A stretch of DNA of 64,000 nucleotides from Alphaproteobacteria bacterium (GTDB lineage Bacteria; Pseudomonadota; Alphaproteobacteria; UBA11073), in the NCBI GenBank assembly GCA_965246945.1, contig CBDFFW010000001.1:90796-154795 (forward strand). Reading direction: 5' to 3'. Both the position numbers and the translations under genes were made by a program. The notes beneath the pieces were generated by a model. It worked only from the letters and a program-made list of their open reading frames with translations. It did not search any database and was not told the DNA's origin. Of the stretch, positions 1 to 64,000 are shown piece by piece (position 1 is the stretch's first letter; every line of letters starts with the position of its first letter).

Positions 1-833
1 CCCTGGCACCTGCGCCTGCGGATAGCGGGATTACCTTTATCCGCAGCGATGTCGAGCCGGATGCCGCGCGTGTGCCCGCCCGCTGGGATTTAATCAGCGA
101 TACCAAATTATGCACAACCTTGCGCAATAGCGCTGGTACCGTGGTGATGACTACAGAGCATGTCATGGCCGCCTTGCGCGGCTGCGGCGTGGATAATGCC
201 ACTATCAACCTGAATAATGCCGAAGTACCGATTATGGATGGCAGCGCCCAACCCTTTGTCGACCTTATTCACCAGGCCGGTTTGCAGCCGCAAATGGCCC
301 CGCGCCAGGCCATTCATATTTTGCAGCCGATCAAAGCGCAGATTGGCGATAGCTGGGCGATCCTTAACCCATCGACCACTGCGCGCTATGAAGTATTGGT
401 GGATTACACCGCCGGTGCCATTGGCCAACAACAATTTGTGCTGGAAGGCGAAACACTAACGCCAGTGGCCGCTGCCCGCACCTTTGGTTTCAAAAAAGAT
501 ATCGATGCCTTACGCGCCATTGGTCTGGCCCAGGGTGGTAGCTTGGACAATGCGATTGTTGTTGATGGTGATCACGTCTTGAACCCGGAAGGGCTGCGAT
601 ATGCCGATGAATTTGCGCGCCATAAAGCCTTGGATGCGGTGGGCGATTTAGCCTTGGCCGGTGCACCGCTGATGGCCGCTTACCAAGGCTATAAGCCTGG
701 TCATGGTGTGCATGCTGCCTTGCTGCAAGCCTTGTTCGCCAATCCCCGCGCCTGGTGTTTAAAGCCCATGCGCCCGCAAACGGTGCGTGAACCGTCGATG
801 ACCGAATTACTGGAAGCGGCTGTTCTAAACTAA
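1..833 (+). CDS. lpxC: UDP-3-O-acyl-N-acetylglucosamine deacetylase LpxC, 5'-truncated by the window edge (frame continues from position 3)
   Basis: The translation shows LpxC-like sequence over the whole ORF. The reading frame is open from the first bases of the window. The 253-aa ORF starts at 72, but the upstream in-frame codons are also LpxC-like. Confidence 0.8.
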   Translation, partial: LAPAPADSGITFIRSDVEPDAARVPARWDLISDTKLCTTLRNSAGTVVMTTEHVMAALRGCGVDNATINLNNAEVPIMDGSAQPFVDLIHQAGLQPQMAPRQAIHILQPIKAQIGDSWAILNPSTTARYEVLVDYTAGAIGQQQFVLEGETLTPVAAARTFGFKKDIDALRAIGLAQGGSLDNAIVVDGDHVLNPEGLRYADEFARHKALDAVGDLALAGAPLMAAYQGYKPGHGVHAALLQALFANPRAWCLKPMRPQTVREPSMTELLEAAVLN

Positions 834-2081
834 ATCCAATAATGCTGCGGCAGTTAATTGCCGGTCGCTTTGTAGCCAAGCTGCTTCGAGCTGGCGCAAT
901 TTTTCGCCCAATTGTGGGCCAGCAACCATGCCATGAGCCATTAATTGTTTGGCGGTAAGCGGAAACGGTTGCGGCTGCCAGGTTTCAATTGTCGGACGGT
1001 GCTGTCTATATAAGTCCGGCGCATAGGCCAGCAGAGCGGTGGCTACTAATTGCGAACCGTCATAATGCAGTGCCGTGGTTAAATGGAAGGCGCTAGTCTG
1101 TAATTGGTTTTGCAATGCAGCCAATTGTCGCAGCCAGCCATTATCCTTTTTTCGCCAACCCCATTGCTGGGCAGCTTCTGCAGCTTGCACTGCATTTGGC
1201 CAGCAAACTGCCCAGCGGATAAGCATACATTTAGGGTCATCCTCACGCAAAGCGTGGGGATCCAAATGACTGACTGTGTTGTTTGGATCCCTAGTGGCGC
1301 TGCGCTTGCTAAGGATGAGAAGTTCGGGCTCTCGGTTAAGCCAGTGCGCCATTGAAGATTCGTTCAACGACTGGCCAAATAAGGTTTTCCATATGCCATC
1401 GGCTTGCATGGCTTGCAAGGCAGGTAGAAGATTAGGTGCTTTTAACAGCCGCTGGATTTCGGCATTTACCCGCTCGCGCGATAATTGTTTTAAGCCCGCG
1501 CGCAAAGCTTGCGCAGCTTGCCGTTCGGCTTGACCCAATGGCGTTTGGCCATACCAAGCGTAAAAGCGGTAAAGACGTAGAATGCGCAGGTAATCTTCTT
1601 GAAAGCGCTGCGCCGATTTGCCCACTGTGCGAATAATCCCGTTTTGCAAATCGGGCAACCCGCCGACCAGATCGTAAACCTGGCCGCTTAAATCGGCATA
1701 TAATGCGTTCATAGTAAAATCCCGCCGCGCGGCATCACCCGCCCAATCACTGGTAAAACTTACTACCGCATGACGGCCATCGGTTTCTAGATCAGCACGC
1801 AAAGTGGTAATTTCAACCGTTTGCTGATTAGCCAATAATGCCGTGACCGTGCCGTGTTTTAGGCCAGTTGGAATGGTATGGATACCGGCAGCCTGGCACG
1901 CCGCCATTACCGTTGCTGGCAGCAAGGTGGTGGCTGCATCCAAATCTTTCACCGGTTTATGCAACAATGCATCGCGCACACAGCCGCCGACCAAACGGAT
2001 TTCACCGCTCATTTGTTCAATGGCGCGCCATAAGGGCTGCAGCGCCGTCAGCGGCCAAATGACAGGATCAATTTGCATCAC
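825..2081 (-). CDS. cca: CCA tRNA nucleotidyltransferase / poly(A) polymerase family
   Basis: 418 aa. The N-terminus has the PolyA_pol head-domain pattern (GGCVRDALL...DLD). Convergent with lpxC, overlapping it by 9 nt. Confidence 0.8.
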   Translation of the reverse strand: MMQIDPVIWPLTALQPLWRAIEQMSGEIRLVGGCVRDALLHKPVKDLDAATTLLPATVMAACQAAGIHTIPTGLKHGTVTALLANQQTVEITTLRADLETDGRHAVVSFTSDWAGDAARRDFTMNALYADLSGQVYDLVGGLPDLQNGIIRTVGKSAQRFQEDYLRILRLYRFYAWYGQTPLGQAERQAAQALRAGLKQLSRERVNAEIQRLLKAPNLLPALQAMQADGIWKTLFGQSLNESSMAHWLNREPELLILSKRSATRDPNNTVSHLDPHALREDDPKCMLIRWAVCWPNAVQAAEAAQQWGWRKKDNGWLRQLAALQNQLQTSAFHLTTALHYDGSQLVATALLAYAPDLYRQHRPTIETWQPQPFPLTAKQLMAHGMVAGPQLGEKLRQLEAAWLQSDRQLTAAALLDLV

Positions 2082-2088
2082 GGGCTTA

Positions 2089-2832
2089 TTATGCCTGTTT
2101 CACTGCCGCAATCAAAAACTCTTTATTGCCTTCTTGGCCAGTGATCGGGCTTTTGGTGATGCCCAACACCTGCCAGCCTGGTTGCTGGGCAAACCACGCT
2201 TCAACTTCGGTGCATACCGCGGCATGCACGGCGGGATCACGGATAATACCGCCTGCGCCAATTTCATGTTTGGCGGCTTCAAATTGTGGTTTGATCAGCG
2301 CAATCAGCCAGCAAGCATTGGCAGCCAGCGCCATGGCGGCGGGCAGCACCGTGCTCAGCCGAATAAAACTCGCATCACACACAATCGCGTTAAGCTTTTC
2401 AGATATCTGGGTATCATTTAAATAGCGGGCATTGGTTTTATCCAGCACCACCACGCGTTCATCGGTGCGCAAGCTCCAGGCCAATTGGCCGTAACCAACA
2501 TCAACCGCATAAACTTTGGCTGCCTGGTGCTGCAACAATACTTGGGTAAAACCGCCAGTGCTGGCCCCAATATCCGCGCAAATACGGCCGGCTACTGATA
2601 ACTGGAAATATTCTATTCCCTTGGCCAGTTTTAAACCCGCGCGGCTAACATAAGGGTGTTCCGCTTCTTTTAAGGTAATCACCACATCCGCGCGCAGCAT
2701 TTCACCGGCTTTGGTCACCACTTGATCATTCACGCGCACCTTGCCGGCCATTACCAAAGCTTGCGCTTTAGCCGCATTCTCAACCAAACCGCGTTGCACC
2801 AATAAGGAATCGAGGCGATGTTTGGCCATCAA
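2089..2832 (-). CDS. tlyA: TlyA family rRNA (cytidine-2'-O)-methyltransferase / hemolysin A
   Basis: 247 aa. N-terminal S4 RNA-binding domain (RLDSLLVQRGLVENAAKAQALVMAGKVRVN) followed by an FtsJ-type methyltransferase fold. Confidence 0.85.
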   Translation of the reverse strand: MMAKHRLDSLLVQRGLVENAAKAQALVMAGKVRVNDQVVTKAGEMLRADVVITLKEAEHPYVSRAGLKLAKGIEYFQLSVAGRICADIGASTGGFTQVLLQHQAAKVYAVDVGYGQLAWSLRTDERVVVLDKTNARYLNDTQISEKLNAIVCDASFIRLSTVLPAAMALAANACWLIALIKPQFEAAKHEIGAGGIIRDPAVHAAVCTEVEAWFAQQPGWQVLGITKSPITGQEGNKEFLIAAVKQA

Positions 2833-3105
2833 TCAGCGATGACATAGGCTAAATAGGGCTGTAAAGGGCTGTGAATTTTGTATGACGGACAGATGACAAT
2901 TAAGTACATAGGTTAAAATGGATACCGCTAGATATGGTGGCAAACATAATTTGATGCTACTACGCCTAGAATCTTTCAATATAAGATTAGATTCAACATA
3001 AAAATGCGATCAGGAAAGAGCGCCAAAATTACCTTGACTCCATTAAGACTGTGGCATAATGATCACTATATTGCAGCTGGGCTGTAATAAGGTTGCTGCT
3101 CTCGT

Positions 3106-4503
3106 ATGGCAGAAACCGCTCAACGGGGTGCTACTCCAAAGGCGATGCGCATTTGCTTAACGGCAAATTCACATTGTCCCTTAAAGGCCAACCAACGGAG
3201 GAGTCCGGCTTTGCGTTTTTATGCTGTCTTATTGCCAGCCTTACTTGCCATGCAGGTAGCGGCAGAAAATCTTGCTTTTGATCATCCGTGGCTCGCGGAT
3301 GCCTTGGGTACGCCATCGGTTAGCGATGTTGCTGATGACCAGATAGCGATCCTCACACCCAAACCTGAACCATGGCAGGCGCAAAATTTAACCGCGTCCC
3401 TGGGCAACCGCCAAAAATTCACCCAATTTCTCAGCCGTTATAAAGTGCATCCTACCGAAGCGGCCCAAGTGACTACTGCCCTGCAAAAAGTCTATCCTGT
3501 TAAAAACATCAAAGCGGGCCAAAATTTTGATCTGAATATGCGCCAGCGCCGCCGCATTGCCCAGGTCGATAAAATTGTTTTCAAGCCGGATGCTTTTTCC
3601 AAAATCGAGCTGACCCGCCAGGCAGATAACAGTTTTAGCGCGCAAAAAATCGCGCGTACGGTCACCAATAAAACCTTGGCCGGCTTTGGTGTGGTCCGCA
3701 CGTCTTTATCGGCAGCGATGAACCAGGCCAATGTGCCGCGCACTGCGCTGGCTGAATTTATCAAAAATATGTCTTACGATGTGGATTTCCAGCGCGATAT
3801 TAGCGCCGGCAATACCTTCGCCATTTTGTATGAAGGCACCGTAGATGATGAAGGCAAAGTGATCAAAACCGGTAAATTATTATTCGCGGCTTTGCGTACC
3901 GATGATGATTTGGTGGCGATTTACCGCAACAACGATAACAAATTTTATCAGGCAGATGGCGCAGCCATTCAAAAAGCCTTTATGCGCACGCCGGTTGATG
4001 CCGCGCATGTCACTTCCGGCTTTGGTTTCCGCATTCACCCGCTCTTGGGTTTTAGCAAAATGCATAAAGGTGTGGATTTCGGCGCGCCCACTGGTACCCC
4101 AATTTTTGCCGCTGCTGATGGCGTAGTAGAAAAAGCCGCGCCATTTAGCGGTTATGGCAATTACGTGCGCATCAAACACAATGCCACTTACAGCACCGCC
4201 TATGCGCATATGAGCCGCTATGCCGCCAATATCCGCCCGGGTGCACGCGTAGTGCAAGGCCAAGTAATTGGCTATGTCGGCATGACCGGCAGTGCTACTG
4301 GTCCACATCTGCATTTTGAAGTCGTTAAAGGCGGCGAACAAGTGAACCCAACGGCTGTCACCTCGATCGGCTCTAACAAATTACTGGGCAAGGATTACGC
4401 GCAATTTGCTTCTTTAGTAAAACAACGCCAACAACAATTCGCCCAACTCGCCGGCACCACCAACAAATTCGCGTTTAATGATACAGGCAAAAAAGTTAAT
4501 TAG
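3106..4503 (+). CDS. M23 family metallopeptidase (LytM/NlpD-like) with a long N-terminal region; the start codon is uncertain
   Basis: The C-terminal M23 motifs are present (HKGVDFGAPTGTPIFAAADGVV ... GPHLHFEV). A hydrophobic signal-like stretch lies near the N-terminus. A hairpin terminator follows the stop. Confidence 0.75.
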   Translation: MAETAQRGATPKAMRICLTANSHCPLKANQRRSPALRFYAVLLPALLAMQVAAENLAFDHPWLADALGTPSVSDVADDQIAILTPKPEPWQAQNLTASLGNRQKFTQFLSRYKVHPTEAAQVTTALQKVYPVKNIKAGQNFDLNMRQRRRIAQVDKIVFKPDAFSKIELTRQADNSFSAQKIARTVTNKTLAGFGVVRTSLSAAMNQANVPRTALAEFIKNMSYDVDFQRDISAGNTFAILYEGTVDDEGKVIKTGKLLFAALRTDDDLVAIYRNNDNKFYQADGAAIQKAFMRTPVDAAHVTSGFGFRIHPLLGFSKMHKGVDFGAPTGTPIFAAADGVVEKAAPFSGYGNYVRIKHNATYSTAYAHMSRYAANIRPGARVVQGQVIGYVGMTGSATGPHLHFEVVKGGEQVNPTAVTSIGSNKLLGKDYAQFASLVKQRQQQFAQLAGTTNKFAFNDTGKKVN

Positions 4504-4526
4504 TTTCAAAATTTAATAATCGTTTG

Positions 4527-4558
4527 AGGCCACAATATTGTGTGGCCTTTATTTTTTA
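4527..4558 (+). terminator. Rho-independent terminator after the M23 peptidase gene; it overlaps the 3' end of SURF1 on the opposite strand
   Basis: Perfect 8-bp stem aggccaca/tgtggcct with a 6-nt loop, followed by ttatttttta. Confidence 0.6.
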
Positions 4559-5250
4559 CGGCGTTGCCATAGTAACTGCAAATACATGCCACTAACCACC
4601 AAAGCCAGTGCCGCCCAGGTCAGCGCATATTGTAAATGATTATTATTTGGCAAAGGCGGGGCGGCCTGCATGTCTTCAACCTTAATCGCTTGCAAATAAT
4701 AATCGGTCACTTCAGCGCCCAGGGCGACGGCCAATTGCTGATCGATATAATACCAGTTTTGCTGGGCGGTATCATTATGCGCACTAAATAAAGGCGGTTT
4801 TAATACCGGCTTAACCACCGCCAGTGGCGTATCTGGATAAATACTTTGGCCATTTGTCTGCGGAAATGTGGTTTGGGCCGATTGCCAAGGCGCGGCGATT
4901 AGCCAACCGCTTGTGCCCCATAACTGCACATCCCGCCAGCCAAAGCGGCCATTTTGGATAGTTGTTAATTTAACTGCTGTCACCGGCGATGGTAGCGCTG
5001 CAGCTAAGTTATTCTGCGGCACCTCATCGGAAATTAAGCTGATATGCCGCCAAGCCCATTGGTCACGGGGTAATTTAGCCAGCGTTGCTAATGTAACGGG
5101 CGGCTGTACCCAGTGATTTTTCATTTCAGCAATAACCGCATTTTTCCACGCCAACCGGTGAAACTGCCACACGCTTAGACAGCCCATGCCGATAATGGTG
5201 ATGACCATAATCAGGTGAAACCAAATGCCGCGTATTTGCTTATTTGCCAT
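4549..5250 (-). CDS. SURF1 family cytochrome oxidase assembly protein
   Basis: 233 aa with an N-terminal and a C-terminal transmembrane segment, and a SURF1-like pattern (WQFHRLAWK ... C-terminal TM YALTWAALALVVSG). Confidence 0.7.
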   Translation of the reverse strand: MANKQIRGIWFHLIMVITIIGMGCLSVWQFHRLAWKNAVIAEMKNHWVQPPVTLATLAKLPRDQWAWRHISLISDEVPQNNLAAALPSPVTAVKLTTIQNGRFGWRDVQLWGTSGWLIAAPWQSAQTTFPQTNGQSIYPDTPLAVVKPVLKPPLFSAHNDTAQQNWYYIDQQLAVALGAEVTDYYLQAIKVEDMQAAPPLPNNNHLQYALTWAALALVVSGMYLQLLWQRRKK

Positions 5251-5302
5251 GGCATATTTTAATGTGCTTAGCGATTAAACGGTAGCGATATCATCAAGCA
5301 AT

Positions 5303-6289
5303 TTAGCTGTTTGAAATTTGAATGCGCGCCACCGTGGCGTTGGCAATAGCGCTGAGCTGTAATGCCATAGGGTTATCCGGCCACAGTGCCAGCGCGGCGC
5401 AGGCTTGGTGCGCATAATTAGCCGTCAAAGTTTGAATGCGGGTAAACACATCATGTGCATTCAGATATTTTAAAGCCTGCGGCCAGTCGACCGCTTCGCC
5501 ATCCATCGCGGCGGCGATGGTCACGGCCCAAAAACTGCGCTCATTTTGATCAGCATTTTCCAGGGCATAAATCACTGGCAGAGTGAGTTTGCCTTCATGC
5601 AAATCATCGCCCAACTGTTTGGAAAAATCCTCCGGCGCGGCCAGATAATCCATCACATCATCGGATAATTGGTAAGCCATACCCAAAGCATCGCCATAAG
5701 CGCGTAATGCAGCGCGCGCCTCGGCATCTGCCGATAACCCGCCCACCTCACAAGCCGCCGAAAACAAGGCGGAGGTTTTGGCACGCACAATGCCGAAATA
5801 ATGTTCGGGCTGCATGGCCAGATTGCCTTTCCATTGCAACTGATCCACCTCGCCTTGCGTAATTTCAGAACTGGCGGCTGCTAGAATGGCCAGGCCAGCC
5901 ATATCGCCATGTTCGACCATCAAATTGAACGCCTGCGCAAACAGAAAATCGCCGACCAATACCGATGCTTCCGAGCCAAATACCAAATGCGCCGCCAGTT
6001 TGCCGCGGCGTTGCTGGCTACCATCCACCACATCGTCATGCAACAGGCTGGCAGTGTGGATAAATTCAACCGCGGTGGCGTGCAGATAAACATTTTCGCT
6101 GGCATCGCCAGTCAGCTTGGCACAAGCCAAAGTTAATAACGGGCGCAGGCGCTTGCCGCCGGCATTAATTAAATGCGCCGCCACTTCGGCAATCATTGGC
6201 ACGCGGGTTTCCAGCCGCGCCATAATCAGCGCATTCACGGCTGCCATTTCGGGCTGCAGCGCGGCGGCTAAAGTGTTGAAAGCATTCAC
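5303..6289 (-). CDS. ispB: Polyprenyl diphosphate synthase (octaprenyl-diphosphate synthase-like, trans-IPPS)
   Basis: 328 aa. Two Asp-rich motifs are present (LLHDDVVDGSQQRRG; DDVMDY). Confidence 0.85.
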   Translation of the reverse strand: MNAFNTLAAALQPEMAAVNALIMARLETRVPMIAEVAAHLINAGGKRLRPLLTLACAKLTGDASENVYLHATAVEFIHTASLLHDDVVDGSQQRRGKLAAHLVFGSEASVLVGDFLFAQAFNLMVEHGDMAGLAILAAASSEITQGEVDQLQWKGNLAMQPEHYFGIVRAKTSALFSAACEVGGLSADAEARAALRAYGDALGMAYQLSDDVMDYLAAPEDFSKQLGDDLHEGKLTLPVIYALENADQNERSFWAVTIAAAMDGEAVDWPQALKYLNAHDVFTRIQTLTANYAHQACAALALWPDNPMALQLSAIANATVARIQISNS

Positions 6290-6417
6290 TGGCTGTACTT
6301 CTTAAGCGCCAAAATGCCAGAAGCATCACAAAGGTCAAGCTTGCTGGCAGCAGCGCCAAAATTTCTGCGGAAAGAATTTGTCAATTATTACTGGATACGG
6401 TTATGTTATGGCCAAGT

Positions 6418-6501
6418 GGTCCCATGGCGGAATGGTAGACGCTCACGACTTAAAATCGTGTGCCGATAGGCGTCCCGGTTCAAGTCCGGGTGGGACCACC
6501 A
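6418..6501 (+). tRNA. tRNA-Leu (anticodon UAA), type II with a long variable arm
   Basis: The acceptor stem is ggtccca/tgggacc. The anticodon loop is cttaaaa. The T-arm is cccgg-ttcaagt-ccggg. A discriminator A and an encoded CCA are present. Confidence 0.85.
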
Positions 6502-7133
6502 TAACAGAGAAATGCTTTCATATCAACGTTCTATGTTAACTTATGCCAAATGCCGGTGCTATTCGAATTTAAATAAATAAACCGGCACGACTTTTGGTCG
6601 TAAAATGAAAAAGCTGTGTAAAGAAAAGTTGCAAGAAATCAGTATGTTGACAGTGAGGCAGCTCAAGAAAGCCTTGCACAAGGCTTACCCAACATTATAC
6701 CGTATTGCAAGCTAGTTACTCAAATTCAAAATTTAAACCCAAAGGGTGGAATGAAGCCGGTAGATTTTTGAGTTAGATTGCCTTTGCTACCGTTATTGGC
6801 CACAAGTTGAGGTGCCGGTGCTAGTCACAATGGCTATGCTGCCATTGCTTGTGTAATTAGCTATTTGTTTTCTGGTCATACCGGCATCTACCGTGCCCAG
6901 CGCCGCAACGACCCATTTACTGACAATATATAAACTTAACTATTTCGCATTGGTTATGTCGTTAACACAGCGCTTTAAGCTATTTTATTGCTGATCAATT
7001 AATTCTAAGAGAACCGGATTTATGAAAAAGGCGCAGTGAATTTTGAATTTCATTTTTCAATATGTTGTATTATTATAAAACAGTTCAAAGATTTTGTATC
7101 ATCTATGGTAGGGTGTCTAATGCGTAGGCATTT

Positions 7134-7883
7134 ATGATAGGTTTAAGACAATGGGAATCTGCCACGAAGCAGATCCAACCATTCGCCTTTTTAAAAGCGT
7201 TGACGTTATTCGTCGGTTTATCAGATCAAGAAATAGCGCTTTTTACCGATGTAGCCAAAGTCAAAACTTATAAAAAGGGGCACACACTTTATTCAGAAGG
7301 TGATGAAGCTAAGTTTTTTTATATCATTCGCGATGGCTGGGTAAAATTGTTTCACGTTACTGAGGATGGTGAAGAAGTCAATTTGGGGGTAATTACCAAA
7401 GGCAGCATGCTTGGCAAAAGTGCTATTTTTGAGAATAATATTTTTAATAATAATGCGCAGATTGTTGAAGCCGCAGAAATTGTTAGCATTCCACTGAGTT
7501 TGCTTAAAGAGCAGATCCAAAATAACCAAAAAATTGCCTATAATATGCTCAATTCCATGGTGCAGCATCAGCGAGAGCATGAAATGCAGTTTGAGCAATA
7601 TTTTCTTTATAGCGCCCCGCAGCGCATCGGCTGTTTTTTGTTGGGACTATGCCCAACCTTGGAACAGGTTGATGGCGTGATGCTTAATTTGCCGTATGAC
7701 AAAACGCTAATTGCTTCAACGCTTGGGATGAAGGGGGCTACTTTCTCGCGCGCTTTAAATTTACTGCGCACAGAAACCGGTATTCAGATTGAAGGAACTG
7801 CGGTTGTCATTGCTTCTATGTCTCGCCTGCTTAAATTTGTCGATGGCTGCTATTCGCATCATCACTTAATTAGTAAAATCTAA
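7134..7883 (+). CDS. Crp/Fnr family transcriptional regulator (cNMP-binding domain plus C-terminal HTH)
   Basis: 249 aa. cNMP-binding beta-roll pattern (YSEGDEAKFFYIIRDGWVKLF) and a C-terminal HTH (TLIASTLGMKGATFSRALNLL). AT-rich codon usage. Confidence 0.7.
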   Translation: MIGLRQWESATKQIQPFAFLKALTLFVGLSDQEIALFTDVAKVKTYKKGHTLYSEGDEAKFFYIIRDGWVKLFHVTEDGEEVNLGVITKGSMLGKSAIFENNIFNNNAQIVEAAEIVSIPLSLLKEQIQNNQKIAYNMLNSMVQHQREHEMQFEQYFLYSAPQRIGCFLLGLCPTLEQVDGVMLNLPYDKTLIASTLGMKGATFSRALNLLRTETGIQIEGTAVVIASMSRLLKFVDGCYSHHHLISKI

Positions 7884-8269
7884 ACTTCGCCAAATACGGT
7901 TTTTAACCAGCCCCATTCTAGCATGGCGGGACTATCAATATATTTTTGCCGGTTATCGGCAACGCGTTTGAGATATTGATAATTAAATGGCCATTCATCA
8001 TCTGGGGAAATCGTTTTCGTTTCGGTGATTTCGATTTTCATATTTTTAGTGAGGCGGAGCTTAAATTTTGCTTTTGGCCGATCATCAAAAACAATGGCGT
8101 GCAAGGCTGCGTCATCCGCCAGTTTTTTAAACCGCGCGGCCCAAATTTCGGTATAAGGAAATTTGCTTTTATTCTTTTCAATCGCTTCATTACAGATCTC
8201 TAAATACTGCCGAAATATCTGTTCATATTCTCTTTTTTCTTCAACGGCTTGGGCATTTTTACGAGGCAT
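7880..8269 (-). CDS. Hypothetical protein (129 aa, charged, AT-rich)
   Basis: ORF only. No recognised domain. Convergent with the Crp/Fnr gene, overlapping it by 4 nt. Confidence 0.4.
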   Translation of the reverse strand: MPRKNAQAVEEKREYEQIFRQYLEICNEAIEKNKSKFPYTEIWAARFKKLADDAALHAIVFDDRPKAKFKLRLTKNMKIEITETKTISPDDEWPFNYQYLKRVADNRQKYIDSPAMLEWGWLKTVFGEV

Positions 8270-8321
8270 GGCTTATGCATAGCATTATTTAAAAACAACG
8301 CTTTGATCTAAATCAAATGCG

Positions 8322-9275
8322 TTAATTTAAATTTGCATTGGAATACTGTTTTGTTCCGATCGCAACTGGCAGGCCACTTCCATGCTGAATGGCATTGGCC
8401 ACAACATCCCAATTTATTTCGGTGGTGAAAGTTGCCGCGCTGGCGATGGCAGTATAAATCATTTGGTTGTTGTCCTGCACGAAATGAAGATTGCCCGTGA
8501 TCAAATCGATTGGTTGGATGGGCGCAATTTCCAAATATAACGTATCGCCCTGCCAGCCAAGTTTATAGGGCTGGTTAACCACGGTAACTTCTGTGCCGTC
8601 TTCGATTAATCCGAATAAAGCTTCAATATCTTCAGGGAATAGGCGAATGCAGCCATGGCTGGTGCGTTTGCCAACACTATTCGGCACATTGGTGCCATGA
8701 ATAAGATAGCTCGGCCAGCCGAGATATAGTGCAAAATTGCCAAGCGGATTATCTGGCCCTGGTAAAACCTGTTCAGGCAATTCCGGGTTTTCAGCGCGAA
8801 TGGAAGCAGGCGGTGTCCAAATAGGATTTTGCTTCTTTCTAATAACCGTAGTAGTGCCTTGCGGTGTTTGCGAACCTTCTTTGCCAACACCAATCGGGAA
8901 GCTAAATACATGATCGATATCGGCAAAATAGAACAAGCGCAGTTCCGCCAGATTGATGACAATTCCATCGCGCGGCGCATCGGGCAAAATATGTGCTGTC
9001 GGCAAGGTAAGTATTTTACCAACTTTCAATTTTAGGGGATCGATACCTGGATTGGCTGCCAATAATTTAACGATGCCGACATCATGCTGCTGGGCAATCT
9101 TATATAAATTATCATTTGGCTGTACGGCATAAGAAGTGATGGTGCCAATCAGGTCATCATTAGCGAAAAATTCTGTGGCTTGCACCGCCGACGTTGCCCA
9201 CAGCGATAAAATGAGTAGCAAGGCAAAACGAAACAGAATTTGCCGAAAGTGTAATTTGGTAACAGATATAATCAT
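8322..9275 (-). CDS. L,D-transpeptidase (YkuD/ErfK family) with LysM domain and signal peptide
   Basis: LysM motif (YAVQPNDNLYKIAQQHDVGIVKLLAANPG...KVGKILTLP). YkuD catalytic motif (HGTNVPNSVGKRTSHGCIRL). I chose the start at the Met that precedes the signal peptide (MIISVTKLHFRQILFRFALLLILSLWATSAVQA). The tracked ORF extends to 9380. Confidence 0.75.
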   Translation of the reverse strand: MIISVTKLHFRQILFRFALLLILSLWATSAVQATEFFANDDLIGTITSYAVQPNDNLYKIAQQHDVGIVKLLAANPGIDPLKLKVGKILTLPTAHILPDAPRDGIVINLAELRLFYFADIDHVFSFPIGVGKEGSQTPQGTTTVIRKKQNPIWTPPASIRAENPELPEQVLPGPDNPLGNFALYLGWPSYLIHGTNVPNSVGKRTSHGCIRLFPEDIEALFGLIEDGTEVTVVNQPYKLGWQGDTLYLEIAPIQPIDLITGNLHFVQDNNQMIYTAIASAATFTTEINWDVVANAIQHGSGLPVAIGTKQYSNANLN

Positions 9276-9438
9276 GCGGTTTGATGACCTGTAGAAATAA
9301 ATTGAAGATTCAAAAGCCATTGTTTCCGGTGAGCGAAATAAAAATAAATCAAGCTGCTGATCGTGGCCGCAAAAAAGCACCAGACGGAAACCAGATAATA
9401 ATTAAAAAATGCGTAGGCGATGACAAAGGTAATCAAAT

Positions 9439-9951
9439 TCACAATGCCCAATTTACGCAGATGATTATCGCTGAAAAAAAGAACGCAGCGCAGGTCGCAA
9501 TAACGTAAATCGGGGTGACCCAATGATCATAGGGTATTGGCGGGTAGACGTATAAAATGCATGAATTGGCAATTTGTGCCGAGCCAGTGACCTGTAACAT
9601 GGCTGCTAAAACATAGGCCGCGACGACCCCACCAACTAATGTAACGCCGACCATGACCACACGACGTTGGTGGTTAGGTTCCAGTAACGCCACGCTGGCC
9701 GGTACTAGGATTGGCCAGATAATACCGGCGAATACGCCGTAAATGATGACCAGCCATAGCTGTATTTGCGGCCAAGTGCCGTGCAGCAGGTTAAGCCACA
9801 CCAAACCTTCAATGAATTGCTGAATCGCAAACAGCAGCGGCAAGGCGGCAAAAGGGATTTCTCGGTAACTACTGGTCTTTCGCAGCGAAGCAAAACCGAT
9901 GGTCGCCAAAACAGCAGCTGCACTAAAGCTGGCAACAGGCGAAAAACACAT
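9439..9951 (-). CDS. Hypothetical integral membrane protein (about 5 TM helices)
   Basis: 170 aa, hydrophobic throughout. No recognised motif. Confidence 0.45.
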   Translation of the reverse strand: MCFSPVASFSAAAVLATIGFASLRKTSSYREIPFAALPLLFAIQQFIEGLVWLNLLHGTWPQIQLWLVIIYGVFAGIIWPILVPASVALLEPNHQRRVVMVGVTLVGGVVAAYVLAAMLQVTGSAQIANSCILYVYPPIPYDHWVTPIYVIATCAAFFFSAIIICVNWAL

Positions 9952-10081
9952 CGCTTTGCTTAGCAGCTTGCGAAGCAGAAATATTTGACGTTAGTCAAAT
10001 TAGCCATTTTCAAGTCGTATTTGCTACCCTTAGGTCTGTTGACAAATTGGCCTCTCAACCTAGCGTTAATAGGGTACCACC

Positions 10082-10503
10082 ATGAGCCGCTTGCATATTC
10101 ATTCTGAAAACCATCTGGTTAAGCGCATAGGATGGTTAAGGCAGCCGTACTGGGTGCCAATGACGGCATCATTTCGGTCGCCAGTTTAATTATTGGGGTG
10201 GCTTCCGCTTCAACCGAACATAATCAAATTTTAATTGCCGGTGTGGCTGGGATTGCCGCCGGTGCCATGTCGATGGCAGCAGGCGAATATGTTTCGGTCA
10301 GCTCGCAATCTGATACTGAGCAAGCAGATTTGGCACGTGAACGTAAAGAACTAGCCGAAATGCCTGAAGCCGAATTGAATGAGTTAACTAAAATATACAT
10401 GGATCGCGGGCTGGAGGAGCCATTGGCGCGAGAAGTTGCCACCCAATTGATGAAAAGAGATGCATTAATCTCCTCTTTGGCGGCCACTTCCATTTTAAGC
10501 TGA
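10082..10503 (+). pseudogene. VIT1/CCC1-family iron/manganese transporter pseudogene (a 1-bp frameshift near 10131 plus C-terminal truncation)
   Basis: The frame from ATG 10082 gives MSRLHIHSENHLVKRIGWLRQ. The +1 frame from 10132 gives the conserved VIT continuation AAVLGANDGIISVASLIIGV...AGEYVSVSSQSD. Restoring one G in the run 'ggttaagg(g)cag' would join the two frames into the canonical GWLRAAVLGANDG. The ORF stops after about 120 residues of VIT domain, so the C-terminal TM half is missing. Confidence 0.6.
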
Positions 10504-10574
10504 TCGCTCAATATTTTTAGATCAGCCGTACGCGCTTCCACCGTTAGTTCGGTTGCTGCATAGGCCATTTCTAA

Positions 10575-10964
10575 TTGAGCATTTACCTTTTTCTATGGTT
10601 ACCGCAAGTTTTATGGCTGCATGTCATTTCGGATGCCATTATTGCGCTTTCTTATTACTCCATTCCGCTAACGATCTTATATTTTATTCGCAAACGCCGC
10701 GATCTGCCATTTCCTTATTTGTTTTATTTATTTGGTGCATTTATTCTTTTTTGCGGCACTACACATCTGATGGAAATCTGGGTGATCTGGCAACCCGATT
10801 ATCCGGAGGAAGGCCTTATGAAGGCCTTAACGGCCATGGTTTCCATATGTGCCGCTATTATCACCTGGAAAATTGTCCCTGTAGCACTGCAGTTAAGAAG
10901 CCCAGCAGAATTGGAAACAATGCCCATGCGGCATAAAATCAGCCGTGTCAAAAAAATGGTTTAG
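10575..10964 (+). CDS. Ethylene-binding-domain protein (ETR1-type copper/ethylene-binding transmembrane domain) without any output domain; possibly truncated
   Basis: 129 aa. ISDAIIALSYYSIPLTILYF...FGAFILFCGTTHLMEIW aligns closely with Arabidopsis ETR1 ISDFFIAIAYFSIPLELIYF...FGAFIVLCGATHLINLW. That alignment includes the Cu-ligand Cys and His (CGxTH). Three TM helices are followed by a short helical tail and then a stop. Confidence 0.6.
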   Translation: MSIYLFLWLPQVLWLHVISDAIIALSYYSIPLTILYFIRKRRDLPFPYLFYLFGAFILFCGTTHLMEIWVIWQPDYPEEGLMKALTAMVSICAAIITWKIVPVALQLRSPAELETMPMRHKISRVKKMV

Positions 10965-11725
10965 CATGGTAACAATAACCGTAATTTGAGTTGTCTAAAT
11001 TTTAAAGTTAAAACCCTTTAGCCAATCTTTAAGAAGGCGTATTAGCATACCATTCGGCTTATTGCCACCTAATGGAAATTCTAGAATTCCAGTTGATGAC
11101 AATACGAAAACTTTAAAAAGTTTTACCGCAAAGTAGAGTTTTTTGCCGACGCTTATTTGCGATTATGCGGTTTTATTTCAACACAATACCATGACCTTAA
11201 GCCACCTCAATTATAGATATCCCACCGGTACGGCGTTCACATGCTGATTTAGGGACACTAAACTATTAGCATAACACATTACTCCACCCTGACCAATCGG
11301 GATATTAAGATTTCCACCGCATTGAATCCTTTAAAGCCTGCCTGCATTTAAAATAGAAGCGCTTTTCTTTATCCCGAGTAGAACATGCGTGAGGAGTACG
11401 TACATAAAGTGTAAATATTCGTTATAGAAATGTGTTAGAGCCATTAGATATTCTAATGCGGAACATTAAAACTATGCATTTGACTAATCAATTCGTGGAC
11501 GACAAATTGTATAAAAATAGAGGCTCTCAATGGTGCGGCAAAATTTAGTTCAAAAGAAGCGTGCAGTGGTCAACGAACATTCCGCAGTGGCAGCTCCCAC
11601 AAACCATTGGAATTGCAAGCCTGGATAGCCAGATAACCATAATGCGGTTGGCTAGGTAAACCCTTAGAACAAGATTTTAAAATACTACTTTCAACAATTT
11701 TACAATAAAAAATATAGGATTCTTT

Positions 11726-14683
11726 ATGACAAAATCAGAATGTCCATTTATGCCGCAAGGCGCGACCAAACATGGGTTTGATCTTTTTCGTTATACTTTG
11801 GAAAAGCCAGACCGTGATCTGTTCGATGCTTGGCAGGATACTGTAACTACTGAGGCGCAAAAAGAACTTTATGATATATTATCAACCGAAGCACGTTTAA
11901 AAGTAGCTCAAATTGTGCATGTTTATGGTTTTTATAATTCACAATTAATCGCAAAAGCGCATCGTGAAGCAATTAAATTGCGGCAGGATAATGATGATCT
12001 GCCAGGCCAGACGATCGCTGGTGCTATTCAACGTGCTGCAGAAATGGGTTTAACAGCCGAGCAGATGAAAGAAGTTTTGTTGCGGCAAATTGCTTTATCT
12101 TTAACGGCGCATCCAACTCAATATAATTTACCTGAGCATGTACAGGCACGACAAGTTTTGGCTAAAGCAATACAAAAAGACGATCCCTCTAAGGACGAGA
12201 TCACAGAAGCGCTAAGTCTACTTTTAAATACGCCAGCTGGATTTGCTGAAAAAAAGATCCCGCAACAGGAATTGTTAGAAAATCTTGAGCATGCAACGAA
12301 TTTATTTTGGGTACTGCCTGGTCTACTTGATAGCGTTCGAAAATCGTTAGACATTGTGCATAGACAATTTCCTAACAATGGTTACGGCTATATTTTCACT
12401 GGTATCGAACCAGACATAAAATCAATTGTATTGCGCTTATGGCCGTGTGTAGACCGCGATGGCAATCCAGCGATTACAACGATGGTTACCACACTGGGTA
12501 TTGCCCAAAGCCAAGAAAAAATAGTTGATTTATATATAAATTCTATTGATTACATTTGTAAATTGAATGGCGATAAAGCACCGCGCAAAGTTACTTTCGA
12601 CAGATTACAGCGATTGAAACAAGCTTTAATCGACGGATCAATTTCGCCAAAAAATGATGCGGATATGGAGAAATTTGGTTTATTGCTAACAACTTGTTTA
12701 AAAGTGGAAGATGGGGATGAAGCATCAAAGCAACTACGCTGGCTAGATATGCGGGCACGTGTTTTCCGGTGGCATTTAGGTAAGTTTCAACCACGCCAGG
12801 AAGCAGGTGCCCATACCCAAGCGGTAGCCGCTATTGGTCCGCTTTTGCAGTTCGAAAATGGTTTCGAAGATACTGCTTATAATGCAAATATGCCCCAACC
12901 AGAAAAGCAGCAACAACTGCAAAAAATATTGGCCGCAATAAAGAATGCCAATATTGGTACTTTAGATCGTCTTAATAAAACTATCAGCGATCAATTATCT
13001 ATTGTAAGCCCTCAAATTTATAAGAACTACACTATTTTTAATCTCATAAGCGAAAACCCTGCGCATTTTTGCGATTACATTATTTCAAACGCCGGTAAGC
13101 CAAGCGATGTGTTGGAAGTTCTGGTATTGGCCAAGCTGGCTGGAGCTGAACAGACAATAAATATTCGTATGCTTTGTGAGACGTTGACTGATTTAAAGGC
13201 CATGCCACAAACCCTTGAAACGCTTTTGGCAATTCCTGAATATCGCGATTTCATCAAGCAAAATCACAATAATCGTTTACCTGTTATGATTGCGCTTTCA
13301 GATACTCAGCGCCAACACGGCCCAGCTATTATTTTCGATCAAATCTTAACGATGGTTGATTTATGTAAAGTTGCTTTAAAGCATGAGATCGAGCTCGAAA
13401 TTATGTGGGGTGGCTCTGATGATTTATACCGTGGTGGCGGTGATATTTCGATGTATCCTTATTACCTGGCCCGCAGCATTGTGGGTTATGCGGCAACCAC
13501 TAATCAAAAACTGAGCAAACTGGCAGCGTGCGTAAGAGAAGTTTCGTTTACGCTTCAAGGCCGGCAAGTGGAAGATGTGATTGGCAATACTGCATCTGCT
13601 TGGCGTCTGGGCGAGCGTATGTTTGCTGCCGCAACCAACTTTTATAGCTTTCTACGCGGCGAACACACAGCACAATTTCAGTTAGATTTGGCAGAAGAAT
13701 ATCAAGCCAATGAAGCTGCACGCGATGCCTTGCAGCCCTGCATGCGTGCCTATGAATTCATGCGCGGACCTTTGCTTGACACATTAAGTTTAGCTGTAGT
13801 GCCTGCTGCCGCAGTTAAAAAGTTAAACACTTCTTCTAGGCCAGACAAACGGCCAACGGTTATTGGCAATCCAGACCCACGTGAAATTGATGCATTGCCA
13901 TTAACTGATACCCGCGCCATTACCAACCAGTTTGCGGTGCAATTACCTGGATTAGAAATAAACGGTTGGTTTGGTTTAACCCAATTGGCTGACCTTGATG
14001 CCCGAATTGTTCAAAACTCTCCCATTCTACAGGAAATGCTTAAACGTGCGCTTATCTGTTTAGAACGCACATATCTTGAAAAAGTTTGGATGTTTTCTGG
14101 ACTTACACCACCTGCTTCCTGCATAGCCGCTTTGTACGATACCGCATTCAATCAGGTTTGGCAGCGGGAATTGCAACTTAGTATCAATGGCAAGCTAGAT
14201 CAAACCAATAAGCTCATACAATTTGATTTTAACAAATATATGCCCGTTGTATTGCAGCAATTGGATTTGGATGATACGTTAATAAATCGTCAGACTGTTT
14301 TATTAACCTGGCTTGAAGCAGAATATAAGCGTACGGAAAAAGTAGTTTGTCGGAAGTTTTTTAATAATCCCAAATTTAGTTCTCAATCCGCACGTGAAGC
14401 AGTAAAAACTTTTCCACGTTTATCTGAAGAACTTGTTTTGCAGAAAAGAAATATTGCGCCTATGCAAACATGGCTGGCAATGGCCACTACAGAATTGTAC
14501 CAAACGCCTCAGCCGACCCAAGCGCAACTTACTGCCCTGCAGGCTTTTGCCCAGGTAATTGCTGAAGGCACGCGTACGCCTAATGCTTACATTAACCACA
14601 CGCCCGGCTTTGAGCCAGACATGCGCAAAGTTAGTGATCATTTAAGTAAATTTGGCCCCAAAACATTCGCTGTTACTATTTAA
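11726..14683 (+). CDS. Divergent phosphoenolpyruvate carboxylase (PEPC)-like protein with substituted catalytic motifs; AT-rich
   Basis: 985 aa. It is colinear with E. coli Ppc through several signature blocks. LTAHPTQ matches [17 protein letters not shown] matches [31 protein letters not shown] matches [29 protein letters not shown] matches [21 protein letters not shown] corresponds to [32 protein letters not shown] corresponds to IELTLFHGRGGSIGRGGAP, with the His and the first Arg replaced. The C-terminus ends at ...FAVTI and lacks the conserved ...AGIAAGMRNTG tail. Confidence 0.7.
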   Translation: [985 protein letters not shown]

Positions 14684-14695
14684 TTCAACATTTCC

Positions 14696-15538
14696 TCAAC
14701 ATTTAAGTCTTTTTAGCACAAATTCTTCGAATGAATTTATCGCGGCATTATCGGCACGGTGTTTCAATAGTGAAACATGCGTAGCCTCCAACGCGGGTAA
14801 TAATTTTGTGCGCAAGGCATTTAATTGATCTGGAATCATAGTTAACGGTAAAACGGTAATTCCCAAACCGGCTTTAACAGCGGCAATTGTACCAGCATAA
14901 CTGGGACTAGAGAAGACCAGCCGCCATTTCAATCCAGCCCTTTCAAGCGATTGGAGGGCGCTGGACCGGTAGACACAAGGTTGCGGCGCAACTACCAAGG
15001 GAATAGGCCTGCCAGACTCCACCAAATTCATATCGCCTACCCATTCCAAGGGTTCAGACCACACTTCAACGCCATTTGGAAAATTCTCAGGTTGGTTCAT
15101 TTTCACCAGTACCAGATCAAACTTTTTTTGTTTGAAGCGCTGGAATAAATTTAAAGTTAAATCGCACTCCACATTTACCAATATGCGTGGATGAATGCGC
15201 GCGAACTCCACCAAAATATCTGATAAAAAGACGCTGGCAAAATTCTCTGGTAAGCCAAACCGTACTTCACCATGTAATTCCGGCTCTTTAAATCGATCTA
15301 ATGCTTCTCGATGCAAGGCGAAAATCTGCCGCGCATAGCTGCGAAAAATCTCGCCTTCGGCAGTTAAAGCAAAAGCTTTGCCACGTGTGAATAACTGTTT
15401 GCCAAGCAACTCTTCAAGTTTAGCAATTTGCTGACTAACAGCGGATTGCGTGCGGCCCACACGTTCAGCTGCTTTGGTGAAGCTAGCAGTTTCCGCCACA
15501 GCTAAAAAGGTCTGCAAAGTGATGGTATCGATAGTCAT
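14696..15538 (-). CDS. LysR-family transcriptional regulator, divergently transcribed from dabB
   Basis: 280 aa. N-terminal HTH (LQTFLAVAETASFTKAAERVGRTQSAVSQQIAKLEELLG) plus a substrate-binding domain. Convergent with the PEPC-like gene, with a 12-nt gap. Confidence 0.8.
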   Translation of the reverse strand: MTIDTITLQTFLAVAETASFTKAAERVGRTQSAVSQQIAKLEELLGKQLFTRGKAFALTAEGEIFRSYARQIFALHREALDRFKEPELHGEVRFGLPENFASVFLSDILVEFARIHPRILVNVECDLTLNLFQRFKQKKFDLVLVKMNQPENFPNGVEVWSEPLEWVGDMNLVESGRPIPLVVAPQPCVYRSSALQSLERAGLKWRLVFSSPSYAGTIAAVKAGLGITVLPLTMIPDQLNALRTKLLPALEATHVSLLKHRADNAAINSFEEFVLKRLKC

Positions 15539-15641
15539 TAGATTTTCTAATTTAGGATATAAGAATTATCCGTTTCACTTATCTAAATAATACTAATAGC
15601 TTGGTCAATAGAAATTAACATTTCTATGCCAAGGAGCAAAT
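15539..15641. promoter_or_regulatory. Divergent lysR/dabB intergenic control region (putative LysR-box-like AT dyads; RBS aaggag at 15630-15635)
   Basis: 103-bp AT-rich spacer containing ATAAGAATTAT / TTATC...TAAATAAT dyad-like elements. A canonical Shine-Dalgarno lies 7 nt before the dabB ATG. Confidence 0.35.
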
Positions 15642-16970
15642 ATGCTATCATCACTATTCCATATTGATCGGCTTGCCATCATTATGCTGGCTTTAATTGG
15701 TGCTATTGGCCTAATCATTTGGCAATTTTCACGGCGTTATTTGCAGGGCGATCAATTATATCGTGTTTTTTTCCAGCGGCTCGCATGTTTATTGGCATCA
15801 TTGGCATCATTGGTCATTACCGATAACCTAATTGTATTTTTAATCAGCTGGGGATTGGCCAATTATTGGTTGGTAAAATTGATGGTTCACAAGTCGGAAT
15901 GGTCTGCCGCCAAAGCGGCGGGGGAATTAACAGGTAAATCGCTTGGCCTGGGTTTTGCCAGCCTAGTTGCTGGCTTTACCTTGCTTTATTGGCTAACCGG
16001 CACGGCTTCTATTCAAGCGATTTTGCTGCACAATAATCAACACCCGGCTTTGCTGCTTGCCCTTGGATTAATTTTATTTACCGCCCTCATCCAATCAGCG
16101 ATTTGGCCTTTTTCCGGCTGGTTGAAAAATTCGCTTAATTCACCAACCCCTGTTTCGGCCATCATGCATGCCGGTCTGGTGAATGGGGGCGGTTTTTTAC
16201 TGGTACGTTTTGCGCCGCTTTATCTGCAACAGCCGTTGCTGCTCCAAATCATTTTTGTGCTTGGCATTACCAGCGCGGTGATTGGCACGTTATGGAAACT
16301 GCTGCAGCCGGATATTAAGCGGATGCTGGCTTGTTCGACCATGGCGCAAATGGGTTTTATGCTGGCGCAATGCGGCCTTGGTTTATTCCCGGCGGCAGTG
16401 GCCCATCTGTGCTGGCATGGCCTGTTCAAAGCCTATTTGTTTTTAGGCGCAGGTGGCGCGGCCCAGGAAAAGCGCTTGCCGATTATCCATCCGAATAGCT
16501 TTACCGCTTTTGCTTTGGCGCTGCTCTGCGGCTTACTTGGCAGTTATGGCTTTGCATTGGCCAGCCAACATGCATGGCTGGCGCCCAATAGCATATTGGT
16601 ACTGCAAGCGGTGGCTTCAATAGCTGCTGCGCAACTCGCGCTCACCCTGCTGCAAAATAAGCCATGGCAACGGCTGCCGCTGGCCGTTTTATTATGCGCC
16701 ATCGCTGGTGGTATGTATGGCGGCACCGTTGGCTTGGTTGAGCAAGTAATGGCACCGCTGCAAATTTTCCAACCGCAATCACTAAATGCTCTGCATATCA
16801 GTGCCATCGTTATCCTGGCCGCTGGTTGGCTCGGCATGTTGTTTAGCCAGCAGCTTGGCCGCCTAACCCAGCAGCCGTTTTTCTTACGCGGTTATGTGCT
16901 GGCGCTAAATGCAAGTCAGCCAAGCCCCGCTACCATCACCGCCCACCGCAACCATTATCGCTTAGGATAA
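15642..16970 (+). CDS. dabB: DabB/MpsA-like proton-conducting membrane transporter (NuoL/MrpA/NDH-5 family, PF00361-like)
   Basis: 442 aa polytopic membrane protein. Complex I antiporter-like subunit motifs are present (SPTPVSAIMHAGLVNGGGFLL; STMAQMGFML; HLCWHGLFKAYLFLGAG). It is immediately followed by a DUF2309 gene. Confidence 0.75.
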   Translation: MLSSLFHIDRLAIIMLALIGAIGLIIWQFSRRYLQGDQLYRVFFQRLACLLASLASLVITDNLIVFLISWGLANYWLVKLMVHKSEWSAAKAAGELTGKSLGLGFASLVAGFTLLYWLTGTASIQAILLHNNQHPALLLALGLILFTALIQSAIWPFSGWLKNSLNSPTPVSAIMHAGLVNGGGFLLVRFAPLYLQQPLLLQIIFVLGITSAVIGTLWKLLQPDIKRMLACSTMAQMGFMLAQCGLGLFPAAVAHLCWHGLFKAYLFLGAGGAAQEKRLPIIHPNSFTAFALALLCGLLGSYGFALASQHAWLAPNSILVLQAVASIAAAQLALTLLQNKPWQRLPLAVLLCAIAGGMYGGTVGLVEQVMAPLQIFQPQSLNALHISAIVILAAGWLGMLFSQQLGRLTQQPFFLRGYVLALNASQPSPATITAHRNHYRLG

Positions 16971-16973
16971 ATC

Positions 16974-19208
16974 ATGCAAACTGCCCTGAAAACCAAAGTT
17001 GTTGAAGTGACTGAAAACCCAGCCTACGACCTCGGCGAAGCGATTGCGACGGCTTGGAATTATATTGCGCCGTTCTGGCCGCTGAAAAACTTAATTGCCT
17101 GTAATCCCTTGCAAGGCCTAGAAGATTTACCTTTTGAGCAAGCGTTAAATAAAGGCATCGTGCTGTTTCAGCGCGCTGATCTGCCATCACCGCTGCTGGC
17201 TGTTAATCGCCAAACCATCAAATGGTGTCAGGTATTGTTTGACGATGGACAGGCGAGTTTAACCATGCCGCTGCGCGAACAGGGGTTTTTCGCCGCCTGG
17301 CGGCAATTGGCGGTGTTCGATGCACAGCTGCATCAAAATAATCAATTTCATAAAATGTGGTTGAACCGCCTGCCGCTTTCGGCTGAACAAACCATTGCGG
17401 AATGTTTGGTGAAATTGAATATTCCAGCAGCACAACACGAAACGTTTTTAACTTTATTATTAACCACCTTGCCTGGCTGGGCGGCTTATGCCAAATACCG
17501 TCTGAATTGGGAGCCAGATCAAGCGAATGCCACTTGCCCCATCCGCTCGGCTGATTATCTGGCAGTGCGCTTGGTTATCACCACCCTGCTATGGCCGGAT
17601 GCGGCAGAGTTATTGGTGGAACAAGATAATATTTCACCAGCAACTGATATCTTGGCCACCATCACTACCAAAGAAACAGCTTACCGCCAGGATTTATTGG
17701 CGAATTTGAAGCGGCAAGCGGCTGCCCCGCCAACTATCCGCCCAGCCGCACAAATGATATTCTGCATCGATGTGCGTTCCGAACCAATGCGCCGGGCGAT
17801 AGAAGGGCAGGGTGACTATGAAACCTTTGGCTTCGCAGGCTTTTTTGGCCTGCCGATAAGCTTGCAAAATGAAAAAACGGGCGAACGCTATGCATCCTGC
17901 CCAGTTTTGCTGCAACCTAAGTATCATTTGTCCGAAACCAGTTGCACTAGTGGGGATTGTGCTTCAGATAATGCGAACAGTAAGGCGCGTTTGCGTTTGT
18001 ATAAAAGTTTCTATCAGGCATTGAAATATCATTTTACGACCCCGTTCGCGCTGGTTGAAACGTTAGGCTTATGGGCCGGTTTGTGGATGGGTTTGCGCAC
18101 ACTGGCGCCGCAGACAGCTATTCAATTAAAGACCAACATTGTTAAAAAAATCAGGCCTGAAGTGCAAACCCAATTTGATATTGCGGGCAGCATCCCCTTT
18201 GCCGATCAATGTACTATGGCTGGCGGCGCCTTGCGTATGATGGGGTTAACCCAAAATTTCGCGCCACTAGTCGTTCTATGCGGCCATGGCAGTACCACGC
18301 AAAACAACGCTTATGCCACGGCCTTGGATTGCGGCGCGTGCGGCGGACGGCATGGCGGGAGCAATGCGCGTATTTTGGCGGCGATTTTGAACCATCAAAT
18401 GGTCCGGGTAGCTTTGGTGCAAGACGGTATTGTCATTCCGGCCGATACGCATTTTATCGCCGCGCAGCATGATACCACCACGGATGCGATTAACTTGTTA
18501 GTCGATGACGAATTATTAGGTGATCATCGCAACCAGGTCAGCACGTTACACGCAGCATTATCCCAAGCACAACACACCAATCAGCGAGTGCGCGCCGCAC
18601 AAATGAATACAGAGCTTGATCATATTCAATTGCGTAGCTGTGACTGGGCCCAAACCCGCCCGGAATGGGGCTTGGCACGCAATGCGGCGTTTATTGTTGG
18701 GCCACGTAGTTTAACTGCAACATTAAATTTAGCGGGCCGTAGTTTTCTGCATTCCTATGACTGGCAGCAAGATGCTAATAGTACAGCGCTTACTACCATT
18801 TTAACCGCGCCGATGGTGGTTGCCCAATGGATTAATAGCCAGTATTTATTTTCCAGCTTGGATAATGTGGCTTATGGCAGCGGCAGCAAAATTACCCAAA
18901 ATGTCACTGGCAAAATGGGGATTATGCAGGGCAATGCCAGCGACTTAATGCATGGTTTGCCCCTGCAATCGGTTTACTCCAACGACAACAAACCTTATCA
19001 CCAGCTGCAACGGTTGCTAACCGTGGTTTACGCGCCCAAAGCGAAAATTGATAAAATTATCGCCGCGCAGCCCGTTTTACAAAAACTATTCGGCAATGGC
19101 TGGGTGCAATTGGTTTGCCTTGAACCAGCCAGCAAACTGGCCTATCAGCTGCAGCGTGATTTCACTTGGGAGAAATTAGTAGGTGAGCATGTCATGCTAT
19201 GCGGGTAG
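16974..19208 (+). CDS. dabA: DabA/MpsB-like DUF2309 protein (beta-carbonic-anhydrase-like component of the DAB inorganic-carbon uptake system)
   Basis: 744 aa. It starts 4 nt after the dabB stop. It contains a beta-CA-like CxDxR motif (IFCIDVRSEP) and an H...C cluster (CGHGSTTQNNAYATALDCGACGG). Length and arrangement match DUF2309 partners of NuoL-like proteins. Confidence 0.75.
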   Translation: MQTALKTKVVEVTENPAYDLGEAIATAWNYIAPFWPLKNLIACNPLQGLEDLPFEQALNKGIVLFQRADLPSPLLAVNRQTIKWCQVLFDDGQASLTMPLREQGFFAAWRQLAVFDAQLHQNNQFHKMWLNRLPLSAEQTIAECLVKLNIPAAQHETFLTLLLTTLPGWAAYAKYRLNWEPDQANATCPIRSADYLAVRLVITTLLWPDAAELLVEQDNISPATDILATITTKETAYRQDLLANLKRQAAAPPTIRPAAQMIFCIDVRSEPMRRAIEGQGDYETFGFAGFFGLPISLQNEKTGERYASCPVLLQPKYHLSETSCTSGDCASDNANSKARLRLYKSFYQALKYHFTTPFALVETLGLWAGLWMGLRTLAPQTAIQLKTNIVKKIRPEVQTQFDIAGSIPFADQCTMAGGALRMMGLTQNFAPLVVLCGHGSTTQNNAYATALDCGACGGRHGGSNARILAAILNHQMVRVALVQDGIVIPADTHFIAAQHDTTTDAINLLVDDELLGDHRNQVSTLHAALSQAQHTNQRVRAAQMNTELDHIQLRSCDWAQTRPEWGLARNAAFIVGPRSLTATLNLAGRSFLHSYDWQQDANSTALTTILTAPMVVAQWINSQYLFSSLDNVAYGSGSKITQNVTGKMGIMQGNASDLMHGLPLQSVYSNDNKPYHQLQRLLTVVYAPKAKIDKIIAAQPVLQKLFGNGWVQLVCLEPASKLAYQLQRDFTWEKLVGEHVMLCG

Positions 19209-20037
19209 ACAGATCTTGTTGCCTACCCAGCATCAAAAAGCGATGGCACTAGCGCCAGCATTCAAAAATGTTTTGGACGCTGAGATTGCCGAAATTATCA
19301 TTGATACCGATCAATTCGGTACTTTTTCAGGCGAGGTTGAACGACCAGGTGATGCACAGGCTTGCGCCAAGCTTAAATGTGAAGCAGCGTTGGCTATCAC
19401 GGATACACCTTACGCTGTCGCCAGCGAAGGCAGTTTTGGTCCGCATCCCGTTATTCCAATATTGGCTTGCAACCATGAACTGCTATATTTTATTGATCAC
19501 GAAAATGACTTTCACTTGTCTTTAACCAAGCTATGCACAGATACCAATTACCGCATGGCAACGGTTGAGAATGTTGATCAGCTACATACTTTTGCCAAAC
19601 AAACTTATTTTACTTCGCATGCTTTGATGATCAGGCCCAATATCTGGGCTGACCAAAAGATTATTTTCAAAGGTCTCCAAACATATGAGGCCCTCCATCA
19701 AGCTTTTATAGTTGCTTGCCAAAATTCTGGTGATGGGCAGGCTTTCGTCCAAACCGAAATGCGTGCTCACTTCAATCCAACCCGCATGCGAAATATTGCC
19801 AAATTGGCAGGAGATTTGGCTAAACGGTTATGTTCAATTTGCCCTGTTTGCCAAACACCCGGTTGGGGCAAGATTGCCATCAAAACTGGCTTGCCCTGTA
19901 GCTGGTGCCAAACCAAAACCAACCTTGTAAAAAATGAAATATGGGGTTGCGCCAAGTGTGATTATCAGGAAGCGAAAGAACGATTAGATGGTTTGCGAGC
20001 TGCCGAGCCGACTTATTGTCCCAGCTGTAATCCTTAA
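19183..20037 (+). CDS. Hypothetical protein with a C-terminal double CxxC zinc-ribbon, translationally coupled to dabA (start uncertain: 19183, 19189 or 19243)
   Basis: 284 aa ORF overlapping the dabA stop by 26 nt. The C-terminus reads CSICPVCQTPGW...CSWCQT...CAKCDY...CPSCNP, which gives 4 to 5 CxxC pairs. Confidence 0.5.
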   Translation: MSMSCYAGRQILLPTQHQKAMALAPAFKNVLDAEIAEIIIDTDQFGTFSGEVERPGDAQACAKLKCEAALAITDTPYAVASEGSFGPHPVIPILACNHELLYFIDHENDFHLSLTKLCTDTNYRMATVENVDQLHTFAKQTYFTSHALMIRPNIWADQKIIFKGLQTYEALHQAFIVACQNSGDGQAFVQTEMRAHFNPTRMRNIAKLAGDLAKRLCSICPVCQTPGWGKIAIKTGLPCSWCQTKTNLVKNEIWGCAKCDYQEAKERLDGLRAAEPTYCPSCNP

Positions 20038-20348
20038 ATTTCTACTAAATTGAAGTGACAAAAAATTAAATGAAAACTTTTAGCGAGAAGGTGCTAGCTA
20101 AATCTATGTCCGCTGATACCAATAATATAGGCGATGTCATGCTGCGTATTTTAGCGCCAGATAAACCATTTTTTAACTTACCCTTTATGTTTTCAAATCG
20201 CTTGGTAGTTATCATGCAAAAACCGTAAAAAAGCTTTAAAGTTCTGATTAAATAATTTTTAATAGTTAACATTTATTATTTTGAAATAAGTGATTGTTGA
20301 TCAAATCCTCGCTAAATAGCTTCCTGCAGAACCTCACGGCGTTCTTGC

Positions 20349-20975
20349 TCAGGCTTGGTTGCGAATCTGTCCATATTTGGTCTGCTTAATTTTTAGGATA
20401 ACATCGGCCAGCCAACCTGGCACCTGGGAAACGGTAGAAGTTAAATCTTTCAGATCCTGATCATCCAGCCGATTGGCACATTGCTGGATGGTTTGCGCAT
20501 CAATACTGCCTTTACCGAGACAAGATAGGGCCTGCAGGGTAAAATTGGCATTGGTGGAAATGCGATCCATCAAAGGCACCCTGGCATGTTTGAAGGTGAT
20601 GGTGCGGCCAGCCATGTGTTTAGTTTTGGAAATGCCATTAGTCAGATAAACAGGCTTTGCTGGCACCTGGGTGGATAATCCCAGGATATTAGCAGACGCA
20701 GCACCAGAAGGAAAAACCATAGCGCCGGTTTTAGTGGCGATGATTTGCGCCAAATCATCAGCGCTGGGGGATAGGGTGCCAAGGGTTGGGTGTTGCTTAG
20801 GGTAATCGTAAATACCACGCCCCAAGCGCCGGATGGTACCATTCTTTGCCAACCGTGCGAATGTTTGATCGACAGCGGCACGCGTGCCAACATCTAAAAA
20901 GTCTTTGGGCGTAAACACCCAGCCACGCCGTTTGGCGTGGATTCTTTGGGTAATCGTGGCGGTAACGTCGTACAT
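20349..20975 (-). CDS. DUF6088 / AbiEi-family (type IV TA antitoxin-like) protein, apparently orphan
   Basis: 208 aa. The N-terminal pattern RGWVFTPKDFLDVGTRAAVDQTFARLAKNGTIRRLGRGIYDYP and the central LGLSTQVP motif match the DUF6088/AbiEi_4 family from memory. No AbiEii-like nucleotidyltransferase ORF is adjacent. Confidence 0.6.
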   Translation of the reverse strand: MYDVTATITQRIHAKRRGWVFTPKDFLDVGTRAAVDQTFARLAKNGTIRRLGRGIYDYPKQHPTLGTLSPSADDLAQIIATKTGAMVFPSGAASANILGLSTQVPAKPVYLTNGISKTKHMAGRTITFKHARVPLMDRISTNANFTLQALSCLGKGSIDAQTIQQCANRLDDQDLKDLTSTVSQVPGWLADVILKIKQTKYGQIRNQA

Positions 20976-21230
20976 AGCAGTATTTATATGTCAGATAATA
21001 ACATATATATTTCTGACAATCAAAAATTTACAGTTTACCTGACTTTTAGTGTTAATCAGACGTTCCGAAATAATGGAATAAATTATGAAATACAGCTTTG
21101 TTAATGTTTAGCCAAAATTATCACCTAAAAGAAGCCCAAAATCGTCAAAAGTTACCCAGAAACTTACCCAATTATATTTTCTATATATAAAACACAATTA
21201 ATATCAGTACATTATAGGTAGTCCCAATAC

Positions 21231-21285
21231 ACTTAAAATCGTGTGCTGTTATGGCGTCCCGGTTCAAGTCCGGGTGGGACCACCA
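21231..21285 (+). repeat. Partial tRNA-Leu copy (anticodon loop through CCA), a direct repeat of 6448-6501. Putative distal att site of the island.
   Basis: acttaaaatcgtgtgc ... cgtcccggttcaagtccgggtgggaccacca is identical to the tRNA-Leu 3' part, apart from the variable-loop segment (tgttatgg versus cgatagg). It has no 5' half, so it is not a functional tRNA. Confidence 0.7.
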
Positions 21286-21374
21286 CTACATAAATTTGAT
21301 TTTTAGGGCGGCTTCTTTTTAAAGCATTTGACTAAAAAAAATATTTATCCTGCTTGCTTTCACTCGTATTATGT

Positions 21375-21389
21375 GTTCTACTTTTGTTC
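21375..21389 (+). promoter_or_regulatory. Alphaproteobacterial-type LexA operator (SOS box) GTTC-N7-GTTC immediately upstream of the likely lexA start
   Basis: The sequence gttctacttttgttc lies between the first ATG of the ORF (21371) and the more plausible start ATG at 21392. Confidence 0.55.
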
Positions 21390-21391
21390 TA

Positions 21392-22003
21392 ATGTTTACC
21401 ACCCGTCAAAAACAGCTGTTTGAGTTTATTAAATCGCATTATGCACATAGTGGGATCGTGCCGTCTTATGATGAAATGAGGGCCGCGCTGGGTTTGGCTT
21501 CGAAATCCTCTGTCTTCGCTCTAATCGACCAGCTGGTGCAAAAAGGTTTTATCCGCAAATCACTAAACAAAGCGCGCAGTTTGGAAATTGTTGAACAAGC
21601 AGCCAAAACATTAAACCTTATTCCGCATTATGGGCGTATTGCCGCCGGTCTGCCGATCGCCGCGTTAACACAAGCGGATGAATTTGAAATGCCCGGTAAT
21701 TGGCTCGGCAAAGCCGATTATGCCTTAACGGTAGTTGGACAATCCATGCAGGATGCTGGAATTCTGGATGGCGATACGGCGTTGATTAAGCAGACGGCTA
21801 CGGCACCGCCAAAATCGATTGTGGTGGCATTGATTAATAACGAGGAAACCACGCTTAAATATTATCAGCCGCATGGCACAAACATTATTCTATTGCCAGC
21901 CAATGCCGCATTTGAACCGCAGCACTACCATGCCAGCCAAGTGCAAATTCAAGGCGTATTGGCCGGCATTTTTCGCAACTTGGAGGCTAAATGGAAAATC
22001 TAA
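21392..22003 (+). CDS. lexA: LexA repressor (SOS regulon transcriptional repressor, S24 peptidase)
   Basis: N-terminal winged HTH (TTRQKQLFEFIKSHYAHSGIVPSYDEMRAALGLASKSSVFALIDQLVQKGFIRK). Cleavage region (GRIAAGLPIA). Ser/Lys dyad context (VVGQSMQDAGILDGD ... K). I chose the start at Met8 of the tracked ORF so that the SOS box is not translated. Confidence 0.8.
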   Translation: MFTTRQKQLFEFIKSHYAHSGIVPSYDEMRAALGLASKSSVFALIDQLVQKGFIRKSLNKARSLEIVEQAAKTLNLIPHYGRIAAGLPIAALTQADEFEMPGNWLGKADYALTVVGQSMQDAGILDGDTALIKQTATAPPKSIVVALINNEETTLKYYQPHGTNIILLPANAAFEPQHYHASQVQIQGVLAGIFRNLEAKWKI

Positions 22004-22251
22004 ACTTATTCTCAACCGCCGTTGATGGATTGAAAGACGTTAACCGGCTGATTACGCTGTTGCATGAAAATGAAAATGGTAATGGTGAAAATCAAAAATG
22101 CACACTCGCCGAATTGGCCTTAATTGCCCATGAAACCAGCCGGTTTGTGAATGAACCATCTGCCAGTGCTTTAAACACATCATCTGCATCGCTTGCCACT
22201 ACGCAATTATTTGCAACTAAATGGTTGCATATCAAGCATCAAGATAATTAG
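21991..22251 (+). CDS. Hypothetical small acidic protein (86 aa) overlapping the lexA stop; possibly co-transcribed
   Basis: ORF only. Its ATG sits 13 nt before the lexA stop codon. There is no recognisable domain. Confidence 0.3.
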   Translation: MENLNLFSTAVDGLKDVNRLITLLHENENGNGENQKCTLAELALIAHETSRFVNEPSASALNTSSASLATTQLFATKWLHIKHQDN

Positions 22252-22270
22252 CTAGTGATTGGGTCGTCTT

Positions 22271-23233
22271 TTAAGCTGCTTCACGGATAACCGTTACGGC
22301 TTTGATAGTGCCAGCTGGCTCGAGAATAGAGCAATCAAGCGCTGGCGCTTTTTTAGGAAATTTTTTGTAAGCATTCGGCATACTCACCAAAGCACCCCGA
22401 ATAAACGGTGTTTTTAGTTGTCCCCAAAAGGTAGCCGGCATCGGGTGGGAAATCCCAATATTTACCGGCGGGGCGCGATCGGGCCGCAAATAACTGCCAA
22501 ACACATGATCCCACAACATTAAGTTTTCACCGTAATTACTGTTGCTCTCGCGCAATTTGCGGGAATGATGCCAACGATGTAATTCAGGCGTATTAAAAAT
22601 CCAGCTCAAAGGGCCAAAGCGCATTTCGACATTGCAGTGGGTTAGCATGCCAATATAAGCAGTGATCGCTGCGGCCCAGGAAAAAACGGCTTCCGGTGCA
22701 CCCAAAAGATATAATAAAGGTAGTGCCAAAATCAAACTGGTAACGGTATCGACAATATGAAACCGCCCCGTATTAAAAAACCACAAACGCGGCGCAGAAT
22801 GATGCACCGCATGAAACGGCCATAACCAATCTTGCTCATGCGCCAAACGGTGCTTCCAATATAACCCAAAATCCATAACTGCCACGGCCAGGCAAATCTG
22901 TGCGACCAGCGGCCAATGGACCGGCCATAATTTTAAACTCACCGCTTCGACATGACTGGCGATATGCATAATCGTTGTGACAACCACGACCACTTGCACA
23001 ATACCCTTGTTAAAAAGCGTATGCAGTAAATCGGTTTTTACCTGCCCATCATGCTCCAGCCATTTGCTGGCATGCGAAAAACGGCGTTCTAAAAAGGTCA
23101 AGCTGAGCGCCAGTAAAACATAGGTAATATTAAATGCCCAAATAGGATGGCCCCAATCAAGGCCAAGTTTAGTGCCCAGCAAACACAAGCCCAATAGTAA
23201 TGGCCACCATAAATAAGATAATATCAAACGCAT
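22271..23233 (-). CDS. Fatty acid hydroxylase / sterol desaturase superfamily membrane protein
   Basis: 320 aa. Histidine boxes typical of the family (HEQDWLWPFHAVHH; HRWHHSRK). Multiple TM segments. Confidence 0.7.
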   Translation of the reverse strand: MRLILSYLWWPLLLGLCLLGTKLGLDWGHPIWAFNITYVLLALSLTFLERRFSHASKWLEHDGQVKTDLLHTLFNKGIVQVVVVVTTIMHIASHVEAVSLKLWPVHWPLVAQICLAVAVMDFGLYWKHRLAHEQDWLWPFHAVHHSAPRLWFFNTGRFHIVDTVTSLILALPLLYLLGAPEAVFSWAAAITAYIGMLTHCNVEMRFGPLSWIFNTPELHRWHHSRKLRESNSNYGENLMLWDHVFGSYLRPDRAPPVNIGISHPMPATFWGQLKTPFIRGALVSMPNAYKKFPKKAPALDCSILEPAGTIKAVTVIREAA

Positions 23234-23335
23234 GTTATCCTGAATACAACACTGCTCATTTTTCAGACAAGCATTGCGCTGCTATAAACGCCAGATTCAT
23301 ATACCGTTTTGATATCGATCCATTGCGCAGCGTAA

Positions 23336-23905
23336 TTAGGGCGTTTGCGTAGCAGTAATTTGAAATTCAACTTTAACTGCGTTTTTAATCACATCATCTT
23401 TGGCCCATTCACCAGTGCCGATACCAAAATCGCTGCGCTGTAAAACCACCTTGCCTGTGGCGCTAGTGGTTTTGGCATCCAGCGGAGTTAGTTCAAAATC
23501 CAACATAGCTGGCACGGTTTTATCCCGCAGGGTCAGCAGGCCAGCGGCTTGAAAATGATTGGGCTGCACCGCGGCTGTAATTTTTGTGCTTTTAAAAACA
23601 GCTTGCGGGAAAGATTTTACCGCTAACCATTCCGGCAACGTGATATATGACATAATATCGGCATCGGTCACTTGCACACTGTTCATAGCGACAGTGACTT
23701 CAACGCTGCTTTGCGCCAATTGTTGCGCATCAAAATGAATATTTGCGATAAAATCTTTAAACTTCCCTTTAACGGGGGAACCATTTTGCGTCGCGGTAAA
23801 TTGTAAACTGCTTTTATCTTTCACCACAATATAGTTGGGCACAGTGGCCCAAGCTGGTATACTAAAAATAGCAGCCACAAAAATCAAGCTAAAAAATAGA
23901 CGCAT
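23336..23905 (-). CDS. YceI-family periplasmic (polyisoprenoid-binding) protein
   Basis: 189 aa with a signal peptide. YceI-like beta-barrel pattern. It is classically paired with the upstream cytochrome b561 gene. Confidence 0.7.
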   Translation of the reverse strand: MRLFFSLIFVAAIFSIPAWATVPNYIVVKDKSSLQFTATQNGSPVKGKFKDFIANIHFDAQQLAQSSVEVTVAMNSVQVTDADIMSYITLPEWLAVKSFPQAVFKSTKITAAVQPNHFQAAGLLTLRDKTVPAMLDFELTPLDAKTTSATGKVVLQRSDFGIGTGEWAKDDVIKNAVKVEFQITATQTP

Positions 23906-24459
23906 TACGCATCTTTGCCAAAAGGCAACATGCGTTTCAACACATTATCTTTAAAGTAAAAATGGTGCGTTAAAGCAGCCAATACATGCCCGCTAATTAC
24001 AGCAATTAATGTCCAAGCCAAATAAAAATGCATTTGTTGAAACAGTTCACGCAAGCTAGATTCGGGTGTGACTAGATCCGGCAGCAAAAACAACCCAAAG
24101 ACTGAAACCGCTTTGCCTGCAGCGGAGGACATCGCCCAGCCGGATATGGGCATAGCCACCATTAAAGCATATAGTAAGACATGTCCGGCTTTGGCGGCAT
24201 ATTGCTCTCGTTTTTTCATGCGTTCCGGTAAGCTGGGTGCGTGGTTAACGCTGCGCCACATAATACGCAATAATGCGAGCAACAAAATCGTAACACCAAT
24301 CGATTTATGCCAGCCATAAAGCTTAAATTTATCGGGAGTAATCGGCAGATTAATCATCACAAAACCGATAATCAGCATACCAATAATTAGTAAAGCCATC
24401 AGCCAGTGCAAGCCCTTGGCTACATTGCCATAAGAATTTTGCGTATTGAAGATGGCCAT
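23905..24459 (-). CDS. Cytochrome b561 family protein (CybB/YceJ-like)
   Basis: 184 aa, 4 TM helices. N-terminal GLHWLMALLIIGML with His ligand positions. Its stop overlaps the yceI start. Confidence 0.75.
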   Translation of the reverse strand: MAIFNTQNSYGNVAKGLHWLMALLIIGMLIIGFVMINLPITPDKFKLYGWHKSIGVTILLLALLRIMWRSVNHAPSLPERMKKREQYAAKAGHVLLYALMVAMPISGWAMSSAAGKAVSVFGLFLLPDLVTPESSLRELFQQMHFYLAWTLIAVISGHVLAALTHHFYFKDNVLKRMLPFGKDA

Positions 24460-24586
24460 GGCTAAATTTTTAGCAGATCACGCTATACTTTGGCCAAGAA
24501 CTTTTCGAACCATTTATGGCAATAGGTATCAACTAGTGCGCACGGTTAAACTGGTAAAAGCTGCTGCTGGCCTTTAAATAAGACAA

Positions 24587-25003
24587 ATGGAATTGCCGAA
24601 TATAAGACCAATGGCACCGATGCCAGCGCCAGTGGTGAGCGATGCCCCGTGGGATGATCCAGATATCACACCGCCGCATGTGCAGCTTGGCGATCACCCG
24701 CTAATTCCGGAAGTGGTGGAAGCGCTGCGCCATGTCTACGACCCCGAAATTCCTGTCAACTTATACGAGCTAGGTTTGATCTACGATATTCAGATTAGCG
24801 AAGAAAATGATGTAAAGGTAATCATGACGCTGACCACGCCCAATTGCCCAGTCGCCGGCGAAATGCCGGTAATGGTGCAAAACAGCATTATGAACCGCGT
24901 GGCGCGCGCAGGCGATTGCGAAGTGGAATTAGTGTGGGAGCCAGTTTGGTCGCCCGAATTTATGGCGGAAAGCGCGCGCCTGGAATTGAATATGGGTTTT
25001 TAA
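24587..25003 (+). CDS. DUF59/MIP18-family Fe-S cluster assembly protein (SufT/PaaD-like)
   Basis: 138 aa. VYDPEIPVNLYELGLIY ... TLTTPNCPVAG is the characteristic DUF59 motif. Confidence 0.75.
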   Translation: MELPNIRPMAPMPAPVVSDAPWDDPDITPPHVQLGDHPLIPEVVEALRHVYDPEIPVNLYELGLIYDIQISEENDVKVIMTLTTPNCPVAGEMPVMVQNSIMNRVARAGDCEVELVWEPVWSPEFMAESARLELNMGF

Positions 25004-25120
25004 TGCATGCTTTTAGATTCAATTGTTTTTGGAATGACCGCAACGGGAACATGGTCTATGAATTTAATTAGCCTGCGGCCAAGGAATCGCTGATGTTTTG
25101 GTATAAGGTGTTCCGAGTAA

Positions 25121-26854
25121 TTAATTAGCTTCGGCCAACCACGGTTTATTAATATCCGGCTTGCCGAACATGAAGCCTTGTAAATAATGCACGCCTTCAT
25201 TACGTAGGAATAAGGCTTCGCCTGGTTGTTCGATACATTCGGCGATAATTTGCAAGCCAAAAGTTGAAGCTAGATCAATTAAAGAATGCACAAATACTTT
25301 ATTTTCGCGGTTGTTATGGATATTGCGGATGTAAGACCCATCAATTTTGACGATATCGACCGACAGCATTTTTAAATGTTTAAACGAGGTGAAACCGGCC
25401 CCGAAATCATCCAAAGCCACTTTGCAACCCAACGCGCGGACGGCATCCACGAAACGTGCGCTTTCATCCAAATCACGCAAGGCTTCTGTTTCGGTAATTT
25501 CCACTACCAAACGCTCGGCTACACTGCGGTCACCCTGTACATGGTGGATTAAGGTGCGGAGCCAGGTATTCTCAGTCACCGTTAAACCGGAAATATTAAC
25601 GGCAACGCGCAAATTGGCATTTTCTTTCATTTCGCGAATGGCCATATCCAGCACATAACGGTCCACCTGACGGGTGAGGCCGACATGTTCAATCGCGGGA
25701 ATAAATTTACCGGCCGGAATAATTGTACCATCTGGCGCACGCATACGCAGCAAAGCTTCATAAAAGGCAATTTTATCGGTCAGCGTATCGATAATCGGCT
25801 GATAGGCGAAAATAATGCGGTTTTCACGCATGGCTTCCAGCACCTGGTGACCGATGACCATCTGATCCTTGTGATTGCTGCTGATTTCCGGTGTTGGCTT
25901 ATATATAATATAACAATCGCGGCCGCGGTCTTTGGCCTGGTGCAGCGATGCTTCGGCCTTGGCCATCACATCAAACGCGGAATTATTTAATAATGGGAAA
26001 CCAACGCCACCAATAGAAACCGACACATGAAGTGAGCCATTTTTGGTTTGAATCGGCTGTTCGCGGCACACTTTTAAAATCTTTTCTGCTACTGCTTCCA
26101 CATGTTCAGGCGTGCAGCGGCTTAAGATAATGCCATAACTATCACCGCCAATCCGGCCAATGGCGTCACTACCGCGGGTATGACCTTCCAACCGGCTACC
26201 AATCGAAATCAATACTGTATCGGCGGCTTCATGCCCGTAAACTTCGTTAATGACCGACATCTTGTCGATACCAACCACCAAAAATGCGCCGCCTGATTGG
26301 TAGCGATCCGCCTGTTTTAATGCTTCAGACAAGCGTTCGCGCAGGCGCGGGCGGTTGTAATGGCCGGTTAATTCATCGAAATTGACACGGCGTTGCAGTG
26401 CCACTTCCCGCAATTTGCGGTTTTGAATAACCCGCATCACCCCGCGTACCATCACGGGTTGGCCATGCCGGTCCAATTCTGCCACGCCGCGGTCATGCAC
26501 CCATACATAATCCCCTTCGCCGCGGCGAATTCGGTATTCGCTTTCATAGGCGTGGGCCCCGCCATAATGGGCTTCCAGCGCGGCCAGCCGCGTGGGGGCA
26601 TCGTCTTGATGGATTAAACTATTGAAAAAATGGATTTGTCCTAGTTGTTCGCCGCGGAACTTTTCACCAAAAACAGCCTGATGATCACCAAGCCAATAAA
26701 TCTGCTTGGCATTTACATGCCATTCATAAGCCAAATCACCCGTTGCTTGTAAAGCGGCCAGGATTTTTTCATGAGTCACAGTAAAACCATTTGCTCTTCC
26801 TGAATTAATTGCGGCAGAATCGCTCTGAACTGTCAAGGGCACAATATTGGTCAT
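25121..26854 (-). CDS. PAS-GGDEF-EAL signalling protein with a degenerate GGDEF motif (GGDSY) and an EAL phosphodiesterase domain
   Basis: 577 aa. The GGDEF position reads RIGGDSYGII. The EAL motif (YEALLR) and downstream PDE residues are present. Confidence 0.75.
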   Translation of the reverse strand: MTNIVPLTVQSDSAAINSGRANGFTVTHEKILAALQATGDLAYEWHVNAKQIYWLGDHQAVFGEKFRGEQLGQIHFFNSLIHQDDAPTRLAALEAHYGGAHAYESEYRIRRGEGDYVWVHDRGVAELDRHGQPVMVRGVMRVIQNRKLREVALQRRVNFDELTGHYNRPRLRERLSEALKQADRYQSGGAFLVVGIDKMSVINEVYGHEAADTVLISIGSRLEGHTRGSDAIGRIGGDSYGIILSRCTPEHVEAVAEKILKVCREQPIQTKNGSLHVSVSIGGVGFPLLNNSAFDVMAKAEASLHQAKDRGRDCYIIYKPTPEISSNHKDQMVIGHQVLEAMRENRIIFAYQPIIDTLTDKIAFYEALLRMRAPDGTIIPAGKFIPAIEHVGLTRQVDRYVLDMAIREMKENANLRVAVNISGLTVTENTWLRTLIHHVQGDRSVAERLVVEITETEALRDLDESARFVDAVRALGCKVALDDFGAGFTSFKHLKMLSVDIVKIDGSYIRNIHNNRENKVFVHSLIDLASTFGLQIIAECIEQPGEALFLRNEGVHYLQGFMFGKPDINKPWLAEAN

Positions 26855-26947
26855 TCGCAGGGAACTTTCTTCACAAACTCACATTAATTCATCTTTAAAT
26901 TTACGCGAATTTCCTTAAAGAAAGATGAACTCTTTAAGTATTTTTTC

Positions 26948-27892
26948 CTAATTCTCTTGTCCAAAGGCAGTTTCTAACCGTTTAACCAGTTCAATAGCTT
27001 CATCGCTGTTGGTCTCGGGCGCTTCAATAAAAAACTCCCAAACCTTACCGCTGCCTTTAGGTTCATATAGTAACAGCCAGGCCCGTGTGGGGTCGCCCTG
27101 AAAATGACAGGCAAGTTCAGCTTTTACAGCCGTGCCATCCGGATAATCAACGGGCAAGCCCAGCGTCGATTGAAAATACCCGCGGCATTGTGGCTCCAAC
27201 GGGTCAACGCGGTTTAATAATAAGGTATCCAAACTTTCATGGCTGCGTTGATTGCTTAAGCGCACATAGGTATTTTGCGATTTAATCAAATAGGTTTCTT
27301 TATCCGCCACCGTTTTATCCAACAGAATATGGGCATCCACCCAGCTTGCCGTATGTAAAACCGGCTCGATATCAGAAGGCAGGCCGCCGACATCCGGCTG
27401 CTGCGACCAGGCGGAAGCGATACATGCGCGCAATTGGCCAGTCACACTGGTCATATTCGGCAATTTGAATTCCTGGGCTGTACTGTCTTTACCGCTACCA
27501 GCACGCAAGGTCAGCGCTTGTTTTTCGCCTAGTTCGCTTAGCCATTTCTCTTCCCGCCCCAGCGCCATATTCACCTCGCCATTGGCGGCAAGGGTAATGC
27601 CTGCTTGGCGGATTAATTTGCCAGCCACTAAAATCTGAATGGGTTGGCTGGCGGCCACGCGCCAGGCGGAGGGCTCATCCGGTGTAAACAACATGGCCAT
27701 TTGCCCCAGGCTGTTACGGGCTAGCCGAAAACTGGGTTTGCCATTGGGTGCATAGCTGGCCATGCAATAATCGGCCACCCGCAGGGGGATCGAGGTCTCA
27801 CTGCGCAACTTCCACGGCACTTCGGCCTGCGCCAAGCCAGGCAGCAAAACAGCTATCAAAAAGGCCAAACCGATCGCTTTCATCACACGCAT
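26948..27892 (-). CDS. Hypothetical secreted protein (signal peptide MRVMKAIGLAFLIAVLLPGLAQA)
   Basis: The ORF extends to 27931. I chose the start at the Met that precedes the signal peptide. No recognised domain. Confidence 0.45.
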   Translation of the reverse strand: MRVMKAIGLAFLIAVLLPGLAQAEVPWKLRSETSIPLRVADYCMASYAPNGKPSFRLARNSLGQMAMLFTPDEPSAWRVAASQPIQILVAGKLIRQAGITLAANGEVNMALGREEKWLSELGEKQALTLRAGSGKDSTAQEFKLPNMTSVTGQLRACIASAWSQQPDVGGLPSDIEPVLHTASWVDAHILLDKTVADKETYLIKSQNTYVRLSNQRSHESLDTLLLNRVDPLEPQCRGYFQSTLGLPVDYPDGTAVKAELACHFQGDPTRAWLLLYEPKGSGKVWEFFIEAPETNSDEAIELVKRLETAFGQEN

Positions 27893-28032
27893 GTTACTTG
27901 TCCGCCACAGAAATAAGGGTTTTGCTCGCACATCACATAGTTTTGCACGATTCGCGATGTAAGTATTTGTCAGTAAGTTGCAAATCGAGTATAGTCTTTT
28001 AAAGGTCGGGTGGCAGCAAGTCGCAGGGCCAA

Positions 28033-29514
28033 TTGTCAGGGTTTTCAGATATGTCTAATAATTCTCGCGCTAAAGCAGCGCCCAAAAAAAAAGTGAGTCA
28101 ATCCCGTGCTGCGGCCAAACCCGTCAGCGCCAAATCAGTTAGTAAGGCGACCGCTAAAAAACCCGTTGCCAAAGCACCGGTTAAAACAGCGAACCAGAAG
28201 TCAGTAAAAGCTGTCGCCAAACCAGTTGCCGCCAAAAAAGCCACCGCTAAAACGGTTGCTAAACAAATCGCTAAAAAACCAGCAGTTGTTTCTAAAAAAG
28301 CGCCCGTTAAAATGGTCGCTAAGCCTATTGCGAAAAAGTCAGCGCCAGCGAAGATTGCAGCCAAAAAAACTGTTGCACCCACCAAAACAGTTAGTAAAAC
28401 AACAGTTAAGCCCGTGGCCAAAACCAATAGCAAAATGCCGGCAAAACCGGCTAATGCAGCAAAATCCTCAACCAAAGCAGCCGTTAAGCCAGCCAGCAAA
28501 ACGCCTGTGAAGACAGTGGCAAAAGCGCCAGTAAAAGCAATTACCAAGGCACCCGCCAAAGCTGTGGCCAAAGCACCCGTAAAACCGGTAACCAAACCCG
28601 TATCAAAAAAAGCAACGGCGAAGCCAGTTAATACGCCAACCAAAACGGCAGCCAAACCCGCGTCAGTTAAACTAGCTGCTCAAGCAACACCAGTGGTGGC
28701 CAATAACAATCAACCAGTGATTGAAAAAGCAGCCGCACCCGCTAAGCCGAAAGCAACCAGCAAAAGCAAAGCGGCGGCACTGAAACTCAGCACTAAAGAA
28801 AAACGCACGCTCGTGCGAATTGCCAATGCCAATGTCACAGCCGTGGCCGATAGCAGCACGCGCACCATGATGTCGGCCGTGCAAATGGCATTGCAAGCCA
28901 CACTAAACCGTATTTCCGCCAATGCGCCGGCAGCAGCCAATGACGATGCACAAAATGCGAAAACAGCCGCCAAAGCTGCGGCCGAGCCCGCCGATATCAA
29001 ATCACCTTTCAAAATGGGCGATATGGTGGTTTACCCTGCCCACGGCGTTGGTAAAATTGAAGCGGTTGAGATCCAAAAAATTGGCGAACAAGAATTACGC
29101 CTGTTCAAAATTCATTTTGAACATGAACGCATGACCCTGCGCGTGCCGGTCATGCGCGCCACCGGTTCCGGTTTGCGCAAATTGGCATCGGGCGAATTGC
29201 TGGATAAAGCGTTTGAAACCATGCGCGGCCGCCCGCGTATCCGCCGCGTGATGTGGAGCCGCCGCGCCCAGGAATATGAAGCCAAAATTAATTCCGGTGA
29301 TCCGATTTCGATTGCGGAAGTATTGCGCGATTTGCGCCGTAATGCGGAGCAAGGCGAACAGTCTTACAGCGAACGCCAAATTTTCCAATCGGCCTTGGAA
29401 CGTTTTGCACGCGAACTCGCCGCCATTGAAAAAATCGCCCAAGATGAAGCGGTTAAAAAATTAGAAAGCCTATTAATTCGCGCCGCACAAAGCGGCAACA
29501 GCTCGGCTGCCTAA
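28033..29514 (+). CDS. CdnL/CarD-family RNA-polymerase-binding regulator fused to a ~320-aa N-terminal histone-H1-like Lys/Ala/Pro-rich repeat tail
   Basis: One continuous 493-aa ORF. Residues 1 to about 320 are AKKPVAKAPVK-type degenerate repeats. The last ~166 aa, from MGDMVVYPAHGVGKIEAVEIQKIGEQELRLFKIHF at nt 29017, are a canonical CarD_CdnL N-domain plus the CdnL C-domain. No SD-like sequence precedes the internal Met. Confidence 0.65.
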   Translation: MSGFSDMSNNSRAKAAPKKKVSQSRAAAKPVSAKSVSKATAKKPVAKAPVKTANQKSVKAVAKPVAAKKATAKTVAKQIAKKPAVVSKKAPVKMVAKPIAKKSAPAKIAAKKTVAPTKTVSKTTVKPVAKTNSKMPAKPANAAKSSTKAAVKPASKTPVKTVAKAPVKAITKAPAKAVAKAPVKPVTKPVSKKATAKPVNTPTKTAAKPASVKLAAQATPVVANNNQPVIEKAAAPAKPKATSKSKAAALKLSTKEKRTLVRIANANVTAVADSSTRTMMSAVQMALQATLNRISANAPAAANDDAQNAKTAAKAAAEPADIKSPFKMGDMVVYPAHGVGKIEAVEIQKIGEQELRLFKIHFEHERMTLRVPVMRATGSGLRKLASGELLDKAFETMRGRPRIRRVMWSRRAQEYEAKINSGDPISIAEVLRDLRRNAEQGEQSYSERQIFQSALERFARELAAIEKIAQDEAVKKLESLLIRAAQSGNSSAA

Positions 29515-29525
29515 TTTTTATTAAA

Positions 29526-29594
29526 ATCCCTTCGCACAAAGGGACTTAATTTATTTAGCAAAGTGAAAACCTCAATTTTGGTTGAGGTTTTTTT
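29526..29594. terminator. Tandem hairpins between the convergent cdnL-like and gltX genes; a likely bidirectional terminator
   Basis: Hairpin 1 is tccctt-cgcaca-aaggga (29526-29545). Hairpin 2 is aaaacctcaa-tttgg-ttgaggtttt followed by a T-run (29566-29594). Confidence 0.6.
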
Positions 29595-30982
29595 CAATTT
29601 AAATTATTTAGCCTTCTTGTAATTTCTTCATATCCCAATAACGCACACAAAGCACCGATATCAGGTGCTTGGGTTGTGCCGGTTAGCGCTGCACGTAAAG
29701 GCATGCCGATATTTTTAAATGGGATATTATTTTCTTTGGCATGCGTTTGTAAAGCAGTTTGAATTTTTGTTGCTTCAAAAAGTTGTACGTTTTCCAATAC
29801 TGGCAAAAGATTTTGCAACACTTGTTTGGCTTCCGTGGTTAAGGCTTTTTGCGCATCAGCATCATAAATTAGCGGGGCTAGTAAAAAACCTAAAGCTTGC
29901 GCGAGTTCTATCAATGTTTTCACGCGTGGTTGGTATAATGCAATCGCTTGCTGAATTTTGCCTGCTTTTTCTGCATAAGCGCTTTGCTGCTCAGCAGGAA
30001 TGAACGGTTTTACCAATTCATATAAATCCGCCGCGCTGCGTTGCTGAATATAATGGGCATTCAAATTTAACAATTTTACGCGGTCAAAGCGGGATGGGGA
30101 TTTGCCGACGCCATCCAGCGTAAACCACTCAATCGCTTGCTCAATTGAAATGGTTTCGGCATCGCCATGCCCCCATCCGAGGCGCAGCAGGTAATTACGC
30201 ATGGCTTCCGGCAGAAAGCCTTCATCTTTATATTGATCAACCGCCACCGCACCATGGCGTTTCGACAATTTGCCGCCGCTTTCGCCATGGATCATCGGGA
30301 TATGTGCAAAGATTGGAATGCTCCAACCACAAGCTTGATACAGTTGAATTTGCCTAAAGGTATTGGTGAAATGGTCATCGCCGCGGATTACATGTGTCAC
30401 TGCCATATCATAGTCATCCACTACCACGGCCAGCATATAGGTCGGCGTGCCATCGCCGCGTAGGATAATCATATCATCCAGCTGGCTATTGGGCACGGTC
30501 ACCGTGCCTTGCACTTGGTCATCAACCGTGGTTTCACCGCTGGTTTCCGCGCGCAGGCGAATGGCGGGTTTGATGCTGGGATCGGCGTCAAACGGTTTGC
30601 CATGGCGGCAGCGGCCGTCATAACGGGGCTGTTCACCGGCGGCCATAGCGGCTTCGCGCTTGGCGGTTAATTCTTCAGACGTGCAGTAACAATAATACGC
30701 TTTATCCTGCGCCAATAAATCATGGGCCACGGCCGCATGGCGCGGGGCGCGACTGAACTGATAAATCTCCTCGCCATCCCAATCCAGTTTCAACCAGCGC
30801 ATACTATTAAGAATGGTTTGAATGGCGGCTTCGGTCGAACGCACGCGGTCGGTATCTTCAATTCTAAGCAAAAATTTTCCGCCTTGATGCTTGGTAAACA
30901 GCCAATTGAATAAGGCAGTCCGCGCGCTACCAATATGGAGCATGCCAGTGGGTGACGGCGCAAAACGGGTAACAACAGACAT
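29594..30982 (-). CDS. gltX: Glutamyl-tRNA synthetase
   Basis: 462 aa. HIGS motif (PSPTGMLHIGSARTALFNWLF) and KLSKR-type motif (GGKLSKRHGA). Confidence 0.9.
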   Translation of the reverse strand: MSVVTRFAPSPTGMLHIGSARTALFNWLFTKHQGGKFLLRIEDTDRVRSTEAAIQTILNSMRWLKLDWDGEEIYQFSRAPRHAAVAHDLLAQDKAYYCYCTSEELTAKREAAMAAGEQPRYDGRCRHGKPFDADPSIKPAIRLRAETSGETTVDDQVQGTVTVPNSQLDDMIILRGDGTPTYMLAVVVDDYDMAVTHVIRGDDHFTNTFRQIQLYQACGWSIPIFAHIPMIHGESGGKLSKRHGAVAVDQYKDEGFLPEAMRNYLLRLGWGHGDAETISIEQAIEWFTLDGVGKSPSRFDRVKLLNLNAHYIQQRSAADLYELVKPFIPAEQQSAYAEKAGKIQQAIALYQPRVKTLIELAQALGFLLAPLIYDADAQKALTTEAKQVLQNLLPVLENVQLFEATKIQTALQTHAKENNIPFKNIGMPLRAALTGTTQAPDIGALCALLGYEEITRRLNNLN

Positions 30983-31026
30983 ACCGGCTAGCTATAGCTT
31001 AAACCAGGCCTGCACTGCTATTTCTT

Positions 31027-31449
31027 TCAAGCAGCTGAAAGCAGCAGATCATTCACCAGCAAAATTTTCTCCGGTGTTTGTGATGAATGGTGGTGGATGA
31101 TTTTCCATATGCCATCGCCGTCATTCAATAATGAGAACGAAAAACGGGCATGCACGTGGCTGCCTTCATTTGCGCTAAAAAATTCATAATCACCCGATAA
31201 AATAACAATATTGCCGCAAGTCAATTTATGCGGCAGGCCATCGCTAAACTGCACCTGAATACCGCGGTCTAATAATGATTTAAAATAGGTTGCGCGGGCT
31301 TGCTGGTTTTCCAGAAACGCCCCCACCATGGTCGGCACCAGCATGGCATGTTCAGCATACAGTGACAGCACGGCCGGAATATCGCCGCGATTTAAGGCGG
31401 CCGCCCAATTTTGCAAGACAGCGCCATACGGATTTTGCCAATCTTTCAT
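31027..31449 (-). CDS. NTF2-like / SnoaL-like (DUF4440-like) small protein; the start is uncertain
   Basis: The ORF is open to 31563. The domain-sized product (~140 aa) begins at MKDWQNPYGAVLQNWAAALNRGD. The fold assignment is tentative. Confidence 0.45.
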   Translation of the reverse strand: MKDWQNPYGAVLQNWAAALNRGDIPAVLSLYAEHAMLVPTMVGAFLENQQARATYFKSLLDRGIQVQFSDGLPHKLTCGNIVILSGDYEFFSANEGSHVHARFSFSLLNDGDGIWKIIHHHSSQTPEKILLVNDLLLSAA

Positions 31450-31569
31450 GAAAATAAACATGCAAGCATCTCGGTTTCCTGTCAATTCCCGCTTGTTTTT
31501 CAAAGCGATGCATGGTGTGTGGAACATGTGGTTACAGCGGTTGGCGCTTATTTGCACAAGCAATTACAA

Positions 31570-33609
31570 ATGGAACGCACGCGGTGGTTCTATTGGTGGC
31601 CGGTGGGTTTTGGCACTGGCATTGCCATTTATTTTGTCCTGCCGGCTGAGCCGGTTTGGTGGTTAAGCGTAACTGTATTTTGCGGCGTGATTTTGCTAAC
31701 CATGCTGCGCTGGCAGCAAGATGATTGGCGGGCTATGGGTCTAGGTGCGCTCGCGCTCACTCTCGGGTTTGTGGTTGCGCAAACCCAAACCACTTTGAAC
31801 CGGCATCCCATTTTAATGCAGGAAGTGGGGCCGATTTCTATTCAGGGTCGGGTGATTGATATTGATGAACGGCCAAAAGATGCTGTGCGCTTAACGCTCG
31901 ACCAGGTAAATTTATGGCGTAATCCAATCAAGCTGTATCAAGTGCGAATTAATGTCCGCAAATTTCAGAATCATATTGGCCCAGGTGATATTGTGCGGGT
32001 GAAAGCGGTGCTGCGGCCGCTGACCGAACCAGCCTATCCTGGCAGTTATGATTTTACGTTGTTTCAATATTTCCAAGGGTTGAGTGCCACGGGTTTTAGC
32101 TATGGCAACCCGCGCGTCATTAAACCGGCCACACCGAATGATTGGCATAATCGTTTGGAAGTTTGGCGGCAAAGAATTGCCACCCATATCCATCAGCATT
32201 TCACCAATAATACCGATGCTGCAACGCGCAGTATTTTAGTGGCGCTGATGACGGGCGAACAAAACAGCGTACCCGCCGAAACCACTGAAGATTTGAAAGC
32301 CGCTGGTATTTACCATATCGTTTCCATTTCGGGGTTGCATATCAGCTTTGTCGCCGCGCTCGCATTTGTCATTTTACGGCGGCTATTGGCGCTTATTCCA
32401 TTTCTGGCGCTGCGCTTACCGCTTAAAAAAATTGCAGCTGTATGTGCGTTGTTAATTGTGGCGGCATATACCGCTTTGGTGGGCGCGCCGGTGCCGACCC
32501 AGCGGTCGGCATTGATGTTGGGGCTGGCCATCATCGGTATTTTATGCGACCGCGGGCATGGCGTATTGCGGCCAGTGGCTTGGGCGGCCATGATCATTTT
32601 ATTTATTGAACCGGTGGCAGTGTTGAATGTGGGCGTGCAACTTTCATTTGCCGCGGTAACGGGGTTATTGGTGTTTTACGAAAGCATTCAACAGCCATTA
32701 AAGCTATGGTGGGCCACGCGCCCATGGTGGCAGCGCTGGGCCGAAGGGATCTTTTTTGCCTTGTGCAGTTCATTGGTCGCCACCTTGGTGACGCTGCCAA
32801 TCATGGCGTATTATTTTCATGACCTTGAAGTTTATGGTCTGCTCACCAATATTCTGGCGCTGCCATTGACCGATTTTTGGATCATGAGCAGCATTTGTTT
32901 AAGTTATGTGCTCATGCCTTTTGGTCTTGATGGCTGGTGTTTGGATTTGGCCGCAGATGGCACGCATTTGTTGCTATGGCTGGCCCATTTTATGGCCGGC
33001 CTGCCGCAAGCCAGCCTGGCATTACCCAATCTGCCGGCTTTAAGTTTACCCTTATTTGGAGCCGGTTTAGTTTGGTTGCTGTTATGGCAACAAGCATGGC
33101 GCTGGTGGGGCCTATTATGTATTGGCCTTGGTTTCAGCTTATTCATAGTCACGCCACTTCCCCATCTATTGATCGCCCAGAATGGGCAAATTGCTGTATT
33201 GAAATTAAGCAATGGCACCTATATCCGGCTAAGCCGTGCGCGGGAAAGTTATTACACCGAAAGCTGGGCTGCTTATCTCAACCAACGAGAAATTCCGGTG
33301 TGGCAGAATGCACAAACCGATGCGTGGCTGCAATGCGATGACAATGGCATCTGCCAATATGCGCCAACTGGGTTAAAACCAGTTACCTTGGCATTACGTA
33401 AAGATTTCACCGACGGTATATGTCCAACAGCGGATATATTGCTGCAATTAAGAACAGCTGTTCCATGTCCATTGGCCGATAGTATCACCGCCAATGATTT
33501 ATTGCGCAGCGGCACGCAAAGCTGGTTTGCGGCGGGCCCGCAATGGCAGGTGCAAACGGTGGCCAACACCCGCGCCATGCGGCCATGGTTTAGCAATCAA
33601 CCGGAATAA
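31570..33609 (+). CDS. comEC: ComEC/Rec2 family competence DNA-uptake channel protein
   Basis: Polytopic membrane protein with the ComEC competence domain pattern (GIYHIVSISGLHISFVAAL ... ). I chose the start at MERTRWFYWWPVGFG. The tracked ORF begins at 31411 and would overlap the opposite-strand gene. Confidence 0.75.
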   Translation: MERTRWFYWWPVGFGTGIAIYFVLPAEPVWWLSVTVFCGVILLTMLRWQQDDWRAMGLGALALTLGFVVAQTQTTLNRHPILMQEVGPISIQGRVIDIDERPKDAVRLTLDQVNLWRNPIKLYQVRINVRKFQNHIGPGDIVRVKAVLRPLTEPAYPGSYDFTLFQYFQGLSATGFSYGNPRVIKPATPNDWHNRLEVWRQRIATHIHQHFTNNTDAATRSILVALMTGEQNSVPAETTEDLKAAGIYHIVSISGLHISFVAALAFVILRRLLALIPFLALRLPLKKIAAVCALLIVAAYTALVGAPVPTQRSALMLGLAIIGILCDRGHGVLRPVAWAAMIILFIEPVAVLNVGVQLSFAAVTGLLVFYESIQQPLKLWWATRPWWQRWAEGIFFALCSSLVATLVTLPIMAYYFHDLEVYGLLTNILALPLTDFWIMSSICLSYVLMPFGLDGWCLDLAADGTHLLLWLAHFMAGLPQASLALPNLPALSLPLFGAGLVWLLLWQQAWRWWGLLCIGLGFSLFIVTPLPHLLIAQNGQIAVLKLSNGTYIRLSRARESYYTESWAAYLNQREIPVWQNAQTDAWLQCDDNGICQYAPTGLKPVTLALRKDFTDGICPTADILLQLRTAVPCPLADSITANDLLRSGTQSWFAAGPQWQVQTVANTRAMRPWFSNQPE

Positions 33610-33796
33610 ATTTACTGAATATATTAGATAATTCTATTTTCTAAAATACATGTGGCCCATTTCAAAATTTTTAATCCTGTTTAGTAAAAAGCCTTGACCA
33701 AACATACATACCCTAGCTTAAAATCACATAAGCATATTAATTACAGTGAATAGTTAATGTTACTAAAAGCAATTATTATAAAAATTAAAAAGTTTA

Positions 33797-34240
33797 TTAT
33801 TTATTATCAAATTTTATAGCTTTCCGAGCTAGTTCATCACAGCGCTCATTTTCAAGATGCCCATTATGGCCGCGCACCCAATGCCAGGTAATTTGATGCG
33901 GCGCAGCGGCGGTGAGCAAAGCCTGCCATAATTCTTTATTCGCGACCGGTTTTTTATCGGCTGTTAGCCAGCCGCGTTTTTGCCAGTTATGCACCCATTC
34001 AGTAATTCCTTTGCGCACATATTCGCTGTCGGTATATAAATCGACCTGACAGGTGCTTTTGAGAGCTTTCAGCGCTTCGATGGCCGCTGTTAACTCCATT
34101 TTATTATTAGTTGTGGGATTTTCCCCACCCGATGATTCTTTTTCTACCCCATTACAGCGCAAAATTGCCCCCCAACCGCCAGGCCCCGGATTGCCAGAAC
34201 AGGCGCCATCAGTATAAATCTCCACATATTTCATGCGCAA
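33797..34240 (-). CDS. rnhA: Ribonuclease HI
   Basis: 147 aa. [17 protein letters not shown] ... TDSEYV ... are RNase H catalytic motifs. Confidence 0.9.
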
Positions 34241-35917
34241 TTAGCGGATGATCGGTTTGTATTTCACGCGTTTCGGCTGCGTGTCTTCACCATAGCGGCG
34301 TTTGCGATCAGCTTCGTAATCCTGGTAATTGCCTTCAAACCATTCGACATGGCTGTCCCCTTCAAAAGCCAGAATATGCGTGGCGATGCGATCGAGGAAC
34401 CAGCGGTCATGGGAAATAACGACGACACAACCTGGAAAGCCCATTAACGCATCTTCGAGCGCGCGCAAAGTTTCGATATCCAAATCATTTGTTGGCTCAT
34501 CTAACAATAATACATTCGATTCGGATTTTAACATTTTGGCCAGATGCACGCGGTTGCGCTCCCCGCCCGAAAGTGAACCCACTTTTTTCTGCTGGTCGGT
34601 ACCTTTGAAATTAAAGCTGGCGGCATAGGCACGCGACAGCATGGTTTTTTTGCCTAAGTCGATCATCTCCTGCCCATCGGAAATTTCTTCCCAGACATTT
34701 TTATTGGGATCAAGCGTATCGCGCGACTGATCGACGAAGCCGAGTTTGACGCTTTCACCTACGCTGATGCTGCCGGTATCCGGCACTTCGCCTTTGGTAA
34801 TCATGCGGAACAAAGTCGATTTACCGGCGCCGTTCGGGCCAATGACACCGACAATGCCACCGCGCGGCAGGCGGAACGTTAAATCTTCAATCAGCATGCG
34901 GTCGCCAAACCCTTTGGTTAGGTTTTTGGTTTCGATCACGTTTTCGCCCAAGCGCGGTGGGGCTGGGATGATAATTTGTGCAGTACCTGGGGCTTGGTCC
35001 TGACTGGCTTCCAGCAATTGCTCGTAACGCGAAATCCGCGCTTGTGATTTGGTGCGGCGACCAGCCGGGGTTTGTCCCATCCATTCTTTTTCGCGGGCTA
35101 GGACCCGCGCGCGGCCCTCCTCATCGCTTTTTTCCTGCTGCATGCGTTTGGCTTTGGCATCGATATAGGAGCTGTAATTGCCTTCCGACGGAATACAGCG
35201 GCCGCGATCCATCTCCAAAATCCAGCCCGTGACATTATCCAGGAAGTAACGATCATGCGTAATCATCACCACGCAGCCAGGATAGTTTTTCAGTGTAGTT
35301 TCAAGCCACGCGACGCTGTCCGCATCCAAATGGTTAGTCGGCTCATCGAGTAATAACAAATCAGCGCCACGTAAAAGTTCACGCGCCAGTGCGACGCGGC
35401 GGCGTTCACCGCCCGATAGTTTGGTCACATCGGCATCATTGGGCGGGCAGCGCAGCGCGTCCGCCGCAATTTCGACTTTGCGTTCGAGATCCCAGGCATC
35501 GGCGACATCAATCAATTCCTGCAATTCGCCTTGGCGCGTGATGAGCGCGGTCATTTCATCGTCGCTCATCTCCTCACCAAATTTGTTGGAGATTTCGTTG
35601 AATTCATCCACCATCGCTTTGAGCGGGCCGAGGCCATCGAGAATATTTTCAACGACGTTTTTATTCGGATCTAAATGCGGTTCCTGTTTCAGGTAGGCAA
35701 CTGTCGCGCCATCAGCCAGTTTCGCCTCACCGGTATACTCTTTATCCACCCCCGCCATGATTTTCATGAGCGTGGATTTACCCGCACCATTCACGCCGAG
35801 CACGCCAATCTTAGCATCCGGCAAGAACGACAGCGTGACATTATTCAGCACCGGCTTGCTGTTACCATAAGCACGGGTGACCTGATATAGGGTGTAAACG
35901 TATTGGAAAGAGGCCAT
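34241..35917 (-). CDS. ettA: Energy-dependent translational throttle protein EttA (ABC-F ATPase)
   Basis: 558 aa. Two ABC cassettes (GVLGVNGAGKST ... LSGGERRRVALA ... ; GVIGPNGAGKST ... LSGGERNRVHLA). The EttA-type N-terminus is MASFQYVYTLYQVTRAYGN. Confidence 0.9.
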   Translation of the reverse strand: MASFQYVYTLYQVTRAYGNSKPVLNNVTLSFLPDAKIGVLGVNGAGKSTLMKIMAGVDKEYTGEAKLADGATVAYLKQEPHLDPNKNVVENILDGLGPLKAMVDEFNEISNKFGEEMSDDEMTALITRQGELQELIDVADAWDLERKVEIAADALRCPPNDADVTKLSGGERRRVALARELLRGADLLLLDEPTNHLDADSVAWLETTLKNYPGCVVMITHDRYFLDNVTGWILEMDRGRCIPSEGNYSSYIDAKAKRMQQEKSDEEGRARVLAREKEWMGQTPAGRRTKSQARISRYEQLLEASQDQAPGTAQIIIPAPPRLGENVIETKNLTKGFGDRMLIEDLTFRLPRGGIVGVIGPNGAGKSTLFRMITKGEVPDTGSISVGESVKLGFVDQSRDTLDPNKNVWEEISDGQEMIDLGKKTMLSRAYAASFNFKGTDQQKKVGSLSGGERNRVHLAKMLKSESNVLLLDEPTNDLDIETLRALEDALMGFPGCVVVISHDRWFLDRIATHILAFEGDSHVEWFEGNYQDYEADRKRRYGEDTQPKRVKYKPIIR

Positions 35918-36042
35918 GAGATTTCTATTCGATTAAGGCCAAAGCAGAGATGAATTCAAGTATTATGAATATCAACTGAAGGGAAAGTTATTGCTTTCAG
36001 GGAATTATGCATTTAGCACATTACTGATATTCAGGTTATTTT

Positions 36043-36723
36043 ATGAGCAAAAAACATCAAGGACTGTTTAGCCCCAAAGCATTTATTCAACGCGTTAAGC
36101 GGAAGTTTCCTGATGAAGCTTGGGATGATGGTGAATTAACTCCAATTCATGCAGTCGTAGTGGCCAGGTTAATTGCGGAAATAGTGTTTGGTCCTATCGT
36201 GCGGAATGACCACACGCCTTGCTTCCAGCACATGCAGGCGGTTGCAAAAGCAAGTAATTTAACTGAGCAAGCAATTGGTTGGTTACATGATTTATTAGAA
36301 GATTCCATTTGGAAAGTTGACGATCTTTATCAGCTCGGTTTTTCTGAACAGATCATTCAAGGCGTTATCAGAATGACACGTATTGAAAAACCATTAGATG
36401 GAGTAACTGTCAAAGAACCTTATTTTGATTTGATTAAAAGATGCGGAAGTACTGTGCCGACTTGCAATTGCAAAATCAGGGATATCGCCCATAATTCAAT
36501 TCCACGTAAAGGGTATAAAGTTCCGGATGATAAATTTTTGCGCTATCAAGTTTCTATTGCTTATCTAGAAGCAATTAAACGCCAGAAAATTAAACCTGAT
36601 ACACCAGTAATTAATTTTGTAATAACTGATCCCAAATTTAAAAAAAGTGATAAGATAAGAAAATTCGTTCTCAAACATTCGTCACATAATACATCTGGAC
36701 AGTCTGGGGAGGCTACTCCTTAA
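36043..36723 (+). CDS. Small HD-domain protein (possible Mesh1/SpoT-hydrolase-like alarmone hydrolase); AT-rich
   Basis: 226 aa. H...HD...ED pattern (HAVVVARLIAE ... GWLHDLLEDS). The C-terminus has a Cys pair (CNCK). AT-rich codon usage, unlike the neighbouring genes. Confidence 0.45.
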   Translation: MSKKHQGLFSPKAFIQRVKRKFPDEAWDDGELTPIHAVVVARLIAEIVFGPIVRNDHTPCFQHMQAVAKASNLTEQAIGWLHDLLEDSIWKVDDLYQLGFSEQIIQGVIRMTRIEKPLDGVTVKEPYFDLIKRCGSTVPTCNCKIRDIAHNSIPRKGYKVPDDKFLRYQVSIAYLEAIKRQKIKPDTPVINFVITDPKFKKSDKIRKFVLKHSSHNTSGQSGEATP

Positions 36724-36724
36724 T

Positions 36725-37639
36725 TTATTTACACTTCAACCGCGTTAATTCACTTTCAGCCTTGGTCGCAATTGTACCGCTGGCGGTGGGATAGGCTTTG
36801 ACCAATTGTTTGTAGACCACGCAGGCATCTTTCGGGCGATTTTGTGCCGAGAGGGATAGACCTAATTTTAATAAGCTATCCGGCGCTTTTGGGCTTTTGG
36901 GATATTTTTGATAGGCTTCCGCAAAGGCTGTACCCGCGTTTTTATAATCTGCACGTGCGTAATAGCTTTCGCCTAGCCAATACTGGGCATTGCCGGCCAA
37001 ACTGTGTTTGGGATTTTCGGTTAGAAACTGCTGATATAAGCTTTGCGCCTTGGTGTAATCTTTGGCTTGCATGGCTTTATAGGCATCATCATAAAGTTGA
37101 TCGGGTTTGGGTTTATCCTCCCCCAATTTGGCGACCGGTTTAGGCTTTTCGGCGATTGCGGCACTGGTTTGATCTTCATCATTGGTGCTGACCACCAGGC
37201 TGTCATCTTTAGCGGTGGTGAGATTGGCTTGGTTGGTTGCAAGCGTGGCAGCTGCTGTGGTTGAGGCAGCGGCGCCTTTATGTTCTAAAGTTTGCAAGCG
37301 CAAATCATAATCGCTTTTCACTTTTTCCAAATCCGCCTGGGCTTTTTTGGCGGCGAAATTGGCTTGTTCAATCTGGCCGGTCATATCGCGCAATTGCCGT
37401 TCCAGATCCGCCATGCGCAATTCCAAATTACCGGCAGCCGGATCGGCGATGCCCACACCATTGCCGCTATAGGCGCTGGAGCCAATGGTTTGCGGTCCCC
37501 CTTTTTGGCTCATGGTTTGCACCTGGTTTTCCAGCTGCGAAATGCGGTCCATTAAAGCGCGCGTTTCCGGCGATAATTCGGCATGGGCCAAGTTAGCTAT
37601 TAAAAAGATACCGATTAGGCAAAGCCATGAATAACGCAT
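36725..37639 (-). CDS. cpoB: Tol-Pal system protein YbgF/CpoB (coiled-coil plus TPR)
   Basis: 304 aa. Signal peptide, coiled-coil (LENQVQTMSQ...LERQLRDMTGQIEQ) and C-terminal TPR repeats. Located downstream of pal. Confidence 0.75.
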   Translation of the reverse strand: MRYSWLCLIGIFLIANLAHAELSPETRALMDRISQLENQVQTMSQKGGPQTIGSSAYSGNGVGIADPAAGNLELRMADLERQLRDMTGQIEQANFAAKKAQADLEKVKSDYDLRLQTLEHKGAAASTTAAATLATNQANLTTAKDDSLVVSTNDEDQTSAAIAEKPKPVAKLGEDKPKPDQLYDDAYKAMQAKDYTKAQSLYQQFLTENPKHSLAGNAQYWLGESYYARADYKNAGTAFAEAYQKYPKSPKAPDSLLKLGLSLSAQNRPKDACVVYKQLVKAYPTASGTIATKAESELTRLKCK

Positions 37640-37658
37640 GGCTCGAATCTAGCAAATT

Positions 37659-38072
37659 TTATGCTGCAGAATAAAGCGGAGAATTACCGGTTCTAAGCGG
37701 CACTGTATTTGCATCAGGTGTTTCTGTGCATGAGTATTTGCCAAGATCAAATGCAATGGTAATCCCTAATGCCTGCGCAAACGCCGCTGGGGTTGCATCC
37801 GTAAACGTTTTGGGTTTTCCCTGATAGCCTTGCATGGCAGCCGCTAAACCTTTGAAAAGGGTTGCTTCATCTTGATTGCTGGTTTCCGCCTTACGGCGCA
37901 ATTGAGCCTCTGTATAAAAATACATGACATTCCTTGTTGTTTTTTGAGCTGACCCTGGCCGGCATGTTTCAATTGTCAATAAAACAGGCAATTGTCTGCT
38001 GCCAGCCAAATTAACGGTAGGAAAAGCGCGTATCCGTCTGCCAGATGTTTTCAGGTCAAAAATAGCTTTCAT
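37659..38072 (-). CDS. Hypothetical ORF between pal and ybgF; may be shorter or spurious
   Basis: ORF only, 137 aa, with no motif. It occupies the pal-ybgF spacer on the same strand. Confidence 0.25.
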   Translation of the reverse strand: MKAIFDLKTSGRRIRAFPTVNLAGSRQLPVLLTIETCRPGSAQKTTRNVMYFYTEAQLRRKAETSNQDEATLFKGLAAAMQGYQGKPKTFTDATPAAFAQALGITIAFDLGKYSCTETPDANTVPLRTGNSPLYSAA

Positions 38073-38187
38073 TTATATCTTCTTTTAAAAGGGGATAAAT
38101 ACATCATTTGATCGATTTTACAACAATTAATAAAAAAAGCCCTGCTACTGATAAGGTGGCAGGGCTGAGCTTTAATAACTACTTAGC

Positions 38188-38712
38188 TTATTGAACAACA
38201 GTTACACCGCGGCGGTTTTGTGACCAGGCGGTTTCATCGCTGCCAGGAACAGCCGGACGCTCTTTACCATAAGAAATGGTTTTGATGCTGCCATCGCCGA
38301 TGCCTTGAGCAACCAAGTAAGTTTTAACGGCAGTCGCCCGGCGTTCGCCCAAGGCCAAGTTGTATTCACGCGTGCCGCGCTCATCGCAATGGCCTTCAAT
38401 GGTGATAGATAAGTTCGGGCGGGCCTTCAACCACGCAGCTTGTTTATCCAAAGTGGTACGCGCTTCGGATGATAATTCGCTGCTGTCAAAGGCAAAAAAT
38501 ACGCGGTCGCCTGCTTCAACTTGCAAAGTTTGGTTATTGCCTTCGCTACCGATTCCAGATGGCGTTACACCGGTATTGCCGTAATCAACTGGGGCATTAG
38601 ACGCTTGGCCAGGGCCAGCATTTACCTGGCTCATGCCATCGGTTTCTGGGTCAGAGCTGCAGGCTGCCAATAATAAGGTTGCAGCGGCAAGTGGCAATAA
38701 TGCTTTATACAT
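38188..38712 (-). CDS. pal: Peptidoglycan-associated lipoprotein Pal (OmpA-like domain)
   Basis: 174 aa. Lipobox (LLLAACSS). OmpA_C motif (FAFDSSELSSEA ... ITIEGHCDERGTREYNLALGERRA). Confidence 0.9.
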   Translation of the reverse strand: MYKALLPLAAATLLLAACSSDPETDGMSQVNAGPGQASNAPVDYGNTGVTPSGIGSEGNNQTLQVEAGDRVFFAFDSSELSSEARTTLDKQAAWLKARPNLSITIEGHCDERGTREYNLALGERRATAVKTYLVAQGIGDGSIKTISYGKERPAVPGSDETAWSQNRRGVTVVQ

Positions 38713-38776
38713 AGGTATTCTCCGTTTTTGAGCGTAATTAAGAAGTTGATTCTTGGATTTAAGATAAGCAATTACC

Positions 38777-40075
38777 TTAGTTTAGCAAGCCTGACCATGC
38801 AGGATCTGACCCATCTAGAGGGGTAATCAGCTTACGCTGGTTCATGCCGGTTAAATCGACGGTTGAAATTTGGCTGCGCCCACCCCAGCTTTCAAAGAAC
38901 ATCAGCACGCGCCCGTTGGGTGCCCAGGTCGGCCCTTCCGGATGTGAACCCTGCGCAATCAGGCGCTCGCCCGAACCATCCGGCCGCATGACCCCAACAT
39001 AAAACTGCCCACCCCGAATTTTGGTAAAGGCAATCAAATCGCCGCGCGGTGACCATACCGGTGTGCCGTAATCCCCTTGGCCAAAGCTAATCCGGTGCGG
39101 ATTACCACCATTGGCATCCATCACATAAATCTGCTGGCGGCCGCCCCGATCGGATTCAAACGTAATTTGCCGCATATCTTGGCTATATGACCCGCCGGTG
39201 CTGATCGATGGGTGATTGGTCAATTGCTGTACGCGCTGGCTGCTTAAATCCATGCTGTAAATATTGGAATTAGCACCTTTGGACAGGGTAAATAACATGC
39301 TGCGGCCATCGGGCGCGAACCGCGGCGCAAAGGTCATGCCCGTGAATTCGCCCAAAATGCGCTGCTGGCCAGTTTCCAGGTTAAATAGATAAACCCGCGG
39401 CCGGTCGTTGCGGTAAGATAAAAAGGTGATTTCATTGGCCGCCGGATTAAAGCGGGGCGTGAGCACCAAATCCGAACCATCGGTTAAAAACCGGTGATTG
39501 GCACCATCTTGGTCCATGATCGCCAGGCGCTTAACCCGTTTAATCTGCGGGCCACTTTCTGCCACATAAACAATGCGGGTATCAAAATAACCGCTTTCGC
39601 CGGTGATGCGGTTATAAATCACATCGGCAATTTTATGGGCAATCCGCCGCCAATTTTCTGGTGTGGTCGTATAGGCCAAACCGGCAATTTGCTGGCTAGA
39701 GAAAATATCATAAAGCCTAAATTCCACACGCAGTTGCCCGCCACCCGCATCGGTTACTTTACCGGCGACCAAAGCCTGCGCATTTAACACTCTCCAATCG
39801 GGATAGCGCGGACCGGCCTGTAATTCGCTTGGTGATTGAATAAAACTGGCTTTGGCAATCGGCCGAAACAAGCCTGAGCGTTCGAGATCGGCGGCGACTA
39901 CGCCACTGATATTGGTCGCCGCTGTCGCAGCTGCACCAGCACTAGCACTGAAAAAATCGGTGACCGCAATCGGCATTGGATCGTTATTACCGTGGCTGAT
40001 ATCGATATGCAGCGCGGCTTGCGCTTGGCTGGCAAACAATAAGAAGGCAAAAAGTGAAAACAGAATTTTACGCAT
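38777..40075 (-). CDS. tolB: Tol-Pal system beta-propeller protein TolB
   Basis: TolB N-domain plus WD40-like propeller repeats (PxFSPDG-like: FAPRFAPDGRSMLF, PVWSPRGDLIAF, PTWAPNGRVLMF). I chose the start at the Met before the signal peptide. The ORF extends to 40120. Confidence 0.85.
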   Translation of the reverse strand: MRKILFSLFAFLLFASQAQAALHIDISHGNNDPMPIAVTDFFSASAGAAATAATNISGVVAADLERSGLFRPIAKASFIQSPSELQAGPRYPDWRVLNAQALVAGKVTDAGGGQLRVEFRLYDIFSSQQIAGLAYTTTPENWRRIAHKIADVIYNRITGESGYFDTRIVYVAESGPQIKRVKRLAIMDQDGANHRFLTDGSDLVLTPRFNPAANEITFLSYRNDRPRVYLFNLETGQQRILGEFTGMTFAPRFAPDGRSMLFTLSKGANSNIYSMDLSSQRVQQLTNHPSISTGGSYSQDMRQITFESDRGGRQQIYVMDANGGNPHRISFGQGDYGTPVWSPRGDLIAFTKIRGGQFYVGVMRPDGSGERLIAQGSHPEGPTWAPNGRVLMFFESWGGRSQISTVDLTGMNQRKLITPLDGSDPAWSGLLN

Positions 40076-40219
40076 GTGAGTCTTACTATTGTGGCTAAGC
40101 TGCGCCGCTGGCAAATTCAATATCGAATTGATTAAAACTTTGACAATTCAGCCTAACCTATAAATTTTATGCCATTCTCAGCGAAAGCTAGCCTGACGTT
40201 TAAAATTTCGTTTAAATCA

Positions 40220-41194
40220 ACCATGCTTTGGCAACTAACCCTGACCGCGCCAGCGGAATTATGCCTGGCGGCGGAAGACACTTTGGACGTTTGGGCACAA
40301 GCCACCAGCCAGATTTGGGATGATGCGGAAAAGCTGACGGGCCTAGTTGCTTATGCCTCCAACAAACCAGATGCAATATTTTTGTCGCGTTTGGACATAC
40401 TCGCACAGTCGCTGCAGATTACCGATTACCATTATATTATTGCCACGGTGCCGGAAAATGATTGGGTCCAACAGGTATTGAACGAATTAACACCCTTGCA
40501 ACTTGGCCGGTTTTATATCTATGCCAGCCATCATATTGCACCGGCGCGTGATGGCCGCTGGCCATTATGTTTGGATGCAGCGCAAGCCTTCGGCACTGGT
40601 CAGCATGGCAGCACAGCTGGCTGCCTGCTTGCGTTAGATATATTGGCAAAAAAATTACGGCATGTGCCACGCGCTTTGGATATGGGTTGTGGTAGTGGCA
40701 TTCTGGCCATGGCGATGGCGCGTGCCTGGGACGGGCGAGTTGATGCTATCGATAATGATGCGCTGGCCGTACGGGAGACTAAACGCAATGCCAAGCGCAA
40801 TCACTTGCGCAGCAAAATTCATGCTTATCATGGTAACGGCAAATGGCTGCGCCAGCCGCAAATGGCATATGGTCTGCGCCAACAAAAATATAAAGTAATT
40901 TGCGCCAATATTTTAGCCAAGCCGTTGGTTTGGCTTGCACCAAAACTGGCACCACAAGTCGCTGCTGGTGGCTACCTCGTGCTCGCCGGTTTATTGAATC
41001 GTCAGGCACCCATGGTACTTTCGGCTTACCGCCGCCACGGTTTATATTTGTCTAAAGCAATCCGCCAAGGCAACTGGACCACATTGCTTTTGCATAAACC
41101 ATGCCGCAAATTTCATCCCAATAGTTTGCTTGCATCGACCGCTTTGTTCCGGCTAGCCTCAGCCACTAAGTCGGGACGTAGCGCAGTCCGGTAG
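40220..41194 (+). CDS. prmA: Ribosomal protein L11 methyltransferase PrmA; the 3' end may be slightly over-extended into tRNA-Pro
   Basis: MLWQLTLTAPAE... is a typical PrmA start. SAM-binding motif LDMGCGSGILA. The tracked ORF starts at 40169 and overlaps the tRNA by about 23 nt. Confidence 0.75.
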   Translation, partial: TMLWQLTLTAPAELCLAAEDTLDVWAQATSQIWDDAEKLTGLVAYASNKPDAIFLSRLDILAQSLQITDYHYIIATVPENDWVQQVLNELTPLQLGRFYIYASHHIAPARDGRWPLCLDAAQAFGTGQHGSTAGCLLALDILAKKLRHVPRALDMGCGSGILAMAMARAWDGRVDAIDNDALAVRETKRNAKRNHLRSKIHAYHGNGKWLRQPQMAYGLRQQKYKVICANILAKPLVWLAPKLAPQVAAGGYLVLAGLLNRQAPMVLSAYRRHGLYLSKAIRQGNWTTLLLHKPCRKFHPNSLLASTALFRLASATKSGRSAVR

Positions 41195-41248
41195 CGTACT
41201 AGTCTGGGGGACTAGGGGTCGCGGGTTCGAATCCCGCCGTTCCGACCA
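41172..41248 (+). tRNA. tRNA-Pro (anticodon GGG)
   Basis: The acceptor is cgggacg/cgttccg (one G-U pair). The D-arm is agcgcagtccggtagcgt. The anticodon loop is ctgggga. The T-arm is gcggg-ttcgaat-cccgc. An encoded CCA is present. Confidence 0.85.
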
Positions 41249-41408
41249 TTTCATAATCCAACCTCATCCGATACAATCCAAAAATGGCTCTGTATCCCTT
41301 ATATCACAAGGGTTTTAAAGGTTATTCGGATTGGAATGGATTCATCGACATCCGACATTTTTAGGGGTATATATATGGATATATCCAACCCAGCTAGGAT
41401 GTACCCGC

Positions 41409-41600
41409 ATGTTGCTTAGCGAAACCAAAGTCCGTAATGCCAAATCTGAAAGCAAGTCATATAAGCTTACGGATGGCGATGGCATGTTCCTGTTAGTGCA
41501 TTCCAATGGGGGTAAATACTGGCGTCTGCGCTACCGCTTTGGCGGTAAAGAAAAGCTGCACGCCATGGGCACCTATAGAAGAGCTAGGATTAGATTTTAA
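41409..41600 (+). pseudogene. Remnant of a P4-type (DUF4102 N-domain) tyrosine integrase, truncated after about 60 codons
   Basis: MLLSETKVRNAKSESKSYKLTDGDGMFLLVHSNGGKYWRLRYRFGGKEKLHAMGTY matches the conserved integrase N-terminus. The frame then collapses (RRARIRF*). It lies directly downstream of tRNA-Pro and is followed by AT-rich non-coding DNA. Confidence 0.65.
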
Positions 41601-41886
41601 ACGTTATTTTACATTATCAACATCTGAAGTTTACAAACAAATTGAAAAAGGTAGTGCTCAACGTAGATGTGTTTTAAGTAGTCCATATTTGGAACATCTA
41701 ATTTCTAGATACTGTTACTTTCAATCAAGAATAGCACTTCCTTATGATCATGAAAGCGAACCGGACATAAAAGGTAATAATCTTAGGGTATAAATATGGG
41801 TACAATATTTTTCAGAGAATGTAATTATCGTTAACAATCATATATTTAATGTCGTAATATGAAAGTCGCCGTTTCCGACCAACTCT

Positions 41887-42060
41887 TTAGGCTGTGCAGG
41901 TAATGTTGAGATTATTGGCATCTGCTTCTGTTACTAAGCCCTGGGCTATTTTTGCTTTTAATAGGGTTTCAAGGGCTTCGATGTCATGATTGTTGTGCGC
42001 TTCGTTAATCAGCGCTTCTATCGTTGGTGGTAATTCAATTTCATATACTAGCATATTCAT
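41887..42060 (-). CDS. Small hypothetical ORF (57 aa) in the AT-rich integrase-remnant region
   Basis: ORF only (MNMLVYEIELPPTIEALINEAHNNHDIEALETLLKAKIAQG...). It falls below the provided track threshold. Confidence 0.2.
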   Translation of the reverse strand: MNMLVYEIELPPTIEALINEAHNNHDIEALETLLKAKIAQGLVTEADANNLNITCTA

Positions 42061-42227
42061 CTCTGCGGTTTGGTAAGAATGTCAAAATTAAAATCTAATG
42101 CAAGTGCCAAATAATTATTAAATCAGCTGTTAAGCTTTTGGTAAGGTATTTGGTTATTCCAGGTTGCATCCAAATACGCAATTAAATCTGGCGTGGATAC
42201 AATCTGGATAACTATAAGTTGAAACGG

Positions 42228-43799
42228 CTATTTGCCTAGTAGCATAAACAATCCTGGCACTTCATGCCCCATATAAGAACGCACAGTATCTTGTTTAATA
42301 CTTAACACTTGTAAGCCAGTATCGGCAGCTAATTTGCACAGATAGCTTTCTTTATGCGCATAGCGGGCAGTGGGCAAAATGGCATAATGCGGATGCGGAT
42401 CGCTTTCCGGCAAGGCATCGCAACTAAACGCGAACAGACCTTTAGCCACCAATGCCTGGCCAATGCCGTTAAAGACATCACCCAAATCACCGATGAAAGT
42501 AAAAACATCGGCGGCAAAAGCGATATCGTAACTGGCTGGTTCGGCTTTGGTTAAAAACTCGCCCAAATCCGATTTATGCAAAGCGGCATAAAGTTTCTTT
42601 TCTTCGGCCCGTTGTAGCAATTTGCTGGATAAATCCACCCCTTCCAAGCGCAAAGCGATATGCCGCAGCAACAAACCATTCAAACCGGTGCCGCACCCCA
42701 AATCCAAAATCCGGTTGGCTGCAGCCGTCACATCCCGCACGGTTTTTGCTTCCGGTGATTTTAACATATTCACCAAAATACCTGGGGCGCGATGCTGCTG
42801 GTTTTCTTCCAGGGCTTTTTCAAAGGCTTTATCAAAATGGGTATAGAGATCATTCACCAGTTTGATTGGTGTTTTGGCTGGCAGGGGCGCGGTTGCCGGT
42901 GCGGGTGCCACTGTTTCCTTTAAGAAAATTGCCGCTTCGACTTCGGCCCCGCCATTGGTGATAATTTCGCTGTATTGCTGGGCAGCGGCGGCATGATCCC
43001 CTTTGGCTTGCAAAAACTGGCCGTAATGGCGGCGCAATTCTTCATGCTCCGGCGCATAGACCATGCCTTTTAAATAAGCCTGTTCAGCCTCATCATACAT
43101 ATTGCGGCGTTGCAATTCGCGCGCCAAGGCGTGATGCGCTGCGACATAATTCGGTTTTAGGCGCAAGGCTTCTTCAAATAATTCAACTGCCGCATCATAT
43201 TCTTCAGCGCCCGCCATGGCCATGCCAAGTTTATAGGCATATTCTGGATTATGCGGCATGACCTGATACGCGCGCGCATGATATAAAACGGCTTCATCAA
43301 ACATGCCATCTGATTGCAAAATACTGCCAAGGGCATCGGCCAATTCCGGATTTTGCGGATCGCTGCGATGCGCCCGCGCATAGGCTTCAACTGCGCTGAT
43401 CTGTTCGCCCAATGACAGCCGTAAATCGCCTAAGCGGCGATGCAATTCCGAATCTTGCGGAAATTTACTGGTGGCAATTTCCAAATGTTTTTTTAATTCT
43501 TCACTACGCTGCTGTTCGATTAATAAATCTGCTAAGCGGACATAAGCGCCAGGCCCATTGGGGGCGGCAATCATGGCCTGCCGAAAGGCTTTTTCAGCAC
43601 CGGCAATATCACCAATCAGCCATTTGGCATCGCCTTCGGCCACCTGCCGCCAATCTAAATTATCGTAATTAAAGCTGACGCCTTTTAACATTTCCAACGC
43701 TGCTTCGGCAGCTTGTTTGGCAATATCCAACTGGCCGGCGGCATGTGCACGGCGGCCTTCGCCAACTTTTTGGGCAATGGCGGTAATTTGTTCTGACAT
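42228..43799 (-). CDS. TPR-repeat protein with a C-terminal class I SAM-dependent methyltransferase domain
   Basis: 523 aa. Multiple TPR repeats, then the MTase motif I ILDLGCGTGLNG. Confidence 0.7.
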   Translation of the reverse strand: MSEQITAIAQKVGEGRRAHAAGQLDIAKQAAEAALEMLKGVSFNYDNLDWRQVAEGDAKWLIGDIAGAEKAFRQAMIAAPNGPGAYVRLADLLIEQQRSEELKKHLEIATSKFPQDSELHRRLGDLRLSLGEQISAVEAYARAHRSDPQNPELADALGSILQSDGMFDEAVLYHARAYQVMPHNPEYAYKLGMAMAGAEEYDAAVELFEEALRLKPNYVAAHHALARELQRRNMYDEAEQAYLKGMVYAPEHEELRRHYGQFLQAKGDHAAAAQQYSEIITNGGAEVEAAIFLKETVAPAPATAPLPAKTPIKLVNDLYTHFDKAFEKALEENQQHRAPGILVNMLKSPEAKTVRDVTAAANRILDLGCGTGLNGLLLRHIALRLEGVDLSSKLLQRAEEKKLYAALHKSDLGEFLTKAEPASYDIAFAADVFTFIGDLGDVFNGIGQALVAKGLFAFSCDALPESDPHPHYAILPTARYAHKESYLCKLAADTGLQVLSIKQDTVRSYMGHEVPGLFMLLGK

Positions 43800-43981
43800 T
43801 TCGGGCTTCTCCGTCCTGTAATTGAGCTTATGAGCAATAACCTGCTTTAGGTATTTTGGCTAGTGGTGATTGTTTGCAAGTATTTGCATTAAGGACACTA
43901 CCAATACATAAAAGTTATATTTAGTTTGTTTATAACCTGCATGGTAGCGGGAATATTCTAAATGATGAAAAAGAGCCGATC

Positions 43982-45001
43982 ATGACAAATATATTTCCGA
44001 CCTTCCGCGACCTTCTTTTCGCATTTGAAGGAAACGACACATGCTCACCAAAGGCGGCGCACCTCCTTGATTATTTCCATCTTTGTTTGCCCAACCCCCG
44101 AACCCGTGCTGGGTATCAGCGAACCGCTTTGCAGTTCTGTCAGTGGGCCAAAGCGAGGGGATTAACTAGCGTTCGCGCCGTTCAGCCCGCCGATATTGCG
44201 GCCTTTATCACCGAGCGACGCGCACACGTCACGGATACAACAGCGGCAAGTGAGCTAACGGCTTTGCGTGGCTGGTTTCAGCATCTTGCGACCGAGGGGC
44301 ATTTGCCCTTTAGCCCTGCGGCAAGCGTTAAAGGGCCAAGCGGAACCCGAACCGAAAACAAAGCCATTGGCCTAACCGATAAAGAAGTTGCTGCTCTTTT
44401 TAACAGCATAGAAACTAACACCTTAAAGGGTTTGCGCGACCGGGCCATGATTGGCCTTATGCTTTATACAGGTTGCCGCGTTGGAGCCGTATGCGCGATG
44501 CAGGTGCAGGACTTTTACGGCGAAGCAGGTCATTTTTATGTGAGCCTACATGATAAAGAGGGCAGGAACGGCGAAGGCCGTACTGTGGCGATTTCGCATA
44601 AAGCGGCGGGCTATCTTTCCACTTGGCTTGACGCGGCAGGAATCGCCAGTGAGCCAGAAACCCCTTTGTTTCGTTCCATGCCGATCCATTTGCGAAATAA
44701 GCCGTGTCAGCTTACCGAAAACCCAACGCTTATTCAAGATGCTTGGTTCATGGTAAAAGCCCGCTGCCAAAAGGCAGGGCTGGGCCGTGGTTTTACCAAT
44801 CAGAGTTTTCGGGTGACGGCGATTAGCAAACTGCTTGAAAGCGGGGCAACGCTTGGCGAAGTACAGCAAATCGCCGGACACGTAGACGCTCGCACGGCGG
44901 CCTTTTATGACCGCCGCAGCCAAATGGCGACCGCTGATCTGATGGAGCGCATCAACTACGAGAAACCAGCGCAGCGTTTGCGTAAACGGGAACCTGCATA
45001 A
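43982..45001 (+). CDS. Site-specific tyrosine recombinase (phage-integrase/XerC-like family)
   Basis: 339 aa. N-terminal SAM-like domain. Catalytic-domain residues are present (LYTGCRVGAV ... SFRVTAISKLLESG ... GHVDARTAAFYDRR), with Y in the final block. Confidence 0.7.
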   Translation: MTNIFPTFRDLLFAFEGNDTCSPKAAHLLDYFHLCLPNPRTRAGYQRTALQFCQWAKARGLTSVRAVQPADIAAFITERRAHVTDTTAASELTALRGWFQHLATEGHLPFSPAASVKGPSGTRTENKAIGLTDKEVAALFNSIETNTLKGLRDRAMIGLMLYTGCRVGAVCAMQVQDFYGEAGHFYVSLHDKEGRNGEGRTVAISHKAAGYLSTWLDAAGIASEPETPLFRSMPIHLRNKPCQLTENPTLIQDAWFMVKARCQKAGLGRGFTNQSFRVTAISKLLESGATLGEVQQIAGHVDARTAAFYDRRSQMATADLMERINYEKPAQRLRKREPA

Positions 45002-45043
45002 TCGGTGCAGCTAGACATTATATCTAATAATATATTTTCTATA

Positions 45044-45062
45044 CCAATTATTTTTTAATTGG
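45044..45062. terminator. Hairpin between the convergent recombinase and TPR-glycosyltransferase genes; a weak candidate terminator
   Basis: ccaatta-ttttt-taattgg, a 7-bp stem. It overlaps the stop of the minus-strand gene. There is no strong T-run. Confidence 0.3.
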
Positions 45063-47064
45063 GCTGCCTGCACCAGTCCTGCCACATGTAGCGAAATGCG
45101 GCAGCGATGTTTTCAGTAAAACGTTCCCGATTACATAATGGGCTGTCCCACATTTGTTGGCGCAAGGTGCGGCGATATTCGGCGATGCGCGCGCGGTCAT
45201 GGGCCAGGGCCACAACTTTTTGCACATAATCTTGCGCGTCGCTGGCGACCAATTCATCCAACCCAATATTTTTGAGATAGGTTAGTGAATGGCGCGCCGG
45301 AAAAATATCGCCTGGCAAAGTAATAACCGGTACGCCCATCCATAACGCTTCCAGCGTGGTAGTGCTGCCGGTATATGGGAATGGGTCAAGCGCAATATCT
45401 ACTTCGTTATATTTATTCATCAAATCGCGGTGCGGTGCTTGATTTTCAAAATACAATTGATCCGGATTGTTTAATCCCGCAGTAATGAAATGCGCCCGGA
45501 ATAATTTGCTGGTATCCGTTTCGCCAAAGCCAATAAATTTTAACAGTAATTTTGCATTGGGCACTGCATTTAAAATCTGCACCCATAATTCAATACAACG
45601 GGGACTGATTTTAGCCGGTTTATTAAAGCAACCAAAAGTGATGTAACTATTGGTTTCGCACGGGGTTGGCCCAATGGCCGGGCTATCGGTGGGCGGGGTG
45701 AAGCAGATAAAGGCATCCGGCATTTCGTAAATGCGTTCTGAATAATAGGGTTGATGCGCGGCCGGCGTTTGCCATTTATCCCCGATCAGCCAATCAATGG
45801 CGCGCAGGCCAGTGGTGGCCATGTAACCGGCCCAGGTAACTTGGACCGGGGCCGGTTTAATGGTAAACACGCCCAAACGGTTACGATCATTATGACCGGT
45901 GAGATCGACCAAAATATCGATGCCATCTTGCTGGATCAGATTGGCCAATTCACGGTCACCGGTTGACCAAACCTTGCGCCAATTGCCCTGTACCGCACTC
46001 ATAAACCGCGCTGTGAGTAAGTCGCTATCATATTGCATGGCATATAAAAAAACTTCGCAATCAGTGCGCTTGGCCAAATCTTCAATCGTGCGAATGGTGA
46101 ACCAGCCCACGGGATGACCGCGGAAATCGCCTGATACAAAACCCAATTTTAATTTTTTTTGTGGATCAGGTGTATTGGTAAAATGAGCATCTTGCGGTAC
46201 ATGTTTGGCTGCAAACATTTCATACCATTCATCATGCAGGGCTTTTACTTCGGCAATCGTGGTGCCGTCTTTGTGCAATTCGCCAAACAGCAAATTACTA
46301 AATGCTTCAAAGAAAAATGGGTCAACCTGCAGCGCTCGGCGAAAATGATGCACTGCTTCTACATGCCGCGCCTGTGCTGAATATATCACCCCTAAATTAT
46401 TATGGGCACCGGCATATTCTTCTTTAAGTGCCAGGGCCCGCTTTAAAGATGCTTCCGCCCCATCCAGGCGGCCTAACTTACTGAGACAAAGCGATAGATT
46501 GGCATGCACTTCGGCGCGCTCATCATCCAATTTGATCGCTTCTAAAAACGCATTGGCGGCTTCGATATTTTTACCGACATCGGATAAGGCAATGCCCATA
46601 TTATTCCAGGCTTCTAAATTATCGGGATAATCTTTTAACAAAGCGCGGAACTTATCAATCGAATGGCCGACATCGCCGTGAATACGTACTAAAGTGGCAT
46701 GCAGCAACCGTGCCTCGGGAAAGTCTGGCTGTAATTCGAGCGCTTTAACACAATATTCCAACGCTTCATGCTGCATGCCCATAAAATGATAAGCGGTGGC
46801 GAGATTATAATTGGTCGAAACATCATCGGGCTTTATTGTCAGGGCTTGCTGTAGATAGCCGATCGCTTCTTGATGGCGGCCTAAACCGCCCAGGGCTTGG
46901 GCCATATTGTTGAGAATATCAAGGGCTTGCGGCTGTTGGGTTAGAATCTGCTGATAAATTGGCAGGGCTTTGGTGTAATCCTGATCATAAGTAGCTTGCA
47001 ATGCTTGCAGCCGCATATCCTGAATTTCTGCTTCGGAAAAGGGTGCGGGTTGCAAATCAGCCAT
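45055..47064 (-). CDS. TPR-repeat glycosyltransferase, O-GlcNAc-transferase-like (SPINDLY/GT41-like C-domain). Candidate flagellin glycosyltransferase.
   Basis: 669 aa. N-terminal TPRs. The C-terminal half is colinear with COG3914-type OGT-like transferases. It lies divergently upstream of the flagellin gene. Confidence 0.65.
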   Translation of the reverse strand: MADLQPAPFSEAEIQDMRLQALQATYDQDYTKALPIYQQILTQQPQALDILNNMAQALGGLGRHQEAIGYLQQALTIKPDDVSTNYNLATAYHFMGMQHEALEYCVKALELQPDFPEARLLHATLVRIHGDVGHSIDKFRALLKDYPDNLEAWNNMGIALSDVGKNIEAANAFLEAIKLDDERAEVHANLSLCLSKLGRLDGAEASLKRALALKEEYAGAHNNLGVIYSAQARHVEAVHHFRRALQVDPFFFEAFSNLLFGELHKDGTTIAEVKALHDEWYEMFAAKHVPQDAHFTNTPDPQKKLKLGFVSGDFRGHPVGWFTIRTIEDLAKRTDCEVFLYAMQYDSDLLTARFMSAVQGNWRKVWSTGDRELANLIQQDGIDILVDLTGHNDRNRLGVFTIKPAPVQVTWAGYMATTGLRAIDWLIGDKWQTPAAHQPYYSERIYEMPDAFICFTPPTDSPAIGPTPCETNSYITFGCFNKPAKISPRCIELWVQILNAVPNAKLLLKFIGFGETDTSKLFRAHFITAGLNNPDQLYFENQAPHRDLMNKYNEVDIALDPFPYTGSTTTLEALWMGVPVITLPGDIFPARHSLTYLKNIGLDELVASDAQDYVQKVVALAHDRARIAEYRRTLRQQMWDSPLCNRERFTENIAAAFRYMWQDWCRQPN

Positions 47065-47266
47065 AATGCTGGCTTACCGTGCTTTGCCCCAGATCGTCCA
47101 GCTTGGAACACCATCGGCTATTTTAACTAAATTTAGCGAAAATTGCATATGAAGATTCGGTGAATTCGAAATTAACGAAGGTATCTTAACAGATCGTTAA
47201 GAATCTGTATGATATGGTAAGCATTGTCCAAGAAAGGACAGTCAACTTATCCTAGGAGAATTCCAA

Positions 47267-48103
47267 ATGGCTTTATCATCAATCAACACCAACACTGCAG
47301 CACTCATTGCGCTGCAAGGTTTAAATAACACCAACAATGCGCTAAACACGGTTACCAAACGTATCAATACTGGTTACAATGTTAACGACGCTTTCGACGA
47401 CTCTGCAGTATTTTCGGTAGCCCAAGGGCTGCGCAGCGATGTCAAAGCTCTCGAAACAGTAACTAGTCAGCTATCTAGTGTAACTGGCTTACTGCAAGTC
47501 GCCAATACTGCGGCAACCAGTATTTCAGATGCAACTATTCGTTTGAGATCAACATTGACCAAACTGGCCGATGGAACAGTAACAGGCAGCACGCGGACAG
47601 ATTACGAAAATCAATACGCATCTATCCGTGATGAAATTCAAGGTTACATTTCAAATGCATCCTTCAATGGCATCAACCTGTTAAATTCCAGCACCAGCAT
47701 CAACGTTATTTCTAACCTATCCGGTGGTACCATTACCGTTACTGCACAGGACTTAACTGGCTCTAGTTCAGTATTGGGTTATTTGTCTTCTTCTGCGCCA
47801 AGTGGTGCATCAGCGGCATTGGCTTTCTTAGATGCCACTTCTGGTGCTTTCTACAGCGCACAGAGATCATTAAGCTCAGTTCTAAGCAATATTGGTACAG
47901 CTAACACACGGGTTACCAGTCAGGTAACTTACCTAAAAGCATATTCAGATGCGACTACAACTGGTTTGGGCGCACTTGTGGATGCCGATTTGGCGAAAGA
48001 AAGTGCGAAATTACAATCGCTGCAAATCAAACAGCAATTGGCGTCTCAAACTTTGGGTATTGCCAACCAACAATCTTCTATCTTGTTGTCTTTGTTCAAA
48101 TAG
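47267..48103 (+). CDS. Flagellin (short alphaproteobacterial type)
   Basis: 278 aa. Conserved N-terminal (MALSSINTNTAALIALQGLNNTNNALNTVTKRINTGYNVNDAFDDSAVFSVAQGLRSD) and C-terminal (LQSLQIKQQLASQTLGIANQQSSILLSLFK) helices. The central region is Ser/Thr-rich. Confidence 0.9.
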   Translation: MALSSINTNTAALIALQGLNNTNNALNTVTKRINTGYNVNDAFDDSAVFSVAQGLRSDVKALETVTSQLSSVTGLLQVANTAATSISDATIRLRSTLTKLADGTVTGSTRTDYENQYASIRDEIQGYISNASFNGINLLNSSTSINVISNLSGGTITVTAQDLTGSSSVLGYLSSSAPSGASAALAFLDATSGAFYSAQRSLSSVLSNIGTANTRVTSQVTYLKAYSDATTTGLGALVDADLAKESAKLQSLQIKQQLASQTLGIANQQSSILLSLFK

Positions 48104-48129
48104 ACTGCTGGGTAGTATTCCTTACCATG

Positions 48130-48163
48130 CCCCAGATGGTTCGCCATTTGGGGCTTTATTTTA
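48130..48163 (+). terminator. Rho-independent terminator after the flagellin gene
   Basis: 10-bp stem ccccagatgg/ccatttgggg (one G-T pair), a ttcg tetraloop, then ctttatttta. Confidence 0.75.
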
Positions 48164-48223
48164 GTCATGACCGTGACACGATCTAGAACAGATTGTTAAA
48201 CTCATTATTTTGGGGAGGGCAGA

Positions 48224-48670
48224 ATGCCTTTAAAAATCGAACTTAAACCAGGTGAACGGGCCATTTTAAATGGGGCTGTAATTGAAGGTGCCAGCGATGG
48301 CCGCACCGAATTTGTGGTGCTTAACCGCGCCAGCATTATGCGCCAGCGGCATATTCTGCAGGAAGAAGATGCCAATACACCAGTTAAACGTTTGTATTTC
48401 AGTCTGCAAATTTTGTATATTGAACCGCAGCAGCGCACTTTAAACCAAGAACGCTTTAACCGCTTTTTCAAAGACTTAGAAGAAACATTCACCCTGCCAA
48501 CCGTGCGTTTTGCGCTTGAACAAATTGACGTTTTAATACAGCAAGAAGCCTATTACGAGGCGTTAAAAATTTGCCGCGTGATGATTGAAATAGAAGAAAA
48601 ATTATTAAATTTAGATTTATCGAGCCGTTTGGACATGCCGCCATTTGAACCCGAATTTGAGACCATTTAA
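48224..48670 (+). CDS. flbT: Flagellar biosynthesis repressor FlbT (post-transcriptional regulator of flagellin)
   Basis: 148 aa. MPLKIELKPGERAILNGAVIEG is the characteristic FlbT N-terminus. Confidence 0.8.
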   Translation: MPLKIELKPGERAILNGAVIEGASDGRTEFVVLNRASIMRQRHILQEEDANTPVKRLYFSLQILYIEPQQRTLNQERFNRFFKDLEETFTLPTVRFALEQIDVLIQQEAYYEALKICRVMIEIEEKLLNLDLSSRLDMPPFEPEFETI

Positions 48671-48741
48671 TTTTTTTCAATCAATTTGAGTTATTTTTCT
48701 AATTTTGGCCTGGTTCTTGCTTTAATTAAAGCGAGGGTATT

Positions 48742-50217
48742 ATGGGCGTTAATGTAGATATTTTAACCATTGTGAATTCTGGCCTAAGAGCGTCTCAGAA
48801 TCAGCTCAATGTGATTAGCCAAAACGTCGCAAATGCTTCAACCCCAGGTTATACTCGCAAAAAGTTACCCCAATTTTCTGCAACCGTAGTCGCTTCCGGC
48901 GCTGGGGTCAGCACCGGTATTGTACAGCGAACTGTTAATACCACGATTCAAAACAGTTTACTGCAGCAAGTCACTCAAACTTCTAAATACGACGTTCAGG
49001 AACAGTATTTAAATAGGCTGCAAACGCTGCAAGGCACACCTGATAGTGAACAATCTATCACAGCTGCGCTCAATAAATTGAAAAATGGTTTTGCCAGTCT
49101 TTCGGTTACGCCCAGCGATAGTTTAAGCCAAAGCCAAGTGGTAACTTATGCGCAGCAATATGCCAATCAAGTAAACCAGTTAAGTACTTCCATTCAAAGT
49201 ATGCGTAACGACGCGCAAAACAATATGGCGGATATTGTTAATCAGGTGAATACTCAATTGACCGCAATTGCCACCTTGAATGCCCAAATTACCAATGTGA
49301 AAGCCAGCGGCCAGGATGCCACCAGTTTAGAAGATCAGCGCGATTTAAATATTCAGAATTTATCTCAAAATATGAATATTTCGACTTATAAAGCCGATAA
49401 TACGATCGTTGTGCAAACGGCCAATGGACAGGTATTGGCCGATACTGTCGCCTACCCAATTTCCTTTAATAAAGTAGATTTAAGCGCCACTACAACCGGC
49501 AACCCAATTACCTTAAACGGGGCCAATATCACCAGTTACATTACTGGCGGTAAACTAGGCGGTTTACTGGATCTGCGGGATAACAGTTTGCCAACTGCGC
49601 AAGCAAGGTTGGATGAAATGGCCGAACAAACCGCTGTGCGGTTTAACGAACAGGGTTTAAAATTATTCACCGATAAATCCGGTAATGTACCGTCTAGCAC
49701 AGCCCCGACGAGTGCTCCACCGACCGGCTATCTTGGGTTTAGCGGCCTTATACAGGTTAACACTGCGGTGGTGAGCGATCCCAGCCTGCTGCAAAAAGGC
49801 ACCACGGGCGCGACATCCAATGCGGGGGATGTGACACTGATTAACAATGTGTTAGACTATACATTCGGTGCCAATAAGGATGCATCCAACACGCCACATG
49901 CCAGCTTTAATGCCACCAGTTTGGGGGCAGCGGCAAATTTAAGCAGTAACTTGCCGACCAATACAGATTTATTAACCTACAGCACGCAATTAATCAGCCG
50001 CCAAGCGCAAGAATATAGCGATACCAAAGGCAGTTTAACGACCAGCAAAAGTTATAGCGATGCGCTGCAAACCAAACTGGCCAATGACACGGGCGTGAAT
50101 ATCGATGATGAAATGGCCAATATGTTGCTTTTTCAGCGGGCCTATCAGGCTTCAGCGCAGATGATATCCACAGTAAAAACGATGTTTGATCAACTGGCAG
50201 CGGCAATCGGGAGATAA
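48742..50217 (+). CDS. flgK: Flagellar hook-associated protein 1 FlgK
   Basis: 491 aa. FlgK N-terminal rod-like motif (LRASQNQLNVISQNVANASTPGYTRK). C-terminal helix (MANMLLFQRAYQASAQMISTVKTMFDQL). Confidence 0.85.
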   Translation: MGVNVDILTIVNSGLRASQNQLNVISQNVANASTPGYTRKKLPQFSATVVASGAGVSTGIVQRTVNTTIQNSLLQQVTQTSKYDVQEQYLNRLQTLQGTPDSEQSITAALNKLKNGFASLSVTPSDSLSQSQVVTYAQQYANQVNQLSTSIQSMRNDAQNNMADIVNQVNTQLTAIATLNAQITNVKASGQDATSLEDQRDLNIQNLSQNMNISTYKADNTIVVQTANGQVLADTVAYPISFNKVDLSATTTGNPITLNGANITSYITGGKLGGLLDLRDNSLPTAQARLDEMAEQTAVRFNEQGLKLFTDKSGNVPSSTAPTSAPPTGYLGFSGLIQVNTAVVSDPSLLQKGTTGATSNAGDVTLINNVLDYTFGANKDASNTPHASFNATSLGAAANLSSNLPTNTDLLTYSTQLISRQAQEYSDTKGSLTTSKSYSDALQTKLANDTGVNIDDEMANMLLFQRAYQASAQMISTVKTMFDQLAAAIGR

Positions 50218-50221
50218 ATAA

Positions 50222-51235
50222 ATGGCTTATAATATTGTTTCGGAAAGCGGCCGCTTATTGCAATACGGTTCCCTGTTCAGCATGCTGAACCAGGATTTGC
50301 TGGATACGCAGGCACGCATTGCCACTGGTAAAAAAGCAACAACCTATGGCGGGTTGGGCGCCAGCGATGCGACCCTTTCGCAAAGTTATCGGGCCACCCA
50401 AAGCACGACTGATGTTTATACCAAAGTGATTGCGCAATTAAAAACGCGCACAGACACGATGGATCAGATGATGACGAGTACCAATGACTCGGCAACGTCT
50501 TTCATTGCGACGCTAAAAGGCTTTGGCCGCTCTGCCAATCAAACGAATTTTGCTGGCAATTTTTCACAGCTGCAATCCCAGGCCAAAGGTTTATTGAATG
50601 AACTAACCACCCGTCTTAATATTCAACAAGGCGGCCGCTATTTGTTTTCGGGCGACTTGGTTTCCACAGCGCCAGTAGCAGATAACAATTTGGCAAATAG
50701 CAATATTTCATTGGCAATTGGCAATTATGGTCCTGGCAGCGCCAGTACCGTTATTGGTTATATAAGTGGGCTTACAACCGATCAATTGGGTTATGATACC
50801 AATTTGAAAAATGCCAATGCGGTTAAAACCCGGGTGGAAAATGGTTATGATGCTAACTACGGTGTAAAAGCTGATAATAGCGGTTTTAACGATTTGATTA
50901 AGGGGTTATCAACGATCGCCAATCTGCCATATAATAGTGCTGCGGATAGTGATTTTTGGAGTATTTTTGATAATGCGACCAGCCGTTTAACCACTGGTTC
51001 TCAAGCGTTAAGTACTGCCACGGGCAAATTGGGGGCTACCCGCCAGTTGATTAGCAATATTACGGATCAACACCAACTAACCTTGACCAGTTTGGAAACC
51101 AGTATTTCTGGTGTGGAAGATAGCGATGTCACGCGCGACAGCACCAAAATGTATGCCCTGCAAAACCAATTGCAAGCTGCTTATACCATCACCTCTAAAT
51201 TGACTGGTCTAACCTTACTCAACTACTTAAAATAA
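50222..51235 (+). CDS. flgL: Flagellar hook-associated protein 3 FlgL
   Basis: 337 aa flagellin-like protein, 4 nt after flgK. Flagellin-type terminal helices are present. Confidence 0.75.
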   Translation: MAYNIVSESGRLLQYGSLFSMLNQDLLDTQARIATGKKATTYGGLGASDATLSQSYRATQSTTDVYTKVIAQLKTRTDTMDQMMTSTNDSATSFIATLKGFGRSANQTNFAGNFSQLQSQAKGLLNELTTRLNIQQGGRYLFSGDLVSTAPVADNNLANSNISLAIGNYGPGSASTVIGYISGLTTDQLGYDTNLKNANAVKTRVENGYDANYGVKADNSGFNDLIKGLSTIANLPYNSAADSDFWSIFDNATSRLTTGSQALSTATGKLGATRQLISNITDQHQLTLTSLETSISGVEDSDVTRDSTKMYALQNQLQAAYTITSKLTGLTLLNYLK

Positions 51236-51436
51236 AAATTTAAGAGCGGTTTAATATACCTTTTTATATTTTATAAGAGGCTAATCCCATAGTTAATCAT
51301 AATGGCTTTTCCAAATCTGTATTAACCTCTCATAAATTCTTTTTTGAATAAAATTATTATACAAATATTAGTTTCTGGCCGAATCAAACCAACCATAAAT
51401 TTTTACAATTAATTCCATATTAACACTTCAAAGAAA

Positions 51437-52009
51437 TTATTGCAGCAATGCCTTAAGCCGGCCGGTGCCAGGGGTGGTGACCGCTTTGGCTTGTTGGCTG
51501 TCCATATCGTAAACCACTTTGGTGGCACCGGTTAAAACTTTGCCTTGGCTTTTTATCACCACATGGTCGCCGGTGACCGTAACCAGATTTTTAAGCTTGT
51601 CATAAACCGCTTTATCGCCGGTTAGATCATCGCCGTTTTTGATAATATGCACATGGCCAATTGCCACCATTTGGGAAATTTGCTGTCCGCCACCTGGCCC
51701 ATTACTGCCCAAACCATTATTGGCTGATTTGGCCGGTTTTACTGGCTGGCCATCCGCTGCCGCTTCTTCATAATAAGCGGTTACTTGATCGGCAAATAAT
51801 TCGCTATCGGTTTGGGTGACGTGGACTTCGCCTTCCGCCACATAGCTTTGTGTGTTTTGGTCCCAGCTGAAACTATCGCGCGCGGTAATCTCAACCGGAT
51901 CTTTTGGCGCGCCATTTTTACCTGGCTTGGCTGCGGAACTTTCAGCGGCCAAAACCGGCATTGCCAATAATAGCAGTACCAACAAAAGATTACGGTTGAA
52001 GAATAACAT
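51437..52009 (-). CDS. lptA: LPS transport periplasmic protein LptA (OstA-like N domain)
   Basis: Signal peptide, then an OstA_N-like beta-jellyroll. It overlaps the lptC stop. I chose the start at the Met before the signal peptide. The ORF extends to 52105. Confidence 0.7.
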   Translation of the reverse strand: MLFFNRNLLLVLLLLAMPVLAAESSAAKPGKNGAPKDPVEITARDSFSWDQNTQSYVAEGEVHVTQTDSELFADQVTAYYEEAAADGQPVKPAKSANNGLGSNGPGGGQQISQMVAIGHVHIIKNGDDLTGDKAVYDKLKNLVTVTGDHVVIKSQGKVLTGATKVVYDMDSQQAKAVTTPGTGRLKALLQ

Positions 52010-52538
52010 GCACATGGCCCCGAAAATGAATGATTTGTTGATCCTGCAGATAATCTGCGGTGTTTGATTGAATTTGCATGGTGGGCGTGGCACCCTGCAC
52101 ATCATTTTGCAATTGCACGATATGCTTTTGGGTATCGACCTGCCCTTGCGCGGCCTGCAAATGCAATTGCGAGGTTGAAGCAGTCAGCACGACACCATTA
52201 TTCAAGGCGATTTGCGCCGTTTGTTTGTTATAAATACCTTCGGGTGTGGTAATCGTAATCAACTGCTTATCGTCCTGCGCTTCCAATTTGGCATTTTGCA
52301 AATTCACAATTTGTTGATCGGCACTGTAATTGGCTTTGCTACCGGTGAGCACATGGGTAAATGCCCCTTGTTTGATCACAAACCGCGGGGCGGCCAATTC
52401 ATTCTTCGGTGGCAACGCGGCCAGGATCGGGGGTTCTGCCTTCGGCCAGGCCCAAATAACAGCAGTCAGCACCAGGCCGAGCATCGCCAAAATTAATGTC
52501 CAGCGAAATATAACAACCTGGTGGGTGTAACGCGTCAT
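51990..52538 (-). CDS. lptC: LPS export protein LptC
   Basis: 182 aa. A single N-terminal TM anchor (FRWTLILAMLGLVLTAVIWAW). It sits in the kdsD-lptC-lptA arrangement. Confidence 0.65.
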   Translation of the reverse strand: MTRYTHQVVIFRWTLILAMLGLVLTAVIWAWPKAEPPILAALPPKNELAAPRFVIKQGAFTHVLTGSKANYSADQQIVNLQNAKLEAQDDKQLITITTPEGIYNKQTAQIALNNGVVLTASTSQLHLQAAQGQVDTQKHIVQLQNDVQGATPTMQIQSNTADYLQDQQIIHFRGHVHVILQP

Positions 52539-53545
52539 GCCTGCAAGCCAATTTGCACCAAATCATGCAAATGCAAGGCGCCGATAGGTTGGCGCTCGGC
52601 ATTGACCACAAATAGAACCGTAATTTTAGCATCGCTCATCAAAGCCAGTGCATCTTCCAGCATGGCATCGCCTGTAATGGTTTTAGGCTGGCCAGTCATA
52701 ATGTCAGTAGCGGTTTGGGCGGCCTGCAAATCTTCCAAATGCCGGCGCAAATCACCATCGGTGATAATGCCGATCAACACACCGACCGCGTTTTGCACGC
52801 CAGCGGCCCCTAAACGACCGGCAGTCATGGTGACAATCACGTCATGCAAATTAGCGGTTTCGGCCACCAATGGCAGCGCGTCTTTCTTCATCACATCATG
52901 CACATGCAATAAGCGCTGGCCAAGCTGTCCGCCCGGGTGCATTTTTCGGTAGGCTTCGCGCGTTAGTTCTTTGCGCTGCATCAAATCAACGGCCAATGCA
53001 TCGCCGACCGCCAGCATTAATAACGTGGACGTGGTGGGTGCCAAACCCAGTGGGCAAATTTCCCGTAATTTTGGAATAAGCAGAATATGCGTGGCCGCGC
53101 GGGCCAAAAGCGAATCCGCATGGGCGCAAATGGCAATTAACGGTATTTCCTGGCTATGCGCATAAGCAATTACCCCAGCCAGCTCAGCGGTTTCGCCGGA
53201 ATTTGAGAGGGCGATAATGATATCATCGCCGGTAATCATGCCCAAATCCCCGTGATTGGCTTCGGTGGGATGCACAAAAAAAGCGGGTGTGCCGGTGGAA
53301 GCCAAAGTGGCAGCAATTTTATGACCGATATGACCCGATTTACCGACCCCTGTTACTACCACGCGGCCATAACAATTAGCACATAAATCAAGCGCTGCTT
53401 GCCAGGCATCCGGCTTGAATTGCTGGGCCAGCATTTCCAAAGCCTGCGCGTAACTGCGATACATATCCGTTGGTTGTTGGAGCGGCGCGGCCATTAGATT
53501 GCCATCATAGGCATGCTGCTGGCCGCTGCCAAGAATTGCGTCCAC
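52535..53545 (-). CDS. kdsD: Arabinose-5-phosphate isomerase KdsD/KpsF (SIS plus tandem CBS domains)
   Basis: 336 aa. SIS domain (VVVTGVGKSGHIGHKIAATLASTGTPAFFV) plus C-terminal CBS pair. Confidence 0.85.
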   Translation of the reverse strand: MDAILGSGQQHAYDGNLMAAPLQQPTDMYRSYAQALEMLAQQFKPDAWQAALDLCANCYGRVVVTGVGKSGHIGHKIAATLASTGTPAFFVHPTEANHGDLGMITGDDIIIALSNSGETAELAGVIAYAHSQEIPLIAICAHADSLLARAATHILLIPKLREICPLGLAPTTSTLLMLAVGDALAVDLMQRKELTREAYRKMHPGGQLGQRLLHVHDVMKKDALPLVAETANLHDVIVTMTAGRLGAAGVQNAVGVLIGIITDGDLRRHLEDLQAAQTATDIMTGQPKTITGDAMLEDALALMSDAKITVLFVVNAERQPIGALHLHDLVQIGLQA

Positions 53546-53570
53546 TTAAAAAACTTGGCAGGATCAAACA

Positions 53571-55103
53571 GTGCCCACCCCTAAATTCACGCTTAATTGG
53601 TATGGCGCAGGTATTTCCCTACGGATCTTTGTTATCAATTTGCTGTTTTTAACTTTGGTCGGAGGCGGCGTGATTGCGCTGATGCTCAGCGTTTACAGCA
53701 ATGCGTATGAGGCAGAAAAAAAATTTCTGACCAATGCGCTACAGCAGTTGGATGTCTCCTTGCGCTATTTACGCAGTGATGATCCGCAGCTGAACCGGCA
53801 TTTGCAGCAATGGGGCGTGTTGTTCAGCGATCCGAATTTACTAGCCGAGCTTACTTCCGGTTCTGAAACCATTGCCAGTGTTGCGCCGCTGGCCCCAGTA
53901 CGGCCGAACACCGTGCCGACCATGGATTGGCAAACCAATCTGGCTCTACGTTTATTTCATATCGATCCCAACACCATTTTGCCGGTACCGGATTTAACTT
54001 CGCCCGCCGCCTACCGCCTGTCGCTGGCGCAGCACGATGATGATTTCGTGTTGGTGTTTGCGCGCAATATTATGCTGCAGGACCGCATGGTGCGGCTGCG
54101 CGGTTATATTCCCTTGGAAGAATTAACGCATGCCATTAACTGGATCCGCCAATTAATCGCGCCTGTTTTTTGGTTATTTCTGGTGATCAGCAGTATCCAG
54201 GCCATTTTGCTGGGCCAGATGATCAGCGGCCCGTTGCAGCGCCTGGCGCGCCGCCTGCAATATATCCGGCTGGATCCCAAAGCCAAATTGCTGACCCCTT
54301 CATCGGTCCAGGGCAATAGCGAAATCAGCCTGCTGTACCGGTTTATCCGTGAGATGCTGGAAACCATTCGGGAAAGCAGCCAAACCAATAAAGCGATTAT
54401 TGAAGATTTCATTCATGAAATTAAAAACCCGCTGGCTTCCATTGAAAGCGCTATTCAAAGCATCCGTAAAATTAAAGACCCCGAAAAAAATGCGATGCTG
54501 ATTAAAATTATTGAACATGATTTGCGCCGCATGATCCGTATTTTACATGATGTCGATGCCCTATTTGCCGCTGGTAGTGAAGGCAACACCTATGTCACCA
54601 ATTTTGCCGATGTGCCATTGGTGCCATCGCTGCAGCAAATTGTGAAACACCTAAACCAGCAAGCCACTACGGATGAGAAAAAAGTGCAAATTCGCTATGT
54701 TTATGACCGCGAAATTACCATCCGTGCCAACCAATTTTATTTTGAACAGATGATGATCAATTTACTGACCAATGCGATGTCATTTTCCCCGCCGCATGGT
54801 GAGGTGGTACTGCAAACCATTGCGACCGCCGACGGGCAGCATGTGGATATCATTGTAGATGATTGGGGCACCGGTATTCCGGCCGGTAAACTAGCCAAAG
54901 TGTTTGAACGGTTTTATACCGACCGTGAAAACGCCCCGCGCACTGGCGAAGGTATGTATCATTCCGGCCTCGGCCTCAGCATCGCCAAACAAACCGCAGC
55001 CTCAATGGGCGGCCAAATCTGGGCCGAAAACCGCCTTAACTCCAACAAAAACATCATCGGCGCCCGATTTAATGTGCGACTGCCGGTGGTGGAGAAGAAG
55101 TAA
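53571..55103 (+). CDS. Two-component sensor histidine kinase (two TM helices, periplasmic loop, HisKA plus HATPase_c)
   Basis: 510 aa. H-box (IHEIKNPLASIESAI). G-boxes (DDWGTGIPAGKLAKVFERFYT ... GLGLSIAKQ). No response-regulator gene is adjacent in the window. Confidence 0.8.
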   Translation: MPTPKFTLNWYGAGISLRIFVINLLFLTLVGGGVIALMLSVYSNAYEAEKKFLTNALQQLDVSLRYLRSDDPQLNRHLQQWGVLFSDPNLLAELTSGSETIASVAPLAPVRPNTVPTMDWQTNLALRLFHIDPNTILPVPDLTSPAAYRLSLAQHDDDFVLVFARNIMLQDRMVRLRGYIPLEELTHAINWIRQLIAPVFWLFLVISSIQAILLGQMISGPLQRLARRLQYIRLDPKAKLLTPSSVQGNSEISLLYRFIREMLETIRESSQTNKAIIEDFIHEIKNPLASIESAIQSIRKIKDPEKNAMLIKIIEHDLRRMIRILHDVDALFAAGSEGNTYVTNFADVPLVPSLQQIVKHLNQQATTDEKKVQIRYVYDREITIRANQFYFEQMMINLLTNAMSFSPPHGEVVLQTIATADGQHVDIIVDDWGTGIPAGKLAKVFERFYTDRENAPRTGEGMYHSGLGLSIAKQTAASMGGQIWAENRLNSNKNIIGARFNVRLPVVEKK

Positions 55104-55225
55104 TTTAACTAAATACGCATTTCTAATACATAAGCAGTTTTTTCACTTTTCACTTTCAACTTTGTTTTCTCGCTGAAAGCCCATTAAAATTAATTGATCC
55201 CTATACAACCCTTACTACCAAATAG

Positions 55226-57310
55226 TTGGATGTTTTTCAGGCATTATTTGCGCTTTGGTGGGTGAGTTTGCTAAGCCTAAAGCTTCTGATGACCGCTGCC
55301 GCTTTGCTTGCCAAAATTAATCATGATCCGCTGCATGCGCAGCTTTCGGGGGCTATACGTTTGCTGGCGGTCGATGCGGTGGAGGCGGCCAATTCCGGCC
55401 ATCCTGGCATGCCGCTGGGCATGGCCGATGTGGCCACCGTGCTGTTCCGCGATTTTTTGAAATTTGATGCCAGCAACCCTGAATGGCCGGACCGTGACCG
55501 GTTTATTTTGTCCGCCGGCCATGGCTCGATGCTGCTTTATGCCTTGCTGCATTTAACCGGTTATGCCGAAGTTACGCTCGAGGACATTAAAAAATTTCGT
55601 CAGCTCGGCAGTTTTTGCGCGGGCCATCCGGAACATCACCCCAGCGCTGGGATTGAAACCACCACCGGCCCGCTGGGTCAGGGCCTAGCCAATGGTGTGG
55701 GCATGACGCTGGCCGAGGCGCATCTGGCGGCCCGTTTTGGCGCTGATCTGGTCAATCACTACACCTATGTGATTGCCAGCGACGGCGATTTGATGGAGGG
55801 TATTAGCCACGAAGCGTGCTCACTCGCCGGTCATCTCGGCCTGCATAAACTCGTTGTGCTGTATGATGATAATGGCATCAGCATTGATGGGCCGACCAGC
55901 CTGTCTTTTACCGATAATACCGCCCAGCGCTTTGAAGCCTATGGCTGGGCCGTGCAAAAAATTGATGGGCATGACCCGCAAGCAATTCATGCCGCCATTG
56001 CTAAGGCGCAACAGTCTGATAAGCCATCGCTGATTTGCTGCAACACTACCATCGGTTTAGGTTCGCCTAGCAAAGCGGGCAGCGCCGCGTCGCACGGTTC
56101 GCCATTGGGCGGCGACGATATCAAAGGTCTGCGTGAATATTACACCTGGCCGCATGCCCCGTTTGATGTGCCGGCCGATATTTTAGCCGCGTGGCGCATG
56201 ATTGGTGCGCAAGGGGCAAGTGGCGTGCAAGCATGGCAACAGCGTTACGAACAAGCGGCTAAGCGTGGCGAATTTGATGCGGCATTATCAGGCGAAATTC
56301 CGGCCGGTGCTTTAACTGCTTTGCAGCAATATAAAAAAGATAGCATCGCGAATAAACCGGCCATCGCCACGCGTGCTGCTTCGGGCCAGGTGATCGATGC
56401 GCTGTTGGCGCATCTTCCCGCACTAATTGGTGGTTCGGCCGATTTATCGGGCTCGAACAACACCAAAAGCAAAATCGCCAAAGTGATTAATAAAACCGAT
56501 TACGCCGGTAACTATATCCATTACGGCGTGCGCGAACATGCGATGTGCGCGGCCATGAATGGCATGGCGCTGCATGGTGGTATTATCCCGTATGGTGGTA
56601 CCTTTTTGGTATTTGTAGATTATTGCCGGCATTCGATCCGCCTGGCCGCGCTGATGCAACAACGCGTCATTTTTGTGATGACGCATGATAGCATCGGCGT
56701 GGGCGAAGACGGCCCGACCCATCAACCGATTGAACATCTGGCGTCTTTACGCTGTATTCCCGGCCTGCGCGTGTTCCGCCCGTGCGATCCGGTTGAAGTG
56801 GCCGAAGCCTGGGAACTGGCCCTGCAGCATCCGGGCCCCAGCGTGCTGGTACTCACCCGGCAAAATCTGCCAACCTTGCGGACCGATACCGATAACCAAT
56901 CCGTCAAGGGTGCTTATGTGTTGCGCGACGCGACTGATGCCAAAGTCTGTTTAATGGCTACGGGCTCCGAAGTTTCCCTGGCGATGGCCACCGCCGATAA
57001 ACTTGCCGCGCAGAACATCGCCACCCGCGTGGTCTCTGCCCCCTGCCTAGAAATTTTTGCACAGCAAACGTTAGAATTCCAAGATCGAATTCTTGGAGAT
57101 AATAAAATAGTTCGCGTAGCAATCGAAGCAGCTCATCCTCAAAGTTGGTATAAATGGGCATATCGTTGGGGTAGTCAAAATGGTTTAATTTGCGGTATTG
57201 ATACCTTTGGGGCTTCTGGTCCTTATCAGGATTTATACAAACATTTTGATCTAACTGCAGAGGCAATCAGCGAAAAAATTAAAGCAAGCCGGTTAACTTG
57301 GTTTAATTAA
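55226..57310 (+). CDS. tkt: Transketolase
   Basis: TPP-binding motifs (GHPGMPLGMADV; GDGDLMEGISHEA). Full three-domain length. The true start may be the internal Met at about 55289. Confidence 0.9.
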   Translation: MDVFQALFALWWVSLLSLKLLMTAAALLAKINHDPLHAQLSGAIRLLAVDAVEAANSGHPGMPLGMADVATVLFRDFLKFDASNPEWPDRDRFILSAGHGSMLLYALLHLTGYAEVTLEDIKKFRQLGSFCAGHPEHHPSAGIETTTGPLGQGLANGVGMTLAEAHLAARFGADLVNHYTYVIASDGDLMEGISHEACSLAGHLGLHKLVVLYDDNGISIDGPTSLSFTDNTAQRFEAYGWAVQKIDGHDPQAIHAAIAKAQQSDKPSLICCNTTIGLGSPSKAGSAASHGSPLGGDDIKGLREYYTWPHAPFDVPADILAAWRMIGAQGASGVQAWQQRYEQAAKRGEFDAALSGEIPAGALTALQQYKKDSIANKPAIATRAASGQVIDALLAHLPALIGGSADLSGSNNTKSKIAKVINKTDYAGNYIHYGVREHAMCAAMNGMALHGGIIPYGGTFLVFVDYCRHSIRLAALMQQRVIFVMTHDSIGVGEDGPTHQPIEHLASLRCIPGLRVFRPCDPVEVAEAWELALQHPGPSVLVLTRQNLPTLRTDTDNQSVKGAYVLRDATDAKVCLMATGSEVSLAMATADKLAAQNIATRVVSAPCLEIFAQQTLEFQDRILGDNKIVRVAIEAAHPQSWYKWAYRWGSQNGLICGIDTFGASGPYQDLYKHFDLTAEAISEKIKASRLTWFN

Positions 57311-57361
57311 AAGGCGTTCGTAATAATTGCCATTAGATAGCCAAATTATTAACGTCTATAT

Positions 57362-58366
57362 ATGTCCATACGTTTAGCAATTTCTGGGTTTGGCCGGATT
57401 GGCCGGTTGTGTTTGCGGGCGGCGCTGGAAACGCAGCGTCGTGATGTGGAGGTGGTCGCGCTCAACATCCGCGGCGATTTGGCGGGCGCGGCACATTTGT
57501 TTAAATATGACAGTATTCATGGTATTTTTTCCGGTGAAGTATCACACGAGACCAACGTGTTGATTATCAATGGTGTTCGTATTCCCGTGCAGCAAGCGAA
57601 CGCTATTGAAGATTTGGATTGGCGCCAAGATAAAGTGGATGTCGTTTTGGATTCCACCGGTAAATACAAAGATAAACAGGATTTGCAAAAACATATTGCG
57701 GCTGGTGCCAAAAAAGTGTTGTTGGCTTCGCCTGGCAAAGGGTTGGATTTGACGGTGGTTTACGGCGTGAATGATGACCAGCTCACATCCGAACACAAAA
57801 TCATTTCCAACGGTTCCTGCACCACCAACTGCCTGGCGCCAATTGCCAAAGTAATTCATGCAGCGATCGGCATTGAACGCGGGTATATGACCACTATCCA
57901 CAGCTATACCAGCGACCAGCAATTGCATGATAAAACGCATGATGATTGGGGCCGTGCACGGGCCGCCGGTATGTCAATTATCCCCACCACTACGGGTGCG
58001 GCCAAAGCGGTCGGCGAAGTGCTGCCCGCGCTGAAAGGCAAACTGGACGGCACATCTTTGCGTGTGCCCACACCCAATGTGTCTGCGATTGATTTCACGT
58101 TCAACACAGCCCGCGCAGTAACTGCCGAAGAAATTAATCAGGCGCTAATTGCTGCTAGTAAAGGGGCAATGAAAGGTATTATCGGCGTTTACGATTTGCC
58201 GCTGGTGTCGACCGATTTCAACCACAGCCCGTATTCCGCCAGCTTTGCCCTGCACGAAACCACCGTGATTGACGGTACTTTCGCGCGTATCCTGGCCTGG
58301 TACGATAATGAATGGGGTTTTAGTCTGCGCATGCTGGATATCGCCGCGAAACTGGGCAGCCTATAA
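57362..58366 (+). CDS. gap: Glyceraldehyde-3-phosphate dehydrogenase (type I)
   Basis: 334 aa. NAD-binding GFGRIGR. Active-site SCTTNCLAP. Confidence 0.9.
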   Translation: MSIRLAISGFGRIGRLCLRAALETQRRDVEVVALNIRGDLAGAAHLFKYDSIHGIFSGEVSHETNVLIINGVRIPVQQANAIEDLDWRQDKVDVVLDSTGKYKDKQDLQKHIAAGAKKVLLASPGKGLDLTVVYGVNDDQLTSEHKIISNGSCTTNCLAPIAKVIHAAIGIERGYMTTIHSYTSDQQLHDKTHDDWGRARAAGMSIIPTTTGAAKAVGEVLPALKGKLDGTSLRVPTPNVSAIDFTFNTARAVTAEEINQALIAASKGAMKGIIGVYDLPLVSTDFNHSPYSASFALHETTVIDGTFARILAWYDNEWGFSLRMLDIAAKLGSL

Positions 58367-59346
58367 TGTCTGCTATTCAAATTGAACTAACGGCTTTCGG
58401 GGATGCCGCACGATTACACGCTGCTTCCCAAATGATACCACAGCCACAGTTTGGCGAGATTGTGGTACAACATACCGCAATTGGCGTGAATTTCATCGAT
58501 ATTTATCAGCGTACGGGTTTGTATCCCCTGCCCTTACCGGCCGTGTTAGGCAAAGAAGCGGCGGGTAAAATTGTTGCCATTGGTGATAATGTCACTGAAT
58601 TTAAAATCGGCGACCGTGTGGCTTACGGCACTTCGGTTCATGGCGGCGGTTATGCCAGTTATAATAATATACCGGCCGAGATTGCCGTGCCTATTCCGGC
58701 TGACGTGAGCGATGAAGATGCGGCGGCGTTAATGTTGCAAGGCATGACTGCGTATTATTTGTTGCACCAAACCTATGCGGTACAAGCCGGCCAGACGATT
58801 TTGGTGCATGCGGCAGCGGGCGGCGTGGGTCTATTACTCGGTCAATGGGCCCACGCCTTGGGGGTTAAAGCCATTGGCACGGTGAGCAGCGCAGCCAAAG
58901 CGGAATTGGCAAAGGCGCATGGTTATACTGGTATTATCAATTATAGCGAGGAAGATATTACTGCGCGTGTGAAGGCGCTAACCAACGGCGCGGGCGTGCC
59001 GGTGGTTTATGACGGCGTGGGGCAATCAACCTTTCAAGCCAGCTTGGATAGCCTTTCGCCGCGCGGCATGTTGGTGAGTTTCGGGCAGGCTAGCGGTTTG
59101 GTGCCACCCTTTGATCTGCGGGAATTATCCAAACGCGGTTCGCTGGCCATTACGCGGCCATCATTATTTGATTACACCCGTACACGCGCGGATTTATTGC
59201 GGGCGGCAGGTGCTGTATTTACAGCCGCGCAGCAAGGTATTTTGAAACCCTTGATTGGCAAGCGTTATGCGTTAACTGACGTAGGTGCCGCGCATACTGC
59301 CCTGGAAACCCGCCAAACCACCGGCAAGATTTTGCTGATCCCTTAA
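58366..59346 (+). CDS. NADPH:quinone oxidoreductase / zinc-type alcohol dehydrogenase-like (MDR family)
   Basis: 326 aa. MDR Rossmann motif (VHAAAGGVGLL). Confidence 0.75.
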   Translation: MSAIQIELTAFGDAARLHAASQMIPQPQFGEIVVQHTAIGVNFIDIYQRTGLYPLPLPAVLGKEAAGKIVAIGDNVTEFKIGDRVAYGTSVHGGGYASYNNIPAEIAVPIPADVSDEDAAALMLQGMTAYYLLHQTYAVQAGQTILVHAAAGGVGLLLGQWAHALGVKAIGTVSSAAKAELAKAHGYTGIINYSEEDITARVKALTNGAGVPVVYDGVGQSTFQASLDSLSPRGMLVSFGQASGLVPPFDLRELSKRGSLAITRPSLFDYTRTRADLLRAAGAVFTAAQQGILKPLIGKRYALTDVGAAHTALETRQTTGKILLIP

Positions 59347-59978
59347 TCAGCGCGTTCAACGGCCAAGGCTTGCCGCGCGATATCTAAGCTAAACCCCTGC
59401 CGCATCAGCGCGGCGAGATCTTTATCGCGGGCGTTTTCGACCTCGCGCGTGCGGTAGGGGCCAAGGCGGCGGCGCTGGATATAGCGCAGCGCGGCGGTTA
59501 GTTCCGGATCGGGCACTTCTTCATCGGGCAGCGCGGCGGTTGCTTGTGCTGCCGTAAAATCATCGAGTGCTGTTTTAATTTGCGGCGATGGCAACCCTTT
59601 TTGCTGCAGCTTCATGGCGATTTGCCGCGCTGATGAGCCGCGGCCGCGCAATTGCCGCACTTGGGATTGCGCGTAAGCCGCATCATCCAACCAGCCGCGC
59701 GCGATGTATTTTTCGATTAGCTCACTAATCCATTGCGCGGTCTCATTTGGCACTTCGCCTTCACGGCCCACGCGGCGTTTGACTTTTTGCGTTAAAATCT
59801 GCCGCAATTTTTCGGCGCTGGCGCTAAACCGCTGCAGATAATAAGCGGCCGCATTATCCAGATATTGCGGGGTAACAGGGCGGGGTTTGAATTCGTATTT
59901 TTTGGCTTCACCGGCATTGCCCAGCAGTTTTTTACGGCTGCGTGGCAGATTGCTATCCGGCTGATCGGTCATCGCCAT
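59343..59978 (-). CDS. recX: Recombination regulator RecX
   Basis: RecX three-helix-repeat pattern. Convergent with qor. The start is uncertain; the ORF extends to 60011. Confidence 0.65.
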   Translation of the reverse strand: MAMTDQPDSNLPRSRKKLLGNAGEAKKYEFKPRPVTPQYLDNAAAYYLQRFSASAEKLRQILTQKVKRRVGREGEVPNETAQWISELIEKYIARGWLDDAAYAQSQVRQLRGRGSSARQIAMKLQQKGLPSPQIKTALDDFTAAQATAALPDEEVPDPELTAALRYIQRRRLGPYRTREVENARDKDLAALMRQGFSLDIARQALAVERAD

Positions 59979-60048
59979 TATAATATGCGGTATATCTTGT
60001 CCGATGCACAAATCGTTTTATTCACAAATGCGCGGAAATGCTTACACT

Positions 60049-61239
60049 ATGCGGATGACCATCAATCCCGTGCTGCCTGTTTATAATATTTTCGACCGCG
60101 AATTTGTGCGCGGTGAGGGCGTTTATTTATATGGTGCCGATGGCAAAGATTATTTGGATTTTGCCTGCGGGTATGGCGTGACAGGCCTGGGCCATTGCCA
60201 TCCCAAACTGGTTGCGGCGCTAACCGAACAGGCCAAAACTTTATGGCATGTTTCCAACATGTTTCATTTGAAAAGCAAAGAACGGCTGGCGGCGCGGTTG
60301 GTGGAGTATAGCTTTGCCGATAGTATTTTCTTCACCAATTCCGGCGCGGAAGCGTGGGAATTGGGCTTGAAAATGATCCGCCGGTATTTTGACCGCATGG
60401 GCCAGCCGGATAAATACCGCGTGATTTGTATTGAAGGCGCATTTCACGGGCGCACGATGGGTGCGATTTCCGCAGCGCCGCGCGATTACATGGTGGATGG
60501 GTTCGGACCGCTGCTGGACGGTTTTGATATTGTGCCATTTGAAGATTTAGCGGCGTTGAAAAAAGCGATTACCCCACAGACCGCCGCCATTCATCTGGAA
60601 CCCGTGATGGGCGAAGGCGGGATTAAACCGCATTCGACCGAATATCTTAAAGCGGTGCAGAAATTATGTGCGGAACACGATTTGCTGTTATTTTTCGACG
60701 AGGTGCAATGCGGCATGGGGCGCACAGGCAAATTATTCGCGCATGAATGGTCCGGCGTGACACCTGATGTGTTGTGCACGGCCAAAGGGATTGGCGGCGG
60801 TTTCCCGCTAGGTGCATGCTTGGCGACTGAACGCGTGGCGCAATATATGACCGCCGGTTCGCACGGCACCACCTATGGCGGCAACCCGCTGGCGATGGCA
60901 GTGGGCAATGCGGTCGCTGATATTATTTTAGAAGCTGGGTTTTTTGAGACAGTGGTGCAACGCGGGCAATATATGCGCGGCAAGCTGCAGCAATTGTTAC
61001 AAAGCTTTCCCAGCTTGTATACCGAAGTGCGCGGTGAAGGGCTAATGCTAGGTTTAAAATGTGCTGATGGGGTAGATAACCGTGCGCTGATTGAAGCCAT
61101 GCATCAAGCAGGGGTTATTAGCATTCCATCCGGCGAAAACACCGTGCGTGTGCTGCCGCCGCTCGTTATTTCAGAAACGGAGATTGACCAAGGAATCGAA
61201 CGCATGCGGGTGGCCAGTGAAAAATTTGCGCAAGCTTGA
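60049..61239 (+). CDS. argD: Acetylornithine/succinylornithine aminotransferase family (class III PLP aminotransferase)
   Basis: PLP-lysine context (CTAKGIGGGFPLGA) and a class III fold. The start is uncertain among the Mets at 60004 to 60055. Confidence 0.8.
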   Translation: MRMTINPVLPVYNIFDREFVRGEGVYLYGADGKDYLDFACGYGVTGLGHCHPKLVAALTEQAKTLWHVSNMFHLKSKERLAARLVEYSFADSIFFTNSGAEAWELGLKMIRRYFDRMGQPDKYRVICIEGAFHGRTMGAISAAPRDYMVDGFGPLLDGFDIVPFEDLAALKKAITPQTAAIHLEPVMGEGGIKPHSTEYLKAVQKLCAEHDLLLFFDEVQCGMGRTGKLFAHEWSGVTPDVLCTAKGIGGGFPLGACLATERVAQYMTAGSHGTTYGGNPLAMAVGNAVADIILEAGFFETVVQRGQYMRGKLQQLLQSFPSLYTEVRGEGLMLGLKCADGVDNRALIEAMHQAGVISIPSGENTVRVLPPLVISETEIDQGIERMRVASEKFAQA

Positions 61240-61315
61240 TTTTTAGCTATTCTTTACAAACCAGCGCGGCTTTCTCCTTGTTTCCTTAATAAGCTACCGA
61301 AAGTATAGCGGCTGA

Positions 61316-61930
61316 ATGGTCTTATCTAAACCAGCAGCCGCGCTGCGCAAAAGTTTTTCCGCCGTCAAAGCGCAGCATGATGCCAAGCAAAACACGCTTG
61401 AATTACAGCAAGCGTGGTTGCTGGCCATTGGCACGCGGCGCGACCAATCCGCGTTTCAAGCTTTGGATGCTTATTACCGGCCGCGTTTGATTGCTTTTTA
61501 TGCCAATAAACAAATGCCGGTCGCGCAAGCAGAAGATTTGGTGCAGGAAGTATTATTAACTTTGTGGCAGAAAGCCAGCCAATATGATCCGGCCAAGGCC
61601 AAGCCAGCGGCTTGGATTTACCAGATTGCGCGCAATAAGCGCTTGGATTATTTGCGCAGTCCGGGCGCCCAAATTCATCAGCCCCTAAATGATAATTTAC
61701 CGGTATTTGCCACCGATAATGCAGCGGAAATTATGGAAGCCAATTTGCATCAGCGTGCGCTTGATCATTTAAATTTATTACCGCCGGAACAATCGCAATT
61801 AGTTGAAGCAGCTTTTGTGGCCGAAAAAACACATGCGCAACTGGCTAAATCTAGCGGGTTGCCGCTGGGCACTGTTAAATCACGTTTAAGGTTAGCGTTG
61901 GCGCGCCTACGGCAACTGCTTGCCACCTAA
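61316..61930 (+). CDS. ECF (sigma-70 family group IV) RNA polymerase sigma factor
   Basis: 204 aa. Region 2 (LVQEVLLTLWQKASQYDP ... AWIYQIARNKRLD). Region 4 HTH (AQLAKSSGLPLGTVKSRLRLA). Confidence 0.8.
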   Translation: MVLSKPAAALRKSFSAVKAQHDAKQNTLELQQAWLLAIGTRRDQSAFQALDAYYRPRLIAFYANKQMPVAQAEDLVQEVLLTLWQKASQYDPAKAKPAAWIYQIARNKRLDYLRSPGAQIHQPLNDNLPVFATDNAAEIMEANLHQRALDHLNLLPPEQSQLVEAAFVAEKTHAQLAKSSGLPLGTVKSRLRLALARLRQLLAT

Positions 61931-61954
61931 AATCTTTGCACTACCTTAATAAAT

Positions 61955-62623
61955 GTGGATGAAAATCTATACCCGCTGCTGATGGATTACGCCGCTGGCA
62001 TATTGGGTGAAGGTTTGCGACTGGCCATTGCCACGCATTTGGTCTTGAACAATCAAAGCCGTGTTTTGGTTACTGAGTTGGCTGAAGCGGCCAATGCTTT
62101 GCTGAGCGAATTACCGGCCAGCCAATTGCCGGATACCTTAAAAGCACGCAGCTTCACGGCTTTAAAAGATCATAATCAAAAATATATTGAAACCGAGGAA
62201 TGTGCGGTGACGGATGCGGCGTGCGCGGTTCAGCCGTTATTCCCCAGCCCGTTGCGCGCATATCTGCCGCCAGACATTGAAAATATAAATTGGCAGCCAT
62301 TGGCCCGCGGCATTGAACATTATCCCTTGGCTTTACAGGATAATGCCAAAGTACAATTAATCCGCGTGCAAGCGGGTTGCAAAATTCCCGCGCATACCCA
62401 TACCGGTTTGGAACTGGCCGTTATTTTAGAAGGCAAAATTTATGACGGGCGGCAGCAGTGGCAACGCGGCGATATTGCGATTGCGGATCAACAAACGCAT
62501 CACCAGCCTTATACCAATGGTGAAAGCTGTTTGTGTTTACTGGTAACAGAAGGTCCGTTGCGGTTCACCGGCATTGCCGGCCAATTATATAACCGTTTTA
62601 GGCGTGTTCATCATTCCACATAA
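61955..62623 (+). CDS. ChrR-like anti-sigma factor with a C-terminal cupin domain
   Basis: 222 aa, immediately downstream of the ECF sigma gene. C-terminal cupin (AHTHTGLELAVILEGKIYDG). The N-terminal ASD-like helix lacks the HxxxCxxC zinc motif. Confidence 0.65.
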   Translation: MDENLYPLLMDYAAGILGEGLRLAIATHLVLNNQSRVLVTELAEAANALLSELPASQLPDTLKARSFTALKDHNQKYIETEECAVTDAACAVQPLFPSPLRAYLPPDIENINWQPLARGIEHYPLALQDNAKVQLIRVQAGCKIPAHTHTGLELAVILEGKIYDGRQQWQRGDIAIADQQTHHQPYTNGESCLCLLVTEGPLRFTGIAGQLYNRFRRVHHST

Positions 62624-63849
62624 TTCAAATCACGGCCATGCGTTTCCCGCATAAGATACCAGCCAATCAATGCCAACCCATAAACGATTGCACCAATGAT
62701 GCTAATCGCATACACGGTACCCCAAGGTTTAAACGCCACATAGGCCAAATTCATGGGAATAGTTAGCGCCCGCGCAAAATTAGGGGTAGTGGAGGCAACG
62801 GTTGCCCGAATGTTGGTGCCAAAATGTTCGGCTGCCCATAATGCGGTAATTGTCCAAATACCAAAGACCAAACCCATCGCCACATTCACCGCATAAAAAG
62901 TGATTAAATTGGTTGGCTGCCAAATTAAATAAATGCTGAGCGATACCGCACCTAATATTAAAAACGGCATGGTTGCCTTTTTACGACTACGCCATTTTTC
63001 ACTGAGATAAATGACGGTGATGTTGCCGATAATGCCCGTTATCATGCCTAAGGCAATCATCACACTGGCTTTGACGGTACCAGTAACCTGCATTGCTTTG
63101 GCGATTTCGGGCGATAGCGTCCATAATACCTGCGGCAGAAAAACGCCGGTGGCAATCAGTAAAATACCGCCCACATAATAACCTAGAGATTGCGGATTTT
63201 TTAAAACCAGCCACAAATTACCGCGGCTCGCCTCTTGAGACAAACTGGTGGTAAATAGATGAGATTCACCTACCAGTGTGCGCGTTAATAGCAACGCCAA
63301 GCCAGCTATTCCGCCGATAATGTAGGCTGTACGCCAGTCTACAGTTTCGGTACAAATACCGGCGAATATAACGCCGATATAGCCAAGCGAAATAAATGTG
63401 ATAACGCCATAACCGCGTTTTGCCGCATTCAATTTTTCGGTAATAAGCGCCACACCAGTGCCAAGTTCGCCAGCCAAGCCCAGCGCCGTCACAAAACGTA
63501 AAATACCATAAAGCTGTATATCCTGTACAAAAGCGCAAGCGAGTGAGCCAAGGGAATACAGCAAAATCGATGGAAACAAAGCGAATTTACGCCCAAACCG
63601 GTCAGCGGTTATACCCCAAATCAATGCCCCGACCAAAAAGCCGCCCATTTGCCAATTGGAAATTGTAAGTCCTGCTTGCGTTAACGCATCACCGCTTAAG
63701 CCCAGATCGGTTAAACTTTTGACACGGTTCATGTTGTACAGAAACATGTCAAACATATCGATCAGATAGCCCAGACTGGCGATTAGCACGGTCGCATTGA
63801 ATAATTTATTTGATAATTCAGTAGCTGGTTGCTGCACCCTTTCGGGCAT
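62611..63849 (-). CDS. MFS transporter
   Basis: 412 aa. 12 predicted TM helices. MFS signature-like GRKFALFPSILLYSLGSLACA. Confidence 0.75.
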   Translation of the reverse strand: MPERVQQPATELSNKLFNATVLIASLGYLIDMFDMFLYNMNRVKSLTDLGLSGDALTQAGLTISNWQMGGFLVGALIWGITADRFGRKFALFPSILLYSLGSLACAFVQDIQLYGILRFVTALGLAGELGTGVALITEKLNAAKRGYGVITFISLGYIGVIFAGICTETVDWRTAYIIGGIAGLALLLTRTLVGESHLFTTSLSQEASRGNLWLVLKNPQSLGYYVGGILLIATGVFLPQVLWTLSPEIAKAMQVTGTVKASVMIALGMITGIIGNITVIYLSEKWRSRKKATMPFLILGAVSLSIYLIWQPTNLITFYAVNVAMGLVFGIWTITALWAAEHFGTNIRATVASTTPNFARALTIPMNLAYVAFKPWGTVYAISIIGAIVYGLALIGWYLMRETHGRDLNYVE

Positions 63850-64000
63850 AGCAAAGTTTTAGTTTATTGTCATGGGCTTAACCCAACGTAATTTTAAGCG
63901 CTGAGTTTATTGGGCGTTATATTGTTTTGCGCGTTTGGCTGGGGCAGTTGTTGGCTGGCCAAACCTTCGTGTAGGTTTCTATTTAATACGACCATAAAAT

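Follow-up and report, generated by a model that had tools for sequence, protein, structure and literature searches.

A CdnL-type RNA polymerase-binding regulator with a long polycationic N-terminal tail, a candidate DNA-binding arm

CdnL/CarD proteins are global factors, often essential, that stabilise open promoter complexes. The characterised CdnL proteins are stand-alone polypeptides of 160–200 aa without a DNA-binding domain (PMC4374960, PMC2919716). CdnL, which carries no basic domain, did not bind DNA by itself and presumably piggy-backs on RNA polymerase (RNAP); in the current view it reaches promoters only by riding the polymerase (PMC4374960). In Alphaproteobacteria, CdnL has been proposed to compensate for −10 elements without −7T (PMC7703639, PMC8407463). 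CarD, a protein found in myxobacteria only and acting together with CarG and ECF sigma factors (PMC4374960), carries a basic disordered domain that suffices whatever its exact sequence and maximises activity (PMC8156234, PMC4374960). Pseudomonas AlgP has a net charge of +55 and KPAA/KPVA tetrapeptide repeats; the repeat peptides bind DNA, and AlgP-type tails bind polyphosphate (polyP) too (PMC9239181).

In the window (the whole 64-kb stretch of DNA analysed), a CdnL gene with a long N-terminal extension is present. Its open frame (28033–29514, + strand) would encode 493 aa if the TTG at 28033 (+), the first possible start codon in frame, were the start. On sequence grounds, the ATG at 28051–28053 (+), which has a weak AGG(G) 9 nt upstream, is the most likely start codon, because the resulting N-terminus, MSNNSRAKAAPKKK, resembles those of relatives (MSNSKAKK, MPNSKAKK). 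The frame given by the sequence-only reading, made before this analysis from the DNA letters, thus stands, while its 493-aa product gives way to one of 487 aa. Since a promoter-like site (TTGTCA-17 nt-TATAGT at 27967–27995, +; 10/12 matches in a consensus scan, a pattern match only) precedes this ATG, the transcript would start ~45–50 nt upstream of it and the mRNA would cover the whole extension. An intrinsic terminator-like hairpin (12-bp stem, 4-nt loop) with a trailing T run lies ~50 nt past the stop codon (29565–29600, +). The gene product consists of three parts: a 232-aa tail, an 86-aa linker, and a complete CdnL module. With 487 aa, it falls outside the definition of CdnL as a stand-alone protein of 160–200 residues (PMC4374960). 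The ~320-residue repeat tract described earlier matches the whole extension ahead of the module (~318 aa) in length, but the repeats occupy only ~232 aa of it and the remaining 86 aa are non-repeat linker.

Analysis of the sequence and the predicted fold indicated that residues 319–487 are a complete two-domain CdnL module with the key residues intact, in agreement with the sequence-only reading. The Tudor-like RNAP-interacting domain (CarD_TRCF_RID, PF02559; 29008–29181, +; residues 326–383 of the 493-aa frame) was matched with an E value of 1.8e-11 (44 bits, cut-off 23), and AlphaFold2 predicts it as a five-strand beta module with pLDDT >90; in Foldseek, this N-terminal domain of the module matches the N-terminal domains of CdnL and CarD. 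The helical C-terminal domain (CarD_C, PF21095; 29206–29463, +; residues 392–477 of the 493-aa frame) was matched over profile positions 1–86 of 87 with an E value of 1.1e-21 (77 bits, cut-off 23.1), and its predicted helices span residues 381–482. An NCBIfam mfd match was rejected as spurious, since it scored 17.5 bits where the cut-off is 800. The fold superposes on Thermus CarD with a target TM score of 0.86 (rmsd 2.2 Å) and on Mtb CarD in the open promoter complex (RPo) with a target TM score of 0.83, and the module aligns end-to-end with Streptomyces and Mtb CarD with WSRR kept. RNAP beta contacts are made by R47 in Mtb CarD and by V39 and P54 in Caulobacter CdnL. Here, R364/V365/P366 align with Mtb CarD R47/V48/P49 at the sequence level only; all of 121 sequences keep P366, and the close clade has R or K at position 364. 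Trp402 (nt 29254–29256), located after the basic loop RGRPRIRRVM, aligns with the Trp of the N-WSRR motif in Mtb and Streptomyces CarD and is likewise invariant in the 121 sequences; the corresponding residue (Mtb W85, Thermus W86) is described as a minor-groove wedge upstream of the −10 element (PMC4593161, PMC8407463). The protein ends in Ala-Ala followed by the stop codon (29506–29514, +; ...NSSAA*), as do 87/150 relatives. A C-terminal Ala-Ala or Val-Ala degron of the ClpXP type occurs in >80% of alphaproteobacterial homologues (PMC5324124), and its function has been demonstrated for the Ala-Ala of Caulobacter CdnL (PMC5324124, PMC11034885).

The polycationic tail (residues 1–232; 28051–28746, +) consists of A 25%, K 24%, V 13%, P 11%, T 9% and S 7%. 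It has a net charge of +56 and a pI of 11.8, contains one acidic residue and lacks aromatic residues. The Lys-Lys spacing is 4 in 32/54 intervals. In the comparison with shuffles, this spacing accounted for 57% of intervals in the tail and 11% in the shuffles. The units are degenerate and include KAPV, KATA, KPVA, KAVA, and KTVA; a perfect KPAA unit was not found in the tail. AlphaFold2 gives the tail no secondary structure (pLDDT ~50), predicting disorder, and it is the only K/A/V/P/T-rich tract of this kind in the window. The polycationic N-terminal extension likened earlier to histone H1 tails and AlgP was borne out, with the H1 likeness limited to composition. The non-repeat linker (residues 233–318; 28747–29004, +) contains a segment of about residues 241–290 (nt 28771–28920; LKLSTKEKRTLVRIANANVTAVA...SAVQMALQATLNR) conserved only in the closest relatives, with no PDB match at E up to 10 and no Pfam match. 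In the alignment of the closest clade, K245, K249, R252, L254, I257, A258, T263, A266, S275, A276, A280, and T284 are invariant; AlphaFold2 predicts two short helices at 248–260 and 276–287 (pLDDT 56–68), and the linker dN/dS in relatives is 0.06–0.10.

To judge from these sequence searches, the tailed architecture is not unique and is found in many alphaproteobacteria. The best 120 full-length matches all carry a K/A/P/V-rich basic tail of 110–270 aa. When the CdnL module alone was used as the query, 110 of the best 150 relatives (50%-identity representatives) had an extension of at least 60 aa, and a tail was present at ~15/72 parsed GTDB loci. The rarity implied by the sequence-only reading thus did not hold, and the KAP-repeat extensions it had proposed seeking in other alphaproteobacterial CdnL orthologues were found in many of them. 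The best CdnL-domain identity in the GTDB scan was 64% (Micavibrio-like and Rhodospirillaceae MAGs), and a search of 5.8 billion proteins gave no match above 54–62% identity. The convergent arrangement of cdnL and gltX (cdnL -> <- gltX) is shared only by the contigs of relative P0004, whose GltX is 33% identical to that of the window and possibly a different paralogue, so positional orthology by synteny was rejected as weak. N-terminally extended CdnL found no mention in the literature searched, including that of groups working on CdnL, and the tailed proteins apparently form a large, diverse, and unstudied set.

We propose that the tail is a non-specific DNA binder that anchors CdnL to DNA, like the basic C-terminal domain of myxobacterial CarD; reasoning by analogy, we give this reading a probability of about 0.55. 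The tail is likened to known DNA-binding tails because of its charge of +56, its 4-residue Lys period and its predicted disorder, and from this likeness we infer both its DNA binding and an effect on transcription. In the proposed mechanism, the Tudor-like domain would dock the CdnL module on the RNAP beta-1 lobe, while the helical domain and the Trp wedge would stabilise the open promoter complex. The 232-residue tail, carried on the 86-aa linker, would serve as a sequence-nonspecific electrostatic DNA-binding arm that may grip flanking or nucleoid DNA, raising the local CdnL concentration on the chromosome, and may also touch upstream or nearby DNA at promoters. The expected result would be a greater occupancy or lifetime of CdnL-RNAP-promoter complexes, and the C-terminal Ala-Ala would expose the protein to turnover by ClpXP, as happens in Caulobacter. 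The geometry may differ from that of CarD, and the linker may matter, because the tail is at the end opposite to CarD's and adding a FLAG tag to the N-terminus of Caulobacter CdnL impaired it (PMC5324124).

A possible but rather unlikely alternative is that the main ligand of the tail is polyP (or RNA) and not DNA. During starvation, polyP would then sequester the tail or pass it to proteases, so that, alongside ClpXP turnover, CdnL would be lost from RNAP and the promoters of rRNA and anabolic genes would be switched off. The near-identical charge of AlgP and its KPAA/KPVA repeats, set beside the +56 and the 4-residue Lys period found here, are consistent with this alternative, as are the enrichment of AlgP with polyP granules, for whose spacing its repeat domain is needed (PMC9239181), and the specific clearance of Caulobacter CdnL during nutrient stress (PMC11034885). 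However, sequence cannot separate polyP binding from DNA binding, and DNA binding is known for the AlgP repeat peptides as well (PMC9239181). Among the ten genes on each side and ten large ORFs annotated with Pfam, none adjoining the gene was recognised as a polyP gene. The polyP ligand is also compatible with the DNA tether and does not exclude it. In a more speculative scheme, to which we likewise assign a low probability, the tail would make CdnL a chromosome-resident, polyanion-sensing regulator. During growth, CdnL would coat or scan DNA and be pre-loaded at promoters; in starvation, polyanions (polyP, RNA) or proteolysis would strip it off; and the tail length, which ranges from ~100 to >500 residues between lineages, would set the global transcription capacity.

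Slightly further down the scale, we consider it doubtful that the tail has a non-nucleic-acid role, as a spacer, a solubility element, a multivalent RNAP-clustering hub or a half-life tuner, with selection on composition and length only. Such a role would accord with a tail that evolves much faster than the domain (66–84% identity in close pairs, compared with 92–98% for the CdnL domain) and varies widely in length, from 110 aa to the 362 aa reached among the best 150 CdnL-module relatives. Some relatives (P0150, P0171, P0199, and P0201) carry long extensions that are non-basic or even acidic, so DNA binding cannot be what the extension does in every case. The extension state is also scattered on the CdnL-domain tree, with 30 changes compared with 35.6 ± 2 in shuffles, which fits either a labile accessory feature or gene-calling noise; this neighbour-joining tree of 150 CdnL domains, being poorly resolved and affected by gene-call noise, does not separate a single gain of the tail from multiple gains. 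On the other side, 78/110 of the extensions of at least 60 aa are strongly basic. Across 145 tails, a Lys spacing of 4 is three times as frequent as in shuffles, and the tail studied here is almost free of acidic residues. A polyanion ligand is favoured over a neutral spacer because of this basicity, periodic Lys spacing and scarcity of acidic residues.

The module could also be made separately. Two in-frame ATGs lie at its very start, at nt 29014 and 29023 (Met-328 and Met-331 in the 493-aa numbering), in place of the Met-327 at nt 29017 named in the sequence-only reading. Canonical CdnLs begin only ~8 residues upstream of the equivalent position, and initiation at either ATG would yield a canonical CdnL of ~165 aa beside the full-length protein, with the ratio of the two products being what matters. 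We consider this improbable: a Shine-Dalgarno-like sequence is absent upstream of both 29014 and 29023, an internal start would lose the conserved Phe-Lys of strand 1, promoter-like matches nearby fall downstream of the ATG, and the Met itself is not conserved, with FKAGD or FKTGD in relatives where FKMGD occurs here. A second, canonical cdnL may be present elsewhere in the genome, outside the 64-kb window.

Whether the tail is coding was judged by stop codons, by shuffling and by dN/dS in relatives. Across the extension, the sense frame contains 0 stops, and the two remaining + frames contain 11 and 27; stop-free shuffles numbered 0/20,000 for the 318 extension codons and 2/20,000 for the 232-codon tail. 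The DNA repeats of the tail are 65–81% identical with every spacing a multiple of 3, and they include a tandem repeat with a 24-nt period, 3.1 copies and 68% matches. In relatives, the dN/dS of the tail is 0.17–0.30 and indels are whole-codon only; this translation-level constraint is observed here, as are the architecture, the intact module and the wide occurrence of the tailed form. AAA/AAG usage in the tail is 80/20, the same as in the window's other genes. Codon-usage log-odds were rejected as a discriminator, since they did not single out the sense frame and one antisense frame scored higher but contained stops. The conserved frame, the codon-register repeats and the dN/dS below 1 in relatives indicate that the tail is coding and is neither a UTR nor an artefact. 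The mirror ORF noted earlier on the complementary strand is present (28098–28655, −; 185 aa, hydrophobic), and 3 stops interrupt its frame over the length of the tail. We judged it to be a by-product of the codon composition of the sense strand and not a gene, because selection is seen in the sense frame, which continues into the CdnL domain. The reading that the repeat region is a long untranslated 5′ leader or arose by faulty assembly or fusion, with a normal CdnL as the true product, is very improbable: long 5′ UTRs or intergenic regions are reported for alphaproteobacterial cdnL genes (PMC5324124) and the log-odds fail to favour the sense frame, but the open frame, the selection on it, repeats too degenerate for mis-assembly and the same fused architecture in >100 independent assemblies all contradict it.

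If the DNA-tether reading is true, tailed CdnLs would revise the view of CdnL as riding only on RNAP for many environmental alphaproteobacteria. They would also serve as a natural experiment for the contribution of a disordered basic tail to a basal transcription cofactor. The polyanion-sensing scheme, if true, would be a natural fusion of a linker histone-like tail with a basal RNAP cofactor, and an independent, mirror-image reinvention of the myxobacterial CarD design in alphaproteobacteria. In practice, long low-complexity N-termini of CdnL should escape trimming by gene callers and annotators.

In comparison with stand-alone CdnL, the protein shares both domains, the Trp wedge, the RNAP beta-contact residues and the Ala-Ala, and differs in its ~318 extra N-terminal residues, 232 of which form the polycationic disordered tail. 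The Lys/Ala/Pro-rich, disordered and highly basic composition is shared with the C-terminal domain of eukaryotic linker histone H1. H1 tails have a Lys content above the 24% of this tail and less Val and Thr. The winged-helix globular domain (PF00538) gave no match, only the two CarD domains being found in Pfam at E up to 0.1, and the tailed CdnL is not a histone. Mycobacterial HupB and Streptomyces HupS combine an HU fold with a C-terminal K/A/P-rich tail that adds DNA affinity; they differ in the folded domain, in the C-terminal position of the tail and in having a role in nucleoid architecture instead of RNAP binding. The tail resembles AlgP and PhaF in its charge of about +55, predicted disorder and near-absence of acidic residues, and in part in its 4-residue Lys periodicity, with units of the K-P/A-V/A-A type including KPVA. 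It shows no detectable sequence homology to them and its repeats are far less regular. Those of AlgP and PhaF lie at the C-terminus and are joined to a helical or phasin domain in place of a transcription-factor module. Myxobacterial CarD has the same design, an RNAP-binding CdnL-type module joined to a basic, disordered and presumably DNA-binding region. Its tail is C-terminal and the tail here is N-terminal, with only 5 residues after the last predicted helix. The C-terminal HMGA-like domain of CarD, made of an acidic segment and repeated RGRP AT-hooks, has no counterpart here: an acidic segment is absent, and the sole RGRP (392–395) lies inside the folded CarD_C domain. The protein groups with alphaproteobacterial housekeeping CdnL. 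Because the tail is at the end opposite to CarD's, the comparison suggests that the likeness to myxobacterial CarD reflects convergence rather than descent.

Analysis of the cdnL locus revealed an open frame of 493 aa from a TTG codon (28033..29514, +). Starting instead at the in-frame ATG 28051 yields a 487-aa protein with the N-terminus MSNNSRAKAAPKKK; residues follow the 487-aa numbering. Sequence patterns placed a promoter-like site (TTGTCA-17-TATAGT, 27967-27995, +) upstream and a strong terminator-like hairpin (29565-29592, +) downstream. Pfam assigned exactly two families to the protein, CarD_TRCF_RID (nt 29008-29181, +) and CarD_C (nt 29206-29463, +), both far over the curated cut-off, and an NCBIfam scan added nothing meaningful. 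Alignment of residues 319-487 with the solved CarD proteins of Streptomyces, M. tuberculosis and M. smegmatis runs over the full length (E ~1e-20). Residues 321-482 are predicted by AlphaFold2 with pLDDT >90, and in Foldseek the model matches Thermus CarD (target TM 0.86, rmsd 2.2 Å) and Mtb CarD in open-complex structures (target TM 0.83). Both domains, the alignment and the CarD fold confirm the complete CdnL module claimed by the sequence-only reading. That alignment shows a conserved WSRR-motif Trp and pairs R364-V365-P366 with Mtb R47-V48-P49; W402 is invariant across 121 aligned sequences. Ala-Ala forms the C-terminus, a feature shared by 87 of the best 150 of 4074 relatives; in Caulobacter, this ending is a ClpXP degron clearing CdnL in starvation (PMC5324124, PMC11034885). 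The loop ahead of the Trp wedge (nt 29224-29256; ETM-RGRP-RIRRVM-W402) includes RGRP, the core tetrapeptide of AT-hooks. Across these 12 positions every one of the 121 aligned relatives has 3-5 basic residues, with RGRP in only 2 and KGRP in 9, and the loop is strongly basic in the window protein, whereas that of Mtb CarD is neutral or acidic. The basic loop may add DNA contacts beside the wedge in alphaproteobacterial CdnL.

The region ahead of the module consists of two unlike parts, a repeat tract and a linker, rather than one uniform repeat. The tract (residues 1-232, +) is a polycationic K/A/V/P/T/S tail with a net charge of +56, a pI of 11.8, one acidic residue and no aromatics, in which 32 of 54 Lys-Lys spacings equal four; no K/A/V/P/T-type tract was found in the other ORFs of the 64-kb window. 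By composition and alignment, residues 233-318 (+) form a non-repeat linker, so the earlier figure of about 320 residues of repeats fits the whole extension, with the repeats proper covering only ~232. AlphaFold2 gave the tail a pLDDT of ~50 without predicted secondary structure and, with modest confidence, two short helices in a linker segment of 45-50 aa that is kept in the eleven closest relatives. This segment (KKMARTLVKIANA...SAAMAALRATVAL in the window's clade) has 12 positions invariant among those relatives, including K245, R252, L254, I257 and A258, and matched nothing in Pfam or the PDB. Linker motifs differ between tailed-CdnL subfamilies, RPVYRPIQVINKPLxPLQPVRQMAPV being common to a large group (alignment of the relatives P0012-P0120). 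Comparison of close pairs revealed 66-84% identity in the tail versus 92-98% in the domain, indicating that the tail evolves faster. The window extension (319 aa) exceeds those of the nearest relatives (172-209 aa) by 110-147 residues.

It is established for the family that CdnL/CarD docks on the RNAP beta-1 lobe and uses a Trp wedge to stabilise the open complex (PMC4593161, PMC4381055). As a stand-alone protein, CdnL displayed no DNA binding of its own, and RNAP is believed to carry it to DNA (PMC4374960). Myxobacterial CarD has a basic, disordered domain at its C-terminus that binds DNA, maximises activity and is replaceable by histone H1 or an H1 tail (PMC4374960, PMC8156234). AlgP repeat peptides bind DNA, and AlgP also associates with polyphosphate granules (PMC9239181). 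From these precedents, we infer with a probability of roughly 0.55 that the tail serves as a DNA-binding arm without sequence specificity. Such an arm would hold CdnL on the chromosome or on promoter-flanking DNA and would thereby raise its occupancy at RNAP-promoter complexes. It is unlikely that sequestration of the tail by a polyanion (polyP or RNA) serves as a starvation switch. Quite unlikely, too, is a disordered region with a role set by composition only.

An extra short isoform through internal initiation is very improbable: in-frame Met codons do occur at nt 29014 and 29023 (+; not at nt 29017, as first read), but no Shine-Dalgarno-like sequence was found upstream of these ATGs, and in the alignments a start there would remove the conserved Phe-Lys opening strand 1. 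Across the extension the protein's own frame has no stop, versus 11 and 27 in the two remaining + frames, and stop-free shuffles numbered 0/20,000 for the 318 extension codons and 2/20,000 for the 232-codon tail. Repeats in the tail DNA are only 65-81% identical, with all copy spacings multiples of three, and the best tandem array has a 24-nt period, 3.1 copies and 68% matches, making collapse or expansion during assembly implausible. AAA supplies 80% of Lys codons, the same as in the window's other long ORFs; whole-codon-usage log-odds do not discriminate frames at the tail's composition and were not used as evidence. For four closest-clade members, DNA sequences showed that dN/dS was 0.17-0.30 in the tail, 0.06-0.10 in the linker and 0.01-0.16 in the CdnL module, and indels comprised whole codons only. 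The window's frame evidence and the relatives' tails, dN/dS and indels indicate that the tail is translated and under purifying selection, though relaxed. An untranslated or artefactual extension is scarcely credible, being contradicted by the stop-free frame, the degenerate repeats in codon register and the relatives' dN/dS. The long mirror ORF noticed on the complementary strand is present (28098..28655, -, 185 aa); over the whole tail, its frame contains three stops, and it is a by-product of K/A/P codons on the opposite strand.

The best 120 database matches were all CarD-family proteins of 270-450 aa with a K/A/P/V-rich tail of 110-270 aa ahead of the CdnL module. With the module alone as query, 1.84 billion 50%-identity representatives yielded 4074 matches, 466 at E <=1e-30. 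Among the best 150 of these, N-terminal extensions reached at least 60 aa in 110, at least 200 in 52 and at least 300 in 11 (longest, 362 aa), fractions that are upper bounds because 50%-identity clustering over-counts variable-tailed proteins; 78 of the 110 were strongly basic. Lys spacing of 4 was threefold more frequent than in shuffles over 145 tails and fivefold in the window tail. Of 72 loci parsed from GTDB species representatives, which were ranked by how similar their CdnL domain was, ~15 had a K/A/P tail (90-140 aa). These came from Aestuariivirga and other Hyphomicrobiales MAGs, and no such tail occurred in the Brevundimonas, Terasakiella or Micavibrio-like genomes. An uncultured Rhizobiales MAG (locus L070, 1635-3905; CAIZGQ010000439.1) encodes a CdnL with a ~540-aa N-terminal extension, far longer than the window tail and S/A/K/T-rich, with four perfect tandem AKTVA units. 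Four relatives (P0150, P0171, P0199, P0201) have Ala/Pro-rich extensions of 120-290 aa that are net acidic or neutral; extensions are therefore not always polycationic, and DNA binding is not their sole role in the CdnL family. By these searches, the window protein belongs to a large and diverse group, within which its tail is long; databases name the members simply 'CarD family transcriptional regulator'.

Alphaproteobacterial genomes or MAGs are the source of all the nearest CdnL domains, and the cdnL neighbours are ordinary chromosomal genes (LexA, a PAS-GGDEF-EAL protein, gltX, ComEC, ABC-F, TolB, CpoB-like), with flagellar genes and transketolase also in the window. The divergent ORF beside cdnL (26948-27931, -) encodes 327 aa that match no Pfam family and have an N-terminus resembling a signal peptide (MKAIGLAFLIAVLLPGLAQA); its promoter-like site (28016-27988, -) overlaps that of cdnL. 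gltX (29594-30982, -) lies tail-to-tail with cdnL, an arrangement shared by the contigs of the relative P0004 (gltX at 7422-8765 of locus L083). GltX identity between window and P0004 contig is only 33%, versus ~75% for the CdnL modules, and the two GltX may be different paralogues. Downstream of PEP carboxylase (11726-14683), a Proton_antipo_M-family membrane protein and adjacent DabA (Pfam E 9e-225) look like a DabB/DabA inorganic-carbon uptake pair (15642-19208, + for both genes). The listed ComEC ORF (31411-33609, +, TTG start) overlaps an opposite-strand SnoaL/DUF4440-like ORF (31027-31563, -) by ~150 nt; the true ComEC start probably lies further downstream.

No description of an N-terminally extended CdnL was found in the literature searched, including the main CdnL papers, which is not proof of absence. 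Those papers define CdnL as standing alone, with 160-200 aa, and present CarD-type fusions as confined to myxobacteria (PMC4374960). The CdnL module and the tail type are known already, and their combination and orientation are uncharacterised. By the database matches, this combination is widespread and not peculiar to the window's genome. The finding is a family-level database pattern whose function we infer; a tailed CdnL would moderately surprise transcription-initiation specialists and is directly testable. In comparison with AlgP, the window tail has almost equal charge and a similar tetrapeptide period (PMC9239181).
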